A DNA stretch of 64,000 nucleotides from Escherichia coli. Its GTDB lineage: Bacteria; Pseudomonadota; Gammaproteobacteria; Enterobacterales; Enterobacteriaceae. The position numbers and the translations under genes are program-made. How positions within the stretch are numbered: position 1 is the first letter of the stretch; each line of letters opens with the position of its first letter. Under the pieces are notes generated by a model. The model saw only the letters and a program-made list of their open reading frames with translations, searched no databases and was not told the DNA's origin. Below are positions 1 to 64,000 of this stretch, piece after piece. The stretch lies in assembly GCF_045037415.1 (NCBI RefSeq), contig NZ_CP173438.1; one strand, given 5' to 3'.

Positions 1-111
1 CATCATAAGGACTTGCTGTAGCTGATAGCCTTCCGGTACGGTTTGTGCCTGAGCATTTGAAGCGAGTAAAACTATCCCTGCCACAGTTGCGGCGATTAGC
101 GTTTTGTTCAT
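1..111 (-). CDS. agp: Glucose-1-phosphatase Agp, N-terminal 37 codons (partial, runs off window start)
   Basis: Reverse-strand translation from ATG at 111 gives [37 protein letters not shown], the recognisable Agp signal peptide and N-terminus. Confidence 0.8.
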
Positions 112-645
112 TCCTCACACCTCTTTTGTTATCAATAATTAAAGAGTGTGACAGAAATATGTCATTTTTCCGGGAACAGGTTCGCAAAATGGCTCGTTGA
201 ACGCCTGTTTTTCTATATTCCCCTTTAAAAACAGGCAAGTTTTGACGCAAACTATGCCTGATTAGCCCCGGCCTCGTTTACGCCGCTAATGATTACATCA
301 GTAGCTATAAAGAAAATCAGCGGCGTTACCATTACCAATAAAAAAAGAATGTGAGACTAATAGCAATGGTTTTTAGCACATGTCTTTATCATTAAATTGC
401 ATAACGATTTAAATAGTCGAGTTGTGCATTCCTTTCCTTATTGTTTAACTTGTAAGCATGAGCCAAAAGTTCAGGAGTGAGGTAAATAAAATATGTTCCT
501 CCCACCTTGAGGCAACCTCCCCTCCGCGATGATTTCAATAACATATTCTGTGTTGGCATATGAAATTTTGAGGATTACCCTACACTTATAGGAGTTACCT
601 TACAGGGGTTCCTTCAATTTGTGTTGATTTACGCGAGATAACGCT

Positions 646-1566
646 ATGGAATTAAAGGATTATTACGCCATCATGGGCGTGAAACCGACGGACGATCTCA
701 AGACAATCAAGACCGCCTATCGTCGACTGGCCCGCAAATACCATCCTGATGTCAGCAAAGAACCGGATGCCGAAGCCCGCTTCAAAGAGGTCGCCGAAGC
801 CTGGGAAGTGTTAAGTGATGAACAACGTCGCGCTGAGTATGATCAGATGTGGCAACATCGCAACGATCCGCAATTTAACCGTCAGTTCCATCATGGCGAC
901 GGTCAGAGTTTTAACGCCGAAGATTTTGACGATATCTTCTCGTCAATTTTCGGTCAGCATGCCCGCCAGAGCCGTCAACGCCCCGCCACACGCGGCCACG
1001 ATATTGAAATCGAAGTGGCGGTTTTCCTCGAAGAAACGCTTACTGAGCATAAGCGTACCATCAGCTATAACCTGCCGGTTTATAACGCCTTTGGCATGAT
1101 CGAACAGGAAATCCCGAAAACGCTGAATGTGAAGATCCCGGCGGGCGTCGGCAATGGTCAACGCATCCGCCTGAAAGGCCAGGGGACGCCGGGCGAAAAC
1201 GGCGGTCCAAATGGCGACCTGTGGCTGGTGATTCACATTGCGCCACATCCGCTGTTTGATATTGTCGGCCAGGATCTGGAAATAGTGGTGCCGGTTAGCC
1301 CGTGGGAAGCGGCGCTGGGTACTAAAGTCACCGTTCCAACACTGAAAGAAAGCATTTTGCTGACTATCCCGCCTGGCAGCCAGGCCGGGCAACGATTGCG
1401 CGTTAAAGGCAAAGGTCTGGTGAGCAAAAAACAGACCGGCGATCTGTATGCGGTACTGAAAATCGTGATGCCGCCGAAACCGGATGAAAACACTGCCGCG
1501 CTGTGGCAGCAACTGGCAGACGCCCAGTCGTCTTTTGATCCACGTAAAGATTGGGGGAAAGCATAA
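646..1566 (+). CDS. cbpA: Curved DNA-binding protein CbpA (DnaJ-like co-chaperone)
   Basis: 306-aa ORF; J-domain with HPD motif (KYHPDVSK) near N-terminus; matches recalled CbpA. Confidence 0.95.
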
Positions 1567-1871
1567 TGGCTAATGTTACGGTGACTTTTACTATTACCGA
1601 ATTTTGCCTGCATACCGGCATCTCTGAAGAGGAGTTGAATGAAATTGTCGGTTTGGGGGTGGTTGAACCGAGTGAGATCCAGGAGACAACCTGGGTATTT
1701 GACGACCATGCCGCCATTGTGGTGCAACGCGCGGTACGCCTGCGTCATGAACTGGCTCTGGACTGGCCGGGGATCGCGGTGGCGCTGACGTTAATGGATG
1801 ATATTGCGCACCTGAAGCAGGAAAACCGCCTGCTGCGCCAGCGGCTTTCCCGGTTTGTGGCTCACCCGTGA
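1566..1871 (+). CDS. cbpM: Chaperone modulator CbpM
   Basis: ATG overlaps cbpA stop (TAATG); translation [33 protein letters not shown] matches CbpM; ORF track start moved to the internal Met. Confidence 0.9.
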
Positions 1872-1878
1872 GTTTGTT

Positions 1879-2120
1879 GCCTGATGCGACGCTTAACGCG
1901 TCTTATCAGGCCTACAAAGAGCACTGTTCCCGTAGGCCGGATAAGGCGTTCATGCCGCATCCGGCAACTGCGCCATAATGCCTGATGCGACGCTTAACGC
2001 ATCTTATCAGGCCCACAAAAAGCACTGTTCCCGTAGGCCGGATAAGGCGTTCTCGCCGCATCCGGCAACTGCGCACTAATGCCTGATGCGACGCCTGCCG
2101 CGTCTTATCAGGCCTACAAA
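1879..2120. repeat. BIME: about 2.4 tandem ~101-bp units of alternating REP palindromes (gcctgatgcgacgc...gcgtcttatcaggc and ggccggataaggcg...cgcatccggc)
   Basis: Direct repeat with period 101 bp (unit starts 1879, 1980, 2081); each unit holds two REP-type palindromes; sits between convergent cbpM and torD. Confidence 0.9.
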
Positions 2121-2125
2121 CGGCA

Positions 2126-2725
2126 TTATCTTTTTTGGTAGTCACACTCCACTAACACCAGCAATAACTGGCTTAGTGCCGCGTAAAAACCAAAGCTGTC
2201 ATACTGTCGACAACGCGCAGCAAACTCTGGTAACCATTCCCGCAGAGCCGTCAGTGTTTTTTGCCGCAAACCGTCGATTCTTCGCGCAGGAACGGTCCCC
2301 TCTCCCAGCGAAAAATGCAGATGACTCAACAAATCGAGATAGATCGCCAGATGATCTGCCGGTTCGTTGAAATTGCCGCTGGTTTCCATCCCCGCCTCAA
2401 CTAACAAGCGTTTAATCTCTTGCTCGTCCTGTTTGTAGGCCGATGCATACGGCAGCGCCGCTTGTTTGTCGGTCATCAGAAACAGGCCGCAAAAGTCAGC
2501 GGCCAGTTCCAGACGGGCATCGTCACGTACTGTCAGAGTGGCAATACTGTTTTCCAGCCCATTCACCGCCGCAGTGAGCGGCGGTTCGCTTTTCAGCAAC
2601 GAAAACCATTCAGCCATCTGCGCACTGGCGATTTGCGTCAGTTGTTCATCGTCCAGTTCACGGGAGAACAACTGCGCCAGCCAGGCGTAAACACAGGCAA
2701 TCTGTTGTGCTGTCAGCGTGGTCAT
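2126..2725 (-). CDS. torD: TorA-specific chaperone TorD
   Basis: ORF translation from [20 protein letters not shown] matches TorD (199 aa); start overlaps torA stop (ATGA). Confidence 0.9.
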
Positions 2726-5268
2726 GATTTCACCTGCGACGCGGGAACATACTCGCACTGCGCCACCATCTCCACGGGGCCGTTAAACGCCGTCACCTGC
2801 TCCACTGTTCCGTTGTACTTCTCAATTTCCACCAGCGTAGTGTGCGCACTGGTCGCCTGCGCCAGCTGCGAAGTACCGATGTCGATGGTCAAGACGTTGG
2901 GGTTACCGTATTTGCACAGCGCCCCTGGCTCGCCGCCTTTGTCCGGATCGTACCATGCCCCTTCGTGAATTCGCGCCACGCCGGGTGCATAACGGTCAGA
3001 AACCACTGCTCCAGCCAACACCTGACCACGAACGTTAAAGACGCGTACCACATCACCGTGACGAATACCGCGCGCGCTGGCATCCTGCGGGCTAATAAAT
3101 ACTGGCTCTTTACCCGCTACGGTATATTGCTGACGCAGAGTTTCCGACTCACATAACTGCGAGTGAAGTCGGAAATCCGGATGCACAGATTGCAGATGCA
3201 ACGGATACTTCTGCGAGCCAGGCCCACCGTGGGAGCGTTCGATTTTCTCAAACCACATCGGATGCCCCTGACAATCGTCGTAGTTCATATCAGCGATGGT
3301 TTTCGAGTAGATCTCAATCAGGCCACTCGGCGTGCCCAGCGGTTCGAGATCCGGATCTTCGCGGAATGCCTGGTGGCGAACAAACATCTGCGGATGGTCA
3401 AACTCGACATACTCTTTGTTATTCCAGAAGTCATCAAACGCTGGCAGATGAACGCCGCGTCCTTTGCCCTGTTGTACACCTTCCTGCCAGATGCGTTTCA
3501 GCCAGCCCATTTCGTCCAGCCCTTCGGTAAAGGCTTCTTCGCGATTAAAGCGACGGCACAGCTCGCGGAAAATATCGAAGTCGTTGCGCGCCTCGAACTG
3601 CGGCGGCACGACCTGTTTCATGGCGATGATGCCACGATTGGAGTGGTTGCCGTACTGGTCGAGATCGTTACGCTCAAACTGCGTGGTCGCAGGCAGCACG
3701 ATATCGGCAAAGCGGCAGGTTGAGGTCCACTGGTTATCTATGGCGATAACCGTTTCCAGCTTGCGCCAGCCTTCAATAATGCGGTTGATCTGCTGATGGC
3801 GATGGAACGGGTTAGTTCCGGCAAAAATACACATTTTCAGCGGCGGCAGTTTTACCGATTTACCGTTCCAGTTGATCACTTTCCCCGGTTCGAGGATCGC
3901 ATCGATAAAACGGGCAATCGGAATGGTGCTGCTGTAGCCTTTGTAGTCACTGTTGTCGTGAACAGGCGGAATCGACGTAGAGCCGGAGAAACCACTCAAA
4001 ATAACGCCTTTACGCCCCGGCGTGCCTGCGCCGTTATAGTGCCAGCCAAAACCAAAACCACCACCTGGCAGGCCAATTTGCCCCAGCATCGCCGCCAGAA
4101 CGACAATCATCCACGCCCACTGTTCACCGTGCTGCATACGCTGTACGCACCAGCCAGCAATAATCTGCGTTCTGTTCGCCGCCATCTGCCGTGCCAGCCC
4201 ACGAATGGTTTCGGCATCAATGCCGGTCAGTTTTTCAGCCCATGCGGCATCTTTCGGCTGACCGTCTTTCTCACCCAGCAGATACGGCAGGAACTGCTCA
4301 AAACCTACACAGTAGTTAGCGAGGAAGTTTTTGTCGTACAGGTTTTCACTGTACAGCGTATGCGCCAGCGCCAGTTGCAGCGGCACGTCAGTTTGCGGGT
4401 TAACCGCAATGTGCTTCACATGCTCGCGCCCCAGATACTCATGGGTGGATGTGACAACCGGATCGATGCTGATGACCTCAATTTCACCGGCGGCGACTTT
4501 CGCTTTTAGCTGCTCGTAATATTCATAAACATCGTGATCCGGGCACCACCAGTTCGCTTGCTGGTTTTTCAGCAAATCGGAGCCCCACAGCACAATGGTT
4601 TTGCTGTTCTGCAATACCAGCGGCCAGGAGGTTTGCTGTTCATACACTTCCATTGAGCCAACCACGCGCGGCAGGATCACCTGCGCAGCACCGGTAGAGT
4701 AATCTCCGCCCGTACTAACGCTATTACCATGCAAGGCAATAGCTTTCGCCAGCATCCCCGAAGCGTTATGGAACATCCCCGTCGATTGCCAACCACTGGC
4801 GGTCAGCAAGGCACTCGGCCCGTGAGTTTTCTGTACGCGTTCCAGTTCTTCATAGAACATGTCGAGGGCTTCATCCCAGCTCACGCGCACAAAACGGTTA
4901 TCACCGCGCTGGGAGGTGTCGCTCAGATGGCGCTTACGCAGCCAGTCCACGCGTACCATCGGGTAACGAATACGCGCCGCGTTGTGTACATGATCCGGCA
5001 ATCCGGCGATCATTTTCGACGGATATTTATCCAGTTCGAACGGTTTTGCTGCCACAAAGCGACCATCCTTCACCGTCGCGCGGATAGCCCCCCAGTGCGA
5101 CCCGGTAAGAATGCCCTCTTTCGAGATGACAGCCTCAGTCGCCGCTTGCGCCGCAGTCGCACGGCGCGGCGTTAACAATGACGGCCCTAGCATCCCGGCG
5201 ACGGTTAAGCCGCCGAGTTGTGCCAGAAAACGCCGACGTGATGCCTGAAAGAGATCGTTATTGTTCAT
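2722..5268 (-). CDS. torA: Trimethylamine-N-oxide reductase TorA (molybdoenzyme, Tat-exported)
   Basis: 848-aa ORF; twin-arginine signal ([11 protein letters not shown]); matches recalled TorA. Confidence 0.95.
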
Positions 5269-6440
5269 TATTTTTCTTCCTTCTTATCGCCGTGAGCTTT
5301 ACCTGCGGTGTCAGACGCATTCATTTGCAGATATTTCAACAAAGTGCGTTCTTCACGTTTATCGAGGCTGGTAAAGCCAATCATGCCGTTGAGCGTGCCG
5401 ATCCAACCGTTAGCGTCAAAGTGGGATATTTCCGGTGCGCCGTGGCACTGGTTACAGGTGCCGTTGTACAGCGAATCCGCATAAGCCCAGATCGGTTTGA
5501 TATCGTTCACCATGTCGCCTTTCTTCATCCACGCAGTGGCCTGCAACTTGCTCCACTCGGTATTGGTGTCGGCAACGGTGGTTTTCTCCAGTGTTTTCAC
5601 CTGCTGCTGCACATCACCACGAATCGAGGCAACAAAGATGCGTTTACCTGGGAATTGGGTGAGTACACGCTGACGTCCTGCACTTTCCGTCCAGCCAGTG
5701 ATTTCAATTTGCAGCCAGTCGCCGTCACGTTTAAGGACTTTCACTTCCGAAGCAGGCAGCAGAGAACCAGACGCTTCTTTATCGCCTTTCGCCGCATAAA
5801 TCGGCTTAATATCAATGGAGTACAGCGTGTCACCACTATCATTAGCACTGGCGCGCAGCTCATCGAACTGCTTACGGAAGCCACTACTCATATCCGGTAA
5901 CTGGTGGGCAATACCTTTATGACAGTCGATGCAGGATTGATTATCTTTCGCTGCCACCTTCATCTGACGCGCCGCTTCAGGATGCTGCTTCGCATGATCC
6001 ATCGCATCGTAGTTATGGCAGGAGCGGCAGGTTGCCGAGTTGTTTTCTTTCATTCGCGCCCATTCACGCTCGGCAAGTTCCGCGCGTTTGGCTTCAAATT
6101 TCTCAGGTGTATCAATGGAGTGGGCAATAAAGGTCTGGTAAATGTCGTTGCTCGCTTCCAGTTTGCGCTTCACCATGCCTGGAATATCCGGCGGGATATG
6201 ACAGTCATGGCATTCAGCTCGCACGCCGGAGGCGTTCTGGAAATGCACCGACTGTTTATATTCTTCATACACCGGTTGCATACTGTGGCAACTGACACAA
6301 AATTCGGTTGTGCTGGTGACTTTGATCCCAACGTGTGGCAATACAATCAGCGCAATGCCAATCACAATCCCAGTAGCGACCAGCGCCAGTACCGACCAAC
6401 GAGCACTGGGTCGGCGTAGCGCGTTCCAGAGTTTCCGCAT
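5268..6440 (-). CDS. torC: Pentaheme c-type cytochrome TorC
   Basis: 390 aa from MRKLWNALRRPSARWSVLALV; five CXXCH haem motifs (CVSCH, CHDCH, CRSCH, CIDCH, CNQCH). Confidence 0.92.
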   Translation of the reverse strand: MRKLWNALRRPSARWSVLALVATGIVIGIALIVLPHVGIKVTSTTEFCVSCHSMQPVYEEYKQSVHFQNASGVRAECHDCHIPPDIPGMVKRKLEASNDIYQTFIAHSIDTPEKFEAKRAELAEREWARMKENNSATCRSCHNYDAMDHAKQHPEAARQMKVAAKDNQSCIDCHKGIAHQLPDMSSGFRKQFDELRASANDSGDTLYSIDIKPIYAAKGDKEASGSLLPASEVKVLKRDGDWLQIEITGWTESAGRQRVLTQFPGKRIFVASIRGDVQQQVKTLEKTTVADTNTEWSKLQATAWMKKGDMVNDIKPIWAYADSLYNGTCNQCHGAPEISHFDANGWIGTLNGMIGFTSLDKREERTLLKYLQMNASDTAGKAHGDKKEEK

Positions 6441-6488
6441 AATAGCCCCTGTAAAATTATGGTTTAGTGAAGCGATCTTAATGAGCAA

Positions 6489-6551
6489 ATATGAACAGCG
6501 GCACTGGTCAGGATGAACGGCTTACGGCAGAATATGAACAGATATGAACAG
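6489..6551 (-). promoter_or_regulatory. torCAD operator: tor boxes (TorR binding decamers CTGTTCATAT)
   Basis: Plus-strand atatgaacag (reverse complement of CTGTTCATAT) at 6489-6498, 6532-6541 and 6542-6551, plus degenerate gatgaacgg at 6512-6520; matches the published torC promoter architecture. Confidence 0.8.
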
Positions 6552-6569
6552 AATGAGTAAAACCCTCTG

Positions 6570-7262
6570 ATGCCACATCACATTGTTATTGTTGAAGATG
6601 AGCCGGTTACCCAGGCGCGATTACAATCTTACTTCACTCAGGAGGGGTATACCGTTTCCGTTACGGCGAGCGGTGCCGGGCTGCGGGAAATTATGCAGAA
6701 TCAGCCGGTGGATTTGATTCTGCTGGATATCAATTTGCCCGATGAAAATGGCCTGATGTTAACCCGCGCCCTGCGAGAACGCTCAACGGTAGGGATTATT
6801 CTGGTTACCGGACGCAGCGATCGGATTGACCGTATTGTTGGGCTGGAAATGGGCGCAGACGATTACGTCACCAAACCGCTGGAGCTGCGCGAACTGGTGG
6901 TACGAGTGAAAAATTTGCTCTGGCGAATCGACCTCGCGCGACAGGCGCAACCGCACACTCAGGACAACTGCTATCGCTTTGCCGGTTATTGCCTGAATGT
7001 GTCGCGCCATACGCTGGAGCGGGATGGCGAGCCGATTAAACTGACCCGCGCAGAGTATGAAATGCTGGTGGCATTTGTGACTAATCCGGGCGAAATTCTC
7101 AGCCGTGAACGTCTGCTGCGTATGCTCTCTGCGCGTCGGGTGGAAAACCCTGACCTGCGCACCGTCGATGTGTTAATTCGTCGTTTACGCCATAAACTCA
7201 GTGCGGATTTACTGGTGACACAACATGGCGAAGGTTATTTCTTAGCCGCTGATGTGTGCTGA
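6570..7262 (+). CDS. torR: Response regulator TorR (OmpR family)
   Basis: 230-aa ORF; receiver domain (VIVEDEP...LLDINLPDENG) plus winged-helix C-terminus; 3' end overlaps torT by 28 bp as in E. coli. Confidence 0.95.
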   Translation: MPHHIVIVEDEPVTQARLQSYFTQEGYTVSVTASGAGLREIMQNQPVDLILLDINLPDENGLMLTRALRERSTVGIILVTGRSDRIDRIVGLEMGADDYVTKPLELRELVVRVKNLLWRIDLARQAQPHTQDNCYRFAGYCLNVSRHTLERDGEPIKLTRAEYEMLVAFVTNPGEILSRERLLRMLSARRVENPDLRTVDVLIRRLRHKLSADLLVTQHGEGYFLAADVC

Positions 7263-8263
7263 TAAAAATAAACCGGACGAAATCCCCCTGGTGACAGCGA
7301 GCGGCGGATATGTTCGCGGTCGGCATTTTTCGGCGTCATGACTAAAATCGGTGGGCTGACATTATCAGACACCGATTGCCCCTGTAATTGCCTGATGGCC
7401 TGCTCAACCGCCAGTTCCCCTTGCCAGACCATTTGATCGCTGGCAGCCATAATCACTCTTCCCCGCTTCAACCCGCGATACACCTGATGTGAAAGATAAA
7501 ACGACACCACGGTAAGCGGCGTTTTCAGGTTACGCCCTTCCCCCATTGCCGCCTCTGCCGCAATGGCCGTTCCGGCAACGACGTCGATTTCTGGATGGCG
7601 TTCCAGCATCTCCTGCAACAGGTTACGCTGGATTTCAATATCGTTATCACCGAGCGCAATATCAACAATACGCACCGGGCTTCCGGCAATGGCTGCGCGA
7701 AAACCCTCTACCATCTCCTTACTGCCCCCGGCGTTATCGGGGCCGGGCATCAACAGCACGTTCAGTGGTTTACCGTGCGCCCATTGCACCAGATATCGCC
7801 CTGGTTGATAGCCCATCTGAAACCAGGGCACACCAACGCGGCTTTTCACGTGGGGAGCATCAATAGCATTTACCAGTTCGATCACCGGCAGATTTGCTAC
7901 CTGCTTTTGCAGATCGGGAAATGACGTCGTGCTACTACCGAGCAAAATGGCCTCTGCGCCCCACTGTTTACACTGGTCGATTTGTGCTTGCTGGGTAGCC
8001 AACTGGCTGTAGCCGCCTGCCTCCAGCACTTTTAAATCCACACCGTAGCGGCGAGCAGCCTCCTGCATACCATAGTTCAACGATAACCAGTATGAATCTT
8101 TCAGGCTGGGATAAAGCGCGCACAGTTTCCATGCGCGTTTGGCTTTAAGCGGCGTAGAGGCTTGCACCGTGAAATGCTGCGCATCATGCCAGCGCAACAG
8201 GTTATCAGCCGAAAATGCCGATAACATGAAAAGGGAAAGAAGTAAAAATAGCAGTACGCGCAT
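7235..8263 (-). CDS. torT: Periplasmic TMAO-binding protein TorT
   Basis: 342-aa ORF with signal peptide ([18 protein letters not shown]); matches recalled TorT. Confidence 0.92.
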
Positions 8264-8345
8264 GATAGCCTCATCAATAATAAGGCTTTATGCTAGATGC
8301 ATTCCGCTTTGCGACTCAACCTTTTTCACCTTAAGTGCACCGACC

Positions 8346-11078
8346 GTGAATTTAACCCTGACCCGAAGACTCTGGATGGGCTTTGCCCTGATGGCGCTGT
8401 TAACCCTGACCAGTACCCTGGTGGGATGGTACAACCTGCGCTTTATCAGCCAGGTGGAAAAAGACAACACTCAGGCATTGATTCCTACCATGAATATGGC
8501 GCGCCAGTTGAGCGAAGCCAGCGCCTGGGAACTTTTCGCCGCGCAGAACCTGACCAGTGCCGATAACGAAAAGATGTGGCAGGCGCAGGGGCGAATGCTC
8601 ACCGCACAAAGTCTGAAGATTAATGCGTTGCTGCAAGCGTTACGGGAACAAGGTTTTGACACCACCGCTATTGAACAACAGGAGCAGGAGATCTCCCGTT
8701 CGTTACGTCAGCAAGGGGAACTGGTGGGGCAGCGTTTGCAACTTCGCCAGCAACAACAGCAACTCAGTCAGCAGATAGTCGCCGCCGCCGATGAAATCGC
8801 ACGCCTGGCGCAAGGTCAGGCGAATAATGCGGCAACCTCCGCCGGAGCGACCCAGGCCGGGATTTACGATTTGATCGAACAACATCAGCGTCAAGCCGCA
8901 GAAAGTGCACTCGATCGGCTGATTGATATCGATCTTGAGTATGTTAACCAGATGAATGAACTGCGCCTTAGCGCCCTGCGGGTGCAGCAAATGGTGATGA
9001 ATCTGGGGCTGGAACAGATCCAGAAAAATGCGCCAACGCTGGAAAAGCAGCTCAATAATGCGGTGAAAATTCTGCAACGTCGGCAAATACGCATTGAAGA
9101 TCCGGGTGTTCGTACTCAGGTAGCAACAACGTTAACTACCGTTAGCCAATATAGCGATTTGCTGGCGCTGTATCAGCAGGACAGTGAAATCAGCAATCAC
9201 CTGCAAACTCTCGCCCAAAATAACATCGCCCAATTCGCGCAGTTTAGTAGCGAAGTCAGTCAGCTGGTCGACACCATTGAGCTGCGTAATCAGCACGGGC
9301 TGGCTCATCTGGAAAAAGCCAGTGCACGCGGGCAATACAGCCTGTTATTGCTGGGATTAGTTTCTCTTTGCGCACTGATTCTGATCCTCTGGCGCGTGGT
9401 TTATCGCTCAGTCACGCGCCCTCTTGCAGAACAAACGCAGGCGCTGCAACGCTTGCTGGATGGTGATATCGACTCCCCTTTCCCGGAAACCGCTGGCGTA
9501 CGGGAACTGGATACCATCGGGCGGCTGATGGATGCGTTTCGCAGCAGTGTTCATGCACTGAATCGCCACCGCGAACAGCTGGCGGCGCAGGTCAAAGCGC
9601 GTACAGCTGAATTGCAGGAACTGGTGATAGAACACCGACAGGCACGGGCGGAAGCAGAAAAAGCCAGCCAGGCAAAATCGGCGTTTCTGGCGGCGATGAG
9701 CCATGAGATCCGCACACCGCTGTACGGTATTCTCGGCACCGCACAGCTGCTGGCAGATAACCCCGCACTTAACGCCCAGCGCGATGATTTGCGGGCGATT
9801 ACCGACTCTGGTGAATCGTTGCTGACCATCCTCAACGATATTCTCGATTATTCGGCTATCGAAGCAGGCGGCAAGAATGTTTCGGTCAGCGATGAACCCT
9901 TTGAACCGCGCCCGCTGCTGGAAAGTACCCTGCAATTAATGAGCGGAAGGGTGAAAGGTCGCCCGATTCGCCTGGCAACAGAAATTGCCGACGATGTACC
10001 GACTGCGTTAATGGGCGATCCGCGGCGTATTCGTCAGGTCATTACCAACCTGTTGAGCAACGCCCTGCGTTTCACCGACGAAGGGCACATTATTCTGCGT
10101 AGTCGCATTGATGGCGAACAATGGCTGGTCGAAGTGGAAGACAGCGGCTGCGGTATTGATCCCGCGAAACTGGCTGAAATCTTCCAGCCATTTGTTCAGG
10201 TTAGCGGCAAACGCGGCGGCACCGGGCTGGGGCTGACTATCAGTAGCCGTCTGGCCCAGGCGATGGGCGGCGAATTGAGCGCCACCAGCACGCCGGAGGT
10301 TGGAAGCTGTTTTTGTTTACGCGTGCCGTTACGTGTTGCCACTGCACCCGTGCCAAAAACAGTCAATCAGGCGGTGCGTCTGGACGGTTTACGTTTGCTG
10401 TTAATTGAAGATAACCCGCTAACCCAGCGGATTACCGTTGAGATGTTGAACAGCAGTGGGGCGCAGGTCGTTGCCGTAGGAAATGCCGCGCAGGCTTTAG
10501 AGACACTGCAAAATAGTGAACCGTTTGCTGCCGCACTGGTGGATTTTGATCTACCGGATATCGACGGCATTACGCTTGCCCGACAACTGGCACAGCAATA
10601 TCCGTCGCTGGTTTTGATTGGCTTTAGCGCCCATGTCATTGACGAAACACTGCGACAGCGTACCAGTTCGCTATTTCGCGGGATTATCCCTAAACCGGTG
10701 CCGCGTGAAGTGCTCGGTCAATTACTGGCGCACTATCTCCAACTGCAAGTCAATAACGATCAACCACTGGATGTATCGCAACTCAATGAAGATGCTCATT
10801 TAATGGGGGCGGAGAAGATCCACGAATGGCTGATATTATTTAAACAACATGCCCTGCCGCTTCTCGATGAAATCGACATTGCCCGCGCCAGTCAGGATAA
10901 CGAGAAAATAAAGCGTGCCGCACATCAGCTAAAAAGCAGTTGCTCGAGTCTGGGAATGCGTAGCGCCAGCCAGCAATGCGCACAACTGGAGCAGCAGCCA
11001 TTATCTGCCCCCCTTCCACACGAAGAAATTACACGCAGTGTTGCCGCTCTGGAAGCATGGTTAATAAGAAAGACCTGA
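8346..11078 (+). CDS. torS: Hybrid sensor histidine kinase TorS (HisKA, HATPase, receiver, HPt)
   Basis: Long ORF; GTG at 8346 gives the N-terminus [19 protein letters not shown]-box (SHEIRTPL), receiver (LLLIEDNP...DFDLPDIDG) and C-terminal HPt ([11 protein letters not shown]). Exact start uncertain. Confidence 0.85.
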
Positions 11079-11160
11079 ACGCGATTTGAATCAATATCAG
11101 CCAGTTAAGAACAACTAGAATAGTGGCATTTGGTATGCAACTTAACGGACTGGCAAAATC

Positions 11161-64000: not shown

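Follow-up and report, generated by a model that had tools for sequence, protein, structure and literature searches.

In Escherichia coli K-12, the genes cbpA and agp are separated by yccE. The locus described here, in which agp and cbpA are direct neighbors, raises the question of what became of yccE and what its disappearance did to the DNA upstream of cbpA. The stretch analyzed, referred to as the window, comprises 64 kb of an E. coli genome and begins with the 5′ end of agp on the minus strand (1–111, start codon 109–111). By translation, this part holds the first 37 codons with the signal peptide; it has 96.4% nucleotide identity to K-12, differs from it in one of the 37 N-terminal residues, and is annotated as agp in the identical genome of SK1144. 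On the plus strand, an intact cbpA of 306 codons (646–1566, 98.7% nucleotide identity to K-12) encodes the curved-DNA-binding protein, a DnaJ-like co-chaperone, and is followed downstream by cbpM and then by torD and torA.

An earlier description made from the sequence alone (the sequence-only reading) had placed the agp start at 111 on the minus strand and the cbpA start at 646, which is correct. The K-12 gene order given in it also agrees with the MG1655 locus (L002), where cbpA (minus strand), yccE (plus strand, 1257 bp, L002 4037–5293) and agp (plus strand) follow each other and the start codons of cbpA and agp are 1,809 bp apart. The agp-cbpA spacer of the window (112–645) was described as AT-rich, and its G + C content is indeed 38.4% compared to 51.5% for the whole 64-kb window; its length had been given as 535 bp and is 534 bp. 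In contrast, the statement that no ORF longer than about 15 codons is present has to be corrected: ten ORFs of 20 to 55 codons overlap 112–645, the longest of them (55 codons) being located at 392–559 on the minus strand.

The flank-by-flank alignment with K-12 revealed that the window lacks L002 3940–5198, a segment of 1,259 bp, which consists of nucleotides 1–1162 of yccE (codons 1–387 and part of codon 388) and of the 97 bp that precede the gene. The total length difference between the two loci is 1,275 bp, and the other 16 bp are small indels in the flanks. Breakpoints were placed by aligning each flank separately; a MAFFT global alignment of the window with K-12 was rejected, as the gap was set on the wrong side of 487–537. 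The deletion junction, located between positions 486 and 487 by the alignment and by a junction probe, reads GGTAAA followed directly by TAAAATATG and joins nucleotide 1163 of yccE to position −105 of the cbpA regulatory region. No microhomology was found at the junction 486/487. In an alignment of ten strains, the window, S88 and EC28 share this junction base for base. The claim that a functional yccE is missing relative to K-12 is therefore borne out by the flank alignment and the comparison with MG1655, and the upstream context of cbpA differs from that of K-12 as proposed, with nearly all of yccE and 97 bp of its upstream DNA absent.

Only the last 95 bp of yccE are left in the window. They are located at 392–486 on the minus strand and contain two nucleotides of codon 388, codons 389–418 and the stop codon (392–394). 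In the pairwise alignment, this 3′ remnant has 94.7% nucleotide identity to K-12 (L002 5199–5293); on the protein level, 26 of 30 residues are identical to K-12 YccE and the stop codon is retained. It could be detected by tblastn with YccE as a query (E = 2.6e-12) and matches positions 378–418 of the NCBIfam model NF007304, “YccE family protein” (E = 1.6e-13). Furthermore, PGAP annotates a partial pseudogene on the same bases in SK1144, EC28 and S88. The remnant lies between agp and cbpA and is co-directional with agp, as expected for the yccE locus. K-12 YccE scores 945.7 bits against NF007304, whereas the best ORF of the window (392–559, minus strand) reaches 50.4 bits and stays below the curated cut-off of 812 bits for the full-length protein (~418 aa). 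By tblastn, no other YccE-like sequence was found in the 64-kb window; in S88, which also lacks yccE, the remnant is the single place matching the gene, and in yccE-less genomes the yccE query aligns only at nucleotides 1163–1257. The sequence-only reading had named a yccE remnant in the spacer, to be searched for there and elsewhere, as an observation that would count against it. Such a remnant is present in the spacer and absent from the rest of the window, and the statement that yccE is missing nevertheless stands.

The 55-codon ORF at 392–559 (minus strand) is chimeric, with 24 codons of cbpA-upstream DNA in frame with the yccE tail. A family match (YccE) was obtained for its last 41 residues only, no Shine-Dalgarno sequence was recognized before its ATG by reading the sequence, and PGAP calls no gene there. 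It is probably an accident of the deletion and not a gene.

The presence of a remnant identifies the spacer as a derived deletion scar and not as a site that never held yccE. The opposite polarity, with an ancestor that lacked yccE and an insertion of the gene between agp and cbpA in the lineages outside B2, has some properties of the gene in its favor. yccE is AT-rich (34% G + C compared to 51.5% for the window), is H-NS-silenced (PMC9769918), and has no relatives outside one 50%-identity cluster; low G + C content, H-NS silencing and orphan status are typical of horizontally acquired DNA. Even so, this explanation is very improbable: strains that never received the gene would show a site free of yccE fragments, whereas 95 bp of yccE coding sequence including the stop codon are kept here in the right place and orientation, which contradicts an ancestral empty site, and E. 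albertii carries a divergent homolog at the same locus. Judged from the sequences, with a remnant that retains its stop codon along with 26 of 30 residues and a yccE-like gene in E. albertii, the polarity is one of loss. The spacer is very probably the scar of a single ancient deletion that became fixed in the E. coli B2 lineage. By this event, 1,259 bp would have been lost at once, leaving the last 30 codons of yccE beside an intact agp upstream region. As yccE and cbpA are divergent neighbors, the far breakpoint would have come to lie in the cbpA regulatory DNA, at −105/−106 relative to the P1 start, and the AT-rich, H-NS-silenced yccE island would no longer stand between cbpA and agp.

The distribution of the deletion was determined in 5,426 complete E. 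coli genomes. A 120-bp junction probe is spanned with at least 96.7% identity in 1,123 of these (about 21%), while in yccE-bearing genomes the match ends exactly at window position 486. Positions 1–900 of the window are contiguous in 1,133 genomes. At least 80% of yccE is present in 4,228 genomes, in many of them as a pseudogene, which supports the earlier assignment of yccE to the variable gene pool; the genomes outside these and the 1,123–1,133 deletion carriers have other lesions. Among the genomes with the junction are S88 (phylogroup B2), “clone D i2” and one strain labeled O25b:H4-ST131. Some sequencing libraries can give low coverage of AT-rich DNA, and yccE might on this ground have been collapsed out of the assembly. 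Such an assembly or sequencing artefact is refuted by the population data and can practically be dismissed, given the exact junction in 1,123 independent complete genomes and the many genomes that match 12 kb of the window at 100% identity. An identical junction in so many genomes indicates one inherited event, and the lesion is one inherited deletion in phylogroup B2.

The loss of yccE from this phylogroup is already known. Hall et al. (2022, PMC9769918) report yccE to be absent from B2 strains, and Table A1 of a Shigella review (2023, PMC10383432) gives E2348/69, 536, SE15, ABU 83972 and CFT073 as yccE-negative; according to these sources, the gene is present in phylogroups A, B1, D and E and in Shigella. 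The polymorphism is the same as the one found in the window, which has the junction of S88 and ST131; S88 and these published tables are the grounds for assigning the deletion to B2. In the passages considered, these papers record presence and absence only, and the breakpoints, the 95-bp remnant, the frequency and the overlap with Fis and P6 come from the present analysis. New are the exact anatomy of the deletion and its overlap with the Fis/P6 control region of cbpA.

Between the remnant and agp, the window has retained agp-upstream DNA (112–391) that is homologous by alignment to the yccE-agp intergenic region of K-12 (292 bp in K-12). Here, the identity to K-12 is 88.8% with 18 gap columns, and a 15-bp indel is present. 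Between lineages, this region is 86–92% identical and the neighboring genes are 98–99% identical. No Rfam family was detected in 112–391 at the gathering score; a weak match to ar35 obtained 23 bits compared to the required 45 (E = 0.11). The Rfam search of window positions 1–2300 likewise left the spacer without a credible match and reported only the REP-type naRNA4 after cbpM. The cbpM-torD spacer (1872–2125, 254 bp) contains three REP/BIME-type units, two of which are above the gathering score of naRNA4 (RF02564). The corresponding spacer is 151 bp long in K-12 and contains the core GCCTGATGCGACGC once, and the window carries one extra unit of about 101 bp compared to K-12.

Including the remnant, positions 112–486 are 86–89% identical to every yccE-bearing allele sampled, compared to 98–99% for cbpA and 100% for 538–645. 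The divergence of 11–14% on the agp side goes beyond a simple deletion and could be due to long-standing allelic divergence, to relaxed constraint or to recombination. The sharp mosaic boundary would fit an allele in which the deletion had already occurred in a divergent Escherichia lineage and which reached B2 by homologous recombination; the imported segment would extend from the diverged DNA upstream of agp across the yccE scar and through the altered Fis region. However, the agp-yccE region is hypervariable among yccE-bearing strains as well (K-12 and O104:H4 are 91.8% identical, and the yccE alleles span 89–100%), which makes the divergence a property of the locus. Furthermore, none of the other Escherichia species compared showed donor-like sequence, and an import is unlikely. 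Since the locus is hypervariable in general, old allelic divergence is the simplest reading of 112–486. No yccE-bearing genome with B2-type flanks was found. H117 and FDAARGOS_403, whose yccE 3′ ends are the closest, were considered as carriers of the pre-deletion allele and rejected, as they are of the O104:H4 type with 85% intergenic identity.

On the side of cbpA, the deletion enters a region that has been mapped in detail in K-12. The gene is transcribed from P1 (sigma-70) and P2 (sigma-38), whose −10 hexamers overlap; a 55-bp Fis footprint extends from −145 to −90, with a primary site (−108 to −94) that holds the −10 hexamer TAAAAT of P4, and a strong promoter, P6, starts at −204 within the yccE gene and is oriented towards cbpA (Chintakayala et al., 2013, PMC3547828). 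In the model of these authors, Fis is an insulator that keeps P6 from driving cbpA in growing K-12 cells. The published map was placed on L002 and on the window by our own mapping. Only one 15-mer, GTTTAAAATATGTTC (L002 3942–3928), begins with G, ends with C and contains TAAAAT, and the Fis consensus GNNYAWWWWWTRNNC matches K-12 at L002 3928–3942. The resulting P1 start (+1) is L002 3834, which corresponds to window position 588. The mapping was checked with the published knock-out mutations, of which those at −11, −7 and −6 fall on key A/T bases of TACCCT and TACACT. Furthermore, a promoter scan reports TTTGCA-17-TATATT at L002 4074–4046, and the −217/−216 knock-out mutations of P6 sit on the TA of this TATATT.

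On this map, the deletion runs upstream from −106 and the breakpoint lies inside the primary Fis site. The bases −145 to −106 are absent, and the site of P6 is located within the deleted L002 3940–5198. According to alignment and mapping, P6 is removed together with roughly 40 bp of the 55-bp Fis element. What is left of the primary Fis site are 12 of 15 bp at 487–498 (plus strand), including the P4 −10 hexamer TAAAAT (487–492). The GTT with which the site begins in K-12 is replaced in the window by AAA from the yccE remnant, so that AAATAAAATATGTTC stands where K-12 has GTTTAAAATATGTTC and the G at position 1 is lost. The Fis consensus GNNYAWWWWWTRNNC has no match in the window spacer. In all seven yccE-bearing strains aligned, W409 included, the primary Fis site is unchanged. 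As a side observation, the complete 64-kb window contains three perfect GNNYAWWWWWTRNNC Fis-type matches, all within 60009–60950 and two of them less than 70 bp apart (60883–60950); the total count is no higher than expected by chance.

Between the Fis site and the core promoter, the alignment shows a polymorphic stretch at 499–537, which is also variable among yccE-bearing strains; together with 487–498, it differs from K-12 by five substitutions and four missing bases. The core regulatory region and the 5′UTR of cbpA (538–645, plus strand) are 100% identical to K-12, and the ten aligned strains do not differ between about −68 and the ATG. The overlapping −10 hexamers are found at 576–586, with TACCCT of P1 at 576–581 (start at 588) and TACACT of the sigma-38 promoter P2 at 581–586 (start at about 593), all on the plus strand. 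A scan of window positions 1–760 reported no sigma-70-like site, but it is insensitive and also misses the real P1 and P2. Compared with the published K-12 region (PMC3547828), P1/P2, the 5′UTR and cbpA itself are identical or nearly so and TAAAAT is kept, whereas P6 and most of the Fis footprint are gone and the DNA upstream of −105 consists, unlike in K-12, of the 3′ tail of yccE and the DNA upstream of agp.

Given the unchanged core promoters, cbpA in the source strain would still be induced in stationary phase from P1/P2, and the insulation by Fis would be no longer present and no longer needed. On the basis of the sequence comparison, it is proposed here at about even confidence that P1/P2 still drive cbpA and that P6 and its insulator were lost together. 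Fis binds degenerate AT-rich DNA, and the AT-rich yccE tail beside the half-site could still be bound by it.

Lesions of independent origin also affect yccE at this locus in other E. coli. Among six loci examined that have a full-length yccE, the gene is a pseudogene in four. Frameshifts were found in O157:H7 F6294 (L003 2902–4159), O104:H4 (L009 1501–2761) and strain 300081 (L006 2904–4161), an internal stop codon in CREC_5 (L008 1497–2744) and an IS1 insertion in STEC2018-553, while in W409 (L007 3001–3791) an IS1 combined with a deletion has left the first 78 nucleotides of the gene. These lesions affect the same gene at the same locus as in the window but leave all or most of yccE in place, unlike the B2 deletion. 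In W409, the 78 nucleotides kept are those of the 5′ end, and hence the regulatory DNA on the cbpA side including P6 and the Fis element is preserved. The B2 deletion is the only lesion among those compared that cuts into the cbpA regulatory region.

The same site also varies in other members of the genus. In E. albertii NBRC 107761, a yccE-like gene is located between agp and cbpA (L012 1721–2888, minus strand), which is 23% identical to YccE over residues 167–395; it is apparently frame-broken, with a poly-G tract close to its 5′ part, and retains the motifs GDGYC and GNHYN. In four Escherichia genomes (E. whittamii, Escherichia sp. E1V33, E69 and SCPM-O-B-8794), yccE is replaced by another cassette directly upstream of cbpA, which encodes a LysR-type regulator, a 417-aa FAD-oxidoreductase-like protein and a 123-aa RidA-like protein; it is located at L049 77–1014 and within the 3.3 kb upstream of cbpA in L050, L026 and L015. 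E69 and SCPM-O-B-8794 are titled E. coli, yet are separate species representatives. The site upstream of cbpA is a replacement hotspot in the genus. In Escherichia sp. MOD1-EC7003 (L051), only scattered fragments of yccE were found at about 400–900 in cbpA-forward orientation, and of agp no more than the last 63 bp were detected within the approximately 1 kb available upstream of cbpA, which looks like a different and more extensive decay of the agp-cbpA locus.

YccE, the product of the lost gene, contains no Pfam domain, and no Pfam OTU match was obtained even at E ≤ 10. An exhaustive HMMER search of 1.84 billion representative proteins returned no relatives beyond one 50%-identity cluster; word-indexed and HMMER searches yielded only E. 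coli-type YccE and fragments, and a deep alignment could not be built. For an assignment to the OTU cysteine proteases, D-G-x-C at the N-terminus of a helix and a general-base His followed two residues on by Asp or Asn were looked for. YccE carries the motifs DGDGYC (Cys 212) and H(385)-Y-D(387) in canonical OTU order, and neither varies among the E. coli alleles; both recur in the E. albertii homolog, where the second reads H-Y-N. In a profile search against the PDB sequences, only OTUD3 (E = 0.38) and EschOTU (E = 3.2) appeared at E ≤ 10; neither is significant, and both matches fall exactly on the DGDGYC and H-Y-D motifs. EschOTU of E. albertii was rejected as an ortholog of YccE due to its permuted order of His and then Cys (PMC7396840), whereas YccE and the E. 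albertii gene at the agp-cbpA locus have Cys and then His.

AlphaFold models of YccE are poor, with a pLDDT of 36 for the full-length protein and 52 for the C-terminal domain. Foldseek searches against the PDB with the YccE model gave nothing at E ≤ 0.001; four of the top five hits are bacterial OTU deubiquitinases, with TM-scores of 0.16–0.24 for a low-pLDDT model. No link between YccE and deubiquitinases was found in the literature searched. Based on these motifs, YccE as an OTU-type cysteine protease is a motif-level lead and not a result. The B2 breakpoint in codon 388 lies directly after the putative catalytic His and Asp. With up to three mismatches allowed, no match to the MxiE box consensus GTATCGTTTTTTTANAG was found in the K-12 locus L002 or in the window.

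A combined and clearly tentative proposal, which is rather doubtful as a whole, is that growth-phase control of cbpA in B2 strains (ST131, ST73, ST95 and others) may be Fis-independent and exerted via P1/P2 alone following the natural co-deletion of P6, as a spurious intragenic promoter, and its insulator, and that YccE may be an unrecognized OTU-type cysteine protease (Lot-like, in canonical order) from an old MxiE/H-NS-controlled set of effector-like genes.

In itself, the B2 deletion is a lineage marker and a further, ordinary case of the decay of an H-NS-silenced orphan gene. Since it takes away P6 and most of the Fis insulator, however, about a fifth of the sequenced E. coli provide a ready natural test of the Fis insulation model, and regulatory maps of cbpA based on K-12 should be checked before they are transferred to ST131 and other ExPEC.

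What the first reader, a model, noticed from the sequence alone, without database searches (positions are those of the whole stretch)
1879..2120. Tandem 101-bp BIME array filling the gap between convergent cbpM and torD
About 2.4 near-identical copies of a 101-bp unit, each holding two REP palindromes of opposite type, occupy the entire 254-bp gap between the convergent operon ends. BIMEs bind IHF and DNA gyrase and can act as transcription or mRNA-decay barriers. Copy number at such arrays varies between strains, so it is a useful strain marker and a potential site of recombination.
Basis: seen in the sequence. Interest (0 to 1): 0.15.

Follow-up and report, generated by a model that had tools for sequence, protein, structure and literature searches.

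The report
Known REP/BIME-2 repeat array, cbpM–torD
The 254-bp gap between the convergent E. coli genes cbpM and torD is filled by an ordinary, already well-described kind of bacterial repeat (a BIME-2 array of five REP hairpins) whose copy number differs between E. coli lineages.

Summary
Tandem Repeats Finder reports 1878-2120, period 101, 2.4 copies, 91% matches. The cbpM-torD gap is exactly 254 bp (1872-2125). The array holds five REP palindromes in alternating orientation, Z2-Y-Z2-Y-Z2. That is the definition of a BIME-2.

- IHF binding belongs to BIME-1 (the L linker). No IHF consensus occurs in this array.
- Published Topo-seq found no gyrase cleavage at the K-12 allele of this locus.
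- Copy number does vary, with gaps of 92, 151/153, 254 and 355/356 bp. It tracks lineages and is not hypervariable.

Additional findings:
- Two units pass Rfam's naRNA4 threshold on the cbpM-sense strand.
- One genome carries the REP-specific IS1397 in a hairpin loop of this array.
- K-12 Term-seq places a torCAD-sense 3' end just past the outermost hairpin.
- A Rho termination region for the cbpAM sense lies inside antisense torD.

Most likely role: the array is a shared 3'-UTR hairpin block. It protects both convergent transcripts from 3' exonucleases after Rho termination. It may also damp cbpM and torD translation, because hairpins start 7 and 12 nt after the stop codons.

Verdict: already known, low interest.

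The parts
1566..1871 (+). cbpM coding sequence (chaperone modulator, MerR_2 domain), last gene of cbpAM. Its stop codon TGA lies at 1869-1871.
   Evidence: ORF. Pfam MerR_2 at E = 3.2e-27. RefSeq annotation of the identical SK1144 sequence.
1879..1915 (+). REP 1, Z2 type (CTAC foot at 1912-1915). The stem starts 7 nt after the cbpM stop codon.
   Evidence: Pattern match with 0 mismatches. RNA hairpin -21.3 kcal/mol on + and -21.8 on -. DNA hairpin -11.5 kcal/mol.
1916..1931 (.). Tail-to-tail linker, 16 nt (AAAGAGCACTGTTCCC).
   Evidence: Read from the sequence. It differs from the corresponding REP325 linker.
1932..1965 (-). REP 2, Y type (GTAG on the + strand at 1932-1935).
   Evidence: Pattern match with 0 mismatches. 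Hairpin -19.1 / -19.5 kcal/mol.
1966..1979 (.). Head-to-head linker (AACTGCGCCATAAT).
   Evidence: Read from the sequence.
1980..2016 (+). REP 3, Z2 type. Its foot is CCAC instead of CTAC, and it has one G>A change in the stem.
   Evidence: Hairpin -15.5 kcal/mol on + and -20.0 on -.
2017..2032 (.). Tail-to-tail linker, second copy.
2033..2066 (-). REP 4, Y type.
   Evidence: Hairpin -21.4 / -21.3 kcal/mol.
2067..2080 (.). Head-to-head linker, second copy (AACTGCGCACTAAT).
2081..2117 (+). REP 5, Z2 type. On the - strand its stem starts 12 nt after the torD stop codon.
   Evidence: Hairpin -21.0 / -21.9 kcal/mol.
1935..2013 (+). Y-linker-Z2 unit that matches Rfam RF02564 (naRNA4) over the full model.
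   Evidence: 75.2 bits against a gathering score of 59.5.
2036..2114 (+). Second Y-linker-Z2 unit that matches Rfam RF02564 (naRNA4).
   Evidence: 81 bits against a gathering score of 59.5.
2126..2725 (-). torD coding sequence (TorA-specific chaperone), last gene of torCAD. Its stop codon lies at 2128-2126.
   Evidence: ORF. Pfam Nitrate_red_del at E = 2.1e-24. RefSeq annotation.

Best explanation
This is a BIME-2 element, a tandem array of E. coli repetitive extragenic palindromes. It has five REPs (Z2-Y-Z2-Y-Z2), equal to 2.4 units of 101 bp. It forms the shared 3' untranslated region of the convergent operons cbpAM (+ strand) and torCAD (- strand).

Most likely mode of action, at the RNA level:
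1. RNA polymerase from either side transcribes into and through the array. No intrinsic terminator is present.
2. Rho terminates transcription further downstream, inside the antisense of the opposite gene.
3. 3'->5' exonucleases trim the RNA back to the stable REP hairpins (-15 to -22 kcal/mol each). These hairpins then define and protect the mRNA 3' end.
4. The first hairpin begins 7 nt after the cbpM stop and 12 nt after the torD stop. The hairpins may therefore also impede terminating ribosomes and damp translation of these two genes.

The array itself is a non-autonomous repeated element. Its length changes by in-register unequal exchange between the 101-bp units and by deletion between short repeats.

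Shown here: the anatomy, the BIME-2 type, the hairpin stability, the allele series, and the K-12 3'-end and Rho data. Inferred: the exonuclease block and the translational effect in this strain.
For: - Anatomy and type. The BIME-2 definition (Y + Z2, multiple tandem copies, short linkers, copy number variable between strains) is in PMC3333891.
- No terminator-like or promoter-like site lies inside 1872-2125.
- The hairpins are strong on both strands.
- K-12 Term-seq (PMC7815308 supplementary file 1) lists a dominant 3' end at 1062547 (+) in two of three conditions. That is torCAD-sense, 6-7 nt past the outermost REP hairpin, with no U-tract, abutting the cbpM stop. The position was checked on the sequence.
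- The same study lists a Rho termination region at 1062039 (-), which is cbpAM-sense RNA inside antisense torD. Rho score 6.5, P = 2e-9 (supplementary file 2).
- The general model of Rho termination followed by trimming to REP hairpins is in PMC6061677.
[quoted passage not shown] 2015, as summarised in PMC12306157.
- Only 1 of the 12 differences among the copies lies in a stem, against 6.0 expected (P = 0.002).
- Every allele, including the 92-bp one, keeps a hairpin next to each stop codon.
- Expansions are exact 101-bp steps with mosaic units.
Against: - All transcript data come from the K-12 allele (3 REPs, first REP degenerate), not from the 5-REP allele in the window.
- No 3' end was called for the cbpAM sense inside the array.
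- About a third of sampled genomes manage with two hairpins, so the extra units may be functionally neutral.
- The stem conservation could partly reflect recent duplication or gene conversion rather than selection.
- The translational effect is inferred from a distance rule alone.
Confidence: 0.75

Rival explanations
1. DNA-level role. The array is a strong, transcription-independent DNA gyrase site that removes positive supercoils accumulating between the convergent cbpAM and torCAD operons.
For: Gyrase cleavage sites are significantly over-represented in BIME-2 elements, preferentially in Y REPs (PMC6379681). The array sits between convergent transcription units. The REPs can extrude as DNA hairpins at -8.5 to -13.1 kcal/mol.
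Against: Table DS3 of the same study lists the K-12 allele of this locus, and it has 0 cleavage sites with ciprofloxacin, rifampicin + ciprofloxacin, microcin B17 and oxolinic acid. The entry is BIMEs2 1063952-1064085, which equals MG1655 1062407-1062540. The offset of 1545 was verified on five REP loci. Only a subset of BIME-2 elements is cleaved. The 5-REP allele is untested.
Confidence: 0.12
2. The cbpAM-sense transcript of the array yields naRNA4-like nucleoid-associated RNAs. Together with HU, these bridge REP cruciforms and help condense the nucleoid.
For: Two + strand units pass the curated Rfam threshold for naRNA4 (81 and 75.2 bits against 59.5). The architecture is the same as REP325: Y and Z2 REPs with short linkers, in tandem units of 100 bp against 101 bp. 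K-12 data show cbpAM-sense transcription through the array.
Against: The Rfam model hits any BIME-2 unit. It hits the K-12 and O157 alleles and an unrelated phnE-phnD unit at 69-73 bits, whereas REP325 scores 95-111. The unit is 83% identical to REP325, and the differences are concentrated in the linkers. The function has been shown only for REP325 (PMC4550694). About a third of genomes have an allele with no unit above threshold.
Confidence: 0.07
3. Selfish or neutral DNA. The array is a passenger repeat, spread by the REP-associated transposase TnpA_REP/RAYT and by recombination, with no function at this locus.
For: There are four size classes and several internal structures among genomes, including a deletion to two hairpins in about 34% of sampled genomes. 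An IS1397 insertion is also tolerated. TnpA_REP cleaves and recombines BIMEs in vitro (PMC3333891).
Against: A hairpin next to each stop codon is kept in every allele. Differences between copies avoid stems. A dominant Term-seq 3' end sits at the outermost hairpin in K-12, so the element at least shapes the torCAD transcript.
Confidence: 0.2
4. The array is a bidirectional intrinsic (Rho-independent) transcription terminator.
For: There are GC-rich hairpins at the ends of two operons.
Against: No hairpin is followed by a U-tract, and the terminator scan found no site within 1872-2125 on either strand. The K-12 3' end is followed by AAACACA. The Rho-dependent region for the cbpAM sense lies about 360 nt beyond the array.
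Confidence: 0.03

Closest known systems
BIME-2 family of E. coli REP clusters (Gilson/Bachellier/Hofnung nomenclature; Ton-Hoang et al. 2012, PMC3333891)
   Same: It has alternating Y and Z2 REPs with GTAG/CTAC feet and an internal stem mismatch. The linkers are short, the unit of about 100 bp is tandemly repeated, the location is intergenic at 3' ends of genes, and copy number varies between strains.
   Different: Nothing essential differs. The linkers are locus-specific, as is usual for BIME-2. One Z2 copy has CCAC in place of CTAC.
REP325 / naRNA1-6 array between yjdM and yjdN (Rfam RF02564; Qian et al. 2015, PMC4550694)
   Same: It has the same Y and Z2 unit architecture. The period is 100 bp against 101 bp. 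Two units here pass the Rfam gathering score.
   Different: REP325 has 5.8 copies at 96% identity. The unit here is 83% identical to it and the linkers diverge. Scores here are 75-81 bits against 95-111 for REP325. HU binding and nucleoid effects have never been shown for this locus.
K-12 MG1655 allele of the same locus (torD-cbpM REP cluster, 1062407-1062540)
   Same: It occupies the same position between the same genes. It has the same Y REP and the same torD-proximal Z2 REP, and it gives one naRNA4-model hit.
   Different: The K-12 gap is 151 bp with 3 REPs. The cbpM-proximal REP is a short, degenerate Y-headed palindrome rather than a Z2. The flanking spacers also differ.
BIME-1 / RIP / RIB elements (IHF-binding REP pairs)
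   Same: It contains a Y REP, is a pair of inverted REPs, and lies at 3' ends of transcription units.
   Different: BIME-1 has Z1 rather than Z2, a long L linker carrying the IHF site, and occurs as a single copy. None of these features is present here.

Membership tests
REP (E. coli repetitive extragenic palindrome) | An imperfect palindrome of 30-40 nt with a conserved GTAG/CTAC tetranucleotide at its foot and a mismatch within the stem. | tested here: met
   Five matches to the REP pattern with 0 mismatches. Four have CTAC/GTAG and one has CCAC. The predicted hairpins carry an internal mismatch or bulge.
REP (E. coli repetitive extragenic palindrome) | Extragenic location. | tested here: met
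   All five lie in 1872-2125, between the stop codons of cbpM and torD.
BIME-2 | Composed of Y and Z2 REPs in alternating orientation. | tested here: met
   The order is Z2(+), Y(-), Z2(+), Y(-), Z2(+). The definition is in PMC3333891.
BIME-2 | Multiple tandem copies with short linkers. | tested here: met
   2.4 copies of a 101-bp unit, with linkers of 14 and 16 nt.
BIME-2 | Copy number at a locus varies between strains, while the copies within one locus are alike. | tested here: met
   Gaps of 92, 151/153, 254 and 355/356 bp occur in E. coli complete genomes. Copies within the window are 89-93% identical.
BIME-2 | Bound and cleaved by DNA gyrase in vivo. This is a property of a subset of the family, not a definition. 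| tested here: inconclusive
   Published Topo-seq found 0 cleavage sites at the K-12 3-REP allele in four conditions. No data exist for the 5-REP allele.
BIME-1 (IHF-binding RIP/RIB) | A Y + Z1 pair separated by a long L linker that carries an IHF site, present as a single copy. | tested here: not met
   There is no Z1 REP. No WATCAANNNNTTR match occurs in the array. The array is tandemly repeated.
Rfam RF02564 naRNA4 | Covariance-model score at or above the curated gathering score of 59.5 bits. | tested here: met
   81 bits (2036-2114 +) and 75.2 bits (1935-2013 +). The minus-strand matches at 52.7 and 46.3 bits fall below threshold.
Rfam RF02564 naRNA4 | The RNA product binds HU and promotes nucleoid condensation. 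| not testable with these tools
   This has been shown only for REP325 (PMC4550694).
Intrinsic terminator | A GC-rich hairpin immediately followed by a U-tract. | tested here: not met
   The scan reports no terminator-like site in 1872-2125 on either strand.
Translation-regulating REPs (Liang, Rudd & Deutscher 2015) | The REP lies fewer than 16 nt downstream of the stop codon. | tested here: met
   The distance is 7 nt for cbpM (stop ends at 1871, stem starts at 1879). It is 12 nt for torD (stop at 2128-2126, stem starts at 2113). Sources are, and the rule is as summarised in PMC12306157.
Translation-regulating REPs (Liang, Rudd & Deutscher 2015) | Ribosome stalling and tmRNA-dependent reduction of the upstream protein. 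| not testable with these tools
   No data could be found for cbpM or torD. The original paper is not held in the library.

The most novel reading that the evidence does not exclude
The number of naRNA4-like Y-linker-Z2 units at the 3' end of cbpAM is a lineage-specific dosage, from 0 to 3 units depending on allele. cbpAM encodes the stationary-phase nucleoid protein CbpA. In this reading, processed fragments of the cbpAM 3' UTR would act with HU on REP cruciforms. Nucleoid compaction, or cbpAM/torCAD expression through antisense overlap of the two 3' UTRs, would then differ between B2-type strains (2-3 units) and B1-type strains (0 units).
Probability: 0.05. Interest if true: 0.4.

Novelty: already known. 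Interest (0 to 1): 0.1.

Why it matters
It matters little beyond correct annotation. REP/BIME-2 arrays are a textbook feature of E. coli intergenic regions, and this locus already appears in published BIME tables for K-12.

The points of practical use are these:
- Gene callers should ignore the 77-aa and 94-aa ORFs that overlap the array.
- The gap length (92, 151/153, 254 or 355/356 bp) is a simple lineage-level PCR marker.
- IHF and gyrase binding should not be assumed for this element.
- The two convergent operons share a fully overlapping, highly structured 3' UTR. This is relevant to anyone measuring cbpAM or torCAD mRNA stability.

Tried and rejected
- IHF site: the consensus scan gave 4 hits in the window and none in the array, so this was rejected for this element.
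- Intrinsic terminators or internal promoters in the array: none found.
- Coding potential of the overlapping ORFs (1915-2145 on the - strand, 77 aa; 2086-2367 on the + strand, 94 aa): no Pfam family reaches its cut-off, so these are treated as spurious.
- The repeat finder reported 0 inverted repeats with the default 9-nt seed. This is a tool limitation, because the REP stems are interrupted by a mismatch. The hairpins were confirmed by folding.
- Gyrase site: the K-12 allele is negative in published Topo-seq.
- Supplements of Dar & Sorek 2018 and Ton-Hoang 2012, and the Liang et al. 2015 paper itself, are not held. The under-16-nt rule is therefore cited second-hand.
- Census: I did not obtain an exact count for all 5,426 genomes, because the search tool lists at most 60 rows. 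The frequencies come from two evenly spaced samples of 40 and 60 rows.
- Expensive scans: I did not run the genome contigs or metagenome scans to look outside E. coli. The answer would not change the verdict.

Full report
**Observation.**
- Tandem Repeats Finder gives a single array at 1878-2120 with period 101, 2.4 copies, 91% matches, no indels and score 416.
- The repeat finder places the copies at 1878-1978, 1979-2079 (93% identical) and a partial copy at 2080-2125 (89%).
- The flanking ORFs are cbpM and torD. cbpM lies on the + strand, has a Pfam MerR_2 domain, and ends at 1871. torD lies on the - strand, belongs to the Nitrate_red_del family, and ends at 2126.
- Both ORFs are annotated that way in RefSeq genomes that are 100% identical over 1572-2425, such as strain SK1144.
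- The gap is therefore 1872-2125, or 254 bp. The array fills it apart from 6 nt on the left.

**Anatomy.** A REP pattern finds five palindromes with no mismatches.
- They are Z2 at 1879-1915 (+), Y at 1932-1965 (-), Z2 at 1980-2016 (+), Y at 2033-2066 (-) and Z2 at 2081-2117 (+).
- They are joined alternately by a 16-nt tail-to-tail linker and a 14-nt head-to-head linker.
- Only one other clear REP (14897-14932) occurs in the 64-kb window.
- The REP head motif is found 11 times against 1.04 expected from shuffles.
- Each REP folds into a strong hairpin on either strand, at -15.5 to -21.9 kcal/mol as RNA and -8.5 to -13.1 kcal/mol as DNA.
- The whole gap folds far better than shuffles, with z = -8.0 on the + strand and -9.0 on the - strand.
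- Of the 12 differences among the copies, only one lies in a stem, where 6.0 would be expected (P = 0.002). The rest lie in loops, linkers and one foot tetranucleotide.

**Classification.** Ton-Hoang et al. (PMC3333891) define the two main families.
- BIME-2 consists of Y plus Z2 REPs, in multiple tandem copies, with short linkers that vary between loci, and a copy number that varies between strains.
- BIME-1 consists of a single Y plus Z1 pair separated by a long L linker that carries the IHF site.
- This array meets every BIME-2 criterion and none of the BIME-1 criteria. The IHF consensus WATCAANNNNTTR has no match in the array.
- Rfam holds a model built on the best-studied BIME-2 array, REP325/naRNA4 (RF02564). 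Two + strand units here pass its gathering score of 59.5, with 81 bits at 2036-2114 and 75.2 bits at 1935-2013.
- The same model hits the K-12 allele once, the O157 allele once, the 3.4-copy allele three times and an unrelated phnE-phnD unit. These hits score 69-81 bits, whereas REP325 itself scores 95-111.
- The Rfam hit therefore restates 'BIME-2 unit' and is not evidence for naRNA4 function.
- The unit here is 83% identical to the REP325 unit, and the divergence is concentrated in the linkers.

**Variation between genomes.** I ran two megablast searches of 5,426 complete E. coli genomes, with rows sampled at even steps down the ranking. They give four size classes.

| Gap length | Share in 60-row sample | Share in 40-row sample | Example genomes |
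|---|---|---|---|
| 92 bp | about 34% | about 33% | O26, O103 |
| 151/153 bp | about 44% | about 44% | K-12 151 bp; O157/O55 153 bp |
| 254 bp (this window) | about 12% | about 13% | ST131 (identical to the window) |
| 355/356 bp | about 9% | about 10% | |

- No longer allele appeared in either sample.
- Reading the alleles shows that the 254-to-355 steps are exact 101-bp insertions. There are at least three different internal structures built from mosaic units, for example a unit with the left part of unit 2 and the right end of unit 1. Recurrent in-register unequal exchange predicts exactly this pattern.
- The 151-bp alleles have a short, degenerate first REP.
- The 92-bp allele is a 151-type allele that lost 59 bp between CGCATC repeats. 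The deletion created a chimeric hairpin.
- Every allele retains one hairpin next to each stop codon.
- Alleles follow lineages and are not hypervariable. Within the sampled rows, flank identity predicts the size class.
- One genome, WCHEC040047, carries IS1397 inserted in the loop of the torD-proximal Z2 REP, with TAA(A) duplicated. IS1397 is known to insert specifically into REPs (PMC1525189).

**Function: what published K-12 data say about this locus.**
- Adams et al. 2021 (PMC7815308) list a curated dominant Term-seq 3' end at 1062547 (+) in two of three growth conditions. On the sequence, this end is torCAD-sense, lies 6-7 nt past the outermost REP hairpin, is followed by no U-tract, and sits two bases before the cbpM stop codon on the other strand.
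- Their bicyclomycin data list a Rho termination region at 1062039 (-). This is cbpAM-sense RNA about 360 nt inside antisense torD, with Rho score 6.5 and P = 2e-9.
- Both transcripts therefore cross the array. It is not a transcription barrier, and it contains no intrinsic terminator.
- This fits the established model in which Rho terminates downstream and exonucleases trim back to REP hairpins (PMC6061677).
- For gyrase, table DS3 of Sutormin et al. (PMC6379681) has the entry 'BIMEs2 1063952-1064085' with 0 cleavage sites in all four conditions. I verified that this entry is the torD-cbpM array. A constant offset of 1545 maps five neighbouring table entries exactly onto REPs in MG1655.
- The hairpins start 7 nt after the cbpM stop and 12 nt after the torD stop. 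Both distances fall inside the under-16-nt window in which REPs were reported to lower translation of the upstream gene (Liang et al. 2015, as summarised in PMC12306157). That effect is inferred here and was not tested.

**Verdict.** The generic protein-binding claims need correcting for this subtype and locus. The element is an ordinary, already described kind of feature. The most probable role is a shared, bidirectional 3'-UTR hairpin block that stabilises mRNA 3' ends and possibly damps translation. Extra units are probably near-neutral. Interest is low.

Noticed in passing
L008 3597-4945 (E. coli WCHEC040047, NZ_CP043295.1): IS1397 is inserted in the loop of the torD-proximal Z2 REP of this same intergenic array. 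TAA(A) is duplicated at the junctions. This is a natural example of REP-targeted IS insertion at this locus.
   Followed up: yes
window 392-493 (-), upstream of cbpA: Window-type genomes such as SK1144 have only a short annotated pseudogene remnant between agp and cbpA. K-12, O157 and other genomes carry an intact 1257-bp yccE gene there.
   Followed up: partly
L006 1801-1892 and related 692-bp-span alleles: About a third of sampled E. coli genomes have a 92-bp gap. It derives from the 151-bp allele by a 59-bp deletion between CGCATC repeats. The deletion fuses the 5' arm of the first REP to the 3' arm of the Y REP, giving a new chimeric hairpin.
   Followed up: yes
window 14897-14932 (+): This is a solitary Z2-like REP (GCCTGATGCGACGCTAATGCGCCTCATCAGGCTTAC). 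It is the only other clear REP in the 64-kb window.
   Followed up: no
window 12796-13218 (-): Rfam gives a cspA-thermoregulator match at 160 bits. By synteny with K-12, this is probably the cspG 5' UTR and start.
   Followed up: no
window 50571-50644 (-) and 23764-23851 (+): A PyrD leader scores 97.9 bits, and a tRNA-Ser (anticodon TGA) is present. Both are routine features consistent with the K-12 pyrD-serT-torCAD region.
   Followed up: no
L009 1250-1330 (+) (MG1655, between phnE and phnD): Another single BIME-2 unit passes the Rfam naRNA4 threshold at 69.1 bits. This shows that RF02564 recognises generic BIME-2 units outside REP325.
   Followed up: partly
window 1915-2145 (-) and 2086-2367 (+): Mechanical ORFs of 77 and 94 aa run through the REP array. 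They have no Pfam support above cut-off and are likely sources of spurious 'hypothetical protein' calls.
   Followed up: yes
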